Assembly (NCBI GenBank): GCA_963693055.1
Contig: OY843751.1
Location: 3,776,001 to 3,840,000 of the forward strand
DNA: 64,000 nt
Reading direction: 5' to 3'
Origin: a bacterium
Lineage (GTDB): Bacteria; Zhuqueibacterota; Zhuqueibacteria; Residuimicrobiales; Krinioviventaceae
The position numbers and the translations under genes are program-made. This document shows positions 1 to 64,000 of this stretch, piece after piece. The notes beneath the pieces were generated by a model. That model saw only the letters and a program-made list of their open reading frames with translations, had not been told where the DNA came from and did not search any database. Positions within the stretch are counted from its first letter, which is position 1; each line of letters opens with the position of its first letter.

Positions 1-768
1 GAAATCCCAGCCACCGGGCGTATCAAGCAGATCCAGACGATCATTGACGATAACATTGGGCTGTAATTTTCTGATCAATGACAGCAATTCTTTAGAATGC
101 CAGTCATCATGTCCCTTTCCGTCTTTACCAGGAAAAGAAAAATCCATAAACAATAGATCGATCTGACCATAATCAGTCAAGAGTTCGGTCAACTGATTTT
201 TCATATATTCCACGTATACATCCATATCACGGTCTTTGGTTTTTTCGCGGAATTCTTTATTATCACGCATAGGGTGCCTGCTATCAACAGGATATTCGGG
301 ATGGTGCCAGTCAATTAACGAGTAATACAAACCCACACGCAATCCTTCGGCACGGTAAGCATCCAACATGGGTTTTAACAGATCTTTACCACAGGGAGTG
401 TTGGGTGCTTTATAATCAGTATATTCGGTGTCCCACAGGCAGAATCCTTCATGATGTTTGGCAGTAATGACCATATACTTCATTCCGGCATCTTTGGCTG
501 CTTTTGCCCATTCCTGGGGATTATACATATCCGGATCAAACAGATCAAAATAGATCTGATACCGTTCATCTTTCATTCTTTCCCGATTTTTTACCCATTC
601 ATGACGCGCTGCCATAGCATATGTGCCCCAATGGATAAACATTCCAAAACGTGCATCTGTCCACCATTGCAACCGCTGTTGTTTTTGCTGGGGAGATTCA
701 ACAGGTATTTGAGCAAAAACCTGCAACGCAAATAACAGGATTAAGAATAAAGATAATTTTTTAACCAT
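1..768 (-). CDS. Alpha-L-fucosidase (GH29), N-terminal part; continues beyond the left edge
   Basis: Not in the ORF track. Manual translation from ATG at 768 (GGAGG RBS upstream) gives a signal peptide, then WWTDARFGMFIHWG, AGMKYMVITAKHHEGFCLWDT, GLYYSLIDWHHP and LTELLTDYG, all GH29 hallmarks. The frame is open to position 1. Confidence 0.92.
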   Translation of the reverse strand, partial: MVKKLSLFLILLFALQVFAQIPVESPQQKQQRLQWWTDARFGMFIHWGTYAMAARHEWVKNRERMKDERYQIYFDLFDPDMYNPQEWAKAAKDAGMKYMVITAKHHEGFCLWDTEYTDYKAPNTPCGKDLLKPMLDAYRAEGLRVGLYYSLIDWHHPEYPVDSRHPMRDNKEFREKTKDRDMDVYVEYMKNQLTELLTDYGQIDLLFMDFSFPGKDGKGHDDWHSKELLSLIRKLQPNVIVNDRLDLLDTPGGWDF

Positions 769-814
769 TCCTGACCTCCAATTGTTTGAATGTAATATAT
801 AAATTGAATTTTAA

Positions 815-1975
815 TTAAATTAGATCTGATTTTTTCAAACGTTCCCCAACTTTTCTCAAAGTATCAATATCAATGGGATCAATACTTCCATCCGGTAAGG
901 GACCTGTATTAAGCAGCAGATTACAATCCGCATTCCAGGCATCTGTTAACATACGCATAACCTCATCCGCTTTGCGGTGATTGTCCTCGTCTGACTTTTT
1001 ATATCCCCAAACCCGTGGTTGCAGTGTATCGCATATCTCGTTATGCTTATGCTTATTACTTTCCCAGGCATTACGGGGAACCTCCTGCATTTCCGGTTTC
1101 TTGAACCGGTCCGCCATGGAATGCCCTGAACGCTCAGGAGCGGCAAAATCTTCATCTCCATTGGCCCCCTGTTTGAAAGAAATTAACGTATACGGCTGTA
1201 ATGACCGGATAAGCGCATAGGTTTCTTTTATGGGAAACAGATCAGGACGAGAATAGTAACCCATTATAGGATCAAACCAAATGCCCGCAATGGGTCCGTA
1301 TTGGGTCAACAATTCTCGTAGCTGATTGTGCACATAATCCACATAGAGCTTAAAATCCTCATCTTTTTCCCACTTGTATTCCGGTTGATGCTGATCATAA
1401 GCAGGACGAGCATTTTGCCATCCGGCATCTCGTGAATAAAAATATGGATGCCGCCAGTCCGCCGCATAAGAGTAATAAAAAAAGAGACCCAGGCCTTTTT
1501 TGTCACACGCCTCTGCCAGATCACCAATCAAATCTCTTTTTGCAGGGGACTGCACGCTGTTAAAATCCGTTTCACGTGTATTAAAAAGACAAAATCCATC
1601 ATGGTGTTTGGCAGTAATATTGATATATTTCATACCAGCATCCAAAGCAAGATCTGTAATAAAATTCGGATCAAACTTTTCTGCTGTAAACCGGTCTTTG
1701 AGTTTTGCATATTCGTAAACCGGAATTTTCTCTCTCAACATCACCCATTCACCACGCTCAAGCAAAGCGTACAATCCGTAATGCATGAACAGGCCAAACT
1801 TTGCGTTCGCAAACCATTGCAATGCCGCTTTTTTAGGATTAGATTGATAAATCTCTTGATAACCAGAGAGGTATGATGGTACATTCGTGGATGATTCACA
1901 CCCATTTAAATATATTGTACTGGCTGTAGTGATAAGCGAGTTTTTAATAAAGGTACGCCGATTGATAGGTTTCAC
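815..1975 (-). CDS. Alpha-L-fucosidase (GH29), Tat-type lipoprotein signal
   Basis: WFANAKFGLFMHYG, TAKHHDGFCLF, ELLTQYGPIAGIWFD, LLLNTGP; N-terminal NRRTFIK and LNGC. Confidence 0.92.
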   Translation of the reverse strand: MKPINRRTFIKNSLITTASTIYLNGCESSTNVPSYLSGYQEIYQSNPKKAALQWFANAKFGLFMHYGLYALLERGEWVMLREKIPVYEYAKLKDRFTAEKFDPNFITDLALDAGMKYINITAKHHDGFCLFNTRETDFNSVQSPAKRDLIGDLAEACDKKGLGLFFYYSYAADWRHPYFYSRDAGWQNARPAYDQHQPEYKWEKDEDFKLYVDYVHNQLRELLTQYGPIAGIWFDPIMGYYSRPDLFPIKETYALIRSLQPYTLISFKQGANGDEDFAAPERSGHSMADRFKKPEMQEVPRNAWESNKHKHNEICDTLQPRVWGYKKSDEDNHRKADEVMRMLTDAWNADCNLLLNTGPLPDGSIDPIDIDTLRKVGERLKKSDLI

Positions 1976-2010
1976 AGGGTCTCTCCTCTACAATTCAGTA
2001 AAATATATTC

Positions 2011-3486
2011 CTATTCCTGACCGAAAAAGCGATTGTTCCAATATTTCACAAAATCTTCCGGGGGGCTATCATTAGATAAACCTCTTTCAGCAAGGGCTTG
2101 TCCGTCCCGCTCCATTTGGTGGTTCCACCAATATTCGATTTCTTCCTTAGGCTCAGGTATTTCCCCCTGATCACCGGTTTCCTTTATCCATGCCATTAAA
2201 ATCAATCGCATAGACTCGAGCTGCTGCTTGAATTCGGGATTAGAAGCAAGGTTGTTGATCTCGTATGGATCATTATCCAAATCATATAGTTCTTCAACGG
2301 GTCTTACATCTCGCATAAATGCAAGTTGCACAGGTGTGAGTTTGTTTTGCTTTTTCAACACCTGTAATAAAGAGAATACCGGGTAACGTTTGCGTTTATA
2401 GCTATTTAGCTGCATATAGGGACGTTCAGGCATAAAATTGCGAATGTATTTAAATCGTTTATCGCGAATACAACGAATCCTGTCCACAGTTTCATCGCAT
2501 CTGTCTCTGGCAGCCACAATAAAAAGACGCTCCTGGGTATTTTTGCCCAAAAATATATTACCTTGCAAATGCTCGGGTGGCTGAATTCCAACAAGCTCCA
2601 TGCACGTAGGTGCAAAATCTATGGTACTAACCAATTCTTCATTCACGGTCCCGGCTTTGAAATGATTGGGCCAGCGAATAATAAGCGGTATACAAATACC
2701 TCCTTCATATAACCACTGTTTTCCCCGAACATGCGGACGACCATGGTCACCAAAATAAACCACAATGGTATTTTCTGCTAAACCGTCCTTTTCCAACTGT
2801 TCCAGCACCTTGCCAATCTGCTTGTCAAGCACCTGCAGCGATTCCAGATAATCGGCCCAATCCCGCCGGGTAATAGGATGGTCGGGATAATACGGTGGTA
2901 TATCAACAGTATTGGGATCAACAGGATTATCAGGATCACGTTGAAAAATGCGGTGGGTCATTTTAAAATTTACCTGGGCAAAAAATGGTTGGTTGGTTTT
3001 TAACGCATTCCAGTCTTTTCCGTCAAATGGATCTTCAAGAGGCTCAAAATTCCAATCGGTTTTTCCTGTACCCTCTACATCAGGCGCAGGATTGGTTACA
3101 TTTGCTGTAAAATATCCGGACTGTTTGAAATAATGAGTGATAACCCTGACCGGTTCTGGTAATGACTTTTTGATCCGGGTACGGTGGTTATGGGCGCCAA
3201 TAGTGGTCTGGTACATGCCTGTCATAAAACCAGAGCGCACTGGTGAACATACAGGGCATGTGGAAAATGCACGTGTAAACCTGACACCCTCTGATGCAAA
3301 TTTATCGATATAAGGAGTTTTGACAGATTGATTACCATAACAAGCAAAATCAGGACTGGTGTCTTCGGAAATTAACCATAGGATATTGGGTTTAGCAGGC
3401 TTAGCGCAATGAAAAGACAAAGAAAACAAGGCAGTTGCTGCGGCAGTACGATTCATAAACTGCCGGCGTGTTAACTGTTTAGACAT
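2011..3486 (-). CDS. Sulfatase (Cys-type, formylglycine-dependent), Tat signal
   Basis: KPNILWLISED, CSPVR active-site motif, GDHG, ELYDLDNDPYE; TRRQFM twin-arginine. Start placed at ATG 3486 after AAAGGA. Confidence 0.93.
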   Translation of the reverse strand: MSKQLTRRQFMNRTAAATALFSLSFHCAKPAKPNILWLISEDTSPDFACYGNQSVKTPYIDKFASEGVRFTRAFSTCPVCSPVRSGFMTGMYQTTIGAHNHRTRIKKSLPEPVRVITHYFKQSGYFTANVTNPAPDVEGTGKTDWNFEPLEDPFDGKDWNALKTNQPFFAQVNFKMTHRIFQRDPDNPVDPNTVDIPPYYPDHPITRRDWADYLESLQVLDKQIGKVLEQLEKDGLAENTIVVYFGDHGRPHVRGKQWLYEGGICIPLIIRWPNHFKAGTVNEELVSTIDFAPTCMELVGIQPPEHLQGNIFLGKNTQERLFIVAARDRCDETVDRIRCIRDKRFKYIRNFMPERPYMQLNSYKRKRYPVFSLLQVLKKQNKLTPVQLAFMRDVRPVEELYDLDNDPYEINNLASNPEFKQQLESMRLILMAWIKETGDQGEIPEPKEEIEYWWNHQMERDGQALAERGLSNDSPPEDFVKYWNNRFFGQE

Positions 3487-3504
3487 GTTGGGTCCTTTCA
3501 AAGA

Positions 3505-4539
3505 TTATTCAAAAATATCTCCATCTCTGGACAACACAATAGCAATGGGCCGGGTTTTGGGAAAATGTGAAAGAATAATCATACCAATTACTGTAATGGG
3601 TACACACAAAATCATTCCGGCAATTCCCCACAACGCTCCCCAGGCAAACAGGGATAATATGATGACAATAGGGCTCAAATTCAGATTGTTTCCCATTAAT
3701 CTGGGCTCAAGAATATTGCCGATAAGGAATTGCAGCATACCAATGCCCCCGGCTACAATGACAATGGGGTATAAACTATCAAACTGGATTATTGCAAAAA
3801 CAGATGGGAATATAGTGGCAACAATGGAACCGATTGAAGGAATAAAATTTAATGTAAAGATGAGTATAGACCAAAACTCGGCAAAATCAAGATTTTGGGA
3901 TGACATGATCAGATACCCCAAAATAGCAGTTAATGCGCTATTGAACGTTTTGATACCGATATAAACACGAATGTCTTTATCAATCTTTTTGATCAGTGAA
4001 AAAACTTCTTCACGCCGATGCGGCTGTTTGATCAATGCGGCAAGTTTAAGCTGAAAACTCTTTTGCTCCAGAAACAAAAATACCAGGTAAACCAAAATAA
4101 TACCCGCCTTGCTCACAAATCCGGTAATGGTTACAGCAAATTGAGACAATAGTCCGGCAATATCTATACTTGAAAAAATCTGGCGTATGGTTGGTGGCTC
4201 TTCAAGATTAAATAACTGGTAACCCTGCGTTATAAGAGATGTGAATTTCTTTTGGTATGCGGGTGCAACCACTACAACATCAGCGATATTGTTGCTAATC
4301 AAATTCAAAAAGAACACAATAAGGCCACCCATGGTGATAAAAGAAAAAATAAAGCACAACCACCGTGGTAAATGATATTTCCATATTTTAATTCTCGCAA
4401 AAGCCAGTGCCAGTATATTGATCAGATACCATATAATGATAGCAAGCACAAAAGGAATCAACAAATCTTTGCCTACAATCAATATATAGAAAACTAGTAT
4501 AGTACTGACAAAAGCCAGGAAAAAATTGAGTAATCTCAT
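3505..4539 (-). CDS. AI-2E family transporter
   Basis: Multiple TM helices; LNFIPSIGS, GNILEPRLMG...LSP...WGALWGIAGMILCVP. Confidence 0.9.
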   Translation of the reverse strand: MRLLNFFLAFVSTILVFYILIVGKDLLIPFVLAIIIWYLINILALAFARIKIWKYHLPRWLCFIFSFITMGGLIVFFLNLISNNIADVVVVAPAYQKKFTSLITQGYQLFNLEEPPTIRQIFSSIDIAGLLSQFAVTITGFVSKAGIILVYLVFLFLEQKSFQLKLAALIKQPHRREEVFSLIKKIDKDIRVYIGIKTFNSALTAILGYLIMSSQNLDFAEFWSILIFTLNFIPSIGSIVATIFPSVFAIIQFDSLYPIVIVAGGIGMLQFLIGNILEPRLMGNNLNLSPIVIILSLFAWGALWGIAGMILCVPITVIGMIILSHFPKTRPIAIVLSRDGDIFE

Positions 4540-4647
4540 TTACCTGTACCCAAATATTTAATATTATTAAAACATAAACATTTTTTTATAATTCAACAAT
4601 ACTCTATTTATAAATTTAGCTCTTTATTACAATGCTTTACAAACGTT

Positions 4648-6093
4648 TTATTGATAAATAGAATTCATTTCCCAGATATCAATTGTTTTAAAAATAGATT
4701 TGTGTTTCTTGCTGAATAACCGGATTTTTTGCATGTCTTTATTCCGGGGAAACGTACGGATGGTAATACATTCCCTACCATTGATATAACATTCAATAAC
4801 AGACCTGTCTACAAATATATGCAAACGTAATGTCTTTTCGTCTGGCAGCAATTGGAAAGGTGCAGAAGCCTCTCCCGCGTTAAAGAAAAGTTGAATATTA
4901 TCAAACTCAATCCGGGTTCCGGATTCGGTTTCTTTAGAATATAAAACATCTAATCCGGTTTGGCGTGCAGTTCCCAAATCAATATCAGCAATCAACTCAA
5001 AACTGTTTCCTGAAAAGTCAGGCAGTACAAATACATCATCAGATCCAACCGCAACATCTGAATACTGATAATGCTTACCCCGTAATTTTGACAACTCTGG
5101 CAGGGGTTCAATACCCAGTGTTTGATCATCTCGTAGCGTTAACACACGCGGTAAGGTCAGCATACCATTCCAGGAATACCCCTCTGTGCCACCACCGGTT
5201 ATCCATCCCCATATAATACGTCTTCCCTGTTCATCAACCAGGCAATTGGGAGCATAAAATCCACTACGCTCCCCCAAATCCATAGGCTTCCAAAGACCAT
5301 GATTAAATTTATTATCTTTAAAATCTCCCAGTGTATATTGTACTTTGCCATAAGGAGAAACCGCAAGCAGCCATTTTTCGCCAAGAGGAAAGAAATTGGG
5401 GCATTCCCACATGCTACCAAAACCAGTACTTATGGGATTTATATATTCCCAATCTGTCAGGTTGGTGGATTTGTACAAAAATGCTGTTCCGCCTACATCT
5501 TTAATACCGGAACCCAAAACCATGTACCATTCATTGCCGTCCTGCCAAACAAAGGGATCACGAAAACCTGTAACATTTTCAACCGGAGGTTTAGCAATCA
5601 CAGGATTCCCTTCATACTTTTCCCATGTTCTCATGTTGTCATAACTTCGTGCAATACATTGCACTTCCGGGTTGACTCCGGTATAGATAATAGTAGGTAC
5701 ACCTTTATCAATCACACAGCAGCCAGAAAATACTCCATCTTTATCATAACTCCCTGGATTAGGAGTAAGGGCAATGGGTAAATGTTGCCAGGTTACCATA
5801 TCTTTACTTACCGCATGTCCCCAGGACATGTTGCCCCATTTATCTCCATAGGGATTATGCTGAAAAAACATGTGATATTCACCATTAAAATAAACAGGTC
5901 CATTGGGATCATTTATCCAATTGGCTTTTGTGGCAAGGTGAAACAATGGTTTAAGAGGATCTTGTTGGGCTTTTACTGCTGCTTGCTCTACACTGGCATC
6001 TGCTTTTACTAAAAGTTCTTTATGAATAGAATCTAAGGTTTGTGAAAAAGAAAGTACTGCTAAACTCAAAACAAGAAAAAATAGAATCCTCAT
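4648..6093 (-). CDS. Glycoside hydrolase family 32 (beta-fructofuranosidase), secreted
   Basis: WINDPNG, WGHAVS, FSG, FRDP and WECP motifs; C-terminal beta-sandwich VDRSVIE. Confidence 0.95.
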   Translation of the reverse strand: MRILFFLVLSLAVLSFSQTLDSIHKELLVKADASVEQAAVKAQQDPLKPLFHLATKANWINDPNGPVYFNGEYHMFFQHNPYGDKWGNMSWGHAVSKDMVTWQHLPIALTPNPGSYDKDGVFSGCCVIDKGVPTIIYTGVNPEVQCIARSYDNMRTWEKYEGNPVIAKPPVENVTGFRDPFVWQDGNEWYMVLGSGIKDVGGTAFLYKSTNLTDWEYINPISTGFGSMWECPNFFPLGEKWLLAVSPYGKVQYTLGDFKDNKFNHGLWKPMDLGERSGFYAPNCLVDEQGRRIIWGWITGGGTEGYSWNGMLTLPRVLTLRDDQTLGIEPLPELSKLRGKHYQYSDVAVGSDDVFVLPDFSGNSFELIADIDLGTARQTGLDVLYSKETESGTRIEFDNIQLFFNAGEASAPFQLLPDEKTLRLHIFVDRSVIECYINGRECITIRTFPRNKDMQKIRLFSKKHKSIFKTIDIWEMNSIYQ

Positions 6094-6150
6094 GAACAGC
6101 TCCCTTTTTAATTACAAAACAGTATACAAAATAAAAATGTATTGTAAAAG

Positions 6151-6182
6151 AAAAAAGCCCCAGGATATGAACCAAGGGCTTT
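6151..6182 (-). terminator. Probable intrinsic terminator after 6207..6611
   Basis: AAAGCCC...GGGCTTT stem; A-run on the left gives a U-tract on the minus strand. Confidence 0.55.
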
Positions 6183-6206
6183 AAAGGAGACTGCAAATAC
6201 AGTAGA

Positions 6207-6611
6207 TTATTCAACTGTGAGTTTAACCGAACCGGTCTTGCCCCAGTAATTTTTTTCGTATTCTTTGGTTACAATCTCTTTACCATTTTTATCAATTGCT
6301 TTGATATCAAGATTGAATGCTTCATTAGGAGCATCCTGAGGAATTTTCATTGAAGCTGTCCAGATGTTCTTATCAGTTGCAACATCATTTTCCAGTATGA
6401 TTTCCGGTGCATCGTAAGGATACTCACGGACAGTTACAGTTATACTTTGAATGTCACTAGCTTTACCGGTAAATTCAGTAGTGATAGTAACTTTTTCACC
6501 AATAGATGCTTTTTCAGGATTTATTGTAGCTTTTACCAGTTTAGGTTGACCTGCAAATGCCATTCCTGCAACCAAAAGAACCATAACACTGATCAATACG
6601 ATTTTTTTCAT
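6207..6611 (-). CDS. Small secreted protein, probably Ig-like beta-sandwich
   Basis: Signal peptide MKKIVLISVMVLLVAGMAFA; beta-strand-rich mature part; GGAGG RBS. Confidence 0.75.
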   Translation of the reverse strand: MKKIVLISVMVLLVAGMAFAGQPKLVKATINPEKASIGEKVTITTEFTGKASDIQSITVTVREYPYDAPEIILENDVATDKNIWTASMKIPQDAPNEAFNLDIKAIDKNGKEIVTKEYEKNYWGKTGSVKLTVE

Positions 6612-6696
6612 TTGTTCCTCCCAATAATTATTATAAAATACTCTGGTTATTTGTCAATTTTTCATACGACAAAAGTACAAAAAGGATTCAAAATGT

Positions 6697-6741
6697 GCGT
6701 CTATAACAAGCGGGAGGACGTCCAGACCGCTAATTCTGGAC
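6697..6741 (-). promoter_or_regulatory. Candidate operator of the adjacent AraC regulator
   Basis: Minus strand reads GTCCAGAATTAGCGGTCTGGACG-TCCTCCCGCTTGTTATAGACG: two GTCC...GACG units about 21-22 bp apart. The first is a 7-bp palindrome. It overlaps the AraC stop and precedes 6207..6611. Confidence 0.4.
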
Positions 6742-7839
6742 TTTGCGGTACTCTGAAGGGGTTTGACCGGTATATTTTTTAAAAATTGCATTAAAAGCAG
6801 ATTTCGAATTAAATCCACAATCCATTGCAATTGCTAGCAAGGTAAGATACTCATACTGAGGGTCAGTTAATCTCTGTTTGACTTCTTCTATACGATATGT
6901 ATTGATATAATGAAAAAAATTCTTGTCGAAAATACTGTTAATAATCTGTGTTAAATGATGACGTGATATCTTCAAATGTGTGGCAAGGTCCTGAATATTT
7001 AATTCAGGATCCAAAAAAGGCTTTTCTGTTTCCATATATTTTGCAAGTTGTTCAGCATATTGACGGGCTTGATCTTCAGTTAACCCAGATCGCTCATATT
7101 TATTTTGCCGGGGTTCATTAGATTTTTCAACTTCCATAATCCGGTTAAATCTGAATAATGTTGGCTGTTTAATGCCAAAATAACTAACACTGAAAGCAAA
7201 AATTGTTAATCCCAGGCGATTAAAAAATCGAGGATCAAAGAAAAAGTTTTTTTCAATAAAAAACATACCCATTATAACCAATCCGGTAATGGATATAAAA
7301 AAAATCGTTAGAATAAATTTAACCCAGTTCAGCGTAAGTAAACGAGATGTGAAGGAAAATTTATCAGGAATTTCCAACTGATGTAAATGAATGTCGGATA
7401 ATATTCGATATCCATAAAATGCCAGAGATAGTATAAAATAAACCATATAGATTTTGCGAAGTATTATACCTATACTATCCAATTTGTTTGGATCACTGAA
7501 AATGGGCTCATTAATTAAAAACAAAGATACAAAAATAACATAAATCAATGCAGGCAAAAAATGTAACAAATCCTTATAATGAATTTCAGGAGTTTCATCA
7601 ATCAAATATTTCACATAAAGATATAAAAATGGCAAATACGTTAATGGGAAAAACAGGCTGATATTCAATAAAGGGATAAACCAATGAGATTCCAAAACCA
7701 GAGACAAGGCCATTTCTGATGCAATAAAAAATAACCAGACAGCAAAAATCAAATCATGCAAATATCTTGGTCGCTTGGTCGCAATAATAAAAAATGCAAA
7801 TGCAGATTGTGATAAACCAATGTATAATAAAGGTATCAT
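6730..7839 (-). CDS. AraC-family transcriptional regulator with N-terminal multi-TM sensor domain
   Basis: About 7 hydrophobic helices, then KPFLDPEL...NFFHYINTYRIEEVK...IAMDCGFNSKSAFNAIFKKYTGQTPSEYR. Confidence 0.93.
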   Translation of the reverse strand: MIPLLYIGLSQSAFAFFIIATKRPRYLHDLIFAVWLFFIASEMALSLVLESHWFIPLLNISLFFPLTYLPFLYLYVKYLIDETPEIHYKDLLHFLPALIYVIFVSLFLINEPIFSDPNKLDSIGIILRKIYMVYFILSLAFYGYRILSDIHLHQLEIPDKFSFTSRLLTLNWVKFILTIFFISITGLVIMGMFFIEKNFFFDPRFFNRLGLTIFAFSVSYFGIKQPTLFRFNRIMEVEKSNEPRQNKYERSGLTEDQARQYAEQLAKYMETEKPFLDPELNIQDLATHLKISRHHLTQIINSIFDKNFFHYINTYRIEEVKQRLTDPQYEYLTLLAIAMDCGFNSKSAFNAIFKKYTGQTPSEYRKVQN

Positions 7840-7900
7840 TCATTATCCTGAATTGTTTTCATAATTTACAAAAAAAAGTCTCTATATCAAACAATTCATA

Positions 7901-7938
7901 AAAAAAGAAAAGGCCTCTGGTAAAAAACCAGAGGCCTT
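7901..7938 (-). terminator. Intrinsic terminator after 7973..8362
   Basis: Perfect 12-bp stem AAGGCCTCTGGT/ACCAGAGGCCTT with adjoining A-run. Confidence 0.85.
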
Positions 7939-7972
7939 GTTCGGAGGTTGGGAAAAGAAATTTTTAGTATGT

Positions 7973-8362
7973 TTATCTTGCTGCGTAGAAATTGTTCAGC
8001 TTGTTATAGACATCGTTGAAAAATACCTTGGGATCAATTTCTTCGGTGTCAATATGTTCAATTAAATCTTTGTCTTTCAACAAATCCAAGGTCATTTTTG
8101 CATTTACCCGGATATATGCTTTGTCATCTTTGTTGCTCATTTTCTTCAACAAGGAAGTAAATTCATAAGCATCAAAATCGGGATACTGAGAAGTAAGAAC
8201 TACAATCTGTTTCAGTGCACTGTTACGTACACCTGCATTATCTGACTGCAAAGACAATTTATATGCTTTTTCTGCTTGTTCCAACTTTTTAGATGAAACC
8301 TCTGCACTTGCTATTCCTGCCAGGGTCAGCAGTACTATTAAGATAGTCATTCCTTTTTTCAT
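7973..8362 (-). CDS. Secreted hypothetical protein, helical (HEAT-like)
   Basis: Signal peptide; SLQSDNAGVRNSAL and DDKAYIRVNA resemble HEAT-repeat segments; AAGGGGA RBS. Confidence 0.75.
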   Translation of the reverse strand: MKKGMTILIVLLTLAGIASAEVSSKKLEQAEKAYKLSLQSDNAGVRNSALKQIVVLTSQYPDFDAYEFTSLLKKMSNKDDKAYIRVNAKMTLDLLKDKDLIEHIDTEEIDPKVFFNDVYNKLNNFYAAR

Positions 8363-8447
8363 GATGTTTCCCCTTTCCTTATGTTAAATTTTAAAATTAC
8401 CACTTGATGTTAGTGATGTTTTCCTTTATGTATTTGCTTCTGTCTTA

Positions 8448-8463
8448 TACAAGAGTTGTGCCA
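8448..8463 (-). promoter_or_regulatory. Putative sigma-54 (-24/-12) promoter for 7973..8362
   Basis: Minus strand TGGCACAACTCTTGTA versus consensus TGGCAC-N5-TTGCW; one mismatch in the -12 box. Confidence 0.6.
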
Positions 8464-8534
8464 AAAAACACACAAAACAACAAACCATTGTTTTAAATGA
8501 GCTTATAACCAAAAACCCAATTGTAAAAAAAATG

Positions 8535-8651
8535 TTCATGGGTGCCACAAAAAACATACAAAATTGTAGAAACACACATAACACATTAAATTATAGATAC
8601 TTGAAAAAAATGTCATTTTGTAGCTACTTGCACAAATGTGGCACCCATGAA
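8535..8651. repeat. Perfect 15-bp inverted repeat pair, candidate enhancer sites
   Basis: TTCATGGGTGCCACA (8535-8549) and TGTGGCACCCATGAA (8637-8651), 87 bp apart. Confidence 0.8.
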
Positions 8652-8735
8652 AAAGATCCAGAATTATTTTTCAGCATATTTGATCTTGATTCTTGGCAAA
8701 TAATCCTTATATTCAATATAAAATTTGGAGATTTT

Positions 8736-9872
8736 ATGGCAACATACCGGTCTGAAACAATCCCTCCCTTTATCGTCATGGAAATTTTAGAACGCGCCCA
8801 GGAGCTAGAACGGCAGGGACGGTCCATAATTCATATGGAAATAGGTGAACCGGATTTTGATACACCTGCTAAAATCAAACAGGCAGCTATAGATGCAATC
8901 AACCGGAATGAAACTCACTATACCCACAGCCTGGGAATAAAGCCCCTTCGGGAAGCAATTGTACAGCACTATAAATCAAAATATAATGTAGAAATTGAAT
9001 CAGATCAGGTGATTGTTACACAGGGCACATCTCCGGGTTTGCTGCTGATTTTGTGTGCATTATTGGAAACAGGTGACGAAGCAATAATCACAAATCCCTG
9101 TTATGCATGTTACCCCAATTTTATCAATTATATAGGGGGTGTACCTATTGACGTTCCCCTGTCTGCTGAAAATGGGTTTATCTTGACGGCCAATGCCGCA
9201 AGGGAAAAAATATCTGCCAAAACCAGGGCAATTCTTATCAATAGCCCCTCCAATCCTACCGGTACACTATTGCCGGCAAACCACATGCAGGAAATTGCAA
9301 ACCTGGGCCCCACCATCATTTCAGATGAAATTTATCATGGACTGGTTTATGGTGAGAAAGAACACTCTATATTGGAATACACAGACAATGCGTTTGTATT
9401 GAACGGCTTTTCAAAATATTATGCAATGACCGGCTGGCGTCTGGGCTATATCATTGCTCCCAAAGCATTTGTACGACCTATACAGAAATCTCAACAAAAT
9501 CTATTTATCTGTGCTTCATCTGTTTCTCAATGGGCAGGTGTGGCAGCATTAACGCAGGAACATCCCGAACTTTTTAAAATGCTAAATACTTGTAACGAAC
9601 GAAGACTATACCTTATCAAGGCATTAAAGGAATTAGGTTTTAAATTAGCGGTTGAACCCAGTGGAGCGTTTTACATGCTTGCGGATGCACGGCATCTTTC
9701 AGATAATTCGTATGATCTCGCATTGGACATGCTGGACAAAACCGGTGTAGCCGTTGACCCCGGAATAGATTTTGGTGAGCACGCAGAAGGATTCCTGCGA
9801 TTTTCATACGCCAATTCGCTTGAAAATATAAAACAGGCTATGGTGCGTTTAGAACAATATATAAAGCCCTGA
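8736..9872 (+). CDS. PLP-dependent aminotransferase class I/II (aspartate aminotransferase-like)
   Basis: IGEPDF, INSPSNPTG, SDEIY, NGFSKYYAMTGWRLG; true start at ATG 8736 after GGAG. Confidence 0.95.
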   Translation: MATYRSETIPPFIVMEILERAQELERQGRSIIHMEIGEPDFDTPAKIKQAAIDAINRNETHYTHSLGIKPLREAIVQHYKSKYNVEIESDQVIVTQGTSPGLLLILCALLETGDEAIITNPCYACYPNFINYIGGVPIDVPLSAENGFILTANAAREKISAKTRAILINSPSNPTGTLLPANHMQEIANLGPTIISDEIYHGLVYGEKEHSILEYTDNAFVLNGFSKYYAMTGWRLGYIIAPKAFVRPIQKSQQNLFICASSVSQWAGVAALTQEHPELFKMLNTCNERRLYLIKALKELGFKLAVEPSGAFYMLADARHLSDNSYDLALDMLDKTGVAVDPGIDFGEHAEGFLRFSYANSLENIKQAMVRLEQYIKP

Positions 9873-9886
9873 CAATTCAGGGCTTT
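9863..9886. terminator. Bidirectional hairpin between convergent genes
   Basis: AAAGCCCTGA-CAAT-TCAGGGCTTT, overlapping both stop codons. Confidence 0.7.
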
Positions 9887-11330
9887 ACTGTATATAAACC
9901 AACTTGTTTGTTTGCGTAAAATTACCAGCCTTGAGTCTGGCTATATAGGTGCCGCTTGCAACTTTATGGCCATTCATGTCTGCACCATCCCACTTGGATT
10001 CATATTCACCCGCAGCTTGCAGTTCAGAAACTAAAGAAATAACATGTCTACCGTTGATATCAAAAATATCCAATTCCACCTGATCGTCAGTTGCCAATGC
10101 GTAACGTAAAGCTGTTGATGGATTAAAAGGATTGGGATATGCATTGTATAGCCGTGTTGTTTCGGGACATTTTATATCATAACGAAATGTAATGGATTTT
10201 TGTTCTTCAACAACACCCTGTATTGAAACACTACTTAGACGATAGGTATACGTCTCTCCTTCTAGGGCGGTTTTATCAACAAAACAGTATTCATTTGCTG
10301 CGGAACTTGTACCCTGACCTGTTAATTCAATCAATGATTTATAATCCGCAATTTTCTGCCATTCACCATTGCATTTTCTTTCCAGAATAAATCCGGCATT
10401 ATCAACTTCACTTTGGGTGATCCAATTCAGTTCAATACCATTTTCTAATGATTTCGCATTAAAAACATCCAATTCAACGGGAAGTGTTAAATCAACAGTA
10501 TTGGTCAAATATACATTTTTAATTTAATGACTTGAACGTTTATTCGTATTTGTTGCTGCAGTAATTCCAAAATAGGCATCAAATGTAGGATATGAAATTC
10601 CATTTGTTGTATAATTATATACCCACGTTCTGCTATTATCAAAAGTTCCGCCATCTGTATCCTTGGTCCACCAGAATGACAGTTTGATATCCGAGCCATC
10701 TTGCCAGCAAACGAGTTTAAATTTTATCCAACCATTATTCAAATAATATTCCGTATTTGGAGTACCTCCACGGTTAGAAAAATCTTTGGCACCATTGGTG
10801 AGATGTACAAATGAAGTGGTTTCAAGTTGTACTACATGCGCATACTCGTCTGACTTAGAATCTCCCGGATTATAGAGATGATCAAATTCAAAGCCAAGCA
10901 GATTTAAATTGGTTGGAGCACCTTGAATAGGCCCCAAAGCTCCTAGCATGAAATTATAATTACCATCGGTTACATACTTGGCATCCACAAGACTTTTATC
11001 AACCCAGCAAAAAGTAATACCTTCACCATCTTGAGATTCAGCGCTCGCAGCAATACGCACCTCAGCTGTCAAAGTCCATCCCACATTCGAAAATGAATTC
11101 CCGGTATAAAAAGCAGAAGCCACCTCATTATTCGCTTCCTTGGTAAGTTGTAAAAATCCCTGTCCACTATTAAAATAATCCATATCATCTTTAGCGCCAT
11201 TATCATCTGTCCCGGAAATCTGCCAATTGGCAGGTGTTGAAGAACCGTCAAAAGCCTCGTAAATAATTGTGGCAGAAAAAACTGCCTGAATAGAGGCAAA
11301 AAGTACCAGTAAAAACATTTTTTAAATCAT
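9885..11330 (-). pseudogene. Secreted L-type lectin/ConA-like protein with FlgD/T9SS-type C-terminal domain, interrupted by in-frame TAA codons
   Basis: ORFs 10524..11318 and 9885..10508 are in the same frame, joined by CAT-TAA-ATT-AAA-AAT-GTA-TAT-TTG. An upstream ATG at 11330 (GAGGG RBS) reads ATG-ATT-TAA-AAA-ATG. Lectin-like motifs LQLT, DGEGITF, FEFD, YFGITAAT; C-terminal LPVEL and AYPNPFNP. Confidence 0.8.
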
Positions 11331-11475
11331 AATACGCCCTCACGATTAAATATAAATAATTATCCCAATAATCATACCAATTTTGGCTATAAAAATTAAT
11401 AAAATATTCATTTTGGTTTTTTACAAAATTATTATAAATTGAATTAATTCATTTATATTCACCGGAGGAAACGGT

Positions 11476-12009
11476 ATGAAAAACCATTTTATATTTACAC
11501 TATCTGGTCCTGACCGGATTGGTATTGTAGAAGAGACCACTTCTATTATTTTAAAATACAATGGAAATGTAGATGCCAGCAAGATGGCACATCTGGGTGG
11601 AGAATTTGCCATACTTACACTAGTATCCGTACCAACTGAAAATCGGGACGAATTACAGCAGGAACTGAAAAAACTGAGCGATAAAGGTTTTCTGGTTGCT
11701 TTTAAAAATACAGAACCCGATGGCGAACAGAAATACAAAGGCTGGTTGCCCTATCGCATTCAGGTGCATGGTGCGGACCATGAAGGTATTATCCACAATA
11801 TTACCCATCACCTTGCAGGTTCAGGAATCAATATAGAAAATATGGATACCAGTATGGTACAGGCTCCAATGAGTGGAACTCCACTATTTACGATGAACGC
11901 GGTCGTTGTTGTTCCACCCAACATGTCATACAATACCTGGAACACCCAACTTTTAAAAGTCTGTGATGAGGTGAATGTAAATTGTGATATAACACCCTAT
12001 ATGGGCTAG
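11476..12009 (+). CDS. Double ACT-domain protein (GcvR-like)
   Basis: GPDRIGIV and GADHEGII ACT motifs; APMSGTPLF. Confidence 0.85.
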   Translation: MKNHFIFTLSGPDRIGIVEETTSIILKYNGNVDASKMAHLGGEFAILTLVSVPTENRDELQQELKKLSDKGFLVAFKNTEPDGEQKYKGWLPYRIQVHGADHEGIIHNITHHLAGSGINIENMDTSMVQAPMSGTPLFTMNAVVVVPPNMSYNTWNTQLLKVCDEVNVNCDITPYMG

Positions 12010-12012
12010 ACA

Positions 12013-13185
12013 TTAATCATTTTTTACACATCTAAATCCCAAACCTGTACCACCAGCTTTAGGAGCTCCCCCGCCCCTGGATGCAAGCAAAGAAACCTGT
12101 GTTTCGGGATTAATAGAGGTACTCCATGCTCCTCCCCTAACCACTTTGGCGGTTCCCTCTTTGGGACCTTGAGGATCATTCAGGATCAGCTGCTTGTAAT
12201 AATCGGCATCATACCAATCATTACACCATTCCGACACATTGCCGTTCATATCATAAATCCCCAGCTCATTGGGCTCCAAATGGCCAACCGGCCGGGTTGC
12301 AATAACTCCCTGAGCCCCATTTATATTAAACCAGGCAACATCCATCCAGTTATCGCTGCCGCTATAAAAATAATTATTGCTCAATTCACCGCCACGTGCA
12401 GCATATTCCCATTGGGCTTCAGTAGGCAGACTTTTGCCATAAAATTCTGCATACATTTTGGCCCCATACCAGGTTACATAAGCCGCAGGATAGGATTCCT
12501 TACCCTTATCAATAATAAATCTGCCTTTTTCAAAGCAAAAATGATGTGGAAAATACCCAAACCAGTAATCCCTTGCAACCAAATTGACACCATCACATGT
12601 AATATCTCCAAGGTAATGCTCTATCAATCCTTCGGAATAGGCTTGATTTAAAAATCTCACAAACTGTGCGTTGGTCACTTCATATTTATCCATATAAAAG
12701 CTTGTTATATGAACTTGATGCACAGGCTTGCAATTGTCCCGTCCATTTTCATCTCCCATAAAAAAATATCCCGCACTAATAAATGCCATTTCATCAGGAT
12801 CATGCAATTCTATCTCAAGTGTAGTTGATTGCCCGTCGTCAACTTTGACATTACGTTGAACTCCAAAATAAATCAACGTGCTGTCAACAATATAGTTTGC
12901 AGCTACAACATATCTGTCACCTTTGGGGATTATCAGAGTCCCCTCAAAATGATCACCCTTATCTGAGAGCTCTATTTCTGCAATTTTATTATAAACATCA
13001 GAAGTTACAATGACCTCTATTTTCTGATCACTCGACAAACCTTTATCAAGTTGATCTTTGAGGGAAGCAGGAAAAATCAGATCGAGTGCAAGACTGCCAC
13101 CCTGCTCAGGCTCCAATGCAGTATTTATGCAGCCTGCGATTATAATCAGAATTATTGATGTTAAAAATGTTTTCCCCAAATCCAA
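12013..13185 (-). CDS. FGE/SUMF1-domain (C-type lectin fold) lipoprotein, paralog 2
   Basis: Lipobox IAGC; FYMDKYEVTNAQF, LPTEAQWEYAARGG, PNELGIYDMNGNVSEWC, GFRC; lacks the catalytic Cys pair of true FGE. Confidence 0.9.
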   Translation of the reverse strand: MDLGKTFLTSIILIIIAGCINTALEPEQGGSLALDLIFPASLKDQLDKGLSSDQKIEVIVTSDVYNKIAEIELSDKGDHFEGTLIIPKGDRYVVAANYIVDSTLIYFGVQRNVKVDDGQSTTLEIELHDPDEMAFISAGYFFMGDENGRDNCKPVHQVHITSFYMDKYEVTNAQFVRFLNQAYSEGLIEHYLGDITCDGVNLVARDYWFGYFPHHFCFEKGRFIIDKGKESYPAAYVTWYGAKMYAEFYGKSLPTEAQWEYAARGGELSNNYFYSGSDNWMDVAWFNINGAQGVIATRPVGHLEPNELGIYDMNGNVSEWCNDWYDADYYKQLILNDPQGPKEGTAKVVRGGAWSTSINPETQVSLLASRGGGAPKAGGTGLGFRCVKND

Positions 13186-13210
13186 TTCCCCTTTTTAATG
13201 TAATATAATA

Positions 13211-14422
13211 CTAGAAATCATTTTTAATACAACGGAATCCCCAATATTGCGTACCACTCGAAGGACCTGTTGCACTCCGGTATGTCACATGGTATACAGA
13301 ATAATCTTCATCTCCCATCTGGCTTTCACTAAATTTATAATACCAATTGCCGCCTCGCAGCACTTTTGAGCGGCCTTCTTCAGGACCTTGGGGATTATAG
13401 TAAGGGCTTTTGTTGTAATAATCTGTACTATACCAGTCACTACACCATTCAGAAAGGTTCCCGCTCATATCATGAATACCAAGTTCATTTGGGTCAAGAT
13501 GCCCTACAGGTCTTGTAAGACAATGAGAATCAATAGAACTTACTTTGAACCAGCCGACATCAAGCCAGTTATTACTACCGCTATAATCATAATAATGTGT
13601 CTGTTCACCACCTCGGGCGGCATATTCCCATTGTGCTTCGGTGGGCAGCTCCTTGCCATAATATTCTGCATAACACCTGGCACCATACCAGGTCACAAAC
13701 GCTACAGGATTGGATTCTTTATAAGCATCGATAACAAATTCACCATTATCAAAATGGTATTGGTGAAGTTTATATCCATAATAGTAATCTTTTCTCACAA
13801 GCGGAATTCCATCTTTGGTGATATCACCAGTGGCAGTACATTGAATGTAGCCATTTGAATACGCCTCATTCAAAAATCTTGTAAATTGTGCATTGGTCAC
13901 TTCATATTTATCAATATAAAATCCCTCAATATATACAGAATGTACGGGTTGGGCATTATCCAGTCCATTTTCATTCCCCATAAAAAACTCACCCGAACTT
14001 ACAAAAACCATTTCATCAGGATCATTCAGCTTTATTTCGACAATTTGCTTACTGCTGTTTTTGATTTTCACATTCCGCCTGACTCCAAAATATACCAATT
14101 TATCATCCACAAAATAGTTCACAGAAACAATATAATCATCGCCTTTGGGTACAATGATTGTCCCCTTGTATGCTTCTCCGGTATCTAAAAGTTCAGCTTC
14201 AGCAACCTTATTATATGCGGTAGAAGTCACCAATACCTGAATTTTTATTTCATCTGCTGTTTTTTTGTCGACATGGGTGTTCTGTGATTCGGGGAATGAC
14301 AATTCTACGACCAGGCTGCCCCCGTCAATATCCGGCCCGGTCGGGTCATTTTTCTGACACGATAAATATCCGAATAAAGAAACAAATAAGATAATTATTA
14401 TGCTTAACCTGAAAAAATTCAT
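13211..14422 (-). CDS. FGE/SUMF1-domain lipoprotein, paralog 1
   Basis: Lipobox YLSC; same motifs as the downstream paralog, alignable over the full length. Confidence 0.9.
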   Translation of the reverse strand: MNFFRLSIIIILFVSLFGYLSCQKNDPTGPDIDGGSLVVELSFPESQNTHVDKKTADEIKIQVLVTSTAYNKVAEAELLDTGEAYKGTIIVPKGDDYIVSVNYFVDDKLVYFGVRRNVKIKNSSKQIVEIKLNDPDEMVFVSSGEFFMGNENGLDNAQPVHSVYIEGFYIDKYEVTNAQFTRFLNEAYSNGYIQCTATGDITKDGIPLVRKDYYYGYKLHQYHFDNGEFVIDAYKESNPVAFVTWYGARCYAEYYGKELPTEAQWEYAARGGEQTHYYDYSGSNNWLDVGWFKVSSIDSHCLTRPVGHLDPNELGIHDMSGNLSEWCSDWYSTDYYNKSPYYNPQGPEEGRSKVLRGGNWYYKFSESQMGDEDYSVYHVTYRSATGPSSGTQYWGFRCIKNDF

Positions 14423-14431
14423 ACCCACCCC

Positions 14432-15448
14432 CTATTCATTTACTTTGGGTACAATAACTGTTATTCTACCCTCGCCGGGATCATCGTAATTTAATGAAAA
14501 ACCGTCAGTTGCAAAATAGGCAACGCCATAACAGGTTCCCAATGTTGTAAGGGTTACCCAATACCAGGCAAGCCCCTTTTCTTCTTCTTCATACGTCAGT
14601 AATGCAGCGTCAATACCTTTCAGGGGCTCCATCTTGATATCCCGAAACAATGTATCATTTTCAGCAATTTTCAACTTGTCGTTAATGGTTTCAAATCCAT
14701 TACGCTTTACAGTTAAATCATATTCACCAACTGGCAAATCTGTAAAAATATATGTACCAGTCGATGCAAAATAATCTTTATCGGCATTAATCAATTCCAC
14801 CTTGGCATCTTTGGGAAAAGTAGTAATATCTAACCGCCCTGTCTTGAGCTTGGGAAAAAGGCTTATTTCCAGATCATCATTGGGCTTTAATAAAAGGGTT
14901 ATCTCTTCCGGAACCGCATTATCCATTTCTGCGCGCAGTGTAATTTGAGAAGGCAGTAATTCTATATTTTGCAATTTTGTTTGCAGCATTCCATCAAGAT
15001 AAACAACCGCCCCTGGTCTGGCAGAAATACTCAATTTTGCGGTTTGGTTTTGTGCTTCAATCTGATTTTGATCTAGTGCGGCATCAATAATTGCCAATTG
15101 TATAACCACAAGATCGTCCAGTTGTATGTTATAATCCATAAACAGTATGGTCAATGGATTAAAATCGGGGTGCATAATTTTGAGAAAAGGATCATCCGGC
15201 GACAGATAAACAATCTCCATTCCGTTATGCACTTCTACCTGTACAGCCCCCCTGGCACTTTCGTATTGCAGATTGTCAATATCAGTAAGGATTTGTACTG
15301 CAGCACACAATCTATTTTGCACATCTCTAACCTGGGAGATATTGGCTTGAATTTTCTCTGGTCCCCGTATGATCTTGAACTCTGCCAATTGTGCAAATAG
15401 AGCCAGAGGAAGAAACAAAATAAAACAGACAAAAATTAACTGTTTCAT
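14432..15448 (-). CDS. PEGA-domain secreted or membrane-anchored protein
   Basis: Signal peptide; GRLDITTFPKDAKV...DLPVGEYDLTVKRNGFE; C-terminal hydrophobic segment. Confidence 0.75.
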   Translation of the reverse strand: MKQLIFVCFILFLPLALFAQLAEFKIIRGPEKIQANISQVRDVQNRLCAAVQILTDIDNLQYESARGAVQVEVHNGMEIVYLSPDDPFLKIMHPDFNPLTILFMDYNIQLDDLVVIQLAIIDAALDQNQIEAQNQTAKLSISARPGAVVYLDGMLQTKLQNIELLPSQITLRAEMDNAVPEEITLLLKPNDDLEISLFPKLKTGRLDITTFPKDAKVELINADKDYFASTGTYIFTDLPVGEYDLTVKRNGFETINDKLKIAENDTLFRDIKMEPLKGIDAALLTYEEEEKGLAWYWVTLTTLGTCYGVAYFATDGFSLNYDDPGEGRITVIVPKVNE

Positions 15449-15540
15449 AGTTACCCCTTATTTTACGACTAAAAATTAGAAATGCTACCTTCCCTTTTTG
15501 ATTATATCAAATAAATATTAATAAATCAAGAACAAACACA

Positions 15541-15574
15541 AAAAAAATCCCTGCCGGTAAACCAACAGGGATTT
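15541..15574 (-). terminator. Intrinsic terminator after the beta-propeller gene (copy 1 of a duplicated terminator)
   Basis: AAATCCCTG-CCGGTAAACCAA-CAGGGATTT with A-run. Confidence 0.8.
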
Positions 15575-15595
15575 AAATTTAAAAAAAGTTTCAAT

Positions 15596-18500
15596 TTATT
15601 TCATCAATATCATGCGTCGTGTTTGAGAAAATTCACCCGCCTTTACTCGATAAAAATAAAGACCGGTAGCCACCCGTTCACCATTTGAATTTGTACCATC
15701 CCACACAAAGCTGTGGTATCCTGCACGTTGAGTGGTATTTGTCAATTGCTTAACCAGGTTTCCATTTATATTAAACACATCCAGAGTTACGTGTGCCTGT
15801 TCTGGTAACGCGTATTTGATAACAGTTACCGGATTAAAGGGATTGGGATAGTTCTGGAATAAAGCATAATCTGTAATAATTGCGGATTCGTCATCATTAA
15901 CAGATACGATCACCTGGGAATCAGCAGTCATTCCGCTATTTTTCACATCAGCATGAAATCTGGGCCATGGAGTATTTGCCAGGCCTTCACTGGTTGTTTG
16001 CAGTGCATAAAAATAACCATCCATTGAACCGGCATACAAACTGCCATCACTCAGCAGGACTGGTGAAGCAAGACTGAATGCACTATCTGCTTTGAATGAC
16101 CATAACAATGCTCCCCTGGGATCCAGGGCATAAATAGAGTTATCTAAAGAAGCTGTGTATACTGTACTGTCAGCTCCAACCATTACAGACCTGACCGGAC
16201 CACCGGTCTTATACGACCATAATAGCGAGCCATCAGCATCAATTACATACATTGTACTGTCATCCGAGCCAACACAGACACTTTCTCCATATTGTATAAC
16301 TGGCGATGATTTGACAGGGCCATCAGTAGTATATGTCCATTTTAATGAACCATCGGGATTGAGTACATACAGACTGCCATCATCAGAACCGATATAAATA
16401 ACACTGTTTTCACCGATAGCAGGTGATGATTGAACCGGTGCTGTTGTTTCATATTTGAATATCAATTCTCCCAGAGGTGAAAAAGCATATACAAAATGGT
16501 CAGCAGAACCTACATAAACATTTCCATACTTGCCAATCGCAGCAGAGGATGTTATAACACCATCTGTTTTATATGACCAGTTTAAAGAACCATCCGCATT
16601 TAATGCGTAAAAAGTACTGTCCTGAGATCCTACATAGATATTACCCTCCGGATGAATTGCCGGCGTTGCCGTCACTTTATCATTTGTTTCAAAACTCCAG
16701 TTCAGCGAGCCATCAGGATTCAATGCGTAAATATTATTATCACTTGATCCCATATAAATGGTCTCATCTGCACCAATAACCGGTGCTGTAAGCAAAGAAT
16801 CACTTATATTTTCAGACCATTGCTCTGTCCCATCAGGATGCATTGCATACAACATTCCATTCGTGTCAGTAAAAACCAATGTAGAGTCGTTTAATACCGC
16901 TGGAGAAGTAGAAATGCTGTGATCTATCTGACAAGACCAGAGTTGGTTGGTATAATTTATAACCACTACTGTAGAATTTGCGCCATCATCCATGTCTGTT
17001 ACGGTTAATAAATATTTGTACTCACCATACACAGAATTCAAAAAAGTAACTGTAGGATTAGCAAGCGTAGAATCAGAAATTTCCACCAGACCGCCTTCCG
17101 GCTGGTCAATTAAACTCCAGGCAAAATACAAATCGTCACCATCAAAATCCGTTGATTCACTGGCGTCAAGTGTTACAGTTTCACCAATCTTTGCAGTTAT
17201 ATAATCATTTTCAACTTGAGCTACCGGGACATAGAGATTTTCAACATTGGATGTGTTGGCATTGTTTTGACCAAATGTGGGCCAGGAACTTTTTGCAAGC
17301 CCCATGCTTTCTGTTTGGAGTGCGTATAATTTATCATCACGTGTTCCAAAATAAAGTATACCGTCGTTACTGAGGATCATTGGTGCATCAACATCATTTT
17401 CTGCCTTATATTTCCATTTCAATGATCCATTTGGGTTCAACGCGTACAAAAACATGTCTCGAGACCCAAAATAAATGGTCCCATCTGCTCCAATTGCAGC
17501 GGTACTCCAACTCATGCGAGGAGTTTTAAAACTCCAGCGAAAACCTCCATCGGCATTCAATGCATGGAAATAATCATCATCCGCATATAAGTAAATAGCT
17601 CCATCTTTATCAATTACAGGAGACCCAATATCTCCCGTAGATCCATCAACCTGTCTGTTCCATAAAAGCTCTCCATCAGGCGTAAAAGATGCAACTTTAC
17701 TTACACTATTATAGCCTGTACTTATAATTATAGAACCATCAGCGGCAATAGCAGGTGCTGTTGAAATAAATCCACCAATTTTATAAGACCAGTACAGAGA
17801 TCCATCTTTATTTAATGCATATACTGTTTCTTGTGATGCACAGAAATAGATTTTACCATTAAAACCAATTGACGGTGATGATCTAATACCACTGATTGCT
17901 TTAAACTTCCATTTCAAACTGCCATCAGCATTAATAGCATACAAATATTCATCATCACAACCAAAATACAAAGTACCATCTGAATCAATCGCCACATGAC
18001 TTCTAATTTGATCATCAACTTGAAATGTCCATAATAGATTACCATCAGAGGTTACCGCATACAACTTGCCCGGGTATGTAATGAAATAAACAATTCCATC
18101 AGAACTGATAGACGGTGCATAATAGCTTCTTTCCGAGGCTTTATACTTCCAAAGCAAACTTCCATCAGGATTTAATTTATAAAGAAAGCTGTCAGATGAG
18201 CAGCAATATATTGATCCATCGTTCCCAATTGCAGCCGAAGAATAGATATTATCAGAGGTACCAAATCTCCACAATAAATTACCATAATCAATATAAACAT
18301 GATTATAGCTTTTGTTCCCATCTGCATCAGTTACGGTTAATCGAATCTTGTACAATCCATAAACATTTGTATCCAGCATAAAATTAGAAACTGCGGATTG
18401 AGGATCGCTAATATCTACTTTACCACCATCAGGTAAAGTAGTGACTGTCCATTCAAACTGCAACTCGTTACCATCAGGATCAAATGAACCACTACCATCC

Positions 18501-19678
18501 AATTCAACACTGGAATGCGGTTCTGCATGGATGGTGTCAACTGAGGTCACAACACGGGGAAACTCGTTATTTTCATTACTCCCCGTATTTGCACTGTTTT
18601 GTCGCATAGCCGGCCAGGGTGTATCTGCCAGTCCTGCACTGGAGCAGTTGACAGCATACAAAGTACTATCAGAAGAACCTATATACAGTGTACTATCTAG
18701 AGAAAGATTCAAACTGTTACCAGGAGTACCTCCCAATTCACAGTCCCAAAGTTTGGTGCCATTTATATCAACTGCAAACAGATTACCGCTATCTGTAACA
18801 TTGTACAGTACCCGATCTTCACCCATGGCCGAACATAGTACTATACCATCTGTATCCATGGACCATTTTTCATTACCAATAGGATCCAGTGCATAATACA
18901 TACTAGTACCGGTACCAAAATATATATTGTTATGATTATCAAGAATTGGGACAGTGTACATTTTCCCTTGTCTAAAATTTTTATCAAACTCTTCACCATA
19001 AGGATAAAAAATGTTTAATTTGGCGCCCCATGATCCAATATGTAAACGTCCGTCTGAAGCAATTGCGGGACAAATGCCAGGCTTGTAATTAAAACGTAAA
19101 GACCAACTCAGTGTACCATCAATATTTAAAGCATATAGATAATAGGAATCAGATTGCACATAAATAGTTCCATCCGGACCAATTGATGGAGTATGAACGA
19201 GCCCATCTACATAATACGTCCAGGCTAAATTCCCTTCCAGATCAAACGCATAGAGGTTGAAATCTTTAGATCCTATAAATATATAGCCTTCTTTGCTAAT
19301 TGCAGGCGATGTACAAATTGCGCCATTGGTCTTATAATCCCATTTCAAAGAGCCGTCTTTGTTCATAGCATAGATATTACCATCTTTGGAACCAAAGTAA
19401 ATGGTTCCCTCGGAATCTATAGCAGGCGAAGTTTGTACCGAGTCACCAGCCTGATATTTCCACAACAAGGAGCCATCCGGATTAACAGCATATAAATGGT
19501 CATCACTACCTACATAAATTGTTCCATCATCAGCAATCGCCGGAGGAGACTGAATCGCACCTTCTGTTTTGAACTCCCACTTAATTGTCCCCGGTTCCTG
19601 GGCTAACAAAGCCATTCCAGGCACAAGTAAGCATAATAATAGAATAGAAACTGCTTCATAGCAAAAACGCTTCATCAT
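15596..19678 (-). CDS. Large secreted protein: three PQQ-like/BamB-type beta-propellers separated by PKD-like domains, FlgD/T9SS-type C-terminus
   Basis: Many SSPAI..DGTIY.GS.D..LYALNPDGSLKW blades in three blocks; two VxLDxSxSxDxDG PKD-like units; QNYPNPFNP. Confidence 0.9.
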   Translation of the reverse strand: MMKRFCYEAVSILLLCLLVPGMALLAQEPGTIKWEFKTEGAIQSPPAIADDGTIYVGSDDHLYAVNPDGSLLWKYQAGDSVQTSPAIDSEGTIYFGSKDGNIYAMNKDGSLKWDYKTNGAICTSPAISKEGYIFIGSKDFNLYAFDLEGNLAWTYYVDGLVHTPSIGPDGTIYVQSDSYYLYALNIDGTLSWSLRFNYKPGICPAIASDGRLHIGSWGAKLNIFYPYGEEFDKNFRQGKMYTVPILDNHNNIYFGTGTSMYYALDPIGNEKWSMDTDGIVLCSAMGEDRVLYNVTDSGNLFAVDINGTKLWDCELGGTPGNSLNLSLDSTLYIGSSDSTLYAVNCSSAGLADTPWPAMRQNSANTGSNENNEFPRVVTSVDTIHAEPHSSVELDGSGSFDPDGNELQFEWTVTTLPDGGKVDISDPQSAVSNFMLDTNVYGLYKIRLTVTDADGNKSYNHVYIDYGNLLWRFGTSDNIYSSAAIGNDGSIYCCSSDSFLYKLNPDGSLLWKYKASERSYYAPSISSDGIVYFITYPGKLYAVTSDGNLLWTFQVDDQIRSHVAIDSDGTLYFGCDDEYLYAINADGSLKWKFKAISGIRSSPSIGFNGKIYFCASQETVYALNKDGSLYWSYKIGGFISTAPAIAADGSIIISTGYNSVSKVASFTPDGELLWNRQVDGSTGDIGSPVIDKDGAIYLYADDDYFHALNADGGFRWSFKTPRMSWSTAAIGADGTIYFGSRDMFLYALNPNGSLKWKYKAENDVDAPMILSNDGILYFGTRDDKLYALQTESMGLAKSSWPTFGQNNANTSNVENLYVPVAQVENDYITAKIGETVTLDASESTDFDGDDLYFAWSLIDQPEGGLVEISDSTLANPTVTFLNSVYGEYKYLLTVTDMDDGANSTVVVINYTNQLWSCQIDHSISTSPAVLNDSTLVFTDTNGMLYAMHPDGTEQWSENISDSLLTAPVIGADETIYMGSSDNNIYALNPDGSLNWSFETNDKVTATPAIHPEGNIYVGSQDSTFYALNADGSLNWSYKTDGVITSSAAIGKYGNVYVGSADHFVYAFSPLGELIFKYETTAPVQSSPAIGENSVIYIGSDDGSLYVLNPDGSLKWTYTTDGPVKSSPVIQYGESVCVGSDDSTMYVIDADGSLLWSYKTGGPVRSVMVGADSTVYTASLDNSIYALDPRGALLWSFKADSAFSLASPVLLSDGSLYAGSMDGYFYALQTTSEGLANTPWPRFHADVKNSGMTADSQVIVSVNDDESAIITDYALFQNYPNPFNPVTVIKYALPEQAHVTLDVFNINGNLVKQLTNTTQRAGYHSFVWDGTNSNGERVATGLYFYRVKAGEFSQTRRMILMK

Positions 19679-19788
19679 CGCATTTCCCCTGTTTTAAATT
19701 TTTATTAATTCGAGTTTCGCCTGTGGAAATCCCCACCAGCATGATATGTTGTGGTATTAAATTACAAAATTATATAAAAGTTCCAAAT

Positions 19789-19823
19789 AAAAAAAAAGCC
19801 CTGCCGGTAAACCAACAGGGCTT
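19789..19823 (-). terminator. Intrinsic terminator after hppA (copy 2 of a duplicated terminator)
   Basis: AAGCCCTG-CCGGTAAACCAA-CAGGGCTT with long A-run. Confidence 0.8.
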
Positions 19824-19849
19824 GTATATTCTATATATTAATATGAATA

Positions 19850-22057
19850 TTACAGTAATGAAAAAGCTACAGTCAAACCCGCCATTACGATTGACACCAT
19901 ACTCATCAATTTGATAAGGATGTTCAAGCTAGGACCTGAGGTATCTTTGAAAGGATCACCAACAGTATCACCAGTAACAGCAGCTTTGTGAGCTTCGGAA
20001 CCTTTACCGCCATGAGCGCCAGATTCAATGTATTTTTTAGCATTGTCCCATGAACCACCTGCATTAGCCATAAACACAGCCAATACAAAACCAGCAGACA
20101 AGCCACCGGTCAACAGTCCCATAACACCAGCTACACCAAAGATCAAACCGGTTAAAATAGGAGCTGCAATAGCGAGCAATGAAGGAATCAACATTTCACG
20201 CTGTGCGCCTTTGGTAGAGATAGCAACACAAGAAGCGTAATCGGGTTCGGTTTCACCTTCCATAATACCTTTGATTTCGCGGAACTGACGACGCACTTCT
20301 TCAACCATAGATTGAGCAGCACGACCTACAGCGTTCATGGTCAAACCACAGAACATAAAGGCCATCATAGATCCAATGAACATACCCATCAATACTTTGG
20401 GGTTCATCAGGTGAACATCATAATTATGCATAAAATCGATCAAAGTAAGTTTGGAAACATCTACTACAGAATCCAAAGACAAACCATTGGGAAATGTATA
20501 AGAACCGGTATTTTCTACGATACGAACAATACCAATTTTCAATTCTTCAATATATGAAGCCAACAAGGCCAATGCAGTTAATGCAGCCGAACCAATTGCA
20601 AAACCTTTACCGGTAGCAGCAGTGGTGTTACCTAAAGAATCGAGAGCATCAGTACGTTTACGTACCTCTGGTCCAAGACCGCTCATTTCAGCGTTACCAC
20701 CTGCGTTATCAGCGATTGGGCCGTAAGCATCAGTAGCCAGGGTGATACCCAGGGTTGAAAGCATACCAACAGCGGCAATACCAATACCGTAAAGACCCAT
20801 TGATAAATCAGTCATATCAAATCTTGCTGCAGTCAAAAAAGCCAGTATGGTACCAACAACAATGGTCAACACCGGGAAAGCGGTAGAGAACATACCGGTA
20901 CCGATTCCTGAAATAATAACAGTTGCAGGACCGGTTTCGGCACTTGCAGCAATTTTACGGGTTGGTTTATATGCTTCAGAAGTAAAATATTCAGTTTCTT
21001 TACCAATCAACCATCCGGTTAACAGACCCACAACGATTGAGCCCCAGAGACCCCATACATTGGGAATGCCAAGAGCAGTAAGAATAACCCAGGAAAGGAT
21101 AATGATCAACAATGAAGAAAGATCAACACCTTTACCCAAAGCGCCCAACAATTGTTTTTGTGTGGCATTTTCTTTGGTACGAACTGCAAAAATACCAACG
21201 ATAGATAACAAAGTACCAACAGCTGCGATCAACATGGGAGCCAATACAGCTTTTAACTGCAAATCGCCCTGATGCATAAATGCAGCAGCACCCAATGCAG
21301 CTGTAGCCAAAACAGAACCAGCATAAGATTCATACAAGTCTGCACCCATACCAGCAACGTCACCAACATTGTCACCAACATTGTCTGCGATGGTAGCAGG
21401 GTTACGAGGATCATCTTCAGGGATACCGGCTTCAACTTTACCTACCAGATCAGCGCCAACATCAGCAGCTTTGGTATAAATACCACCACCAACACGTGCA
21501 AACAATGCCTGGGTAGAAGCACCCATACCAAAAGTAAGCATAGTGGTTGTGATAACAACAAGTTTATGACCAGGATCAGATTCAGGAATCAATGCGGTAA
21601 GAACGATGAACCACAATGCGATATCCAAAAGTGCCAAACCAACAACAACCAGCCCCATAACAGCACCTGAACGGAAAGCAACCTGCAAACCTTTATTCAG
21701 AGACTTTTGAGCAGCGTTAGCAGTACGGGCACTTGCATAAGTAGCGGTTTTCATTCCAAAAAAACCAGCCAAACCGGAAAAGAAACCACCGGTCAAAAAT
21801 GCAAACCATACAAAACCATTTTGATATCCACCAAAAGCCATAAGAGCAAATAAAGCGGTCAAAACAGCAAAAACAATTGTTACAACTTTATATTGTTGTG
21901 TGAGGTAAGCCATAGCGCCAGTACGTACGTGCTGAGCGATTTCTTTCATGCGGTCTGTACCTTCGTCTTCGGCCATTAATTTTTTGAAAAAATACCAGGC
22001 AAATCCAAGAGCTAGCACAGAAGCGATAGGAACAATCCAAAAAAGATTATTAGACAT
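19850..22057 (-). CDS. hppA: Membrane-bound ion-translocating pyrophosphatase, K+-dependent Na+ (probably Na+,H+) type
   Basis: [41 protein letters not shown] (Ala marks K+ dependence), [15 protein letters not shown]. Confidence 0.97.
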
Positions 22058-22105
22058 CTCCTCTCCTTATAAGATTAGTGTGAGTTATATATATTAAAAT
22101 ATTTG

Positions 22106-22879
22106 CTAAAAGCCTATAGTTAAAGCCGATCTCCACCAGTGGTGATGTTTCTCTTCAAGTTCCATATCTGATGGGAACGGGTAAAAATTAAAAGTTTTCT
22201 GATCACCAACAAAAAATCCGTTCTTGATAGTCCGGTATAATATGTCCCGATGAAAGCAGCGAAGTACCGTTTTGGTCCGTTTCTCGGTATTCTTTTGCAG
22301 ATCAATCAGACAATCCCGTAAATGATCAATATTGGCATAAGGTAAATTTTCCGTAGAGCCGTCCGTGGGATTGTTTGCCAGTTCTTCAAGTACAAGTTCT
22401 ACAAAAATCAAACGAGGAACTGAAATGGGATTTTTCCGATCCGTTACAAATTTGCAAAACTCTTGCGGATCCAGACTACTGGCAATCTGTGGCATTACCG
22501 GACCCAATTCCTGGTACAGGTGCAAAATAGAATTGTCGGTATTGACATATTCCTGCTTTTGCAATTCAAGCACTCTGCCATCATCAGTTACAAGGAAAAG
22601 ATTCTGCAAAGCATCATTGGGAATATGTTCAACCACACGATACACAGATAAATACAAAGAACGTTTGGGTGATCCATCAGGGTGCGGCTGGCACCTTTCG
22701 TCAACATCCTTGAATGGAAAATGATCACTCTTGAATGCCGGATCAACCTGAAAAAAGATCGCTTCTCCATGTGTACGTTTTTTAGTTCCTACCGCCAAAT
22801 ACTTGCCAAATTCAATGGGCGGAAGCATAGATGCGATCAAAGACTCGGGTGTTAAAGACAAGTACAGATACCTTTTCAT
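22106..22879 (-). CDS. Soluble hypothetical protein with internal two-fold repeat, upstream of hppA
   Basis: 257-aa ORF with AAGGAGAG RBS, ending 48 bp before the hppA start. Confidence 0.8.
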   Translation of the reverse strand: MKRYLYLSLTPESLIASMLPPIEFGKYLAVGTKKRTHGEAIFFQVDPAFKSDHFPFKDVDERCQPHPDGSPKRSLYLSVYRVVEHIPNDALQNLFLVTDDGRVLELQKQEYVNTDNSILHLYQELGPVMPQIASSLDPQEFCKFVTDRKNPISVPRLIFVELVLEELANNPTDGSTENLPYANIDHLRDCLIDLQKNTEKRTKTVLRCFHRDILYRTIKNGFFVGDQKTFNFYPFPSDMELEEKHHHWWRSALTIGF

Positions 22880-23122
22880 GACACTCTCCTTAATTTGTTT
22901 GTTGTTAACGAGTTGTGCCGCCGTCCGAAGGTTTAGTCGGTTCTGAAATTCATATCTGCAACAATGTCATTTCCTGACGAACAGAAAACAAGATTGCAAT
23001 ATAATAACTTTTTACAATAATGTCAATACAATTAAACACCATACATTTTTGTAGAACCGTTATCGATTACAATCCTGTTTTCACTCTATTATCAGAACAT
23101 TTTTTAGAAAAAGTCGATTCCG

Positions 23123-24430
23123 TTATTTCTTTAACATCTTGAGCAGCCATTGATTTTTTGCTTCCCGCTGTTCCGGAAAATTCCAGTGACCGGTTTCCAA
23201 CGCCAGCAGCAACTCTTTGGGCGCATCGATAACATTATATGCCGCGTACATGGATGTTGGCGGACAAGTAGTATCGTTAAATCCCCACGAATACCATCCC
23301 GGCACCTGTACTTGTCTTGCAAAATTTACCACATCGTAATACTTGCTGGTCTCAATCTTGTCTTCTTTGACATTAAACGCCTTGTTGTCATCATTAAACA
23401 TGTGCGGCCAGCCTCCTGCCCTGCCGTGCAGATAACCGGTCAAATCACACAATGCAGGAAAAAACGCAGCCAAGTACTTAATGCGGGAATCCAGTCCGGC
23501 AGTGATAATAGACAATGCCCCGCCCTGACTACCGCCGGTTACCGCAAGGTTTTCGCCGTCAAACTCGGGCAGACTGTAAATAAAATCTATAGCTCGTACA
23601 CAGCCCAGGTATACGCGCTTGTAATAGTAATGGTCCTTGTCATCCAGATTATATACCCAGTATCCATCCAGAGCACCGCGACGTAGATCATAATACACGC
23701 CATCATCCATAGTCACGGGAATACCGTGAATTCCAATATTGAAGGTAATTACGCCCTGTTCCGCCAAGGCAATATTTCCATGATATGCCCGTACGCCTGC
23801 ACCTGGGACTTCTAATACCGCTGGTACCTTGCCTTCAGATTTGGGAACGCACAGAATACCGTACAATCGGGAATCCCGTTTTTCATTCTGCAGATTGACA
23901 TGGTACACATTGACTTTAGCTGTGCAGCTCTCTGGAATCAGCGTTACGATGGGATCCATGGGTACCTCTGCGGCTTTGGTTTTCTCCTGTTCCCAGAACT
24001 CAACAAAATCTTTGGGCACGGTTGTTGTGGGTTCTATTTGCGAGGGAGCGAATCCCGCGGTGGCGCAGCTTTTGTACTCTTGTCCGTCTACGGTTGCTGT
24101 GGCCCAGCAGCGCAGAAATCCCGGAGTCTTCATTGTACCACCTTCGATGGTGATTGAACCGGATTTTAACACCTCGGATTTGGATTTCAGTGTTTCCATT
24201 TTCTCGGGTTTGATTTCCCAGGACACAGGTACATCGTGAACAGTATTTCCCGCACGCAGCACTGTAATAGTGAATTTTGCTTTTTCACCCACCTCGTACT
24301 GCCAGTTCTCATGGTCCGGCGCGACAACTACCTTGACCAGCTCTTGTCTGGGTTGGGCTAATAAAACAGATGAAATTAAGAGTATAGATACAATAATACA
24401 ATGAATAGATAACCTGGAACGATTCAACAT
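23123..24430 (-). CDS. Acetylxylan esterase / cephalosporin-C deacetylase family (CE7), secreted
   Basis: GGSQGG nucleophile elbow, GFNDTTCPPTS, TGH; start ATG 24430 after GGAGG. Confidence 0.9.
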   Translation of the reverse strand: MLNRSRLSIHCIIVSILLISSVLLAQPRQELVKVVVAPDHENWQYEVGEKAKFTITVLRAGNTVHDVPVSWEIKPEKMETLKSKSEVLKSGSITIEGGTMKTPGFLRCWATATVDGQEYKSCATAGFAPSQIEPTTTVPKDFVEFWEQEKTKAAEVPMDPIVTLIPESCTAKVNVYHVNLQNEKRDSRLYGILCVPKSEGKVPAVLEVPGAGVRAYHGNIALAEQGVITFNIGIHGIPVTMDDGVYYDLRRGALDGYWVYNLDDKDHYYYKRVYLGCVRAIDFIYSLPEFDGENLAVTGGSQGGALSIITAGLDSRIKYLAAFFPALCDLTGYLHGRAGGWPHMFNDDNKAFNVKEDKIETSKYYDVVNFARQVQVPGWYSWGFNDTTCPPTSMYAAYNVIDAPKELLLALETGHWNFPEQREAKNQWLLKMLKK

Positions 24431-24610
24431 TTCAACCTCCGTAATGTTGGGTAATAGAAAACAATACAAAACCTTGCGGATATATGCAACAGCAATTTCG
24501 CTATTCAGCAGACACGAGTCCCCCCCAACCATCTCACAAATAGTCAAAAATCGATTCCTGCAAGCCCGATAAAAAAAAATGAAGAAAATTTCTAAAAAAT
24601 ACAATTTTTC

Positions 24611-24639
24611 TTGACAATGACATAAATCATGCGTATGAT
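24611..24639 (+). promoter_or_regulatory. Near-consensus sigma-70 promoter for the beta-barrel gene array
   Basis: TTGACA-N17-TATGAT. Confidence 0.8.
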
Positions 24640-24747
24640 TAATATATGCAAAACATTACGAGCAGAGGGAAGGATGCTTGTAATGTTTGTGCTCGTCCGG
24701 GGTTGTAATGCAGGTTAAAATTTCAACCAATTTTTCAGGGGTGAAAT

Positions 24748-25467
24748 ATGCCAAAAATATCAGCAATTATTTATCCAATCCTCTTAATCATTATATCCAG
24801 TCCACTGTACTCACAAACCCGTTTGGGAATCTATGTTGGTGGTAATTATTATGATAAAGTCCAAAAACCTGCATTCACCCCTATCGATAAAAACAATCTG
24901 GCAAAAAACAGCAGAATCATTTTTGACAATGACGGCTATTCATACCAACTCGGGCTTTTATTGAAAATCAAATCCAGATTTGGATTTTCGATCGAATACC
25001 GGGGAAAGCGGACCTGTGAGTTTGACTATCCCAAAACCTTTACACCGTACGTTTATGGCCCCAATACCTATTGGATCAAATCACACAGTTCAAGCTGGAA
25101 TTTTGGCGTATCTGCGGATATTGTGAAATTCCACAAATTCAGTTTGCATGCAGGTGTTGGTATAAGCAACACCAAGATTGAAGGATTTATAAGAGATGGG
25201 TTTGTACATCCTACCAGCCACGAAATAAAATATATATATCCGGAGGAAGGATATTCTTCGTGTGGATCTAAAAAAATATATCATCCCCTTTTTACATTGG
25301 GAGTAGATTATAATATTTTTAAAAAGATCACAATAGGGGCCGCGTTGAGGTACAGTTCCGGAGAAATCAAACAATGGAAATGGGGTGGCGATTATAATAA
25401 ACATTTATATGATCAGCAGTTATATGGCATGTATTATATGGTAAATCTGATTTATTGGATAGTTTAG
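24748..25467 (+). CDS. Small outer-membrane beta-barrel protein 1
   Basis: Signal peptide; alternating strands RLGIYVGGNY, FSLHAGVGIS, TLGVDYNIF, TIGAALRYS. Confidence 0.7.
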   Translation: MPKISAIIYPILLIIISSPLYSQTRLGIYVGGNYYDKVQKPAFTPIDKNNLAKNSRIIFDNDGYSYQLGLLLKIKSRFGFSIEYRGKRTCEFDYPKTFTPYVYGPNTYWIKSHSSSWNFGVSADIVKFHKFSLHAGVGISNTKIEGFIRDGFVHPTSHEIKYIYPEEGYSSCGSKKIYHPLFTLGVDYNIFKKITIGAALRYSSGEIKQWKWGGDYNKHLYDQQLYGMYYMVNLIYWIV

Positions 25468-25546
25468 CCGCTGGAATTTATAACAAACATCTAAATTGAA
25501 AATTAGCCGATTTCAATATCATGTTATGGGTTTCCCGAGTCAGTAT

Positions 25547-26230
25547 ATGAATAAAATCATACTTTTAATTCTCTTTTCAACTTTGGTTTTTTCTCAAGAT
25601 ATCAAATATAGCTTGAATGCGGGCACAAATTATTCATCGGTAATTTCTGAATCCGGTATTCAATATCAAAACGGCATTACCATGGGATTTAGCAGAGAAC
25701 GAATTCTAAACACACACCAATCTTCTTTTGAAATTTTATGCCTATATACCCTAAAAAAAAGTTCATTGGAAAATAAAATCATCAAATATGTGGACAATGG
25801 AGTTTTCATAACCCAAGGAGATATTCACATAAAGCTTGCAACAATTGATATTTGCATGCACAAAAATTTCTATTGGAGCGTTCATGAACCATTCAGGTTC
25901 TCACTCCTGGCAGGCCCCTGTTTCTCCCTATGTATTTCAGACAAATCTACAACCTGGACTGATAAAAATCTTTGCAGTTCTAATATAAACGATATCAATT
26001 GTCAGGATTTGAATTATGATTATGATACCGAGAATGACAACTTATCGGGGTTTATCACCAGATTGGGTAATTCAGGATTCGGATTTGATTTCGGTATGGG
26101 ATTTCATTTCAACAATCTGGCAGTTAAATGTATTTATCAAATACCCCTCTATCAAATAGATACGGTTAAAAACATTAAACTCGATAAATACTATCATGCA
26201 GTAAATATATTTCTAGCTTGTTCGTTTTGA
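25547..26230 (+). CDS. Small outer-membrane beta-barrel protein 2 (PorT/OMP_b-brl_2-like)
   Basis: Start MNKII; SLNAGTNYS, FSLLAGPCFS, GFDFGMGFHF; C-terminal Phe. Confidence 0.7.
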   Translation: MNKIILLILFSTLVFSQDIKYSLNAGTNYSSVISESGIQYQNGITMGFSRERILNTHQSSFEILCLYTLKKSSLENKIIKYVDNGVFITQGDIHIKLATIDICMHKNFYWSVHEPFRFSLLAGPCFSLCISDKSTTWTDKNLCSSNINDINCQDLNYDYDTENDNLSGFITRLGNSGFGFDFGMGFHFNNLAVKCIYQIPLYQIDTVKNIKLDKYYHAVNIFLACSF

Positions 26231-26287
26231 ATTTTAAAAGCATTATATAATGTTTAAATTTCACGCTTGCTGCTCAGGAATATAAAA

Positions 26288-26336
26288 CAAGTCCACCTGA
26301 CAGCGGACAATCCCATTAAAATGGGACCTACAGGTA
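26288..26336 (+). repeat. 49-bp direct repeat, copy 1
   Basis: CAAGTCCACCTGACAGCGGACAATCCCATTAAAATGGGACCTACAGGTA; 45/49 identical to 27156..27204. Confidence 0.9.
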
Positions 26337-26440
26337 TAATATTCAATTTGTATGGACGTTCGACCATGTATTGAGTTGTTTATAATCCATTATCATAAAT
26401 ACATGTTTGACATATTGCATTAATCATTAAAAAGGTTTGT

Positions 26441-27109
26441 ATGATAAATACTGGTTTTAAAACATTCATTTTTTTTATCATTGTGTTTACATTAAACTCT
26501 GCTCAGGGGGCAATAGGCATTAAAGGAGGTGTCAATTATACATATTATAAAAATCCTGCAATTCATCCGGAAGTGGGTGAAACCTGGGGCGTATTTAAAG
26601 AATTTCGTCTAAGTAACAGATTTTTTCTCGAATCTCAATTTTGCATTACACATATAATGGGCAATGAGTTTAATGCTACAGAAGCTGGCGGCCCCTGGGG
26701 TATGAAAGATGACAGAATATATGTTATAAATATTCACATTCATGCTGTATTTTTAGAATTTCCGTTTTTGTTAAAATTCACGGTTTATTCTCAAAATAAT
26801 TTCAAAGTGAATATAACAGCAGGTCCATCTTTTGTCTGGGGTTTAAATGATAAATCGAAAAGAATTATTATTAGGAATGAAGATAAAGATGACTTTGCAA
26901 ATCAAACTATCGATTATCATCTTGCCGATTATGGAGGTCTAGCAAGCAACGGTAAAAGCTGGAATTTTGGCCTGGAATTTATCTTTAGGAAAATATCTCT
27001 AGAATTTCGGTACAGCAATATCACTTATGATCTGGATATGCTTGCAGACCTTTGGTTCAAAGAGGAACTGACACACGCATTTATATTGATTGGAGGAATG
27101 CGATTTTAA
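26441..27109 (+). CDS. Small outer-membrane beta-barrel protein 3 (PorT/OMP_b-brl_2-like)
   Basis: IGIKGGVNY, FLEFPFLLKF, NITAGPSF, SLEFRYS; C-terminal Phe. Confidence 0.8.
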   Translation: MINTGFKTFIFFIIVFTLNSAQGAIGIKGGVNYTYYKNPAIHPEVGETWGVFKEFRLSNRFFLESQFCITHIMGNEFNATEAGGPWGMKDDRIYVINIHIHAVFLEFPFLLKFTVYSQNNFKVNITAGPSFVWGLNDKSKRIIIRNEDKDDFANQTIDYHLADYGGLASNGKSWNFGLEFIFRKISLEFRYSNITYDLDMLADLWFKEELTHAFILIGGMRF

Positions 27110-27155
27110 ACAAGAATGCTCATTTGCAAAAAATCATGACTAGATACTATTTATT

Positions 27156-27204
27156 CAAGTCCACCTAACGGCGGACAATCCCATTGAAATGGGATCTACA
27201 GGTA
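27156..27204 (+). repeat. 49-bp direct repeat, copy 2
   Basis: CAAGTCCACCTAACGGCGGACAATCCCATTGAAATGGGATCTACAGGTA. Confidence 0.9.
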
Positions 27205-27281
27205 GAACGAAATTTAATTCGTTTACGTCCACAAGCTCAAGACAAGTGTCGGATCGGGATGTATCCAAGGCCCGGCAATGA

Positions 27282-27306
27282 GTCAACCAAGTAAAACTTG
27301 GTTGAC
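27282..27306. terminator. Perfect hairpin between convergent genes
   Basis: GTCAACCAAGT-AAA-ACTTGGTTGAC, 11-bp stem; no clear U-tract. Confidence 0.5.
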
Positions 27307-27406
27307 AGGGAGTATAGTACTCATCCCGCACCATGTATACATTCACCTACGTCAAACACTCAGGGACCGTTATGCGTCAATCAGGGTAATCCGTTAATCT
27401 TGTTAA

Positions 27407-28825
27407 TCAAGGTCTTTTAGTAAATCCGGGTTTATAGTAATACACCAACCCGCTCAAGGTCAAGAGTACTCCCAGCAGCGACGGCAGCGGCGCCGAGATC
27501 AGCGTAACCACCATAAACCAGATATGGATGAGCAGTACTATAATCAAAGTAAAGGGATAAAACGGCACCCGGAAAGGTCGTTTGATTTCCTGATATTTTT
27601 TTCTCAAAACCCAGACCGCCGCAAATGTGGATACGTTAAACACCGCCGAGGTAAAAGAAAAATAGTCGATTACCGCCTCGTAAGCATGCTCCGCAAAGGC
27701 TGCTCCCATTAACAGTACGGTTGCCCAGGCACCCTGTACCAACAGCGCGGTATTGGGGGTTTTGTATTGGGGATGGAGTTTGCTCAGGGGTTTAAAAAAC
27801 AGTCCGTCCTGAGACATGGCGTACCAGGTCCGGGCTTTGCACAGTACCTGGGTTGAGATATTACCAAAGGTATTGATCATTACTGCCGCGGCTATGAAAA
27901 TCCCGCCGGTCACCCCAACCGCCTTGTTCATGGCCTCTGTTGCCACCCACTTGCTGGTTTTGATCACCTCAGGCGAGAGCTGATACAGATACGCCGAGTT
28001 GACCGCCAGATACAGCAGCATAACCCCGGCAATACCCAGGATGATGGAAAGCGGTAGGTTTTTGCGTGGATTTTTAACTTCTTCCGCAACATAGGTTGCT
28101 CCCTCCCATCCGCTGTAGGCGAAAAATCCATATCGCATGGCCGCACCAAAAGCGATCATGGTGGACCAGCTCCATTCCTCGGGCCAGAATTGCGTGGTAA
28201 AATGCGAGATCTCACCCGCACGACTGAATCCAAAATAAACAATCATCAGCAATGCCAGAAATTTAACAGCGCTGAACAAGTTTTGAATTTTACCGCTAAG
28301 CGCCACACCAAAGCAATTCACCAGTGTTAACACCCACATTGCTGAAAAGGCAATAAGCAGTTCAAGGGTATGAGAAATATGGTTCCCGGAAATAGAAAAC
28401 AAAAAAGAGTTGAAATACTCGGCAAAAACCAGCGCAACCGCAACAATAGCGGCGGTTTCCGAAACAAAAAACATGGCCCAACCGCGCAGGAACGTCCAGA
28501 CCGGAGGATACGCAGCTTTGAGATAAGCATAAGGGCCGCCCGATTTGGGCATCATGGCTACCAGTTCCGCGTAACAAAAAGCGCCCAGCAGGGTGGCAAT
28601 GCCTCCCAATATCCAGACGCCATAAAATAAACTAATTGATGCGGTAAGGAGCATAATCGGTCCGGGCGTACGAAAAATCCCGGAACCGATTATCCTTCCA
28701 AATACAATGGATAACGCTTCGGTAAGGCCCAAACGTCGTTCAAGTCCGGTTTGTTCAGAGAATAACGGATTCTCTTCCCCTGTCGGGTCCATGCTTTCCA
28801 GAATTGAACGATTGGATCCACTCAC
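27407..28825 (-). CDS. APC-family amino acid permease
   Basis: IIGSGIF, CYAELVAMMPKSGGPYAYL, FAYSGWE, EEVKNPRKNLP. Confidence 0.93.
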   Translation of the reverse strand: MSGSNRSILESMDPTGEENPLFSEQTGLERRLGLTEALSIVFGRIIGSGIFRTPGPIMLLTASISLFYGVWILGGIATLLGAFCYAELVAMMPKSGGPYAYLKAAYPPVWTFLRGWAMFFVSETAAIVAVALVFAEYFNSFLFSISGNHISHTLELLIAFSAMWVLTLVNCFGVALSGKIQNLFSAVKFLALLMIVYFGFSRAGEISHFTTQFWPEEWSWSTMIAFGAAMRYGFFAYSGWEGATYVAEEVKNPRKNLPLSIILGIAGVMLLYLAVNSAYLYQLSPEVIKTSKWVATEAMNKAVGVTGGIFIAAAVMINTFGNISTQVLCKARTWYAMSQDGLFFKPLSKLHPQYKTPNTALLVQGAWATVLLMGAAFAEHAYEAVIDYFSFTSAVFNVSTFAAVWVLRKKYQEIKRPFRVPFYPFTLIIVLLIHIWFMVVTLISAPLPSLLGVLLTLSGLVYYYKPGFTKRP

Positions 28826-28836
28826 CTGCGCTACCG

Positions 28837-30255
28837 CTATAATTTAAAATTTTTCTTGGACAGGTTGTAGGTCAAGTCTACAATCACTTCTTCCGCTTCA
28901 TCCATATCCATAACATGTTCGGATACCAGTCCCGCCAGGAAGCGGCAGTCAATACGACGCGCAACATCATGACGCGCGGGAATGGATGGGAACGCACGGG
29001 TATCATCAATGAATCCAACAGTATTATAGAAACCGGCGGTTTCGGTAACCATCTCACGGAAACGCAGCATACCTTCGCGACTGTCATGGAACCACCAGGA
29101 CGGGCCCAGTTTCATGGCCGGATAATGACCAGCAAGCGGAGCCAGATCGCGAGAATAAGTGGTCTCGTCAATGGTAAACATGATCAAAGTCAGATCAGGA
29201 TTATTGCCGTATTTGTTCAACAGCGGTTTCAGGTTTTCTACATACTCGGTAGTCATGGGGATGTCACAGCCTTTATCCAGACCAAACTTTTCAAACACAA
29301 CCTGATTATGGTTACGGTATACTCCGGGATGTATCTGCATGGTGAGTCCGTCTTCTATACTCATGCGTGCCATTTCCATAATCATGTGGCCGGTAAACTG
29401 TTTTGCGTCTTGCGGGGTGGCTTTGCCTTGCAGAGCCTTGTCGTACAATTGAGAGGCTTCGCTCTCATTCAACTCGACCGTATAAGGATACAAAACTCCC
29501 TGATCTGTAGAAGTACAACCCATTTCTTTAAAGAATGCACGACGGTTTTCCATCGCCTGGATATAGCCTTTGTAGGTAGAACAGTCGATACCGCTCATTT
29601 CAGTCAGCTTATCAATATTGGATTTCCATCCTTTATACATAAAATCGGTCACATTATCGGGACGAAACGCGGGAACCACTCTGCCGCTCCAGCCGCTCTC
29701 ACGAATGGCTTTGTGATGTTCCAGCGTATCAATTGGCGAATCGGTTGTGCTCAGCACTTCGATATTAAATTTTTCAAACATGGCGCGGGGCAGGTTTTCC
29801 GGTTTTTTCAGGGTTTCCTGAATTTCATCATAAATTTCCATAGCGGTTTCAGAAGTCAAGCGTTTCCGGATGCCCAGTACTTCATACAACTCGTGTTTCA
29901 ACCAGTTACCGGTGGGTGTAGCGCGGTACAGGTAAAAATTGTCTGCAACAATCTGCCATATTTTACGGTGGTCCTGTTCGGTATCTCCACCATCCACACG
30001 GGGAACACCCAATGATTCCAAAGGAATACCCTGTGAGTACAGCATACGGAACAGGTAATGATCGGGAATGACCAGCAGTTCAGCAGGATCAGGAAACGGG
30101 GTATTGTTGGCAAACAAGGACGGATCCACATGTCCATGCGGACACAACAATGGCAGATCTTTGATCAAACCGAACAAATGACGCGCAATCTCCCGCTGTC
30201 CGGGATCAGCGCTGAAATATCTATCATCGCTTAATTCTAAAGGTTTAACAGACAT
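28837..30255 (-). CDS. uxaC: Glucuronate (uronate) isomerase
   Basis: CPHGHVDP, PDHYLFRMLYSQG, MQIHPG, WWFHDS, DDTRAFPSIPARHD. Confidence 0.96.
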   Translation of the reverse strand: MSVKPLELSDDRYFSADPGQREIARHLFGLIKDLPLLCPHGHVDPSLFANNTPFPDPAELLVIPDHYLFRMLYSQGIPLESLGVPRVDGGDTEQDHRKIWQIVADNFYLYRATPTGNWLKHELYEVLGIRKRLTSETAMEIYDEIQETLKKPENLPRAMFEKFNIEVLSTTDSPIDTLEHHKAIRESGWSGRVVPAFRPDNVTDFMYKGWKSNIDKLTEMSGIDCSTYKGYIQAMENRRAFFKEMGCTSTDQGVLYPYTVELNESEASQLYDKALQGKATPQDAKQFTGHMIMEMARMSIEDGLTMQIHPGVYRNHNQVVFEKFGLDKGCDIPMTTEYVENLKPLLNKYGNNPDLTLIMFTIDETTYSRDLAPLAGHYPAMKLGPSWWFHDSREGMLRFREMVTETAGFYNTVGFIDDTRAFPSIPARHDVARRIDCRFLAGLVSEHVMDMDEAEEVIVDLTYNLSKKNFKL

Positions 30256-30274
30256 TGAACTTCCTTTCTATAAT

Positions 30275-31258
30275 TTAACTCTTAATTTTGGACTTTTTTA
30301 CTTTGACCTGAACAGTCTTTTTCTGTCCATACAACGCAAGCTGACTGCCCAAAAATACCAGCCGCAGGCCAATCTTGATAAAAATAAAAATCTGTTGCAA
30401 AACAACCAATATGATCAACACAAAAATTCCTGTGGGATTTATGATCTCTAAAAGACTACCCAATACCAGCATAACAGCGGCGCTGATCAATAGTAACAAT
30501 CCATACAATCCCAAGGTTTTTAATGGATGTCCTACAACAAACTTGAATGCCAGCCAGATACAAAACCATGAAGACTCGTGGTTTTCTTTGATCAGAATAA
30601 TTTTAGCATAATCAAACACGATCTTGATCAATACAAACAGCAATGCAAAAATCAAATAGCCGCCAAAATTCAACCACCAGACCGCTTTTTCGCTCATTAA
30701 AGGGGCAGCAATGGCATCTATTACAGAAAACAATGCCGGATGCAAAAACTTGTAAATCACCAGAAACAATAATACCATGGTCAATGCCAGTGCAAACAGG
30801 TGATGATAGTAAAATCCTGATAAAGAGAAAAACCGTCCAGTGGAATAGGATCGTTTTTCATCCGCATATAGCGCAAGTGTACCGCCATTAAAAAAAGCAG
30901 CAATACTGATATAAACCAGTGCCAGTAAAAAAACAACCAGACTGTAGCGGGTAAAGCCTCCGCTCAACAGCAGTTCAAGATTGTCAAATACCGGCCCGAA
31001 ACCGCCATCAATAGCCGGCCGCAGAGTATTGATCAGACCCTCTTTGGATGTCTGTAATGCACTCCACCAGTCAAAATTAAAACTGGTTGTCAGATCGTCC
31101 CGCACGCCTTTAAAGGCAATCTCTTTACCCAATTGGCTTGTAAAAGGAATTGCCAACAGCAGTCCGGCTGCCAGGTTGACCACATAAATAATGGGAACCA
31201 TTTTATAATTTTCAATTACCAGATTCAATCCGTTACGTAATGCTTTGATCATTTTCAT
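30275..31258 (-). CDS. Hypothetical multi-pass membrane protein
   Basis: About 6-7 TM helices; directly downstream of the M1 peptidase. Confidence 0.8.
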   Translation of the reverse strand: MKMIKALRNGLNLVIENYKMVPIIYVVNLAAGLLLAIPFTSQLGKEIAFKGVRDDLTTSFNFDWWSALQTSKEGLINTLRPAIDGGFGPVFDNLELLLSGGFTRYSLVVFLLALVYISIAAFFNGGTLALYADEKRSYSTGRFFSLSGFYYHHLFALALTMVLLFLVIYKFLHPALFSVIDAIAAPLMSEKAVWWLNFGGYLIFALLFVLIKIVFDYAKIILIKENHESSWFCIWLAFKFVVGHPLKTLGLYGLLLLISAAVMLVLGSLLEIINPTGIFVLIILVVLQQIFIFIKIGLRLVFLGSQLALYGQKKTVQVKVKKSKIKS

Positions 31259-31286
31259 AATTCAATTCTCCTATTTGGAATCCATG

Positions 31287-33269
31287 TCATGAAAAAATAG
31301 CTGCCGTTTCGAGTAAATGCTGCAGCCAGAAAAGCCATCTGGCACCCCATTTCATCGCGGCAAAAGAATTACGTTCACGGTAACGGACATTGTTCGAAAC
31401 ATCTGTATCCAATACTATCTTGTGTTCAGGATCTATTTCAACCTTGTATACCGGTGAATCCACTTTATAATTCAGCACGGTAACCGCATCTTTAGCATCC
31501 CAGGTTTCATGTACAATCTCACCATTTTCAAAAGATACAGCAATTTCAGCAGTTATAGCCAGGTCACCATTGCGTTTCAAAACAATACGCGATTCATATC
31601 CTGAAGCAGCTTTGGTGTTAGTATAGAGCTTGCCTTGTTCATCCAAGCCATTTACGGGGGATACCGGTTTTGAACTGATATCCTGCACCATCAGATCAAT
31701 ATCAGCGGCACCATACAGTATCTTTTCGAAAAACCAGTCCATAGGTTCGGGAGCAATTTCATTCACCACGTCAATAAAATCCTGCGTGGTTGGATGCTTG
31801 TAACTGTACCGGGAAGCAAAAGTTTGCATCACATTTAAGAATGTTTCAGTACCCAATAAATTTTCAAGAGTTGCCAGCATCATGGCAGCTTTATCATAGG
31901 CGTGTGCCTTGTAACTAGCATAAGTAGCAAACTCCCATGCTGGTTGGTTCACAGGTTCAACCATTCCCGCATTACGGTATCGATTCATACGCCTGTCCAT
32001 GGGATCAAGAGTGATATCAAATGTATATGGTATAGCAAAACCTTTACGCTCCAGATAATATTTGTAATGCGAAATATAACCATAAGCGGCGTTCAAAGCC
32101 CGTATATCAGAAAATGAGGTAAATCCCTCATCTATCCAGGGTTCTTCAAATTCGTTACTGGCAACCAGTCCATACCAGAATTGATGACCTGTTTCGTGCA
32201 TAACCGTCCATTCAGGTGACATGTTGCGTTTGGATTCACTGCAAGACACTGCCACGGTAATCAATGTGGGATATTCCATACTGGCAGTCTTTGTACATGG
32301 GGGTGTATCTATAATGGTAAGCTGTTTGTAGGGATATGGCGTGTACCACGTACCAAAATATGAGAGTGCGTTTTTAGCCGCATCCAGAAACCGGTCTGCG
32401 AATTTTTCGTGCTCGGGCAGATACAACAGTTTAATTTCTACCGGGGGTAATCCATCGGATTCGAATTGAGCGATTTTTGTGAGGAAATTGGGGTAAGCAG
32501 CAAAAGCAAAATCATGAATACAATCCTGGGTTACAGTATAAACCGTATGTTCACCAGATTGTTTTGGCTCTGACATTTCACCTGTTGCACCCACAACAAA
32601 ACCATTCGGCACGGTCAATTCAACATGGTAACTGCCAAAATCCGCAAAATACTCGCTTGCCTGGTGATACTGATGACAGTTCCAACCCTGATCGGTTAAC
32701 ACACCAATCTTGGGAAACCATTGCGACACCATATAGAAATCCTGTTTGTATCCGGCACGAATACCCAGATATGGGATTTTTGCAGTGAATTCAAAATCAA
32801 ATTGTACTTTTTGCCCTTTCTGAACCGGTTCAGGTAGAGTTAAAATAAAAACCGTCATATCGGCTTTATTATCATCATCCGGTTGTACAAATTGCAATGT
32901 AGGTAGTAAATCAGTCTTAAAGTAAAGATCGCTGCTGGTAGCAGATACAGCGCTAATATCAAGCGTGCCCCAGCCATTGTCAGGCCAATTGCTGTTAAAC
33001 ATTGAAAAAGGTCTGGGATCAGCATTGGCTTCACTGATAAATGTGCTGGAAGAATTTCGGAAAGCATTCAAATACGCGTGAAAATAGACCTCATGTACTG
33101 CATTATCAGACGTATTGGTCCATTCCAGTTGCATTTTACCGGTAACTGCGTTTTCGTCCGGCATGAGTTGTGCGGAAATATTGTAACGGACAATCTGTTC
33201 ACAAGGAACTTGTGGAAACACGGGAATTGTGAAAATCAAAAGTGCGACTAGAACCAGTAATCGTTTCAT
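31287..33269 (-). CDS. M1-family zinc metalloaminopeptidase, secreted
   Basis: SMEYP, HETGHQFW and WIDEG zinc ligands; signal peptide from ATG 33269. Confidence 0.92.
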   Translation of the reverse strand: MKRLLVLVALLIFTIPVFPQVPCEQIVRYNISAQLMPDENAVTGKMQLEWTNTSDNAVHEVYFHAYLNAFRNSSSTFISEANADPRPFSMFNSNWPDNGWGTLDISAVSATSSDLYFKTDLLPTLQFVQPDDDNKADMTVFILTLPEPVQKGQKVQFDFEFTAKIPYLGIRAGYKQDFYMVSQWFPKIGVLTDQGWNCHQYHQASEYFADFGSYHVELTVPNGFVVGATGEMSEPKQSGEHTVYTVTQDCIHDFAFAAYPNFLTKIAQFESDGLPPVEIKLLYLPEHEKFADRFLDAAKNALSYFGTWYTPYPYKQLTIIDTPPCTKTASMEYPTLITVAVSCSESKRNMSPEWTVMHETGHQFWYGLVASNEFEEPWIDEGFTSFSDIRALNAAYGYISHYKYYLERKGFAIPYTFDITLDPMDRRMNRYRNAGMVEPVNQPAWEFATYASYKAHAYDKAAMMLATLENLLGTETFLNVMQTFASRYSYKHPTTQDFIDVVNEIAPEPMDWFFEKILYGAADIDLMVQDISSKPVSPVNGLDEQGKLYTNTKAASGYESRIVLKRNGDLAITAEIAVSFENGEIVHETWDAKDAVTVLNYKVDSPVYKVEIDPEHKIVLDTDVSNNVRYRERNSFAAMKWGARWLFWLQHLLETAAIFS

Positions 33270-33304
33270 GCTTCGCTCCAATTCAATTTTGGGTCCCATC
33301 CGAA

Positions 33305-34132
33305 TTAACGTTTTACAATTTTATATTCAATTTTGTATTGATCAATATATTTATGGGCGTATTGCATTGCTGTTTCACGGTCCTGGAAACGACCGATCCA
33401 AACAGCATAAAAAGTACGGTCTCGTACCTGTTTTTCACGAATTTCAACATAGTGGTCAGGTTGAAATTTCTCCTTAACCTTCACTGCGTTATCCTGAACG
33501 CTAAAAGCACCAATCTGAATAGAGTAATGATATACTTCCTGAGCTTGGGGAACAGGTTTGGGTTTGGGTTTGGGTTTAGGTTGTGCCGGTTTTTTATTTT
33601 TCTCCAATTCTTTCCACAGTTCAGGATTTTCCAAATCCATTACCGCCAAATTCACAAATGGAGAAGATTCGGCATTTTTAACAAAAGCCTGTAAAAACAT
33701 GTATGAAGAATCAATTTTGCCTTCGCCATAATAACACTGACAAAACAGATATTGAACACGATCAATGATACCAGATTGGGGATATTGCCGTATAAACTGT
33801 TGAAAGACTTGACGTGCAGTACTAAAATCACCTGTGGAATAATAATATTGGCCAATACGGAATAGAGATTCATCGGCAAATTGTGAATCCGGGAATTGTT
33901 TATGGACCTGCTCAAAACTATCGAGTGCGTTTAGGGCGTCTTGCTCAAATACGCCTTTAAAAAATAAAACAACAGGATGATTGGGGTAATCCCCTTCAAG
34001 ATCGGGAAGTAACACCTCAAGTTCATCCAATTGATCGTTATAAAACAATACCTGAGCGTTCTTGATAGCAGTTTGTCCCATCCCCAAAGATATTATACAA
34101 ATCAACAACAAGAGTATATTACGGATATGCAA
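33305..34132 (-). CDS. TPR plus SPOR domain protein
   Basis: TPR helices (FPDSQFADESLFRIG), PKPKP linker, YSIQIGAFS and VWIGRF SPOR motifs. Confidence 0.88.
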   Translation of the reverse strand: MHIRNILLLLICIISLGMGQTAIKNAQVLFYNDQLDELEVLLPDLEGDYPNHPVVLFFKGVFEQDALNALDSFEQVHKQFPDSQFADESLFRIGQYYYSTGDFSTARQVFQQFIRQYPQSGIIDRVQYLFCQCYYGEGKIDSSYMFLQAFVKNAESSPFVNLAVMDLENPELWKELEKNKKPAQPKPKPKPKPVPQAQEVYHYSIQIGAFSVQDNAVKVKEKFQPDHYVEIREKQVRDRTFYAVWIGRFQDRETAMQYAHKYIDQYKIEYKIVKR

Positions 34133-35282
34133 TTTTCACCCTTTTCGCTGAATTCCATGCCCTGCACTCAGGACAGTGCCAAAAATAATCATTTGACTGA
34201 TAGTTACATTCTGCACAAACAAAATTATGATGATCAGCAACAATTTCCTGAGCAAGCTTTTCTGCCAGGTTTGCGGCTTGGTCTTTCATACCCAGTTTGC
34301 TGCGCAAACGAATAAGCATAATTTTGAGCTCAAGACGAGAATCGTCTTTTTCCATCGCTTTTTTACAGACATCAATTGCCTGCAACAGCTCTCCTTTTTT
34401 CTCCAGCAGATCAGACAATCCAATATAAGCTTCAATCACATCAGGATTGGTTTTCATCAAATCCACATAAAGCCTTTCAATCTCGCTAAACTGCCCCATA
34501 TCAAACAAAACATGTTTTAATCTTGAAAAGGCAAGGTATGCCTGCTCGGGTGCGCGTTGTATCAATTGTTTTAGTGCAGCAAGTGCATCTTTTAACCGAT
34601 CTTCGCGTATATAACTGTCTGCCAGCTCCTGATAACCTCCGGCACAGGCTTTATCAAGCTTGATGGCTTCTCTAAAACAAAGTCTGGCTTCATGTTCTTT
34701 TTTCAGCGCAGCAAGTGATAACCCTTCTTCAACCTTGTAACATGCAAGAATTCTGTTTTTGTTATCCTTTGAATTCTTGTCGCTTTTCTTAAACAGTGCA
34801 AAAGCGTTTCGCCAGTCACCCATTTCTTCATAAACGGATAACAGCATATCTTTTGTCCATTGCGAATTTTTATTCATACTCAGCACCTGCTCGCAGGCAT
34901 CAACTGCCTGTGAATAGCTACCGAGTTGTTGATAATCAAGTGCCAGGGATTTGTAAATAGCAATACGCTTATGGTCTGACAATTCTTCACGCACCAGCAA
35001 ATCACGATGGACTTTGACAGCCTGGTCTGCATGGCCCTGTACTCTGAGTATATCTCCAATCTTGATATATGCATCAATTAAATCTGTATTTAATCTGACC
35101 GTTTTTCTGAGATGCTCAAGGGCTTTATCATTCTCGCCATTGATCATGTGATTCAGACCGGCAATATACTCCAAATGTGCCTGGTTCAATGGAGACATTT
35201 TGCGTTTGATCTTGATGATAATAAAACCTAACGCCAGAATAAATACAATTAGTGACAATGCAACAATATGGATTACCTCCAT
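34119..35282 (-). CDS. lapB: Lipopolysaccharide assembly protein B-like (TPR plus rubredoxin)
   Basis: N-terminal TM, YIAGLNHM, TPRs, C-terminal CAEC...WHCPEC..W. Confidence 0.85.
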   Translation of the reverse strand: MEVIHIVALSLIVFILALGFIIIKIKRKMSPLNQAHLEYIAGLNHMINGENDKALEHLRKTVRLNTDLIDAYIKIGDILRVQGHADQAVKVHRDLLVREELSDHKRIAIYKSLALDYQQLGSYSQAVDACEQVLSMNKNSQWTKDMLLSVYEEMGDWRNAFALFKKSDKNSKDNKNRILACYKVEEGLSLAALKKEHEARLCFREAIKLDKACAGGYQELADSYIREDRLKDALAALKQLIQRAPEQAYLAFSRLKHVLFDMGQFSEIERLYVDLMKTNPDVIEAYIGLSDLLEKKGELLQAIDVCKKAMEKDDSRLELKIMLIRLRSKLGMKDQAANLAEKLAQEIVADHHNFVCAECNYQSNDYFWHCPECRAWNSAKRVKIAYP

Positions 35283-35286
35283 AAAA

Positions 35287-35643
35287 CTACTCCTTGCTGT
35301 TGCTGGTTGAATTACCGGTTGTTATTGCTTTGGGGGCTTCTTTGATTACTGCCTCTTCAACGGATACATTTCGCAGCCTGTTCAACTCATCTTTGAGTTT
35401 TTTCAATTCTTTTTTCACTTTACGGTTCTCATTCCGCATACCCAGCATTTGTATTATTGATATAACAACCCAGAACAACAAACCGGCCACAAAAGAAACA
35501 TACATGATCACCCAAAGCGGTAAATCTGTAGAGGTCTGCCATTTCAGGAATTTAACCGGAACAGATACATCTGTGTTTTGCATTGCAAAGCCAATAACAA
35601 AAATAACCATAATGGCTCCAACAATCCAGCGAATTACCCACAT
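35287..35643 (-). CDS. lapA: Lipopolysaccharide assembly protein A-like
   Basis: FAMQN...V.VKFL.W, second TM, coiled-coil tail; lies between rpsA and lapB. Confidence 0.8.
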   Translation of the reverse strand: MWVIRWIVGAIMVIFVIGFAMQNTDVSVPVKFLKWQTSTDLPLWVIMYVSFVAGLLFWVVISIIQMLGMRNENRKVKKELKKLKDELNRLRNVSVEEAVIKEAPKAITTGNSTSNSKE

Positions 35644-35717
35644 ATTTGCCTCCAATAATTAACCTTATAAAAGGTATAATAATCGAATGATAAATCAAAA
35701 TTTTTTTTTGGTTCCAT

Positions 35718-35752
35718 AAAAAAAAGAGCCGGACAAACACTTGCCCGGCTCT
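35718..35752 (-). terminator. Intrinsic terminator after rpsA
   Basis: AGAGCCGG...CCGGCTCT stem with A-run. Confidence 0.8.
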
Positions 35753-35775
35753 GTATAATAATTCCGTAATACGGA

Positions 35776-37725
35776 TTATTCTTCTGTTTTTTCCTCAGCG
35801 GTTGCGTTTGCTTCAGGTTTTTCAGCTTTTGCTTCTGCTGTGGGTGCCGGTGCCGGTTTGGCTTCCGGTTTTGCTTTTTTTGGTTTTCTTCCACCATCCT
35901 GCATGGAAAGTTCGTTATCCATTTCTTCAGTATCAACTTTTTGAGAAAAATCGATGTCAGATTTTTCTGACAAGACGATTTTCTTGTTCTCTTTGTTGAA
36001 TTCGATAACGGTCAATTCCAAATCATCATCAATCTGGTAACCATCAGCAGGTTTGCTAATGTTTTCTTTAGCCAGTTGAGACATGGGTACAAAACCATCA
36101 ACACCTTGCGGCAATTCTGCCAACAAGCCTTTTTCAATCAAACGTACAACTTTACCAGGGATCTTTGTTCCTACTTTGTAGGTATTTTCAAATACATCCC
36201 AGGGATTGTCTTGGGTTTGTTTGAAACCGAGAGAGATACGACGGTTGTCTTTATCTACATTCAATACAACAACTTCGATCTCGTCTCCTTTTTTCACAAC
36301 TTCTCCCGGGTGGCGGATCTTTTTCGTCCAGGACAAGTCAGAAATGTGTATCAATCCGTCAATACCTTCTTCCAGTTCAACAAACGCACCAAAGTTGGTC
36401 AGGTTGCGAACTTTGCCGGTATGACGTGTGCCAACAGGATAACGTTCTGACAATGATTCCCATGGATCCGGTTCCAATTGTTTCAGACCCAGAGAGATCT
36501 TGCGGTCGTCTTTTTGGATACTCAGTACTTTGGCTTCAACCATTTCACCTACAGCAAGTATCTTTGACGGATGCTTGATGTGTTGTGTCCATGACATTTC
36601 GGAAATATGGATCAGACCTTCAACACCTTTTTCCAGTTCAACAAAGGCACCGTAATCGGAAATGCTGACAACTTTACCACGGACAACAGTGTCAACCGGG
36701 TATTTTTTCTCAACATCTTCCCATGGATGCGCTTGCAGTTGTTTCAATCCAAGAGAGATTCTGTCTTTATCATCATTAAAGTCGAGAATCACAACATTGA
36801 TTTTTTCATCAAGGGCAACAACTTCAGATGGGTGAGATACACGGCCCCATGACAAGTCGTTGATGTGAAGCAATCCGTCCACACCGCCCAAATCTATAAA
36901 TACACCAAAGTCGGTTATATTTTTAACAGTGCCTTCAAGCACCTGTCCACGTTCAAGTTCTTGCAGGATCTTTTCACGTTGTCCCTTCATTTCCTGTTCT
37001 ACCAGTACTCTGTGAGATACAACAATGTTTTTACGCGCATGGTTAACTTTGACAATTTTGAAATCCATCATACTGTCAATCAGTGAGTCAAAATCGCGAA
37101 TTGGGCGTACATCAATCTGAGAACCAGGCAAGAACGCATCCACACCACCAAGGTCAACAACAATACCACCTTTGATTCGGCGAACACATCTACCTTGCAG
37201 AATATCTCCGCGTTCATAAGATTCAATAACTTTTTCCCAAATGCGCATAAAGTCGGCTTTCTTTTTAGAAAGTACAAGATAGCCGTCGACATCTTCAATT
37301 TCATCAATAAAGACCTCGATATTGTCACCAACAACGATATCGTTGGGGTCCAGGAACTCTTCAACCAGAATAGTTCCTTCTGATTTAAAACCGATGTCAA
37401 TAGAAACTTCCTTGTCATTTACAGCAAGAACTTTACCGAAAACAACCTGGCCGGGTTTAAAGTCTACAAGTGTACCTTCATAGAGTTTTTCAAGATCTTT
37501 AAACTCTTGTTCAGTGTACTCTTGTTCCAGTCTATCCAGTTCTTCCAGGGTTGCTACAGCTGGTTTTGCTGCAGGCTCTGAAGCTTCCTTCACGGGTTCA
37601 GGTGCAGTTGCAGGTGCTTCAACTGTAGCCTGTTCCTCATTGGCCTTGGGTGTTGCTTGTTCACTTGATTCAACGCTATTATTAGCATCTTCTTCAAGTG
37701 GGTTAGGGTTTGTTTGTTCGTTCAT
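35776..37725 (-). CDS. rpsA: 30S ribosomal protein S1
   Basis: Six S1 domains (AFLPGSQID, GVDGLLHINDLSW, GVEGLIHISEMSW). Confidence 0.98.
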   Translation of the reverse strand: MNEQTNPNPLEEDANNSVESSEQATPKANEEQATVEAPATAPEPVKEASEPAAKPAVATLEELDRLEQEYTEQEFKDLEKLYEGTLVDFKPGQVVFGKVLAVNDKEVSIDIGFKSEGTILVEEFLDPNDIVVGDNIEVFIDEIEDVDGYLVLSKKKADFMRIWEKVIESYERGDILQGRCVRRIKGGIVVDLGGVDAFLPGSQIDVRPIRDFDSLIDSMMDFKIVKVNHARKNIVVSHRVLVEQEMKGQREKILQELERGQVLEGTVKNITDFGVFIDLGGVDGLLHINDLSWGRVSHPSEVVALDEKINVVILDFNDDKDRISLGLKQLQAHPWEDVEKKYPVDTVVRGKVVSISDYGAFVELEKGVEGLIHISEMSWTQHIKHPSKILAVGEMVEAKVLSIQKDDRKISLGLKQLEPDPWESLSERYPVGTRHTGKVRNLTNFGAFVELEEGIDGLIHISDLSWTKKIRHPGEVVKKGDEIEVVVLNVDKDNRRISLGFKQTQDNPWDVFENTYKVGTKIPGKVVRLIEKGLLAELPQGVDGFVPMSQLAKENISKPADGYQIDDDLELTVIEFNKENKKIVLSEKSDIDFSQKVDTEEMDNELSMQDGGRKPKKAKPEAKPAPAPTAEAKAEKPEANATAEEKTEE

Positions 37726-37751
37726 AATTAGATGAAACCTCCTTATTTATT

Positions 37752-38621
37752 TTATAACCCCTTTTCAGGGAGTTTTTCTAAAGCATGGGCAACTTTTTCA
37801 AGCTGCCAAACCGGTGTAGAGGCGCTGCCTGTTACACCAATTGTATCCGAATCTTTGAACCAGCTATTCTCAAGATCATCCGGCCCTTCAATACGATAGC
37901 TATTCGGATTATTTTTTTTGATCAGGTCAAATAAAATGCCGGTATTTGAACTCTGTTTGCCACCAACCATCAAACAAACATCAACAGATTTTGCAAACGA
38001 TTGCAAACGTTCATTTTTACGCTTGATATGTTTACATGTTGTGTCTTTGACCTTGATCTTTTTTACTAACAATTCCAAACGGTCTTGAATTTCCAAAAAC
38101 TTTTCAGGATCAAAGGTGGTCTGGGAAACCAGCAGGGTCTTTTTATCGGGATCGACTTTATCAAGGTCATCAATATTCCCAACAACAATGCCATTATCAT
38201 CACAATAGCCCATAATACCTTTCACTTCAGCATGACCATCTTTACCGGTAATCACAATCTGATAATTAAGTTTAAAATGGTCTTGAACCACCCGATGAAC
38301 ACGTTTTACAATTCCACATGTGCCATCAATCAGATCGACTTTGGCATCTCGCAGCAAGTTTTCGACACGAGGTGAAACACCATGACTGCGAATAAAAACC
38401 GTATTATTGAAAAAAGATTCGGGTATATTGCCAGCTTCTACAGTCTCTTGGGCTTCTACTATCAAGCCTTTATCACTTAATCTGATCAGTTCACGGTCAT
38501 TGTGAATGACAGGGCCTAGAGAAATCAAAGTGTTTTTTTGTTCAAGTGTTTCTTCTACTGTCTTTAATGCCCGGGTAACTCCGGGACAAGGTCCGGCATG
38601 ATTGTCAATGATCACTTTCAC
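37752..38621 (-). CDS. ispH: 4-hydroxy-3-methylbut-2-enyl diphosphate reductase
   Basis: CPGV, GPVIHN, IRSHGV, DGTC, HAEV, QTT, DTTC, SSNT, GSASTP. Confidence 0.92.
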   Translation of the reverse strand: MKVIIDNHAGPCPGVTRALKTVEETLEQKNTLISLGPVIHNDRELIRLSDKGLIVEAQETVEAGNIPESFFNNTVFIRSHGVSPRVENLLRDAKVDLIDGTCGIVKRVHRVVQDHFKLNYQIVITGKDGHAEVKGIMGYCDDNGIVVGNIDDLDKVDPDKKTLLVSQTTFDPEKFLEIQDRLELLVKKIKVKDTTCKHIKRKNERLQSFAKSVDVCLMVGGKQSSNTGILFDLIKKNNPNSYRIEGPDDLENSWFKDSDTIGVTGSASTPVWQLEKVAHALEKLPEKGL

Positions 38622-39298
38622 GCGGCAGCACCCAGCAAATGGGCTTGCTGCACTACAAAATCTACCTGTTCTTCTATGGTCATGGATGATGTATCGAGCT
38701 CAATGGCATCATCTGCTTTTGTCAACGGGTTAGCTTCGCGCTGGGTGTCTTGCTCATCGCGCTTGCGGATATCGTCCTGAATTTCCTGCATATCCACTTG
38801 CATACCCTTTTTCTGATATTCTTCATAACGGCGCCTGGCCCTTTCTTCAAGACCTGCAACCATAAAAATTTTCAAATCCGCTTGCGGAAAAACCTTGGTA
38901 CCAATATCACGTCCTTCAGCAACAATACCACCTTTTAGGGCCCATTGGCGCTGTTTTTCGATCAAAATTTCTCTGACCTTTGGGTTGGCAGCAATCGGTG
39001 CTACCGCATTGGTTACTTGCGGAGTGCGAATAGCCGCAGTTACATTCTCTTTGCCCAAAAAGACGTTTAGTTCATCCTGAATCCACTCAAAACCAATCAC
39101 TGTATGTCTGGCAATGTCTGCAACTTTATCCGCATCATATATATCTAAACCCTGATTCAATGCGTTCAGGGTAACCGTTCTATACATTGCACCGGAATCT
39201 AAATGGATATAATTCAACCGGCGCGCAACTTCTTTGGCTGTTGTGCTTTTGCCTGACCCTGCCGGGCCGTCTATGGCAATGATCAGATCATTTTTCAA
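38618..39298 (-). CDS. cmk: Cytidylate kinase
   Basis: IAIDGPAGSGKST, LDSGAMYR, EGRDIGT. Confidence 0.97.
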   Translation of the reverse strand: MKNDLIIAIDGPAGSGKSTTAKEVARRLNYIHLDSGAMYRTVTLNALNQGLDIYDADKVADIARHTVIGFEWIQDELNVFLGKENVTAAIRTPQVTNAVAPIAANPKVREILIEKQRQWALKGGIVAEGRDIGTKVFPQADLKIFMVAGLEERARRRYEEYQKKGMQVDMQEIQDDIRKRDEQDTQREANPLTKADDAIELDTSSMTIEEQVDFVVQQAHLLGAAA

Positions 39299-40031
39299 AG
39301 AATTTTCCAGATTTGTTTCTTTTTATCAAACCAGCGGCCATTTTTATTTGACGTACTTGATTGGAATTTAAAAAACGCCATTTGCCGCGATCCAGATTTT
39401 CAAGTGTTAACGGTCCATACTGCACACGTTTCAAAGTCACCACATCGTACCCCAAAGCCAGGAACATACGACGGACCTGATTTTTTCGACCTTCTTTCAG
39501 CTTGACTTCTACTCTGTCAGAACTGTTTGTATAAAATGAAGCCCGACATGGAGAGGTCATGCCATCATCCAACTCTATTCCCGATCTCAGGGCATCCAAT
39601 CCCCTGGGATCAAAATCTCTGTCCAATTTTACCCGATAAGTCTTGGTAACTTTGAAGCCGGGGTGCATTAACCTGTGCGCAAGCTCGCCATCATTGGTAA
39701 AGAGCAACAGGCCTTCGCTTTTAATATCCAAACGGCCAATGGGGAACACCCGTTCCCGAATATTAAACAATTCAAACACGGTCTTACGGCCGCGTTCATC
39801 ACTGGCTGTGGTAACAAACCCTTTGGGTTTGTGCAGCATTATATAAACTTTTTTAGTAACTGGTTTTACAGATTTACCGTCAACCGTTACCATGTCTTTT
39901 TCACCAACCTGAATGCCAAGCTCAGATACAACATTGCCGTTTATCTTCACCCGACCTTCCTGTACCAGAGTTTCTGAAGCACGCCGCGAGGCCACACCAC
40001 AACTGGCAAGATATTTATTTAGACGCATCAT
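39288..40031 (-). CDS. rluB: rRNA pseudouridine synthase (RluB/RsuA family)
   Basis: S4 domain RLNKYLA..GVASRR, IGRLD, EGRKNQVRRM; follows scpAB. Confidence 0.88.
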   Translation of the reverse strand: MMRLNKYLASCGVASRRASETLVQEGRVKINGNVVSELGIQVGEKDMVTVDGKSVKPVTKKVYIMLHKPKGFVTTASDERGRKTVFELFNIRERVFPIGRLDIKSEGLLLFTNDGELAHRLMHPGFKVTKTYRVKLDRDFDPRGLDALRSGIELDDGMTSPCRASFYTNSSDRVEVKLKEGRKNQVRRMFLALGYDVVTLKRVQYGPLTLENLDRGKWRFLNSNQVRQIKMAAGLIKRNKSGKFFEK

Positions 40032-40830
40032 CAGATTCTACAGATTGCTCCACTGTATTTTTATTTTCTATCGGTTCAGAACCATTGACATCTTTACCAT
40101 TATCGGCCCCTTCATTTTGCTCCTGTTGGGGAGCAGAATCATCTGCGGGCTTTTCAGTATTTTCTACAGATGCATCAGCGGCCGATTCAGAAGATACATC
40201 TTTATTCTGCTCATTTTCATTTTTACTATTTTCAGCATTCTCTTCCTGCGCTTCTTCTTCAAACACTTCTTCGGGCAGGTCATTGAGCAGCTTGCCACCT
40301 TCACCTTCAGCTAGCAATTCTTCAATTTCTTTAGGACGCGGCAGATCAGCAATATCATTTAAATTAAAATACTGCAAAAACTCTTTAGTTGTTGAAAACA
40401 ACAAAGCACGGCCTTGTTCCTTGTCCCGGCCGGTGATGGTTATCAACTGACGTTCCAGTAAATTTTTAATAACACCATCAGAGTTTACACCACGAATAGC
40501 AGATACTTCGATACGGCTAATGGGTTGTTTAAACGCAATAATAGATAATGTTTCAAGCGAAGCCCGACTTAGACGATTACGTGCTTTGCTTTCATGCATG
40601 TGACTAATCCACTTGGAAAACTCGGGCTTTGTTGCAAATTGATAACCACCACCTACTTTATTTAAAAAGAAAGCACGATTATCGAGATCCTCTTCAAGCA
40701 AAGCAATTGCCTGCTCTATCTCTTCCTTGTCTGCTTCTTGAACAATAGTGGAAATCTGTCGCACAGACAATGGAGAGTCCGAAGCAAAGATCAGTGACTC
40801 TACAATATATACGAGTTGTTTAATATCCAT
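40015..40830 (-). CDS. scpB: SMC-Scp complex subunit ScpB
   Basis: ESLIFAS, LSRASLETLSIIAFKQPISR.EVSAIRGV; acidic tail. Confidence 0.96.
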   Translation of the reverse strand: MDIKQLVYIVESLIFASDSPLSVRQISTIVQEADKEEIEQAIALLEEDLDNRAFFLNKVGGGYQFATKPEFSKWISHMHESKARNRLSRASLETLSIIAFKQPISRIEVSAIRGVNSDGVIKNLLERQLITITGRDKEQGRALLFSTTKEFLQYFNLNDIADLPRPKEIEELLAEGEGGKLLNDLPEEVFEEEAQEENAENSKNENEQNKDVSSESAADASVENTEKPADDSAPQQEQNEGADNGKDVNGSEPIENKNTVEQSVESDDASK

Positions 40831-41545
40831 TTATCAATTTCAAATTTATTTCACCAAATGTTTCCGATTGAATTGCGTCTATAACATTTTTCTTGATCAA
40901 AACAAGAATCGCCATAAAAGTAACGATCAATACCAGCTTATCATCAGTAGGATCAAAAAGATCAGAGAACTGTGATTCGCCATGGGTTTCTAAAAACGAG
41001 GTTACAAAATCTAATTTTTCATCCAGGCTCACATTGATCTCAACTACCCGGTGTATTGCAACCTTTTTATTTTTTTCTATAATGGTTTTAAATGCGGATA
41101 CCAGATCAAACAAAGATACATCGGGATGTTCAACCAGCTCATCCTGAAAACCATCAGATTCAATTTTAAAACTGCCACGAGAAAACAGTTTTCTGGCATA
41201 TTCTTCTTTATCAGCCAGATCAACCGCAACATCTTTGAAACGTTTGTACTCGAGCAGCCGGTAAACCAACTCCTGCCGCGGATCATCAACAATCTCTTCT
41301 TCCAGTTCAATGGAAGGCTTGGGCAGCAACATTTGTGCTTTAATCTGGATTAATGTAGATGCAAGCAGCACAAAATCACTGGCCGCTTCCAAATCAAGCA
41401 TTTGTATAATTTCTAAATATTCCAAATATTGATGTGTAATGATAGATATTGGAATATCATATATATCGAGCTCATTTTTTTTTATCAGAAACAGTAAAAG
41501 GTCTAATGGTCCTTCAAATGTATCTAATTTCACTTTATAAGACAT
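40820..41545 (-). CDS. scpA: Segregation and condensation protein A
   Basis: FEGPLDLLLFLI, IKAQMLLP, LLEYKRFK. Confidence 0.96.
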   Translation of the reverse strand: MSYKVKLDTFEGPLDLLLFLIKKNELDIYDIPISIITHQYLEYLEIIQMLDLEAASDFVLLASTLIQIKAQMLLPKPSIELEEEIVDDPRQELVYRLLEYKRFKDVAVDLADKEEYARKLFSRGSFKIESDGFQDELVEHPDVSLFDLVSAFKTIIEKNKKVAIHRVVEINVSLDEKLDFVTSFLETHGESQFSDLFDPTDDKLVLIVTFMAILVLIKKNVIDAIQSETFGEINLKLINGY

Positions 41546-41578
41546 AGAGTGCCAAATCAATTAACTAAACACAACAAA

Positions 41579-41596
41579 GGCCGTAAACATACGGCC
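41579..41596 (-). terminator. Hairpin after the HNH gene
   Basis: GGCCGTA-AACA-TACGGCC. Confidence 0.5.
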
Positions 41597-41624
41597 AAAT
41601 TTCTCTACAATAAAAGCATATCTG

Positions 41625-42137
41625 TTAATTCATAAACAGATACGGCTTCCAGCACTCTTCCTGTATTCCTATAAAGTGCTGTATAAAAAACAAATAACTG
41701 GGACGTTTTGGTTTTTTGAGCAAAACCATATTGGCATGAGCCAACGGTGTGCTGCCTTTTTTATTATTACATTGCAAGCAGGCACATACCAGGTTTTCCC
41801 AGGAATCCATACCACCACTGACTTTGGGAACAATATGGTCTAGAGTAAAGGGCCCCTTTTTCGATGCGCAATATTGACATTGAAATCCATCACGACGAAA
41901 AATATTGTGACGCGTGAGTTCAACACGTTTTTTAGGGATTCGGATATAATTTACAAGCCGAATCACACTGGGCATTGGCCAAGAGTGGTATTGCGACCTT
42001 ACCAAAAGCTCTCGTTTTTCAATGATCTCAACTTTTTGCAGGCATACCAATATTAAAGCCTTTTTGGCATTAACTACACAAACAGGCTCATAATTCTGAT
42101 TCAACAAAAGAACTTTTTTGCTCATTGTTTCCATCAT
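41625..42137 (-). CDS. HNH endonuclease (McrA-like/HNH_5)
   Basis: VLLLNQNYEP, PSVIRL, RDGFQCQYC, TLDHIVP, WENLVCAC..CNNKKG. Confidence 0.92.
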   Translation of the reverse strand: MMETMSKKVLLLNQNYEPVCVVNAKKALILVCLQKVEIIEKRELLVRSQYHSWPMPSVIRLVNYIRIPKKRVELTRHNIFRRDGFQCQYCASKKGPFTLDHIVPKVSGGMDSWENLVCACLQCNNKKGSTPLAHANMVLLKKPKRPSYLFFIQHFIGIQEECWKPYLFMN

Positions 42138-42237
42138 CTGCCTTATAGCAAAAAGCCATAAACGAAAATTTATGATAAATAATCTAAAGAGTCAAGACAA
42201 TTTATTAAAACATGGGTAATAAAGGTATGATTGCAGA

Positions 42238-43194
42238 TTATTCTTTCCAGGCCCCCATCTTGCCGAATTTTTCAACCCGCTGATCTAACAGTTCATTTAC
42301 CGGAATTTTCTCCAGCTCCGCCAGCTCTTCTTTAACAGCTGCTTTTACTATTGCCGCAACCTGATCATAATCGCCATGCGCACCGCCAACAGGCTCTTTG
42401 AGAACACGATCAATAACATTCATCTTTACCAGATCATCCGGCACAACCTTTAGTGACTCTGCCATAATATCTGCCTTTGATGAATCTTTGTACAAAATAG
42501 ACGCACAGCCTTCAGGAGAAATTACCGAATACCAGGTATTCTCTAACATGAGCACACGGTCACCCACACCTATGCCCAACGCTCCACCACTGGCACCCTC
42601 TCCAATAATAACAATAATAATGGGAACAGGTAAATGTGACATCTCAAAAAGATTCCGCGCAATAGCCTCTGCCTGACCACGCTCTTCTGCTCCCAATCCA
42701 GGATACGCTCCAATGGTATCAACAAGCGTTAAAATTGGACGATTAAACTTGGCGGCCATTTGCATTACCCGCAAAGCCTTACGATAACCTTCCGGGTGCG
42801 GCATACCAAAATTTCTGCGCAGTTTTTCTTTTGTCTCGCGGGCTTTTTGATGCCCAATAACTGCTATTGGTGTTCCATCCAGCTTGCCAATACCGGCAAC
42901 AATTGCAGGATCATCTCCATAGGCACGATCACCATGTAGCTCTATAAAATCGGTTAACATACGGTCCACATAATCCAGAGTATAAGGACGTTCCGGGTGC
43001 CGTGCCAACTGAACCCGCTGCCAGCGTGACAATTTGTTATATATATCAAGTTTTAATTTCTGTGCCTTGTTTTCAAGACGTTCAATTTCATTCTTAACTT
43101 CAAGATTCTCATTTACCGAATATTCTTTCAATTCGGCAATTTTTTGTTGAATCTCTACTATGGGACGTTCAAACTCTAATACAAATTTATTCAT
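42238..43194 (-). CDS. accA: Acetyl-CoA carboxylase carboxyltransferase alpha subunit
   Basis: ARHPERP, ELHGDR, RNFGMPHPEGYRKA, GEGASGGAL, YSVISPEGCASIL. Confidence 0.98.
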   Translation of the reverse strand: MNKFVLEFERPIVEIQQKIAELKEYSVNENLEVKNEIERLENKAQKLKLDIYNKLSRWQRVQLARHPERPYTLDYVDRMLTDFIELHGDRAYGDDPAIVAGIGKLDGTPIAVIGHQKARETKEKLRRNFGMPHPEGYRKALRVMQMAAKFNRPILTLVDTIGAYPGLGAEERGQAEAIARNLFEMSHLPVPIIIVIIGEGASGGALGIGVGDRVLMLENTWYSVISPEGCASILYKDSSKADIMAESLKVVPDDLVKMNVIDRVLKEPVGGAHGDYDQVAAIVKAAVKEELAELEKIPVNELLDQRVEKFGKMGAWKE

Positions 43195-43205
43195 AGCCCA
43201 ACCAA

Positions 43206-45281
43206 TTATGGATGTTTGCGTTGTAACAAAGATTTTAATAAAATCTGCATATCAAAAACCATTGAATAATTTTTCAAATAATAAATATTATATTTATTAC
43301 GATCTTTATCGGTTTCCGAGTGGCGATTTATTTGTTCATATCCGGTTATACCGGGTTTCAAAGACAATACTACAGGATTATCCAAATCCGTTTTTCCAGC
43401 TTGAATATCACGCCCTACAAAGCTGATTGTTCCATTTAAAATAGAGCTTAGCCGGGGTAAATATTTCAATAAAATCTTTTTTTCATCATTAAAATGATAC
43501 AATGTATATTCACGATTTGCGGAATAGTAATGGGTTTCCGCAGTTAAACTTTTTCTATTTATCCAGCGCAGCCACGCATACAGTGGCGCGGTAATAATCA
43601 TGAGCAGCAATGCCAAAGTAAAATCAAAAACGCGTTTAACACCGCGATAAAAGTTAATGTGGAGCTTGTAGTCGATATCCACAAACGGTAAATCATCAAT
43701 ATAATCAATAGATGCTTTGCCTATGATCACATCCAGATTACTGGGGACCATTTTAAAACTTACGCCTCCGTTAGAGCCGGCGATTACTGAGAGCATCTTG
43801 TTATAATCGATACGATCAGTAGCAAAAATCACTTCCTGCACTTTTTCCCGACGAATGATCTCATTTATGTGCTGAAACGTTCCCAAAACGGGTAGTCCAG
43901 CAACCTCTTCATACTCCATCTGATTTGTGGTTAAAATTATACCGGTAATATGGTATGAATCCTGAAGATTGGCCTGTATACGATCAACCAGTGCCTTACT
44001 TGCCTGGGCATCTCCCACAATCACAGAACGACGATGCCAGATGGAATCTCCAATCTTGTTCATGACAGAACCAAAAGAACGTCTGGCAAACCACTTTAAC
44101 AGCACCCGCCATCCTGGTAAAAAGACCAGATTCAAGCCACCGGCAACCAGTACAACAAAACGGGAGAATCCCCACTGGTTCAGAAAAAAAGTAAGCGCGC
44201 TGTTTACAACCCATCCCAACAGAACAGCGGACGTACACTTGGAACCTGAATACTTGTATCGGAAATACACACCATGAGCGGTCATGCTGAATATCCAAAC
44301 CACAGTATATAACAAATGTACTTTGAGAAAAGGCAGCCAGGGAAATTCGGGATAAAAGCGAAACAGGATAGCCAGAGAAAGTGACAGGGTCAGGAAAAGG
44401 AAATCAATGCCGGGTAAGATCATATAGCGTATTAACGCACTGAAAAATGCGAGCATGGCCCGTGCTTTAATTGCAGAATTAAGGAACCATGATGGTAAAA
44501 TTGCGTTACTTCCAGAGAAATGCTTGTTAACAAATAAATTCATTGCCTCATAAAACAACTTGCGCTGTGCCAAAGGACTCTTTTTAGAGCTTTCTCCTTT
44601 AAAATGGATGATCTGGGTATCGGGAACATAGTAAATTTTGTATCCTCCCTGACGGATACGATAACACCAGTCCAAATCCTCTCCATACATGAAAAAGTCT
44701 TCATCAAAACCGCCTACCTTGTCAACGGTCTCTTTGCGTACCAGCATAAAAGAACCGGAGATGGCCTCTACCTCGTAAAATTTTTCAGGATCAAGATAGG
44801 TTAAATTGTAACGGCCGAACAACCGGCTTTGAGGGAACAGGTTTGCCAGCCCTGAAATCTTGGTAAAGGCTACCCACGGTGTGGGAAAGCTGCGTCTGCA
44901 GGCAAGTTGCAACGTACCATCAGGATTCAGGATCTTGCAGGTCAGCGCACCTGCATCCGGATATGTGTCAAAGAACGATAACAATGTTGTAAAGGTATCT
45001 TCCTGTACAATGGTATCGGGATTAATGACGCAAAGATAATCGCCCTTACTCTGTTGTATCGCCTGGTTATTGGCTTTACCAAAGCCAAAATTTTCAGTAT
45101 TGGCAATCAGCTTGACATCTGGAAACCGTTTTTCAACCAATTCAACCGTACCGTCAGAAGACGCATTATCAACAACGAAAATTTCGTGTTCAATATTTCG
45201 CAAAGCTTTTTTTAGAGAAGTAATTGCCTGCCCTAAAAAATCGCGTACATTGTAGCTGACTATAATAACTGAAAGTGTCAA
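43206..45281 (-). CDS. GT2 glycosyltransferase fused to TM, Rossmann-like and degenerate bacterial sugar transferase domains
   Basis: SVIIVSYN, VVDNASSDGT, GFDEDFFMYGEDLD; C-terminal KRVFDF, KPGITG, YLKNYS. Confidence 0.9.
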   Translation of the reverse strand: MTLSVIIVSYNVRDFLGQAITSLKKALRNIEHEIFVVDNASSDGTVELVEKRFPDVKLIANTENFGFGKANNQAIQQSKGDYLCVINPDTIVQEDTFTTLLSFFDTYPDAGALTCKILNPDGTLQLACRRSFPTPWVAFTKISGLANLFPQSRLFGRYNLTYLDPEKFYEVEAISGSFMLVRKETVDKVGGFDEDFFMYGEDLDWCYRIRQGGYKIYYVPDTQIIHFKGESSKKSPLAQRKLFYEAMNLFVNKHFSGSNAILPSWFLNSAIKARAMLAFFSALIRYMILPGIDFLFLTLSLSLAILFRFYPEFPWLPFLKVHLLYTVVWIFSMTAHGVYFRYKYSGSKCTSAVLLGWVVNSALTFFLNQWGFSRFVVLVAGGLNLVFLPGWRVLLKWFARRSFGSVMNKIGDSIWHRRSVIVGDAQASKALVDRIQANLQDSYHITGIILTTNQMEYEEVAGLPVLGTFQHINEIIRREKVQEVIFATDRIDYNKMLSVIAGSNGGVSFKMVPSNLDVIIGKASIDYIDDLPFVDIDYKLHINFYRGVKRVFDFTLALLLMIITAPLYAWLRWINRKSLTAETHYYSANREYTLYHFNDEKKILLKYLPRLSSILNGTISFVGRDIQAGKTDLDNPVVLSLKPGITGYEQINRHSETDKDRNKYNIYYLKNYSMVFDMQILLKSLLQRKHP

Positions 45282-45456
45282 ATCAGTCCTGTCGGGTTTC
45301 CGTTTAAATCACAGTGTCAAACTTATTAAAAATAAAAAACAATACCAAACAATTTCTGAATGATTTTCATTTTTTGCATTCACTAATTTAGCATATATTG
45401 AGGTAAAATACAACCGTGGAATTGTAAAATTACAGTAAAGGGAAAAAGTGATAAAT

Positions 45457-45577
45457 ATAAAATCCAGATCTGTAATATAAAAAGGATTTGTATGTTTGCA
45501 CCATTTTCTTCTCGTTCCGGGGCTTTGACATGGTACGATCTTTTAATTCATGATCCCAAGGCTTTGCCTTGGGATCA
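45457..45577. repeat. Degenerate REP/REPIN-like element, left copy (module order A-B)
   Basis: A=ATAAAATCCAGATCTGTAATATAAAAAGGATTTG...CCATTTT (45457-45507); B=TTCTCGTTCC...TGATCCCAAGGC-TTT-GCCTTGGGATCA (45509-45577). Confidence 0.75.
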
Positions 45578-45593
45578 ATCATAAGAACATCTC

Positions 45594-48500
45594 TTATTTT
45601 AAATACAATGCTTTCTGAATCTGCTGAAACCCTTCCGTATCCATCTTTATGAAATAAGTTCCAGACGGATGGTCTTGCGCGTTCCACTGAATTTCATAAA
45701 CACCGGGATTACTTGAACCATTATAGAGCGTCTCAATCAATTGTCCATTTATATTATAGATAGAGATTGTGACATCTGCAACTCTCGGTACAGAATACCG
45801 GAAGCGGGTCTGCGGATTAAAGGGATTGGGATAATTTTGACTCAATTCAAATGATACAGGCACCAGATCATCCAGGATACGGGTAGCAGCAAAAGAGGTT
45901 CTGAATGCAAAGGGACGCTCACATAGCGTTCTTGCTCCTTCACTATCAATCGCTTCAACCTGCCAATAATAAAGAGAGTCTGCTATCAATCCGTCTTTGA
46001 CAGTATAAAACGTATCAACAAGCGTTTCATTTAAAACAATATTGGTAAAATCAAGATCATCTGAAAAAGATATTTTATAAATAACCGAATCTCCGTCAGC
46101 ATCGTTTGCGCGCTGCCAGTTAAATTGATAATTGAGGGTATCTAGCTGAATGTTATTAGCAGGATCCAACAAACTAAAGGAACCGGGTGCATGGTTAACA
46201 TCTGGCTCTAACGCAATATTGTGAACCAACACTTCATCTATTGTTCCCGGGAAAAAACTGCTGTAATACGCATTCGAGCCACCAATCACGACAGGACTTG
46301 AATTGGTAGAGAGCAAGCGATTTTCCCTGTAACTTGAATCCAGTTGGTTATTAATATAAATTTTCACATTATCATCATCAGCATCATAATCGTATGTAAC
46401 CATTATTTCATACCATTCCCCACTTACCCAGTATGATTGTTTGCTCTCAAAAATAGCAACACTGTTGTTTCCATATTGAATCATAAACCGCAAGCGTCCG
46501 TTCTCCCGGTTAAATCGTAATACATAGCCGCTCGTATTATCCGTTTTGGACAAGAGATCATAAAAGCTATAGCTACCTGTGGGTAAAATATCAGCCCGCA
46601 TTTTTACGGCCATTTTCAAAGTTAAACCTGTATTTAAACTCAACTCTGAACCGGCAAAGTCAGGTACAGAGACATAATCATTAGAACCATCAAACTTTAT
46701 TGCACTTCCCAGGTATCCATACTGTGTCCACCCACTAGTAGAGGTGGCGTCTTGCCAATCAAGATTATCAAACCTCATCAGTTGACCGTTGAATCTCGTA
46801 TCTCCCTGAAAATTCACAGCAACATCTCCACTGATTTCTTCAAATGGAAAATACAAGATAGCATTCACAAAATCCGGAGTTTCGATTTTAACAACATTAG
46901 ACAATGGCGAATATTGATCCACCTCATCTCTGACCTTGAGCGCAAAATAATAAATACTATTCGGTTGCAGGTCTGTAATTCGAACACTTTGCAATGTCCC
47001 TGGAGTAAGCGGGACAGGTAATGAATCTTTAACAGCTACGGCAGAGCTCCAATTTGCTTCGGTTATACTTTCTTTGAGATATCTGATTTCATATTCTTCG
47101 GCCACACCCTGGTCATCATTATCACCGGATGCGGTCCAGGTAAATGTAGCAAAAGTTGAAGCCGTGTTAACCGCCTCAAAATCATCCACAGCACCGGGAG
47201 CAACATTATCCGTCACGTTTAATGTTAATGGTACCACGATCTCAGAATTTTCCAAATCATTACTTGTAACGCTCAAATACCCTGTATGCTCGCCAGCATC
47301 TACTCGGGTAGCATCAATTGTCATGTTAACCTGATCCACCTGATTATTTTCAACCAGACCACCATTTGATTCAAGTGAACACCAGTATAATGACCCAAAG
47401 GCCGCATAATGAATTGCATTATATACAAACTGCATATCCTCAACATCAACATTTCCCGAATATGAATTAATTTCGGGTAAACTGGAATGGTAAACACGAT
47501 TTTGTTTAGTAATGACTGCGGTTCTCTTGTCAGTAGAAATAGCAAGCAATTCTCCATCAACAATAGCCGTTTCCCAATTTGTATCGGGATAGGGAGACAC
47601 CGTAGAGCCTGAATATGAAACAGCAAAGGGGGATTGTATATCTTTCCACAGCAGGTGAGAAGGATCACTGATATAAACCGGCCTTGGATTCGTGTTGCCC
47701 CAAATATACCCCAAAGAGGGATCAAGCCCTACAAGTGGAGCCAGGTACTGCACCTGGTATCGGGTAGCAGTCTCGTAATAATTATTAAATGTTGCTGCTG
47801 ATATATATAATCCATGGCCATTTTCAACATATTTAACAATTGCCTTGCATTCATTTTCAGTTAAAGTACCTCCATTACTCATATTAACAGAGACAATTAA
47901 AACATCTGCATCGAGTTGTTCCAAATCGGCAAAAGTAAATGCATTCCTCAAACTATTGTAATCTATGATGATTTCTTTGTCACCATAATTATTCCAGTTT
48001 TGATTTAAATGGTCCCAGCAACGGATTACATCAGAAAAATTTGTTCCACCACCTCTTACCACAGCAACACGAATGAGGTTATTATCATTTATTTCATTAT
48101 TATTAAAATCAAACACCTCTGGTTCTACAGGAGATAATTTTGATGGACTCTGGTTCAAAAGTGTTCCTGTCAATGTATTTCGCGCATCCAATTCGTATGC
48201 TGCATAGTTGTAATTTGCCTGTAAAATTTCTGATACAGAAAGATATGTAGGATATTGCCTTTCCACGTGTCCATTTATCCCGTTTTCGGAAGGAATTTGA
48301 GCTGAGAGTTTTAGACTGTAATCTAACATACCCGGACCGCTGTTGGTAATAGATATGGTTTCGGTTTTACTTGCCCCTTCGACCAAATCTACAGTCAATT
48401 CCTGGGGTTTGACTGAAATTGAGGGTCCCAGAACCGTTACCGTTGAGGGTATTACAAATTCCGGGGTATCAGGATCATTACTTCTCACAACAAGATCTGC

Positions 48501-49151
48501 TTTATGTTCCTGTATAGCCAAAGACGTTGCATCAAAAGTCACCTGGATAGTGTCGGATTGGCTGGCCGGCAATTCGCCTATCACTTTTGAAAAAGACATC
48601 CAGTCAGATGTACCGTTTGTTACCAAACGTACGGTATGTTTATTCATATAACCGGATCCCACACTTGAACTATTAATAATATAAATTATCAAAAATTCAT
48701 CTGCAGTATATCTTGCCATATCTTCTTTACTAATCGTTATTCTGTTTACAATATCAACACCGTCACCAGAATTGGGTTCCGGCAACTGTCCCCATAGTTC
48801 TCCATCCAGATATAACGTAGCAAATTCAGAGCTGCTGCCATAATCGCCATTAATGGTAATAATCAAAGTTGCCTCAACGTTAACAACTCCTAAATGAAAA
48901 TAATGAATAGTAGAATCTTGAGAAGCATTAAAGGTTTGAAAGCTTGTAGAATCATACCCCACAGGTAACTGCCATTCCAAATCAGCATCACCTTTGTTTT
49001 GAATAATCATGGACTTTTCCAATTCCTGGCCAAATGATATTTCTTCAACAAATTCCTTTGGCGTCACATCAATATCAGGTTCCTGACCAAACAATACATT
49101 TCCGGAAAACATTATTATTCCAACGAATATCAATAGGATGCGGTTTTTCAT
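45594..49151 (-). CDS. Large secreted multidomain protein (Ig-like, FN3, LamG/ConA-like, FlgD/T9SS-type C-terminus)
   Basis: Signal peptide; two Ig-like modules; FN3 (TWTASGD, LQPNSIYYFALK); LamG (FDGSNDYV, FFPGTIDEV); QNYPNPFNP. Confidence 0.88.
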   Translation of the reverse strand: MKNRILLIFVGIIMFSGNVLFGQEPDIDVTPKEFVEEISFGQELEKSMIIQNKGDADLEWQLPVGYDSTSFQTFNASQDSTIHYFHLGVVNVEATLIITINGDYGSSSEFATLYLDGELWGQLPEPNSGDGVDIVNRITISKEDMARYTADEFLIIYIINSSSVGSGYMNKHTVRLVTNGTSDWMSFSKVIGELPASQSDTIQVTFDATSLAIQEHKADLVVRSNDPDTPEFVIPSTVTVLGPSISVKPQELTVDLVEGASKTETISITNSGPGMLDYSLKLSAQIPSENGINGHVERQYPTYLSVSEILQANYNYAAYELDARNTLTGTLLNQSPSKLSPVEPEVFDFNNNEINDNNLIRVAVVRGGGTNFSDVIRCWDHLNQNWNNYGDKEIIIDYNSLRNAFTFADLEQLDADVLIVSVNMSNGGTLTENECKAIVKYVENGHGLYISAATFNNYYETATRYQVQYLAPLVGLDPSLGYIWGNTNPRPVYISDPSHLLWKDIQSPFAVSYSGSTVSPYPDTNWETAIVDGELLAISTDKRTAVITKQNRVYHSSLPEINSYSGNVDVEDMQFVYNAIHYAAFGSLYWCSLESNGGLVENNQVDQVNMTIDATRVDAGEHTGYLSVTSNDLENSEIVVPLTLNVTDNVAPGAVDDFEAVNTASTFATFTWTASGDNDDQGVAEEYEIRYLKESITEANWSSAVAVKDSLPVPLTPGTLQSVRITDLQPNSIYYFALKVRDEVDQYSPLSNVVKIETPDFVNAILYFPFEEISGDVAVNFQGDTRFNGQLMRFDNLDWQDATSTSGWTQYGYLGSAIKFDGSNDYVSVPDFAGSELSLNTGLTLKMAVKMRADILPTGSYSFYDLLSKTDNTSGYVLRFNRENGRLRFMIQYGNNSVAIFESKQSYWVSGEWYEIMVTYDYDADDDNVKIYINNQLDSSYRENRLLSTNSSPVVIGGSNAYYSSFFPGTIDEVLVHNIALEPDVNHAPGSFSLLDPANNIQLDTLNYQFNWQRANDADGDSVIYKISFSDDLDFTNIVLNETLVDTFYTVKDGLIADSLYYWQVEAIDSEGARTLCERPFAFRTSFAATRILDDLVPVSFELSQNYPNPFNPQTRFRYSVPRVADVTISIYNINGQLIETLYNGSSNPGVYEIQWNAQDHPSGTYFIKMDTEGFQQIQKALYLK

Positions 49152-49365
49152 ACTCCCTCCTTTTCAGTTAAACCACTAGATATTATAAACTGCATCTTTT
49201 TAAAAATGGATTTAAAAATCAGGTATCCCCTTTTTTCCACCCATAGAATAAAGTTACAAAATCCTGACTCATAATGCAAGATTTATAAAAATCCCTATTT
49301 TTCAGATTTTGATAAAAAGATAGATGGAGATTCCCCCCCCTTAAAATGCGTATCCTCTATCTTTT

Positions 49366-49487
49366 TTCTCGTTCGCGAACTCTGACCTGGAACGATCTTT
49401 TAATTGTCGGCCCCAAGGCAGAGCCTTGGAACCAGAATAAAATCCAAACCTGTAATACAAAAATGATTTGCATATATGAGCCATTTT
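49366..49487. repeat. Degenerate REP/REPIN-like element, right copy (module order B-A)
   Basis: B'=TTCTCGTTCG...GATCTTTTAATT...CCAAGGC-AGA-GCCTTGG (49366-49435); A'=ATAAAATCCAAACCTGTAATACAAAAATGATTTG...CCATTTT (49437-49487). Confidence 0.75.
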
Positions 49488-49534
49488 TAATATTATTAGC
49501 TTTCCCCTATTACATATTTCAGGACCAGACTATC

Positions 49535-52500
49535 ATGAATGAACATTTGAACCTGTATTTAACAAACATCAAAAAACGATATCAATCCGGCATTTCAACA
49601 GAGCACAGCTATAGAGGTGACCTGCAAACATTGATTGAAGCGCTAGTACCTGGTGTATTGGCAACCAACGAACCCACCCGTATTGCTTGCGGTGCGCCGG
49701 ACCTGATTATAACCCGCAAACAAATCCCCATAGGCTATATTGAAGCCAAAGATATTGGCAAACCGCTTGATAGTAAAGAATTCAAATCTCAATTTGACAG
49801 ATACCGCAAATCCCTCCCCAATTTGATAATAACCGATTATCTAGATTTCTGGTTATTTATCAATGGCGAACTGGTAACTACTGTACAAATTGGTTATGTA
49901 AGGGATAAAAAACTCTTTATCGAAACTGATAAACTGGACCGCTTTATAGACATAATGCAGGAATTTTGCACCCGTGAAGGCCAAACTATAACCTCTGCAT
50001 CAAAACTGTCAAAGATGATGGCGGCAAAGGCACGTTTATTGTCTCAGGTAATTGAAAACGCTTTAAACAGTGACGAAGAAAACAAACAGGACAGCTCACT
50101 CAAGGCGCAATTAAAGGCATTTCAAGACGTGCTGATTCATGACATTAACTCCAAAGAATTTGCAGATATTTACGCGCAAACTATTGCGTACGGCATGTTT
50201 GCCGCGCGCTTGCATGACCCCACACTGGAAGACTTTAGCAGACAAGAGGCCGCTGAACTAATACCCAAATCCAACCCCTTTTTGCGAAAACTGTTTCAAT
50301 ACATTGCCGGCTATGATCTGGATGACCGTATTAAATGGATTGTTGACGCACTTGCGGATATTTTCAGGGCAACAGATGTTGCAGCGCTGCTGAAAAATTT
50401 TGGCAAAACCACTCAGCAAAATGATCCCATGATCCATTTTTACGAGACGTTCCTGTCCGAATATGATCCCAAATTGCGTAAAAGCCGCGGTGTGTGGTAT
50501 ACTCCGGAACCGGTGGTAAACTTTATTGTAAGAGCGGTTGACGATATTTTAAAAACAGAATTTAACCTGCCGCAGGGACTTGCAGACACTTCTAAAACCA
50601 CCATTGAAGTAGACACGGATGTTAAAGATAAGCGCTCTTCTACCGGATACAAACGTGAAAAAGTAGAGGTGCACAAGGTACAGATACTGGACCCCGCCGC
50701 CGGTACGGGTACGTTTCTTGCCGAGGTCATTAAACAGATCTATAAAAAGTTTGAGGGCCAGCAGGGCATCTGGAGCAATTATGTGGATGACCACCTTATA
50801 CCCCGTGTGAATGGATTTGAACTGCTGATGGCCTCTTATGCTATGGCACATTTAAAACTGGAACTGCTGTTAAAAGAAACCGGGTATGTGGCTAAAAAAG
50901 AACAAAGATTACGGGTATTTCTCACCAATTCACTGGAAGAGCACCACCCCGATACCGGTACACTGTTTGCCAACTGGCTCTCTACCGAAGCCAACGAAGC
51001 CAATTATATCAAACGCGATACCCCGGTGATGGTGGTTTTGGGAAACCCGCCGTATAGTGGAGAAAGCCAAAACAAAGGTGACTGGATTATGCACCTGATG
51101 CAAGATTATAAAAAAGAACCTGGTGGTAAAGAAAAACTAAAGGAAAAAAATCCAAAGTGGCTAAATGATGATTATGTAAAGTTTATAAGATACAGTCAAT
51201 ACTTTATTGAAAAAAATGGAGAAGGTATTCTAGCATTTATCAATCCACATGGATTTTTGGACAATCCAACCTTTAGAGGGATGCGTTGGAATTTATTAAA
51301 AGCCTATGATACAATTTATACTATTGATCTTCATGGAAATAGTAAAAAAAAGGAAATTTCTCCAAATGGTTCCCCAGATGTAAATATTTTTGATATACAA
51401 CAAGGTGTCTCAATTAATATATTCATAAAAACAGGAAAGAAAAAACCAAATGAATTAGCAAAAATTTATCATAAGGATCTGTATGGGGAAAGAGATTTTA
51501 AATATAACTATTTATGGCAAAATTCATTAAAAACCATACTTTTTCAGGCATTACAACATAAAGAACCTATGTACTTTATGACAAAAAAAGATTTAAAAAC
51601 TGAAACAATCTATAGAAATGGATTCTCCATTTATAATCTTTTCAAACTATGTAGTGTTGGAATTGTTACTGCTAGGGATAAATTCACAATACACGATACT
51701 CAAAAAGAAGTTGAAGAAACAATACGAGAATTTCAAAAACTTGCAGATGAAGAAGCACGGGAAAAATTTAAATTAGGAAAAGATGTTAGAGATTGGAAAG
51801 TAGAATATGCTAGAAAAGATTTAACAACAAATTACCCTAAAAAAGGGAAATTTGTTAAAATAGCTTATCGTCCATTTGAAACTAAGTGGACTTTTTACAC
51901 GGGAAAATCAAAAGGATTTCATTGTTATCCTAGGAACGATATAATGAAACATTTCTTAATTAAAGAAAACATTGGTTTAGTATTCAGCAAACAAATTAAA
52001 GCTTTTAATAATTATCAACATTGCTTTATTGTAAAAAGTATTTTTGAATCGACAATTGTGTCAAATAAAACAAGTGAAATATCATATGGTTTCCCTTTAT
52101 TTCGATATGAAACAAATAATAATGAACTTTTTGGTACAGATAAATCAGACAACTTTAATAAAAACATTCTAGAGGAATTTCAAAATAGAATAAAACTAGA
52201 TTATGAAATAAATAAAACAATAAAAAATAATACTTTTACTCCTTTAGATATTCTTGACTATATCTATGCCGTTCTTCACTCCCCCGCCTATCGCGAAAAG
52301 TATAAAGAATTTTTGAAAATTGATTTCCCCCGTGTGCCCTACCCAAAAGACAAAGATACGTTTTGGGCGCTGGTCAAGCTGGGTAGTGTATTACGTGGTC
52401 TGCATTTAATGGAATCTCCTGTTTTAGATAAATTTATTACCGGGTATCCGGTTGACGGCAGCAACACGGTCACGCGCCGTATAACTCGAAAAGATTATGA

Positions 52501-52741
52501 ACTGGATGAACAATCTCAATCAGGCCGGGTTTGGATCAATGATGAACAATATTTTGAAGGTGTTCCGCTTTTGGCGTGGGAGTTTTACATTGGCGGTTAC
52601 CAACCGGCTCAGAAATGGCTCAAAGACAGACACGGCAGAACGTTGACCTTTGATGACATACAACATTATCAAAAGATCATAGTCGCCCTGACAGAAACCC
52701 ATCGCATAATGCAGGAAATTGACAAGATAGATTTTATGTAA
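49535..52741 (+). CDS. Single-chain restriction-modification enzyme (type IIG-like: PD-(D/E)xK nuclease, N6-adenine MTase, type ISP/LlaBIII-like specificity domain; no helicase)
   Basis: GAPD...YIEAK; GVWYTP; ILDPAAGTGTFL (motif I); GNPPY (motif IV); DYIYAVLHSPAYR...IDFPRVP; IGGYQPAQKWLKDR. Start set at ATG 49535 because the upstream ORF extension lies in the repeat. Confidence 0.9.
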   Translation: MNEHLNLYLTNIKKRYQSGISTEHSYRGDLQTLIEALVPGVLATNEPTRIACGAPDLIITRKQIPIGYIEAKDIGKPLDSKEFKSQFDRYRKSLPNLIITDYLDFWLFINGELVTTVQIGYVRDKKLFIETDKLDRFIDIMQEFCTREGQTITSASKLSKMMAAKARLLSQVIENALNSDEENKQDSSLKAQLKAFQDVLIHDINSKEFADIYAQTIAYGMFAARLHDPTLEDFSRQEAAELIPKSNPFLRKLFQYIAGYDLDDRIKWIVDALADIFRATDVAALLKNFGKTTQQNDPMIHFYETFLSEYDPKLRKSRGVWYTPEPVVNFIVRAVDDILKTEFNLPQGLADTSKTTIEVDTDVKDKRSSTGYKREKVEVHKVQILDPAAGTGTFLAEVIKQIYKKFEGQQGIWSNYVDDHLIPRVNGFELLMASYAMAHLKLELLLKETGYVAKKEQRLRVFLTNSLEEHHPDTGTLFANWLSTEANEANYIKRDTPVMVVLGNPPYSGESQNKGDWIMHLMQDYKKEPGGKEKLKEKNPKWLNDDYVKFIRYSQYFIEKNGEGILAFINPHGFLDNPTFRGMRWNLLKAYDTIYTIDLHGNSKKKEISPNGSPDVNIFDIQQGVSINIFIKTGKKKPNELAKIYHKDLYGERDFKYNYLWQNSLKTILFQALQHKEPMYFMTKKDLKTETIYRNGFSIYNLFKLCSVGIVTARDKFTIHDTQKEVEETIREFQKLADEEAREKFKLGKDVRDWKVEYARKDLTTNYPKKGKFVKIAYRPFETKWTFYTGKSKGFHCYPRNDIMKHFLIKENIGLVFSKQIKAFNNYQHCFIVKSIFESTIVSNKTSEISYGFPLFRYETNNNELFGTDKSDNFNKNILEEFQNRIKLDYEINKTIKNNTFTPLDILDYIYAVLHSPAYREKYKEFLKIDFPRVPYPKDKDTFWALVKLGSVLRGLHLMESPVLDKFITGYPVDGSNTVTRRITRKDYELDEQSQSGRVWINDEQYFEGVPLLAWEFYIGGYQPAQKWLKDRHGRTLTFDDIQHYQKIIVALTETHRIMQEIDKIDFM

Positions 52742-52840
52742 TTCATATACCAAACTCTTTTGGTTCAAGTATTCAATTATTTTAAAAAAGTCACTATTCA
52801 TTCACAAATACGATACGACTAAAACAGACATGGAGACGCT

Positions 52841-53962
52841 ATGATTAACATTAATGACTTTATTATTGAAAAATACTATTCACTTTTTAAAGAATTCATC
52901 AAATCCAAAGATGACAAAGAATTTGATTCATTTGCAAATTCAAATTATATAAAAAAACAAGAATTTTATAAATATGAACTTTTAGATCATGCTCACAAGA
53001 CGCTTGACATTGAAAATTTTGATATAGAAAGTGGACAATTAATCAATAAAATAATTGAATTAATTGAAGATCCCAATAACAATCTTGCATGGAACGACAG
53101 ACAGCACGCTAAACCTCACAACATTTTATTTGAAATTCATAAAAACCGATCAAAGAAAAATACTTTAGAACAATTACTCTATAATTTTTTCAATAATCAT
53201 CAAGATGATGAAATTGTGTTTAATAAACTGGTTAAAGAAATTGGAAAAAAATACAGCGTACTTGCCTATCTGTTTTTCATCAAAGATCCAAATAAATATC
53301 TGCCCATTGCACCCAGAAATTTTGACAAGGCTTTTGTGAAATTAAAAATTGATTTTGCAACAAGTAACAAGTGTTCCTGGGACAATTATACAACTTTTAT
53401 TGAAATACTAGTCCAAATTCAAGCATTTCTTAACACCAAACTTGATGAGAATGTTTCATTGGTTGATGCACATTCTTTTTTATGGATTTTAGTTAAACAA
53501 ATGGAATATGATGGAATTGATCTGGATAACCAATCTAAATCAGCGATTGATAAATTCAACAATCTCCCCCAAAAAGATAGAGAAACTGTAACAAAATCAA
53601 GAGTAGGGCAAGGAAAATTTCGTCTGGATGTTATTAAATACTGGGAAAATTGTGCAGTGACCCATTGCCCCGAAGAAAAACTATTGATTGCGTCGCATAT
53701 TAAACCATGGAACGCTTGCGATCCGCTTGAAGCAATGGACCCATTTAACGGTATTTTACTTTCCCCCAATATCGATAAAGCTTTTGACAAGGGTTATATC
53801 TCTTTTAACGACAAAGGGTCAATCCTTATCTCAAAAGAACATTCAAATGACCTGCAAATTCTTGGGATAAATACTAACATGAAACTTGGTAAACTCGCCC
53901 CCAAGCATGAAAAATACTTGCAATATCACAGACAACATATCTTTAAAAAAGAAAATATTTAA
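52841..53962 (+). CDS. HNH endonuclease with helical N-terminal domain (putative restriction/defence nuclease)
   Basis: RVGQGKFR, CAVT, LIASHIKPW, NGILLSPNIDKAFDKGYISF, YLQYHR; very AT-rich. Confidence 0.88.
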   Translation: MININDFIIEKYYSLFKEFIKSKDDKEFDSFANSNYIKKQEFYKYELLDHAHKTLDIENFDIESGQLINKIIELIEDPNNNLAWNDRQHAKPHNILFEIHKNRSKKNTLEQLLYNFFNNHQDDEIVFNKLVKEIGKKYSVLAYLFFIKDPNKYLPIAPRNFDKAFVKLKIDFATSNKCSWDNYTTFIEILVQIQAFLNTKLDENVSLVDAHSFLWILVKQMEYDGIDLDNQSKSAIDKFNNLPQKDRETVTKSRVGQGKFRLDVIKYWENCAVTHCPEEKLLIASHIKPWNACDPLEAMDPFNGILLSPNIDKAFDKGYISFNDKGSILISKEHSNDLQILGINTNMKLGKLAPKHEKYLQYHRQHIFKKENI

Positions 53963-53976
53963 GCAACATTATAAAA

Positions 53977-54002
53977 CCTTCCCGGCAATTCATCCGGGAA
54001 GG
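53977..54002. terminator. Hairpin between convergent genes
   Basis: CCTTCCCGG-CAATTCAT-CCGGGAAGG. Confidence 0.7.
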
Positions 54003-54015
54003 CTATTCAATATAC

Positions 54016-56628
54016 TTAACTACTCTCTCCTGCCAGTGTAACCTCTACCTTGTTCTTTGCGGTTACATTACCGTTCATATCCTCGACTTTGACTACCAGC
54101 TCGTATGTGCCGGGTTTGACATTACCCAGATCCAGATTGACATACACCGGCTCGTCCCGCGAGGCACCCTGGTACTCAAATGACGTACCCGTAATACCCT
54201 TGTCCCGTCTCATGATCGTATTGAACAATCCGTGCAAAACGGTAGGAGGTTCATCAATACCAATATTTTGTATTGTACAAGTCACACGATACTTTGTCTG
54301 GTCATTTTGTCCGTAAAGCAGGTTATAGATTTCAAAATAGAGCCCTACCATCTGCCCCTTGGAAAAAGCATTAAACATATGAGGATAATAATAAACCTCA
54401 CCTTTTTTAAATTTCTCGCCTTGACCTTCGCCGCCTATTTCTGCGGAAAGTAAAATATCACTGATTTCCAGTTGGTTGTTGCTGTAATCTTTGATCTTTA
54501 ACGTATCACGAAAGACAGCACGACGTTTGGAGACCTGGTCATAGACCTGCATCTCGTAATTATAAGTTGCAGGATCAAGATCAAAGCGTTCCACATCCAC
54601 AATATTGCTCTTTGCCCAGCGATTCATATCCATTTGTACATCAAGAATGGTATTTTCGTTAACGCGTTCAACTTCGTTCCAGTTGCTGTCATAAAAATTG
54701 TAATAATTGGCGAGTTTTATTATGCTTAAACCATGCGTTGTATCCAGCTGCACATTTTGTCCATCTACACTGTAATACAACTCGGTTTCAGTTTTGCCGT
54801 CGTCTCCCTTGAAACTGAGATAAGTAAAAGGAACGGTCATGGGGTCTTCAGCAAATTGATATTTACTGGATTCGGTCTGCAATGCAGCTTTAACTGATTC
54901 TATTGATTCTTCTTTGATTGTATTGGTATACTGTTGAATTACGCTTGCTACCGGCTGCATACTATTAAATGATTCTTCACCCAGGCGTTGATAAATGGGA
55001 TCCAGAAACTCGCGATTCGCAACAGTATAGGGTACGGCTTCAATAATCCAGCCGCTTTTACCGGTATATTTCTTGAAATGGAATGTCATTACATCGTGAT
55101 CATCTGTGGCATAATACTGCCAGGAAATATTCATGGGCATATTGTGAAAAAAGCCATTAGACGCAAGCGATTCGCCATTAAAGGGTTGAGGAACTTTGAA
55201 ATGACGACTCGCGGTAATCATATTTCCATCTACACCGGAACCCGACGAGGTAACGCCGGTTGCCTCTGTCATGCTGGTATATTGCGTACCGCCAAAACCG
55301 CTTGTACCCTGGTTGCCCAATTCCGCTTTTTCATTGAGGTAGGGTTGACCATTAACAACTGTATTTGCAGCAGCAGAAGGATGATAATAAACGGGAATTC
55401 CATCACCGGAAGTGACTTTATTATCGGGAGCGCCATGACGCATAAAAATCACACCCATATCATCAAGCTGCCGGTCACGTGGTAAGGCAACAATATTACA
55501 ATATTCTCGTAACAGCTTGTCACCTTCAATATTGAATTGAGAATAGGGATGCATGGTAGAGTGAACCATATACATCTTGTCTATATCATCTTGTGAGAAA
55601 TAACGGATAAAGTATTTATGCGCAAAATCCAAACGATCATAATACTCGGCAATAAACTCGTTATTCGATGTACTCAGATTGGGATCACGCTTGTTCCAAA
55701 ACCGTTTATAAAATGCGAACAAATCAAACAGGTCCGTTTTTTGATACTCGGCATATTCATCATTATCCATCAAATAACACACTTCATTAAACAGAGTATT
55801 AATAGAGACACTGTCTTTTAAAGCCTTTAAAGCTGTCCAATAATAATTTTCAGCAATTTTGGGGCGATCGAGTTGGAAATAGTTTTTAGCGCTTAGCAGG
55901 TTGATATCAAATTGTGAAACATCAGGGAAATTTTGGCGCATTGCATCCAAACGTTTCAGGCTTTCTTTAAATTTATCCTGATAAAACTCCATCTTTGCCA
56001 TTCCCAACTGAAGCTCGTAATACTCGGGATTGTCTTTTACCAGCTTTTCAAAAATGGATAAACAATCATCATATTTCTGATAAATGATTGAAATATCAAT
56101 TAACGATTCGATCAATCTTGAATTATCAGGATTTTTCTTGATACCATCCTCTAACGCACCAATAGCTTCACCAACCCATTCCACCTCTACATGCAATTTG
56201 GCAATTTCAAGATAAGCATCAATAAGGTGCTCGTCACGTCGAACAGCTTTTTTCAAATTATCCAGCGCTTTGAGATTACCGTTTTCCATGTACTTGTATG
56301 TCATACCGATCTGATAATACGCCATTGCGTAATTTTTATCATAACGGATGGCACGTTCAAATTTATCTATAGCGTCATCAGGTTCACCCTGGGCACGCTT
56401 TAAAAGTCCCATTCCATACCAAGCCTGGGGCAGCTTTTTGTTCTTGTTGAGCAGAGACTGCAATACAGTTTCAGCTTTATTATAATCCTGGTTTTCAATA
56501 AAATTCAGGGCTTGTTTATAGTCACTTTTCCAGGCTGTATCAGATTCGTTTTGAGCAAGTAGAGCAATAGAGAAAACCATAACAAGAGCAAAAATTAAAA
56601 ACACATTAAATCTTTTTAATTCATACAT
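54016..56628 (-). CDS. TPR plus GWxTD-domain secreted protein with C-terminal Ig-like domains
   Basis: N-terminal TPRs; FWNKRDPN.ST..NE...EYYDRL.FA..YF and DDMGVIFMRHGAPD; ISDILL, LYFEIYNL, PGTYELVVKVED. Confidence 0.8.
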   Translation of the reverse strand: MYELKRFNVFLIFALVMVFSIALLAQNESDTAWKSDYKQALNFIENQDYNKAETVLQSLLNKNKKLPQAWYGMGLLKRAQGEPDDAIDKFERAIRYDKNYAMAYYQIGMTYKYMENGNLKALDNLKKAVRRDEHLIDAYLEIAKLHVEVEWVGEAIGALEDGIKKNPDNSRLIESLIDISIIYQKYDDCLSIFEKLVKDNPEYYELQLGMAKMEFYQDKFKESLKRLDAMRQNFPDVSQFDINLLSAKNYFQLDRPKIAENYYWTALKALKDSVSINTLFNEVCYLMDNDEYAEYQKTDLFDLFAFYKRFWNKRDPNLSTSNNEFIAEYYDRLDFAHKYFIRYFSQDDIDKMYMVHSTMHPYSQFNIEGDKLLREYCNIVALPRDRQLDDMGVIFMRHGAPDNKVTSGDGIPVYYHPSAAANTVVNGQPYLNEKAELGNQGTSGFGGTQYTSMTEATGVTSSGSGVDGNMITASRHFKVPQPFNGESLASNGFFHNMPMNISWQYYATDDHDVMTFHFKKYTGKSGWIIEAVPYTVANREFLDPIYQRLGEESFNSMQPVASVIQQYTNTIKEESIESVKAALQTESSKYQFAEDPMTVPFTYLSFKGDDGKTETELYYSVDGQNVQLDTTHGLSIIKLANYYNFYDSNWNEVERVNENTILDVQMDMNRWAKSNIVDVERFDLDPATYNYEMQVYDQVSKRRAVFRDTLKIKDYSNNQLEISDILLSAEIGGEGQGEKFKKGEVYYYPHMFNAFSKGQMVGLYFEIYNLLYGQNDQTKYRVTCTIQNIGIDEPPTVLHGLFNTIMRRDKGITGTSFEYQGASRDEPVYVNLDLGNVKPGTYELVVKVEDMNGNVTAKNKVEVTLAGESS

Positions 56629-56966
56629 AGTTGTTACTCCATGGTTTACATTATGTTACTAGTATAACGATTTAGAATTGAAAATGTTTACATATTTCTC
56701 ACAACTTTTTAAAAAGCATTATATAATTCCATATTACGCAATTACACTATATTTGACAAACAAGCATAATACTGCATTCCCAAAAAATTTCAAATAATAT
56801 CAGAACTTGCTTATAATACAAAGGTTAATATAAAAAAAGCAATTGTAACTTGATCCTCGTTTTATAAATAATTATGTTGAATACGCTTCAGATTAAAATC
56901 ATATTTTTTTATTTTGCCGCAATGTTTCCATACGTAAAATTGTTATGTAAACACTTAAACTAGTAA

Positions 56967-57872
56967 ATGGGGTATTCAATGGAAAGTAAGGCTGGTCAAG
57001 AAATTCGTGCGTTTCATATCTTTCTAGTTATTTTATACATACTCTCTTTTATTTCAATCATATACTTTTTTTATAAAGGCTGGGATTATTATTCAACCCC
57101 CTTTCCTGAAAGACCCCGCCATGATGGTTACACACTCTTGAAACCCGGTGGAAATTACGGACATGGATTTGGCATTATTGGGTCCCTCATGATGCTTATT
57201 ATGTTATTGTACTCTATACGCAAGCGTGCACAAATATTTTACAAGTTGGGAAATATTACCAAATGGCTGGATATACATATCTATCTTGGCATTTTTGGTC
57301 CTTTGTTAATTATACTGCACAGTTCTTTCAAAGTAAACGGCCTGGTTGCAATCAGCTTTTACTCTATGCTGGCGGTTGCGCTTAGTGGTATAATTGGTCG
57401 TTATCTGTATTTACAAATCCCCCGTAACATACAAGGGCATGAGCTATCATTACTTGAACTCAAAAACATGGATGCTCAACTCTCTAAAAAATTAAAAAAT
57501 GAGTTTGATTTTTCAGATGACATGATTTCAAAACTGGAGCATTTGACCAAAAGCAGCCACCTCGAATCCCAAAATTCAATGGTTTTTCTGGTTAAATTGT
57601 TATTGGATGATATTTACAGAGCCAGAGTTTTTCGCACATTTAAAAAAGAAAATGCTTTTATAAAGAAATTGCCACCCAAACAGGTAAAAGATCTTTTAAA
57701 AATAGCTCGCAATAAAGTGATTCTTCACCGTAGAATTCTTGCATTGAATAAAATACAACAGCTCTTTCACTATTGGCACGTTATTCATAAACCTTTTGCA
57801 ATCATTATGATTATTATCATGTTTGTTCATATTGCAATTGCAATTACATTTGGATATAAATGGATATTCTAA
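56967..57872 (+). CDS. Inner-membrane protein, putative diheme cytochrome b (ferric-reductase-like TM domain)
   Basis: About 5 TM helices; two helices each carry His pairs 14 residues apart (H-IYLGIFGPLLIIL-H and H-KPFAIIMIIIMFV-H). Start may be ATG 56979. Confidence 0.75.
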   Translation: MGYSMESKAGQEIRAFHIFLVILYILSFISIIYFFYKGWDYYSTPFPERPRHDGYTLLKPGGNYGHGFGIIGSLMMLIMLLYSIRKRAQIFYKLGNITKWLDIHIYLGIFGPLLIILHSSFKVNGLVAISFYSMLAVALSGIIGRYLYLQIPRNIQGHELSLLELKNMDAQLSKKLKNEFDFSDDMISKLEHLTKSSHLESQNSMVFLVKLLLDDIYRARVFRTFKKENAFIKKLPPKQVKDLLKIARNKVILHRRILALNKIQQLFHYWHVIHKPFAIIMIIIMFVHIAIAITFGYKWIF

Positions 57873-57873
57873 A

Positions 57874-59553
57874 ATGAAAGCACAATTCTTTGTTGTACTG
57901 ATCCTGCTTTTATCACTGCCCGCATTTGCGCAATTGTCCCCGGGAAAACTGCACCAATCCCATGCGGATCTTGAAGGTTTGGAAAACTGTTCCAATTGTC
58001 ATCAATTCAAAAGAAAAATCAGTGCTGACAATTGTCTGGATTGTCACATGATTTTAAACAATAGAATTGCATCCGGCAGGGGGCTGCATGCAAATGACGA
58101 GTATAATGAATGTGAAAAATGCCACATAGAACATCAGGGGCGAGATTATGATCTGATATACTGGCCAGATGGAAAAGACAATTTTAAACATGAGCTCACA
58201 GGCTATCATCTTGAAGGCAAGCATTCTCAGCTGAATTGCAGTCAGTGTCATCAATCCCAAAATATAACCAACAAAGCACTGTTTCTTGAAAAGAAAAAGG
58301 ATCTCAATAAAACCCTGCTGGGCCTTGATGAAGATTGCCTTTCATGCCACCATGATGAACATCGTTCCCAATTCACTCAGGAATGCATCACCTGCCATAC
58401 GATGGAAGGTTGGAAGCCTGCAAAAAAGTTTAATCATCAAAACACCCATTTTAGTTTAACCGGCAAACATCAACAAGTAGATTGTGTAAAATGCCATCCA
58501 CAAATCACCGATAATAAATACAATGCACATCCTTCTTTTTCAAAATATAGCAATCTCGAGTATCAAAATTGCATCAACTGCCATCAGGATGTGCATAATA
58601 ATAAATTTGGTTCCAATTGCGAATCCTGCCACAACACATCAGGATGGAAAACTGTGAACCATAACCAGTTTGATCACAACCGTACATCCTTCCCATTAAA
58701 AGGGAAACACATCACAACGGCTTGTGAACAGTGCCATTTACCCGGCAGACCCATTAAAATTAACAAATATGACAGGTGTGCTGATTGTCATACGGATTAC
58801 CATAAAAACCAATTCACCAAAACCGAACATATTGGCAATTGTGAACAATGCCATACCGAACAGGGCTTTACTCCATCGCTATTTACAATTGAAAAGCATA
58901 ATAACCTGGATTTCCATCTGGAAGGTAGTCACAAAGCCGTTCCGTGTATTGCCTGCCACAAAAAAATCAATACGGGCACCAGTTATGAAACCATTCAATT
59001 CCATTATCCAGATAAAAAATGCAGTTCCTGTCACAAAGATCCACATAATGGTCAAGTCAATAAATTCACCTCACAACAGGGATGTGAAGCATGCCACTCT
59101 GTTGCAAGCTGGTACACAATCAATTTTGATCACAATCAGACAAAATTCCCTCTTGAGGGTCGCCATAAAAATGTTTCATGCGCACAATGTCACGTGGAAG
59201 AGGATCTGTCAAAGAACAAGACCTATGCCTTTGTTAATCTTGTTTCAGATTGCCAGTCATGTCACAATGATGTTCATCTGGGGCAATTCCGGGAAGACCA
59301 ACTTGTAAACGGAAATAACCATACCAACTGTGATAGATGCCATACTCCCGCAAACTGGATTGCTGAAAAGTTTGAACATAATAGAGACGCCTCATTCAAA
59401 CTTGATGGTGCTCACCAGTCAGTCCCATGTAATGACTGCCATAAAGAATTATCATTAAAAGGCAACAAGTTTAGATTATATAAACCCCTGCGCTCGGATT
59501 GTAAATTCTGTCATACCCCTTCAAAAAAAACTAACGATACCAGGTCAAACTAA
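57874..59553 (+). CDS. Multiheme cytochrome c, 20 CxxCH motifs
   Basis: Signal peptide MKAQFF...AFA; 20 CxxCH counted; repeating FxH..T.F.L.G.H triheme units. Confidence 0.95.
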   Translation: MKAQFFVVLILLLSLPAFAQLSPGKLHQSHADLEGLENCSNCHQFKRKISADNCLDCHMILNNRIASGRGLHANDEYNECEKCHIEHQGRDYDLIYWPDGKDNFKHELTGYHLEGKHSQLNCSQCHQSQNITNKALFLEKKKDLNKTLLGLDEDCLSCHHDEHRSQFTQECITCHTMEGWKPAKKFNHQNTHFSLTGKHQQVDCVKCHPQITDNKYNAHPSFSKYSNLEYQNCINCHQDVHNNKFGSNCESCHNTSGWKTVNHNQFDHNRTSFPLKGKHITTACEQCHLPGRPIKINKYDRCADCHTDYHKNQFTKTEHIGNCEQCHTEQGFTPSLFTIEKHNNLDFHLEGSHKAVPCIACHKKINTGTSYETIQFHYPDKKCSSCHKDPHNGQVNKFTSQQGCEACHSVASWYTINFDHNQTKFPLEGRHKNVSCAQCHVEEDLSKNKTYAFVNLVSDCQSCHNDVHLGQFREDQLVNGNNHTNCDRCHTPANWIAEKFEHNRDASFKLDGAHQSVPCNDCHKELSLKGNKFRLYKPLRSDCKFCHTPSKKTNDTRSN

Positions 59554-61664
59554 TGAAAGCCGTATCTATGAAATATTTATTATTTCTACTTTTACTGCTG
59601 AATTCAATATTATTAGCAGTAACCAGTCCTCATGGGGATATAAAAATACCCTGCGAAACCTGTCATACTCCGGCTAACTGGCAGGTTAACAGAGAAACCT
59701 TAAAATTTGATCATAACAGCACCGGGTATCCGTTAACAGGTGTGCATAGCCAGATAGATTGCAAAGACTGCCATGAGAGTCTGGTTTTTCATCAAACTGG
59801 TGTGCAATGTATGGATTGCCATACAGATATTCACCAGGGACAGTTGGGCAAAGAATGCGAAACCTGTCATACCCCCTTAAACTGGGAAAACCGGCAGAAT
59901 ATGCTAAAAGACCATTCTCTTTTACGCTTTCCCTTGTATGGTGCACATGAACGCATTGATTGCGACGACTGTCACCATGCCGGCTTGACAGAATATGCCA
60001 ACACCCCTGTTGAATGTATCTATTGCCATGCGGATGACTATAACTCAACCCAAAATCCTGATCATAAAGAAGCACAATTCCCCACAACCTGTGATGACTG
60101 CCACCCCATACAATCTCTTACCTGGCAAACCCGTGAATTTGATCATTCATTTTACCCATTGACCGGTGCGCATCAAAATGTAACCTGTGCAGATTGCCAC
60201 CACGGTACCTATACCAACACGCCCAATACATGTTATGGATGCCATAACACAGACTATGCGGCTACTATCGATCCCAATCATCAGGCATTTGGGTTCGATA
60301 CAGACTGTTCACAATGTCACACTACTGATACATGGACCCGGACTGCGTTCGATCACTATCAAGCATCCGGCTTTGAATTGATTGGTGCGCACCAGACATT
60401 ACAATGCAGTCAATGCCACATCAACAATCAGGGAACCGGATTACAAAGAGATTGTTATGGCTGTCATTTAACAGATTACAATTCCGTCAAAGAACCTGAC
60501 CATCAACTTGGTCAATATCCTCACGAATGTACAATGTGCCACAATGTGAACAATTGGAGCCCTGCCGACTTTGATCATAACCAGACCGGATTTCCCCTTA
60601 CAGGCGCTCACCAGGCTGTTGAATGTTCGGATTGTCACGAAAATAATGTTTATGCCGGAACTCCATCGGATTGCTACTCGTGTCACGAACCGGATTTCAA
60701 GTCCGTGACAGAACCCAATCACGTCACCGGTAATTTTGATCACGTATGTACCATCTGTCATTCCACAACCACATGGACACCAGCAACCTTTGATCATAAT
60801 AATACCGGTTTTCCGCTTACCGGAGCACATACAACAGCAACATGTCTGGATTGCCATGTTAATGGATATACCAATACGCCATCAGATTGCTACTCGTGCC
60901 ACGAACCGGATTTCAAGTCCGTGACAGAGCCCAATCACGTCACCAGTAATTTTGATCATGTGTGCACTATCTGCCACTCTACAACCGCTTGGACACCCGC
61001 AACCTTTGATCATAATAATACCGGTTTTCCGCTTACCGGAGCACATACAACAGCAACATGTCTGGATTGCCATGTTAATGGATATACTAATACGCCGTCA
61101 GATTGCTATTCGTGCCACGAACCGGATTTCAAGTCCGTGACAGAGCCCAATCACGTCACCGGTAATTTTGATCACGTTTGCACTATCTGCCACTCCACAA
61201 CCGCATGGACACCAGCAACCTTTGATCATAATAATACCGGTTTTCCGCTTACCGGAGCACATACAACAGCAACATGTCTGGATTGCCATGTTAATGGATA
61301 TACCAATACACCAGCGGATTGTTTTTTCTGTCATGAAAACGAGTACAATAATACAACAGATCCCAATCATAAAGCTTCTCAATTCCCGGTTACCTGTCAG
61401 GATTGTCACAATACCAACAACTGGGAGCAAACCACCTGGGACCATGATGCCCGCTATTTCCCCATTTATTCCGGCGAGCATCGCGGAGAATGGGATGCAT
61501 GTTCTGATTGTCACACCAACGCATCAAATTATACCGTATTTGAATGTATCAACTGTCATGAGCATCAAAAATCTGAAATGGACAACGAACATGATGAAGT
61601 AAGAAACTATCAGTACCTGAGTACGGCTTGTTATAATTGTCACCCAAATGGGAAAGAAGATTAA
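59553..61664 (+). CDS. Multiheme cytochrome c, 28 CxxCH motifs
   Basis: Signal peptide; 28 CxxCH counted; TAATG coupling at both ends. Confidence 0.96.
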   Translation: MKAVSMKYLLFLLLLLNSILLAVTSPHGDIKIPCETCHTPANWQVNRETLKFDHNSTGYPLTGVHSQIDCKDCHESLVFHQTGVQCMDCHTDIHQGQLGKECETCHTPLNWENRQNMLKDHSLLRFPLYGAHERIDCDDCHHAGLTEYANTPVECIYCHADDYNSTQNPDHKEAQFPTTCDDCHPIQSLTWQTREFDHSFYPLTGAHQNVTCADCHHGTYTNTPNTCYGCHNTDYAATIDPNHQAFGFDTDCSQCHTTDTWTRTAFDHYQASGFELIGAHQTLQCSQCHINNQGTGLQRDCYGCHLTDYNSVKEPDHQLGQYPHECTMCHNVNNWSPADFDHNQTGFPLTGAHQAVECSDCHENNVYAGTPSDCYSCHEPDFKSVTEPNHVTGNFDHVCTICHSTTTWTPATFDHNNTGFPLTGAHTTATCLDCHVNGYTNTPSDCYSCHEPDFKSVTEPNHVTSNFDHVCTICHSTTAWTPATFDHNNTGFPLTGAHTTATCLDCHVNGYTNTPSDCYSCHEPDFKSVTEPNHVTGNFDHVCTICHSTTAWTPATFDHNNTGFPLTGAHTTATCLDCHVNGYTNTPADCFFCHENEYNNTTDPNHKASQFPVTCQDCHNTNNWEQTTWDHDARYFPIYSGEHRGEWDACSDCHTNASNYTVFECINCHEHQKSEMDNEHDEVRNYQYLSTACYNCHPNGKED
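60663..61310 (+). repeat. Intragenic tandem repeat, 3 x 216 bp (72 aa, three hemes per unit)
   Basis: Units start at 60663, 60879 and 61095; near-identical DNA encoding PSDCYSCHEPDFKSVTEPNHVTGNFDHVCTICH...CLDCHVNGYTNT. Confidence 0.97.
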
Positions 61665-62467
61665 TGAAAACAGCATTTAAAATCTTGATTTTTCTCAGTA
61701 TCTCTACAGCATTTTTTATCAATTATGTATACTCGAAAGACATACCCCACAAGCAATTGAAACTGGAATGTAACAGTTGTCACCTGACAGAAAACTGGAA
61801 TACTATTACGTTTGACCACAAGTCAACACAATTTCCACTGGATGGCAGGCACCATAACCTGGAATGCGTTGACTGCCACAATCTTGAAGATTTTTCTCAA
61901 ATCAGGATGGAATGCAAACAATGTCATCTTGATATTCACCAGGGGAAATTAACATATCCCTGTGACCAATGCCATACAACCAGTGGGTGGCAGGTCAAAG
62001 ATATTTTCAAGGTCCATGCCAATACAACATTCCCGGTACTGGGCGCGCACAGTCGGTTGGATTGCGATGCCTGCCATATATCAGAAATTGTGGGTGAATT
62101 TGCCCGCATTCAATCAGATTGTTATACCTGTCATGAACAGGATTACAAAAACACGACTGATCCCTCACACCAGGATTTTGGATTTAATCACAGATGCGAA
62201 GATTGCCACAGTATGCTCGCATGGTTTCCGGCAATGTTTGCCGAGCACGAATCCCGCTTCCCCATCTCTTCCGGAGCGCATGCAGGTGAATGGGAAAATT
62301 GCAATATCTGTCATACCAATCCCGGTAATTTCCAGATATTCAGTTGTCTCAACTGTCATGAGCATAATCAATCGAGTATGGTTGGAGAACATGACGAAAT
62401 AAGTGGATTTAGCTACAACAGTGATGCGTGTTACCGTTGTCATCATGATGGCAAAGCGGAGGATTAA
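61664..62467 (+). CDS. Decaheme cytochrome c, short paralog of the 28-heme protein
   Basis: Start MKTAFK at ATG 61664; 10 CxxCH counted; N- and C-terminal modules align with 59553..61664. Confidence 0.95.
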   Translation: MKTAFKILIFLSISTAFFINYVYSKDIPHKQLKLECNSCHLTENWNTITFDHKSTQFPLDGRHHNLECVDCHNLEDFSQIRMECKQCHLDIHQGKLTYPCDQCHTTSGWQVKDIFKVHANTTFPVLGAHSRLDCDACHISEIVGEFARIQSDCYTCHEQDYKNTTDPSHQDFGFNHRCEDCHSMLAWFPAMFAEHESRFPISSGAHAGEWENCNICHTNPGNFQIFSCLNCHEHNQSSMVGEHDEISGFSYNSDACYRCHHDGKAED

Positions 62468-62469
62468 TT

Positions 62470-64000
62470 ATGAACTTTATAAAAAATAGTATTTTCATCC
62501 TGATTTTGATTTCTATTTCGAGTATTTCCGCACAAGAATCTGCTAAAGATTTTACCATTAAATATATCTCGAATGAAAACATTTATATTGATGGCGGCAG
62601 CATAGATGGACTTGCAGTTGGAGATACAATAATCGTAATGCGTAAAAACACTCGTATTGCGGTAATGACGATTAATTACACAGCAGATCATTCAGCGGCA
62701 TGTACAATTGTATCGCAAAGCATGCAAGTTCAACCGGGAGATTTGGCAAGGCCTTTGGTGCTTCGTCAGCAGGAAAAATTCGAAACCGTGTCTTCTCCAC
62801 TGAAAACAAGAAAAACCATACTACGCCAAAAGACCCAAACAAAACAGAATGATATGAAAATCAGGGGCAGCGTTTCTTTGCAATGGTACCATTTTGAAGA
62901 CATGTCTGAAGGAAATTTCAGTTTTGATCAACCGGGTGGACGATTGAATCTAAGAATGAAGAATGTGTTTACCAAAAACCTGAATTTCAGGATCAAAACC
63001 AAAAGCCGGTATAACAAACGGATGACGCATCTAAGCGGTACTACAGCCAGAAACGAATGGCGCAACCGCATTTATACCGTCAGTCTGAGTTTTGATGATG
63101 ATAATGCAGCAATAAATTATAAACTGGGACGTATTATCTCGAACAAATTCAGCGGCATTGGTTATATTGACGGTGCTTTAATACAACACAATACAACCGA
63201 AAATTTACGATACGGTGTTTTTGCCGGTACGCAACCCCAATGGCAGTATGCCGATTTCCAGACATCCATACAAAAATATGGCGCCTATATTAATTATTTA
63301 CAAGGCCAATATGGAGGCAAGCGGTTTGAATCTACCCTGGCCGCTGCCGGAGAATATCATGGTGCTGAGGTAAGCCGCGAATTTGTCTATCTGCAAAACA
63401 GCTTTTCTTCACAACAATTTAATCTCTATAGCAGTGCAGAACTCGATGTAAACCGTGACTGGCGCAAAGATAAAAGCGGCGAAAATATATCTCTTACCAA
63501 TCTTTATCTCAACTTTTCTTATGCTATTACCCGGAGCATTACAACAGGATTAAGTTTTGACGATCGGAAAAATTATTATACATACGAAATCCGTTCTGTT
63601 GCAGACAGCCTGTTTGATGATGCCATGCGTTATGGAGCTCGCTGGAATCTGAACCTCCGTTTGCCGGGCAACTATCGGGTGTATGCTAACGCGGGTATAC
63701 GTGCCAGAGAAACCGATACGGAAAACACATATTCCGGGGCATTGGGCGTCAGTAAAAACAATATTACTGATCACAACCTGTATGTAAATTTTTATGGATC
63801 AGGATTTCAAAATTATTTTTCAACAGGATTTAATGCATCTTTAAGAATGGGCAAATACTTTAGGGCTGGGCATAATGTAAACATGAGTTATGGTAACTAT
63901 TCGTATGTGTTGAGCACAACCAATACCACCCGTTCTAACCACTGGTTACGTTTAAACGGAAATTTACAGATTTTTAGACACATCTATCTCGATGAGAATT
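62470..64000 (+). CDS. Large outer-membrane beta-barrel (porin) with N-terminal soluble domain; truncated by the window edge
   Basis: Not in the ORF track. ATG 62470 opens at least 510 codons: signal peptide, NIYIDGGSIDGLAVGD domain, then many amphipathic strands (IRGSVSLQWY, RLNLRM, YKLGRI, YGVFAG, YGAYINY, LYLNFSY, YGARWNLNLRL, FNASLRMGKYF). Confidence 0.85.
   Translation, partial: MNFIKNSIFILILISISSISAQESAKDFTIKYISNENIYIDGGSIDGLAVGDTIIVMRKNTRIAVMTINYTADHSAACTIVSQSMQVQPGDLARPLVLRQQEKFETVSSPLKTRKTILRQKTQTKQNDMKIRGSVSLQWYHFEDMSEGNFSFDQPGGRLNLRMKNVFTKNLNFRIKTKSRYNKRMTHLSGTTARNEWRNRIYTVSLSFDDDNAAINYKLGRIISNKFSGIGYIDGALIQHNTTENLRYGVFAGTQPQWQYADFQTSIQKYGAYINYLQGQYGGKRFESTLAAAGEYHGAEVSREFVYLQNSFSSQQFNLYSSAELDVNRDWRKDKSGENISLTNLYLNFSYAITRSITTGLSFDDRKNYYTYEIRSVADSLFDDAMRYGARWNLNLRLPGNYRVYANAGIRARETDTENTYSGALGVSKNNITDHNLYVNFYGSGFQNYFSTGFNASLRMGKYFRAGHNVNMSYGNYSYVLSTTNTTRSNHWLRLNGNLQIFRHIYLDEN

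What the first reader, a model, noticed from the sequence alone, without database searches (positions are those of the whole stretch)
56967..64000. Candidate trans-envelope electron conduit: diheme cytochrome b, 20-, 28- and 10-heme cytochromes, and a porin in one coupled operon
Seen: five co-oriented genes with 1-2 bp gaps or TAATG overlaps, 58 CxxCH motifs in total, signal peptides on all three cytochromes, a membrane protein with two His-x13-His helices, and a beta-barrel ORF missing from the ORF track. Established: porin-cytochrome complexes (MtrCAB of Shewanella, Pcc of Geobacter, and the genome-predicted PCC3 clusters with an inner-membrane protein) move, or are predicted to move, electrons across the outer membrane. 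Inference: this is a self-contained quinone-to-surface wire, not MtrA/MtrC-like in motif spacing, in an apparently polysaccharide-degrading FCB-lineage bacterium. It could serve metal, humic or electrode respiration, or interspecies electron transfer. I cannot tell whether this exact system has been described; PCC3 is the closest precedent I know.
Basis: partly seen in the sequence, partly recalled or inferred. Interest (0 to 1): 0.88.

Follow-up and report, generated by a model that had tools for sequence, protein, structure and literature searches.

The report
NADPH-linked heme wire through cell envelope
Six tightly packed genes encode a predicted membrane-anchored iron-sulfur flavoprotein, a membrane protein predicted to hold two hemes, three cytochromes with 58 heme-binding motifs and a predicted 22-strand outer-membrane barrel, which together likely carry electrons from cytoplasmic NADPH to the cell surface; this is a variant of the known but untested PCC3 clusters, whose flavoprotein partner seems to have been overlooked.

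Summary
In detail: five coupled genes, 58 CxxCH motifs, two W-x3-H-x13-H helices, and a barrel modelled with 22 strands and no plug. The genome has Ccm maturation genes. OXR and the heme-b protein (IMP) occur together in 150 of 166 genomes that hold either (696 searched), mostly side by side. A like gene also flanks a type PCC3 locus of Sideroxydans ES-1 (Slit_0866). IMP, the 20-heme cytochrome and the barrel are homologous to PCC3 parts. The 28- and 10-heme proteins are a different, modular outer cytochrome (1+3n hemes). Best reading (0.6): a PCC3 variant that exports electrons from cytoplasmic NADPH to the surface, like a split NOX/ferric reductase on a wire, not a quinone-fed respiratory chain. 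Direction, acceptor, binding and expression are untested. I found no paper naming OXR as a PCC3 part; one 2026 paper notes a ferredoxin-NADP+ reductase beside another porin-cytochrome group. This scan reported the same reading earlier on seven other genomes.

The parts
56967..57872 (+). IMP: 301-aa inner-membrane protein, five TM helices, predicted diheme cytochrome b (H104/H118, H274/H288), with a ~120-residue helical cytoplasmic insert between TM4 and TM5; homologous to the PCC3 inner-membrane protein
   Evidence: Hydropathy; model pLDDT 91.7; four His, S-G-x-x-G-R, K86, W270 and H271 invariant in 75 of 75 rows; 30-31% identity to proteobacterial PCC3-type IMPs
57874..59553 (+). C20: 20-heme periplasmic cytochrome c built of triheme modules; orthologue-like match to the PCC3 21/24/27-heme periplasmic cytochrome; likely takes electrons from IMP
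   Evidence: 20 CxxCH, 28 aa per heme; 20 hemes in 36 of 42 complete family members; 30-34% identity to 21-heme PCC3 proteins; shared N-terminal cap
59553..61664 (+). C28: 28-heme cytochrome c (1 + 9 triheme modules, conserved C-terminal cap); likely barrel partner / outer wire
   Evidence: 28 CxxCH; family heme counts fit 1+3n in 33 of 36; a member of this family lies directly before 33 of 35 barrels
60663..61321 (+). Tandem array of 3.1 x 216 bp inside C28: recent duplication of a whole triheme module
   Evidence: TRF 93% matches, no indels; copies differ by 10-15 nt but 1-2 aa; close relative L006 has 25 hemes in this gene
61664..62467 (+). C10: 10-heme short paralogue of C28 (1 + 3 modules, same C-terminal cap)
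   Evidence: 10 CxxCH; C-cap score 85 bits
62470..64000 (+). Outer-membrane barrel, 532 aa (ends 68 bases beyond the window): leader, small ~70-aa beta domain, linker, 22-strand barrel without plug, C-terminal Phe; remote homologue of the PCC3 porin barrel
   Evidence: AlphaFold2 on 97 sequences; fold matches are 18-24-strand outer-membrane barrels, best Z 18.3, rmsd 4.0, 272 aligned; HHalign to PCC3-type porins 94.5%, E 7.6e-8, 379 columns
64000..64000 (+). Placeholder at the window's edge for the sixth gene, OXR, which lies wholly beyond it (G000:C1:3840103-3841422; L001:11103-12422; 103-1422 bases past the window's end): 439 aa, N-terminal TM anchor, two-cluster ferredoxin domain with an invariant His in place of one Cys, circularly permuted TrxR/YpdA-like FAD/NAD(P)H body without CxxC
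   Evidence: Pfam Fer4 + Pyr_redox_2/3; YpdA model 181 bits, below its 340 cut-off; permutation seen against PDB 7A7B/7A76; H93 in 75 of 75; single copy in the genome

Best explanation
The six genes likely build one wire that carries electrons outward from cytoplasmic NADPH: flavoprotein FAD and Fe-S clusters, then two predicted b hemes across the inner membrane, then the 20-heme periplasmic cytochrome, then a 28- or 10-heme cytochrome that would thread the predicted 22-strand barrel to an outside acceptor. Shown: gene anatomy, motifs, homology to PCC3, co-inheritance of OXR with IMP and of the 1+3n cytochromes with the barrel. Predicted: folds, heme b and Fe-S binding, cytoplasmic side of OXR. 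Inferred: physical contacts, NADPH as donor, outward direction. By standard bioenergetics (own knowledge), moving electrons out of a negative-inside cell is favoured but spends membrane potential, as in NOX. The wire would then be a reductant export or redox valve (reducing Fe(III), humics or a partner cell) more than an energy-conserving respiratory chain. The acceptor is unknown.
For: OXR and IMP co-occur: both/IMP only/OXR only/neither = 72/2/2/75 of 151 genomes (family of G145), 42/4/3/351 of 400 (class of G147), 36/4/1/104 of 145 (own phylum); OXR lies within 20 kb of IMP in 71 of 76, 42 of 49 and 36 of 40 cases. The link survives rearrangement: after the barrel, directly before or after IMP, or divergent. 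OXR has one TM followed by basic residues, no Tat signal, and GGGDSA plus S-Y-R...R-x-K, read from TrxR-family knowledge as an NADPH signature. IMP keeps invariant basic residues at the predicted cytoplasmic ends of TM2 and TM4. A remote IMP homologue is fused behind cNMP and Fer4 domains and lies in a cluster type that carries another NAD(P)H flavoprotein. The 2+2 His layout is that of the ferric reductase/NOX membrane domain (He et al., PMC5566968). [quoted passage not shown] PCC3 transcripts in ES-1 fall on Fe(II) against thiosulfate (PMC8788666). Pcc porins have 18-22 predicted strands and are proposed to house cytochromes (PMC4245776).
Against: No biochemical data exist for this cluster in my calls. 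No OXR-IMP fusion was found (weak test). 26 of 97 IMP genes in the family of G145 have no OXR within 20 kb, many of them second copies. IMP has an invariant fifth His (H271) beside the cytoplasmic heme that could mark a quinone site. The one heme-b membrane protein in its fold list is the quinone-reactive superoxide oxidase CybB (Z 7.6, rmsd 3.1, 130 aligned; within the noise for helical bundles). None of the three cytochromes has a lipobox or export tag, so surface exposure rests on threading alone. Slit_0866 rose about five-fold on late magnetite against Fe-citrate (log2 +2.35 and +2.55; 4 unique peptides), which also fits an inward role. The genomes counted are kin, so the counts are not independent events.
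Confidence: 0.6

Rival explanations
1. Quinone-fed respiratory conduit (first reader; He et al. model). IMP is a quinol oxidase feeding the wire, and OXR is an accessory or loads the quinone pool through IMP.
For: Invariant H271 and W270 next to the cytoplasmic heme ligand; weak Pfam cytochrome b561 match below cut-off (22.8 vs 30.1 bits); CybB in the fold list; He et al. proposed it.
Against: It does not explain why a dedicated NADPH-type Fe-S flavoprotein lies within 20 kb of IMP in 149 of 165 OXR genes across three groups of genomes. No quinone-binding motif was tested or shown.
Confidence: 0.2
2. Inward conduit: electrons from Fe(II) minerals, metals, electrodes or partner cells run down the wire and OXR makes NADPH or reduced ferredoxin.
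For: PCC3 was found in iron oxidisers; Slit_0866 rises on late magnetite; the IMP of one CL21 copy rises when cells oxidise iron.
Against: NADP+ reduction from Fe(II) across a negative-inside membrane is uphill twice over (own knowledge). ES-1 PCC3 genes fall on Fe(II). The cluster is common in this genome's own phylum, whose named relatives are KSB1 and Calditrichota records.
Confidence: 0.08
3. Envelope-internal system: NADPH charges a periplasmic heme store or supplies reductant inside the envelope, and the barrel is an export or assembly channel rather than an insulating sleeve.
For: All three cytochromes carry plain Sec-type leaders with no lipobox; the barrel's nearest folds are generic channels and ushers; the ES-1 'extracellular' cytochrome Slit_1448 was not detected in the proteome.
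Against: The barrel has no plug, and a 1+3n cytochrome lies directly before it in 33 of 35 loci, also in a satellite pair (49 hemes + barrel) elsewhere in this genome. Wire length varies from 10 to 49 hemes, which suits reach beyond the membrane better than a fixed periplasmic job.
Confidence: 0.12

Closest known systems
PCC3 porin-cytochrome cluster (He et al. 2017, PMC5566968; Hoover et al. 2023, PMC10734462), e.g. S. lithotrophicus ES-1 Slit_0867-0870 and Slit_1446-1449
   Same: Homologous ~300-aa five-TM IMP with both W-x3-H-x13-H motifs and S-G-x-x-G; homologous ~20-heme periplasmic cytochrome; homologous barrel; 25-28 aa per heme; repeat-built cytochromes; the same OXR lies beside proteobacterial clusters.
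   Different: Outer cytochromes are a separate family built of the periplasmic-type triheme module with its own C-terminal cap, not the T/S/A/G-rich PCC3 extracellular type (23-28% vs 34-55%); two of them; barrel gene 532 aa without the long N-terminal extension (621-900 aa in the 29 PCC3-type porins aligned); OXR inside the operon; different lineage. OXR is not part of the published four-gene definition.
PCC4 and the large-decaheme PCC group with a nearby ferredoxin-NADP+ reductase (PMC5566968; PMC13264449)
   Same: Five-TM IMP with the same motifs; Fe-S and NAD(P)H flavoprotein genes next to a porin-cytochrome cluster.
   Different: 4-, 5- and 10-heme cytochromes; flavoprotein of another build (Pyr_redox + FHA + Fer2, ~780 aa) in the remote clusters seen here; IMP match only 60-80 bits.
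MtrCAB / MtoAB (Shewanella, Sideroxydans)
   Same: Cytochrome-in-barrel principle; Sec-exported cytochrome proposed to thread the barrel.
   Different: DmsE/MtrA model scores 39-46 bits against a cut-off of 192; no family match for the barrel; 22 strands against 28 predicted for MtrB (PMC4245776); no CymA-like gene and no lipoprotein cytochrome in the operon.
Geobacter Pcc (OmbB-OmaB-OmcB)
   Same: Barrel size within 18-22 predicted strands (PMC4245776).
   Different: Pcc periplasmic cytochromes have 5-14 hemes and an outer-membrane cytochrome; here 20-28 hemes, no lipobox, and an own inner-membrane module.
NOX / ferric reductase (Fre, MsrQ-type) transmembrane reductases
   Same: Two His-x13-His helices for two b hemes, with a cytoplasmic FAD/NAD(P)H partner (works-like comparison; family knowledge recalled, motif link from PMC5566968).
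   Different: Five TM helices; the flavoprotein is a separate, permuted TrxR-fold protein with its own ferredoxin domain, not an FNR-fold dehydrogenase domain; no Pfam ferric reductase match.
YpdA/Bdr bacillithiol disulfide reductase and TrxR-fold ferredoxin-NADP+ reductases (PDB 7A7B, 7A76, 3AB1)
   Same: Nearest solved relatives of OXR's FAD/NADPH body (best E 2e-45); no CxxC.
   Different: OXR is circularly permuted, carries a TM anchor and a His-ligated two-cluster ferredoxin, and scores below the YpdA cut-off (181 vs 340).

Membership tests
PCC3 | Conserved ~300-aa IMP, five TM helices, W-x3-H-x13-H on TM3 and TM5, S-G-x-x-G on TM4 | tested here: met
   definition read
PCC3 | Homology of IMP to PCC3 IMPs (not only shared motifs, which PCC4 also has) | tested here: met
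   30-31% identity; profile finds IMPs at about 150-220 bits; 39 of 40 proteobacterial loci fetched show a 21/24/27-heme cytochrome, the counts Hoover et al. give for PCC3. Named ES-1 sequences were not compared directly.
PCC3 | Periplasmic multiheme cytochrome of about 21 hemes, 22-39 aa per heme | tested here: met
   C20: 20 hemes, 27.9 aa per heme, 30-34% identity and shared N-cap
PCC3 | Outer-membrane beta-barrel porin homologous to PCC3 porins | tested here: met
   22 strands (L. cholodnii PCC3 porin has 22 predicted); HHalign 94.5%, E 7.6e-8 over 379 columns; N-terminal extension differs
PCC3 | Extracellular multiheme cytochrome of the T/S/A/G-rich PCC3 type | tested here: not met
   C28/C10 are 28% and 23% T/S/A/G; their C-cap scores under 16 bits in all proteobacterial PCC3-type cytochromes; the outer ones lack the F-x-L-x-G-x-H module (0-1 copies). 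A different family fills this place.
PCC3 | One cytochrome located outside the cell | not testable with these tools
   No localisation predictor; leaders are Sec-type without lipobox
PCC4 | Three periplasmic cytochromes with 4, 5 and 10 hemes plus PF13247 Fe-S gene | tested here: not met
   20, 28 and 10 hemes; definition read; Pfam of OXR
MtrCAB/MtoAB | DmsE/MtrA-family decaheme | tested here: not met
   TIGR03508 39-46 bits vs cut-off 192; C10 has no match
MtrCAB/MtoAB | MtrB/PioB-family porin | tested here: not met
   No Pfam family at E<=1 and no NCBIfam family at E<=0.01 for the full barrel; 22 strands vs 28 predicted
Geobacter Pcc | Porin of 18-22 predicted strands | tested here: met
   size only
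Geobacter Pcc | Sequence homology to OmbB/OmaB/OmcB | not tested
   No reference sequences were on hand
NOX/ferric reductase membrane domain | Pfam ferric reductase match | tested here: not met
   No such family at E<=0.1
NOX/ferric reductase membrane domain | Same fold | tested here: inconclusive
   Fold searches gave only generic helical matches, best Z 8.3
YpdA/Bdr | TIGR04018 score above cut-off, unpermuted soluble enzyme | tested here: not met
   181 vs 340 bits; permuted, with TM and Fer4

The most novel reading that the evidence does not exclude
A widespread bacterial NADPH-to-surface electron exporter: a split NOX-like entry module (His-ligated ferredoxin-flavoprotein plus diheme b) drives a fixed 20-heme periplasmic wire and swappable outer wires whose length is tuned in triheme steps (10 to 49 hemes), each with its own barrel. 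It would need no quinone, and it would make PCC3 of iron oxidisers an electron exporter rather than a candidate iron oxidase.
Probability: 0.45. Interest if true: 0.85.

Novelty: new variant of a known kind. Interest (0 to 1): 0.62.

Why it matters
PCC3 is counted as a candidate iron oxidase in several genome studies but has not been tested in the papers read. If its entry point is a cytoplasmic NADPH flavoprotein, the default direction is outward and quinone-independent, which changes how these clusters are read in iron oxidisers and extends them to lineages such as KSB1, Calditrichota and Ignavibacteria. The claim is directly testable in cultured PCC3 bearers and with two purified proteins. 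The stepwise, duplicable triheme wire is also a natural model for length-tunable protein conductors.

Tried and rejected
Sequencing runs: no RNA holder listed; no reads were laid. Search for an OXR-IMP fusion: one longer IMP homologue (cNMP+Fer4 fusion); seven longer proteins among the best 150 representatives had SPOR, TPR-like or unassigned extensions. PDB sequence searches found no relative of C28, C20 or IMP. Fold searches listed no MtrB or OmbB chain among the barrel's top rows and no NOX, STEAP or MsrQ chain among IMP's; this excludes nothing. ESM Atlas gave only sub-0.9 unnamed hits for the barrel's N-terminal domain. A comparison of the barrel profile with one truncated PCC3-type porin was not significant (0.9%); the profile-profile test was. 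Rex- and FNR-like boxes (recalled consensus) are absent from the upstream gap, and promoter and terminator counts are near chance. TonB-dependent transporter rejected: no plug domain, no Pfam match. He et al. Table S4 and Figure S1 are pictures; only legends could be read, so neighbouring genes drawn there were not seen. bioRxiv supplements were not read.
Full report
Observation. The five ORFs, their junctions, the 20+28+10 CxxCH motifs, the leaders and the two His-x13-His helices are as described. All 116 cysteines of the cytochromes sit in motifs, against 0.0025 motifs expected by chance. In the whole genome the barrel ends at 64068 (532 aa, C-terminal Phe), and a sixth co-oriented gene follows 34 bp later at 64103-65422, counted on from the window. 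The genome is one 6.5-Mb contig, rated 100% complete. It holds two PF01578 genes in one cluster (CcmF- and CcmC-sized, with CcmA/B-like neighbours read by eye), a third PF01578 gene and a CcmE, so heme attachment is covered. The nearest named relatives are KSB1 and Calditrichota records; KSB1 is likely but inferred.

Barrel. AlphaFold2 on 97 of the 120 listed homologues gives pLDDT 89.8, a small beta domain (28-97), a disordered linker and 22 strands (130-531) with no plug. Fold matches are generic 18-24-strand outer-membrane barrels (best Z 18.3, rmsd 4.0, 272 aligned). No Pfam or NCBIfam family matches.

Cytochromes. All three are built of a ~72-residue triheme module with at least three spare histidines, enough for bis-His ligation (inference). 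C28 holds a 3.1 x 216-bp tandem array whose copies differ by 10-15 bases but 1-2 residues; close relative L006 has 25 hemes, one module fewer. Two families separate cleanly. The C20 family has a conserved N-terminal cap and 20 hemes in 36 of 42 complete members. The C28/C10 family has a conserved C-terminal cap and 1+3n hemes in 33 of 36 (10 to 49; the three misfits have 8, 8 and 15). A C-cap cytochrome lies directly before 33 of 35 barrels; one miss has no intact neighbour and one is an over-long ORF start. This genome has a second pair, 49 hemes plus a barrel 43% identical to this one, with no IMP, C20 or OXR beside it. I infer the order IMP, C20, C-cap cytochrome, barrel.

Sixth gene (OXR). 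One TM helix, a two-cluster ferredoxin domain and a TrxR/YpdA-like FAD/NAD(P)H body. The segment that ends YpdA aligns, weakly by itself, before OXR's first dinucleotide motif, while the main match stops at YpdA residue ~270; so the body is circularly permuted. There is no CxxC. One cluster has His for the second Cys in 75 of 75 rows; the other has Cys at that place in only 38 of 75. A basic stretch after the anchor and no Tat signal put the catalytic part in the cytoplasm (prediction); NADPH preference is read from the S-Y-R...R-x-K motif (family knowledge, recalled).

Co-inheritance. I searched the same genome sets with IMP and OXR profiles. Both/IMP only/OXR only/neither: 72/2/2/75 of 151 (family of G145), 42/4/3/351 of 400 (class of G147), 36/4/1/104 of 145 (own phylum). 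OXR lies within 20 kb of IMP in 71 of 76, 42 of 49 and 36 of 40 cases; the misses are on other contigs or far away. Rows dropped before counting: in the own phylum 22 weak IMP matches (E above 1e-25), 2 gene fragments and 45 OXR paralogue matches lacking the ferredoxin part; in the class set G456 (same paralogue type) and G516 (not scored). The profiles included seeds from each group, only a few candidates per genome were scored, and kin are not independent. Gene trees of 75 paired loci share 22 of 33 and 22 of 34 supported splits, which shows joint inheritance, not contact. 26 of 97 IMP genes in the first set have no OXR nearby, many of them second copies.

Relation to PCC3. He et al. define PCC3 as porin, extracellular cytochrome, periplasmic cytochrome and a ~300-aa five-TM IMP with W-x3-H-x13-H twice and S-G-x-x-G (PMC5566968; passages and sections 15-16 read whole; supplement legends only). 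IMP meets these motifs. I fetched 40 of the 146 proteobacterial IMP places, chosen for long contigs; 39 show a 21-, 24- or 27-heme cytochrome, the counts that Hoover et al. list (PMC10734462, passages), and the 21-heme ones are 30-34% identical to C20 where C20 is the best match. Their porins align with this barrel at 94.5% (E 7.6e-8, 379 columns). Their outer cytochromes do not share the C-cap and are 34-55% T/S/A/G against 28% and 23% here. Both trees put the proteobacterial loci on their own branch (support 1.0 and 0.99). So this is a sister variant of PCC3 with a replaced outer cytochrome. [quoted passage not shown] The gene before the other ES-1 cluster, Slit_1445, is an HD phosphohydrolase. 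ES-1 PCC3 transcripts fell on Fe(II) (PMC8788666, passages and supplement rows); the 'extracellular' Slit_1448 was not detected (PMC11429942, passages); in CL21 only one IMP rose significantly with iron oxidation (10.1101/2025.02.27.639646, passages).

Mechanism. The simplest use of a dedicated, anchored NADPH/Fe-S flavoprotein beside a 2+2-His diheme b is to feed it, as in a split NOX or ferric reductase. A remote IMP homologue fused behind Fer4 domains supports a cytoplasmic Fe-S input for the wider family. Outward flow is favoured by membrane potential but spends it, and inward flow to NADP+ from Fe(II) is uphill (own knowledge). Hence a reductant export or redox valve is more likely than respiration. 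The genome has a PntB transhydrogenase subunit and a heme-copper oxidase subunit I, so it likely can make NADPH and has other sinks. Against: invariant H271 may mark a quinone site; IMP's fold search is uninformative, with CybB at Z 7.6; no cytochrome has a lipobox; no OXR-IMP fusion was found.

Novelty. Ten full-text searches and the passages read gave no description of this six-gene variant or of OXR as a PCC3 part. Subscription papers and pictured gene maps were not seen. PMC13264449 (passages and section 18) reports a ferredoxin-NADP+ reductase beside 7 of 11 large-decaheme porin-cytochrome clusters and suggests coupling, so the idea has a printed neighbour. PMC10732223 (passages) deals with PCCs in KSB1 and Planctomycetota genomes without this anatomy in the passages seen. 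PMC5317091, PMC7399161, PMC13013709, PMC13386937 and PMC4245776 were read as passages only. The IMP profile matches 1,420 clusters at 50% identity with E up to 1e-30, so the family is large. Earlier notes of this scan reached this kind of reading on seven other genomes and described the 49-heme pair in this one; they are not independent evidence, and my reading was recorded before I saw them.

Verdict. Real, conserved and well built; a new variant of the known but untested PCC3 kind. The overlooked flavoprotein is the part that a specialist would care about, because it makes donor and direction testable. Interest 0.62.

Noticed in passing
G000:C1:2004136-2009383 (L002:9136-14383, - strand): Satellite pair: 49-heme cytochrome of the C28 family (1+16x3, many near-identical modules) followed by a barrel 43% identical to the window's, with no IMP, C20 or OXR; same-genus genome G077 has it too (L112).
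   Followed up: partly
L067-L071 (own phylum), P0121: Second cluster type with a remote IMP homologue, decaheme and LVIVD-decaheme cytochromes, a ~780-aa Pyr_redox+FHA+Fer2 flavoprotein, and in L070 a cNMP+Fer4+IMP fusion; PCC4-like.
   Followed up: partly
45 matches in own phylum: A family of ~400-840-aa proteins shares OXR's permuted flavoprotein body (positions ~110-431, E 1e-74 to 1e-96) but not its anchor and ferredoxin start; contexts not examined.
   Followed up: no
L111:10022-19900: PCC3-type outer cytochrome with at least 108 CxxCH motifs (open at the locus end), above the 85 that He et al. gave as the largest.
   Followed up: no
L113-L117, L123: In one family of the own phylum OXR-IMP and the cytochrome-barrel genes are transcribed divergently, in L114 about 7.5 kb apart.
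   Followed up: partly
G000:C1:2681458-2683263; 1143326-1147643; 5904991-5912750: Other multiheme loci: a 20-heme lipoprotein-like protein of another type beside a tetraheme; 9- and 12-heme genes around a 403-aa barrel-like ORF; 7-, 19- and 6-heme genes.
   Followed up: no
window 49346-53962: Type ISP-like restriction-modification gene followed by an HNH endonuclease gene; unrelated to the operon.
   Followed up: partly
window 54016-56628 (- strand): TPR + GWxTD-domain protein divergent from the operon; beside it here and in L006, not seen next to IMP in the other loci.
   Followed up: partly

What the first reader, a model, noticed from the sequence alone, without database searches (positions are those of the whole stretch)
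59553..62467. Two paralogous cytochromes with the same end caps differ by six triheme modules: a length-tunable heme wire
Seen: both start PH....CxxCH..W...FDH..T..PL.G.H...CxxCH...CxxCH.DIHQG.L...CxxCH. Both end FPI.SG.H.GEW..CxxCHTN..N...F.CxNCHEH..S.M..EHDE.....Y.S.ACYxCH..GK(A)ED. Heme counts are 28 and 10, a difference of 6 x 3. Each roughly 72-aa module has three CxxCH and three spacer His (FDH, GAH, PNH), enough for bis-His ligation. Inference: conserved caps are docking or polymerisation surfaces and the module number sets the physical reach. The short and long forms could be alternative or chained segments.
Basis: partly seen in the sequence, partly recalled or inferred. Interest (0 to 1): 0.75.

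Follow-up and report, generated by a model that had tools for sequence, protein, structure and literature searches.

The report
Modular heme-wire cytochromes with porin partner
Two neighbouring cytochrome genes with 28 and 10 heme sites share the same ends and differ by exactly six three-heme modules. They belong to a large family whose heme counts run 10, 13, 16 ... up to 115, and they are predicted to plug into the adjacent outer-membrane barrel, likely forming electron conduits of adjustable length.

Summary
Gene B (59553-61664) has 28 CxxCH sites and gene C (61664-62467) has 10. Both have a 4-heme head, then n triheme modules of about 72 aa, then a 3-heme C-terminal unit (n=7 and n=1). A third paralog elsewhere in the genome has 49 sites (n=14).

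Of 145 homologs with both ends intact, 140 have heme counts of 1 mod 3, ranging from 10 to 115. A same-genus relative's ortholog of B has 25 hemes, exactly one module fewer.

The genes sit in a tight operon:
- an inner-membrane protein with two W-x3-H-x13-H motifs;
- a 20-heme cytochrome;
- B, then C;
- a predicted 22-strand outer-membrane barrel.

This four-part cassette recurs in relatives with a near-constant 20-heme protein and one capped cytochrome of 15-43 hemes. It matches the published but functionally untested PCC3 porin-cytochrome cluster type.

A complex prediction threads C through the barrel (ipSAE 0.76, best control 0.00). The contacts are hemes 2-7, meaning the head plus the first module.

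The most likely reading is a barrel-anchored heme wire of variable length. Cap-to-cap polymerisation was not tested, and the C-terminal unit is not only a cap. This is a new member of a known kind.

The parts
56967..57872 (+). Inner-membrane protein (301 aa), likely a di-heme-b quinol/quinone-active subunit
   Evidence: It has two W-x3-H-x13-H motifs (residues 100 and 270) and SGIIG at 140. All 17 homologs examined share these. This is the signature given for PCC3/PCC4 inner-membrane proteins in PMC5566968. Pfam gives only weak, sub-cutoff hits to Ni_hydr_CYTB and DUF4405.
57874..59553 (+). Cytochrome A, 20 CxxCH, signal peptide, no end caps of the B/C type; likely the periplasm-spanning member
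   Evidence: The ORF call starts at 57823 and the likely start is 57874, one base after the IMP stop. The equivalent gene has 20 hemes in 17 of 19 relatives' loci.
59553..61664 (+). Cytochrome B, 703 aa, 28 CxxCH: 4-heme head + 7 triheme modules + 3-heme C-terminal unit
   Evidence: Pfam Cytochrome_C7 scores 89.5 bits against a cutoff of 24.8. The start ATG overlaps the stop of A (TAATG).
59622..59933 (+). N-terminal 4-heme head ('N-cap') of B, residues 24-127
   Evidence: Cap HMM hit at residues 24-127, 179 bits. It aligns to the head of C at 34% identity.
59961..61499 (+). Seven triheme modules of B (residues 137-649), each 72-75 aa
   Evidence: Modules 4-6 are 93.5% identical to each other on average.
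60663..61321 (+). 216-nt tandem DNA repeat (3.1 copies, 93% matches) encoding the youngest modules
   Evidence: The same-genus ortholog lacks one unit here, and a contig of another study lays with about 213 fewer bases across 60570-61241.
61413..61661 (+). C-terminal 3-heme unit ('C-cap') of B, residues 621-703
   Evidence: Cap HMM hit, 158 bits. It is 40% identical to the C-terminal part of C.
61664..62467 (+). Cytochrome C, 267 aa, 10 CxxCH: head + 1 module + C-terminal unit; predicted barrel insert
   Evidence: The complex prediction with the barrel gives ipSAE 0.76 against a best control of 0.00, with contacts on residues 56-191.
62470..64000 (+). Outer-membrane protein (532 aa, runs 68 bases past the window end): signal peptide, small N-terminal beta domain, linker, predicted 22-strand barrel ending in GYRF
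   Evidence: The AlphaFold2 model has pLDDT 91.3. Best structural matches are 22-strand TonB-dependent transporters, Z 18-20. It has no Pfam or NCBIfam family. A 43%-identical paralog follows the 49-heme gene.

Best explanation
B (28 hemes) and C (10 hemes) are paralogous modular c-type cytochromes, each built of a 4-heme head, n triheme modules of about 72 residues and a 3-heme C-terminal unit. They lie in one operon with a membrane protein carrying two W-x3-H-x13-H motifs, a 20-heme cytochrome and a predicted 22-strand outer-membrane barrel. They likely act as the barrel-threaded, variable-length outer segment of a PCC3-like porin-cytochrome electron conduit.

Shown directly:
- the module grammar;
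- the 3n+1 rule across the family;
- the tandem 216-nt repeats;
- a one-module difference from a same-genus ortholog;
- the conserved gene cassette;
- the co-occurrence of the cytochrome and the barrel.

Predicted by models:
- The barrel has 22 strands.
- The head plus first module (hemes 2-7 of C) fills its lumen.

Inferred:
- The inner-membrane protein exchanges electrons with the quinone pool.
- The constant 20-heme protein spans the periplasm.
- The N terminus of the capped cytochrome faces the periplasm, so the module array and C-terminal unit emerge outside the cell.
- Unequal recombination among the 216-nt repeats adds or removes whole modules and thereby changes the reach. At about 1 nm per heme (the GSU1996 figure), the three paralogs would reach roughly 10, 28 and 49 nm.

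The direction of electron flow (reduction of outside acceptors or uptake from outside donors) is open.
For: Architecture and paralogy.

A third paralog has 49 CxxCH (4 + 14x3 + 3). It is followed directly by a barrel paralog at 43% identity, E 1e-140.

Quantisation: of 173 proteins (171 homologs plus B and D), 127 have both ends, and 123 of those have counts of 1 mod 3. Of 33 longer homologs, 18 have both ends, and 17 of those are 1 mod 3, reaching 115 hemes.

Recent module change:
- The B ortholog in the same genus has 25 hemes, while its flanks are more than 90% identical.
- Identity within an array is 93.5% in B and 85.8% in D, against 60.9% between B and D, so the arrays expanded separately.
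- Tandem repeats are found in both genes.

Synteny: in 28 of 30 loci found with the barrel, a gene with the C-terminal unit lies in the upstream flank on the same strand.

Cassette in relatives: the order is IMP, 20-heme cytochrome, one capped cytochrome (15-43 hemes), barrel. The 20-heme gene has 20 hemes in 17 of 19 loci.

Co-occurrence in 167 genomes of the phylum: the barrel is in 45, the capped cytochrome in 42, and both in 40 (tables compared by me).

Barrel: AF2 model with pLDDT 91.3 and 22 strands. Best matches are 5t3r_D (Z 20.2, rmsd 4.5, 373 aligned) and Cir 2hdf_A (Z 18.7, rmsd 4.5, 351 aligned).

Complex prediction:
- Score 0.76, best of 3 controls 0.00. The mark was reached by 116 of 157 solved complexes and 2 of 215 mismatched pairs. 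These counts hold only roughly, because my own alignments were used.
- The runs agree in at least 78% of contacts, and the partner's pLDDT is at least 71.
- The interface takes alternate residues on the strands from 138 to 531, plus loops.
- On the cytochrome side it takes residues 56-191.
- The least-error pairs put residues 89-91 at mid-strand (176, 202) and residues 131-135 at the outer strand ends (142, 152, 154, 182, 184, 198).

IMP motifs are present in 17 of 17 homologs and match the PCC3 description in PMC5566968.

Operon coupling: TAATG overlaps at the A/B and B/C junctions, and gaps of 1 and 2 bases at the other two.
Against: - No fold evidence exists for an extended chain. The AF2 model of C had pLDDT 45.
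- The complex was predicted without hemes, and a like complex (MtrAB) is solved. The pass may therefore show likeness rather than binding of this copy (caveat).
- The orientation rests on only 25 listed contact pairs.
- None of A, B, C or D has a lipoprotein cysteine, and no export route for a long holo-cytochrome is identified.
- B has no barrel gene of its own, so its place in the complex is unknown.
- The C-terminal unit type occurs internally in many homologs.
- PCC3 itself has never been tested functionally (passages in bioRxiv 10.1101/2025.02.27.639646).
- In Gallionellaceae, the PCC3 outer cytochromes are listed with 10-18 and 26-35 hemes, which are not quantised (PMC10734462). The rule may therefore hold only for this family.
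- Sequence homology to proteobacterial PCC3 proteins was not tested.
- The count of 28 depends on one assembly.
Confidence: 0.62

Rival explanations
1. The long cytochromes are periplasmic electron stores or wires (capacitors), as proposed for the Geobacter triheme-domain polymers. The barrel would be only a neighbour, or would bind just one end, and the module array would stay inside the cell.
For: The closest solved relative by sequence is the periplasmic dodecaheme GSU1996 (3ov0, E 2.8e-5). That family is discussed as a periplasmic capacitor (PMC10138318 passages). No lipobox and no export system was found here.
Against: Cytochrome and barrel are adjacent in 28 of 30 loci and co-occur in 40 of 45 barrel-bearing genomes. 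The complex prediction threads C through the barrel. Family members of 85-115 hemes would be about 85-115 nm long at the GSU1996 spacing, far longer than a periplasm is wide (width recalled, not from a call). In addition, the neighbouring 20-heme protein is the one with constant length.
Confidence: 0.15
2. The conserved ends are cap-to-cap docking or polymerisation surfaces, so B and C (or many copies of one protein) chain head to tail into a longer wire or filament.
For: The B+C tandem upstream of one barrel is conserved in the same-genus relative, and B has no barrel of its own. If C sits in the barrel with its C-terminal unit exposed, that unit could be a docking site for B.
Against: In 17 of 19 relatives' loci with enough context there is only one capped cytochrome, counting two genes that are each split into two ORFs as one, so chaining is not the general mode. 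The head is predicted to be buried in the barrel, not free. The C-terminal unit type also occurs inside chains.
Confidence: 0.15
3. B and C are alternative inserts for the same barrel. The cell would then display a mixture of short and long wires rather than one assembly.
For: Both keep the head plus first module that forms the predicted barrel interface. The 49-heme paralog pairs with its own barrel and needs no 10-heme partner. Relatives use a single capped protein of any length.
Against: There is no direct test. The head regions of B and C are only 34% identical. The 10-heme form is a conserved subfamily of its own, making up 25 of the 127 complete homologs, which hints at a distinct role.
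Confidence: 0.2

Closest known systems
PCC3 porin-cytochrome gene clusters (He et al. 2017, PMC5566968; Hoover et al. 2023, PMC10734462), read as passages only
   Same: It has the same four parts. These are a roughly 300-aa inner-membrane protein with two W-x3-H-x13-H motifs and SGxxG, a periplasmic cytochrome of about 21 hemes (20 here), a second cytochrome with a large and variable heme number built of repeats, and a beta-barrel porin. The 'molecular wire' reading was already proposed there.
   Different: PCC3 was described mostly in Proteobacteria, whereas this cluster is in what is probably a Calditrichota genome. The gene order reported for Sideroxydans differs: outer cytochrome, porin, periplasmic cytochrome, IMP. 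The strict 3n+1 heme rule, the head/module/end grammar and the tandem pair of capped paralogs are not in the passages I read. Sequence homology to the proteobacterial proteins was not tested.
Geobacter triheme-domain 'nanowire' cytochromes GSU1996, GSU0592 (12 hemes) and GSU2210 (27 hemes); PDB 3OV0
   Same: These are single polypeptides made of repeated triheme domains of about 70-80 aa. In GSU1996 the hemes form a linear array (PMC10138318 passages). It is the best PDB sequence match, and Pfam Cytochrome_C7 is matched.
   Different: The similarity is only marginal (27 bits), and NCBIfam nanowire_3heme scores below its cutoff. GSU1996 has one His-Met heme per domain, whereas these modules have three conserved extra His and no conserved Met. 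The Geobacter proteins are described as periplasmic, and the passages read name no porin partner or special end units.
MtrAB(C) porin-cytochrome complex of Shewanella (features recalled; the complex tool's text warns only of like solved complexes, without naming one)
   Same: A decaheme cytochrome is predicted to be threaded through an outer-membrane barrel, with its N terminus toward the periplasm.
   Different: The barrel model has 22 strands, whereas MtrB has 26 (recalled). The DmsE/MtrA family model scores 46 bits against a cutoff of 192. No lipoprotein outer cytochrome is present. The inserted protein itself varies from 10 to 115 hemes.
Polymerised cytochrome filaments (OmcS, OmcE, OmcZ)
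   Same: Both give long-range heme chains outside the cell (passages).
   Different: In the filaments, length comes from the assembly of many small subunits. Here length is written in one gene as a module copy number.

Membership tests
PCC3-type cluster | Inner-membrane protein of about 300 aa with two W-x3-H-x13-H motifs and an SGxxG motif between them | tested here: met
   Present in the window protein at residues 100, 140 and 270, and in 17 of 17 homologs. The definition comes from PMC5566968.
PCC3-type cluster | Five transmembrane helices in that protein | tested here: inconclusive
   A simple hydropathy scan gives blocks at 11-40, 64-87, a merged block at 99-146 (long enough for two helices) and 269-301. 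No dedicated topology predictor was run.
PCC3-type cluster | Periplasmic multiheme cytochrome of about 21 hemes | tested here: met
   A has 20 CxxCH and a signal peptide. The count is 20 in 17 of 19 relatives' loci. Its location is inferred.
PCC3-type cluster | Second cytochrome with a large, variable heme number made of repeats | tested here: met
   The genome has 28, 10 and 49 hemes in its three paralogs. Relatives have 15-43 hemes.
PCC3-type cluster | Adjacent outer-membrane beta-barrel porin | tested here: met
   The AF2 model has 22 strands and pLDDT 91.3. Fold matches are to outer-membrane barrels.
PCC3-type cluster | Sequence homology to the Sideroxydans/Leptothrix PCC3 proteins | not tested
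   No reference sequences could be drawn with the tools used.
Geobacter c7-type triheme polymer (NCBIfam TIGR04257 nanowire_3heme) | Score at or above the curated cutoff of 40 bits | tested here: not met
   C scores 23.2 bits. B and A have no hit.
Geobacter c7-type triheme polymer | Head-to-tail triheme domains of about 70-80 aa | tested here: met
Geobacter c7-type triheme polymer | One His-Met ligated heme per domain | tested here: not met
   By sequence only. The modules keep three extra His and no conserved Met, and B has Met only at residues 1, 6, 87, 117, 328 and 676. Ligation itself cannot be seen from sequence.
Pfam PF14522 Cytochrome_C7 | Score above the gathering cutoff of 24.8 bits | tested here: met
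   B scores 89.5 bits, C 42.6 bits and A 77.5 bits.
MtrA/DmsE decaheme family (TIGR03508) | Score at or above the cutoff of 192.2 bits | tested here: not met
   B scores 46.4 bits and A 39 bits. C has no hit.
MtrAB-type complex | Cytochrome inserted in the barrel lumen | tested here: met
   This is a prediction only. The score is 0.76 against a best control of 0.00, and the mark was reached by 116 of 157 solved complexes and 2 of 215 mismatched pairs. The result may reflect likeness to solved complexes.
MtrAB-type complex | MtrB-like barrel fold | tested here: inconclusive
   The listed fold matches are TonB-dependent transporters, ushers and Occ porins. A family that is not listed is not excluded.

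The most novel reading that the evidence does not exclude
This family is a natural length series of single-polypeptide extracellular heme wires, from 10 to 115 hemes (roughly 10 to over 100 nm). Each wire is anchored by a constant 4-heme head plus first module threaded through a 22-strand barrel. Its reach is set genetically by the copy number of 216-nt repeats, which recombine fast enough to differ between congeners. This one genome fields three lengths (10, 28 and 49 hemes) to wire itself to acceptors or partners at different distances.
Probability: 0.35. Interest if true: 0.75.

Novelty: new member of a known kind. Interest (0 to 1): 0.52.

Why it matters
Large multiheme cytochromes next to porins have been noted before and called molecular wires, but none of this type has been tested. 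The simple grammar found here is a head plus n triheme modules, with heme counts of 3n+1 in 140 of 145 complete homologs.

The family therefore supplies ready-made proteins that differ only in length. They would suit measurements of how electron transfer scales with the number of hemes in one polypeptide, and tests of whether cells tune their electrical reach by repeat copy number.

The partner barrel family has no Pfam or NCBIfam model, yet it has 1267 cluster representatives in the large protein library. This type of conduit may therefore be common and under-annotated in Calditrichota, Ignavibacteria, Bacteroidota and Acidobacteriota metagenomes (source names).

Tried and rejected
- AlphaFold2 of C with a 25-sequence alignment gave pLDDT 45 and pTM 0.23. 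I did not use it for fold searches, so the 'extended or globular' test remains open.
- The search for related loci with the barrel alignment failed for lack of conserved stretches. With the single protein it found only two loci: a 95%-identical unnamed MAG and a Calditrichia MAG at 39%.
- No RNA holder was listed for the stretch, so nothing can be said about expression.
- Contigs of the window's own sample do not bridge the repeat array, so they neither confirm nor contradict seven modules.
- Foldseek against the PDB gave only generic barrel matches at TM about 0.4. MtrB does not appear among the rows listed.
- The ESM Atlas look-up of the inner-membrane protein returned only unnamed clusters.
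- NCBIfam has no family for the inner-membrane protein or the barrel.
- The search of earlier findings showed nothing near this place.
- Literature: the phrases 'triheme module', 'three-heme module', 'triheme repeat', 'c7-type domains' and 'heme-binding motifs per repeat' found no paper. Searches turned up PCC3 and modular-cytochrome papers, but the passages I read contained no statement of the 3n+1 rule. Supplementary tables of PMC5566968 were not opened and may list heme counts that bear on this.
- The Caldithrix abyssi genome paper (PMC5317091, passages) says nothing about such a cluster.
- My cap-HMM 'grammar' strings resolve module types only roughly, because the C-terminal-unit HMM overlaps the end of the preceding module.

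Full report
OBSERVATION

The stretch 59553-62467 holds two ORFs on the + strand. B is 59553-61664 (703 aa). C is called from 61637, but its likely start is the ATG at 61664, which overlaps the stop of B (TAATG) and gives 267 aa.

B has 28 CxxCH and C has 10, and neither has a cysteine outside these motifs. The spacing of the motifs shows the same plan in both:
- a 4-heme head with spacings of about 36/16/16;
- triheme modules with spacings 32/15/25 (period 72 aa);
- a 3-heme end with spacings 35/15/28.

B has seven modules and C has one. Each module keeps three further His: P[ND]H, [FW][DE]H and G.H. In an alignment of 25 ten-heme homologs, 11 non-motif His are invariant for 10 hemes, so bis-His ligation is possible throughout.

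BLASTP aligns the heads at 34% identity (E 1e-44) and the tails at 40% (E 1e-55). At the DNA level there is a 216-nt tandem repeat, 3.1 copies at 93% matches, at 60663-61321.

A THIRD PARALOG AND THE 3n+1 RULE

A search of the window's own genome (one contig of 6.54 Mb) found a third gene of the same plan at C1:2005664-2009383 on the minus strand. It has 49 CxxCH, that is 4 + 14x3 + 3, with a 216-nt array of 9.4 copies at 87% matches.

I collected 171 homologs of C, from 190 to 1907 aa. I then built HMMs of the two end units from the three paralogs.
- Of 173 proteins (the 171 plus B and the 49-heme protein), 127 have a full head at the N terminus and a full end unit at the C terminus.
- Their heme counts are 10, 13, 16, 19 ... 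76, and 123 of the 127 are 1 mod 3.
- Three of the four exceptions (9, 44 and 45 hemes) show doubled spacings where single motifs are lost. The fourth (17 hemes) shows short 23/25 spacings instead.
- The 46 proteins without both ends are fragments or a different, A-like family. They show no such rule: 18, 17 and 11 in the three residue classes.

A further search with the 49-heme protein for longer relatives gave 33 proteins of 2128-2826 aa. Of these, 18 have both ends, and 17 of the 18 are 1 mod 3, up to 115 hemes. In total 140 of 145 obey the rule.

Related sequences are not independent. Even so, the complete homologs take 33 different heme counts, and 28 of those counts are 1 mod 3.

MODULES CHANGE IN RECENT TIME

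The same-genus relative, whose barrel is 95% identical, has the same operon, but its B ortholog has 25 hemes and 633 aa. Its two ends align at more than 90% identity, and one unit is missing from the array. A contig from another study lays on the stretch with about 213 fewer bases in the same place. It may come from that same relative, so I do not count it as independent.

Modules 4-6 of B are 93.5% identical to each other. Modules 4-13 of the 49-heme protein are 85.8% identical. The two sets are only 60.9% identical to each other. The arrays therefore grew separately in each gene.

One caveat applies. Short-read contigs from the window's own sample break inside the array, so the figure of seven modules rests on the single-contig assembly.

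THE END UNITS ARE NOT EQUAL

The head occurs once, at the N terminus. The C-terminal unit is a variant triheme module. In many longer homologs, and in several relatives' loci, the same type occurs repeatedly inside the chain. In some lineages it is the unit that is multiplied; one example is a 43-heme protein with 12 such units at a 77-aa period. In this genome it is found only at the ends. 'Cap' is therefore apt for the head but only partly for the tail.

CONTEXT

The genes are packed tightly:
- the inner-membrane protein (56967-57872) stops one base before the start of A (57874);
- A/B and B/C overlap as TAATG;
- the next gene starts two bases after C.

That next gene (62470 to 68 bases past the window end, 532 aa) has a signal peptide and ends in GYRF. 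It matches no Pfam or NCBIfam family. It has 1267 cluster representatives at E<=0.001 in the 1.84-billion-protein library.

With an 82-sequence alignment, AlphaFold2 gives a confident model (pLDDT 91.3, pTM 0.74):
- a small beta domain at residues 28-95;
- a disordered linker at 98-125;
- 22 beta strands from 130 to 531, with short turns.

The best structural matches over the barrel are TonB-dependent transporters:
- 5t3r_D: Z 20.2, rmsd 4.5, 373 aligned;
- 2hdf_A: Z 18.7, rmsd 4.5, 351 aligned;
- 1nqe_A: Z 18.4, rmsd 4.8, 344 aligned.

Those barrels have 22 strands and hold a plug of about 150 residues (recalled knowledge).

The 49-heme gene is followed directly by a paralog of this barrel (43% identity, E 1e-140). 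It has no other cytochrome gene beside it.

CONSERVATION OF THE PAIR AND OF THE CASSETTE

- In the phylum set of 167 genomes, the barrel is found in 45 and a capped cytochrome in 42 at E<=1e-30.
- By comparing the two tables, 40 genomes have both, 2 have only the cytochrome (74% and 85% complete), and 5 have only the barrel.
- Two of those five do show a truncated cytochrome gene at a contig end (L023, L032). One has a barrel broken by stop codons.
- In 28 of the 30 loci returned with the barrel, an ORF with the C-terminal unit lies in the upstream flank on the same strand. One of the other two has no upstream DNA, and the other is the broken locus.
- With 13 kb of context in 19 further stretches plus two named MAG loci, the usual order is inner-membrane protein, A-like cytochrome, one capped cytochrome, barrel.
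- The A-like gene has 20 hemes in 17 of 19 loci (the others have 21 and 17). The capped gene ranges from 15 to 43 hemes, and in two loci it is split into two ORFs.
- The window's arrangement of two capped genes in tandem is seen again only in the same-genus relative among these loci. A 10-heme gene directly upstream of the barrel is also present in another genus of the same family.

WHAT IS KNOWN

The inner-membrane protein has two W-x3-H-x13-H motifs with SGxxG between them, in all 17 homologs examined. He et al. 2017 (PMC5566968; I read passages found by term search) give exactly this signature for the roughly 300-aa inner-membrane protein of their 'PCC3' and 'PCC4' clusters. They describe PCC3 as follows:
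- It comprises a porin, an 'extracellular' cytochrome (median 34 hemes), a periplasmic cytochrome (median 21 hemes) and this membrane protein.
- The cytochromes have low residue-per-heme ratios and internal repeats.
- The authors propose they are molecular wires.

Here the ratios are 24.6 to 27.9 residues per heme.

Other papers, all read as passages:
- Hoover et al. 2023 (PMC10734462) report PCC3 outer cytochromes of 10-35 hemes and periplasmic ones of 21, 24 and 27 hemes in Gallionellaceae. They also report AlphaFold models that look long and linear. The outer counts listed there are not quantised in threes.
- A 2025 preprint (10.1101/2025.02.27.639646) states that PCC3 is functionally unverified.
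- Arbour et al. 2020 (PMC7399161) noted Ignavibacteria genomes with cytochromes of 40 and 33 hemes and with porin-cytochrome clusters.
- Soares et al. 2024 (PMC11492766) discuss modular 'molecular wire' cytochromes and name GSU1996 as the only characterised one.

GSU1996 has four triheme domains in a linear array, with one His-Met heme per domain, and is periplasmic (PMC10138318 passages). By sequence profile it is the closest solved structure to this family, but only marginally (3ov0, E 2.8e-5, 27 bits). The curated NCBIfam model for its domain is not reached (23.2 bits against a cutoff of 40). Pfam Cytochrome_C7 is matched (89.5 bits).

DOES THE CYTOCHROME BIND THE BARREL?

- The verdict was support: score 0.76, best of 3 controls 0.00.
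- The mark was reached by 116 of 157 solved complexes and 2 of 215 mismatched pairs. These counts hold only roughly, because my own alignments were used.
- The three runs agree in at least 78% of contacts, and the partner's pLDDT is at least 71.

The barrel residues in the interface are mostly every second residue along strands between 138 and 531. That is the lumen-facing side, and loop residues are added to it. The cytochrome residues are 56-191, which cover hemes 2 to 7: the head without its first heme, plus the first module.

Among the 25 least-error pairs, residues 89-91 touch mid-strand positions (176, 202). Residues 131-135 touch the ends of strands 1-4 that adjoin the longer loops (142, 152, 154, 182, 184, 198). 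Taking the longer loops as extracellular, which is the usual rule for such barrels (recalled), the chain runs from the periplasm (N terminus) to the outside (C terminus). This orientation is my inference from few pairs.

The model was made without hemes, and a like complex (MtrAB) is solved. The pass may therefore show likeness rather than binding of this copy.

MECHANISM

Putting this together, the most likely reading is a PCC3-like conduit:
- The membrane protein likely exchanges electrons with the quinone pool.
- The 20-heme protein likely bridges the periplasm. Its constant heme number across relatives fits a fixed distance, and Hoover et al. make the same point for 21-27 hemes.
- The capped cytochrome is predicted to sit with its head and first module in the barrel.
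- Everything beyond that, the variable array and the C-terminal unit, would lie outside the cell, where length is not constrained.

Whole modules are gained and lost by recombination between 216-nt repeats. If the GSU1996 figure of 12 hemes in 12 nm (title in the reference list seen) holds here, the three paralogs would reach about 10, 28 and 49 nm, and the largest family members over 100 nm.

What B does beside C is open. It could be an alternative insert for the same barrel, or it could dock on C. The direction of electron flow is also open.

Against this reading:
- There is no usable fold model of the cytochrome.
- There is no lipoprotein signal or identified export route.
- No data on expression could be obtained.
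- There is no functional test of any PCC3 system.

VERDICT

The 'length-tunable wire' idea agrees with the evidence, but it is already in print in general form for PCC3 and for the Geobacter triheme polymers.

What appears new within the limits of my searches:
- the exact grammar and the 3n+1 rule from 10 to 115 hemes;
- the one-module difference between congeners;
- the predicted role of the head as the barrel insert;
- the spread of this cytochrome-barrel pair in the FCB-group and Acidobacteriota metagenome records (source names).

The genome is probably from Calditrichota. The nearest named records are Calditrichaeota/Calditrichia MAGs, but no tool named it.

Noticed in passing
genome C1:2681425-2683260 (+), outside the window: A 612-aa ORF with 20 CxxCH, built of about eight 53-aa diheme repeats (spacing 17/36). 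It is another repeat-built cytochrome, of a different family.
   Followed up: no
genome C1:5906953-5909763 (+), outside the window: A 937-aa ORF with 19 CxxCH fused to a C-terminal stretch with several hydrophobic segments. It may be a membrane-anchored multiheme cytochrome.
   Followed up: no
window 62551-62754 (barrel residues 28-95) and the linker to residue 125: A small all-beta N-terminal domain and a disordered linker precede the barrel, and both are conserved across the 82-sequence alignment. The domain has no Pfam match and is not part of the predicted interface with C. It may be a periplasmic docking or plug domain.
   Followed up: partly
window 54016-56628 (-): An 870-aa protein with N-terminal TPR repeats and a GWxTD domain lies on the opposite strand, upstream of the operon.
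   Followed up: no
L010:1992-3419 (genome 3839992-3841422, mostly past the window end): The gene after the barrel encodes a 4Fe-4S dicluster domain plus a Pyr_redox_3 flavoprotein domain. Its longest ORF call overlaps the barrel's 3' end. Whether it belongs to the operon is unknown.
   Followed up: no
L041 (G137:C263:40590-54125): This is a decayed copy of the cassette. The barrel is split by stop codons, the A-like cytochrome is in fragments of 6 and 9 hemes, and no capped cytochrome gene lies between them, while the inner-membrane protein gene looks intact.
   Followed up: partly
window 57874-59553 (cytochrome A) and its homologs in L044 and L047: The 20-heme proteins contain an internal unit that matches the 4-heme head HMM of the capped family, at residue 424 in the window protein. 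The two cytochrome families therefore share building blocks.
   Followed up: no
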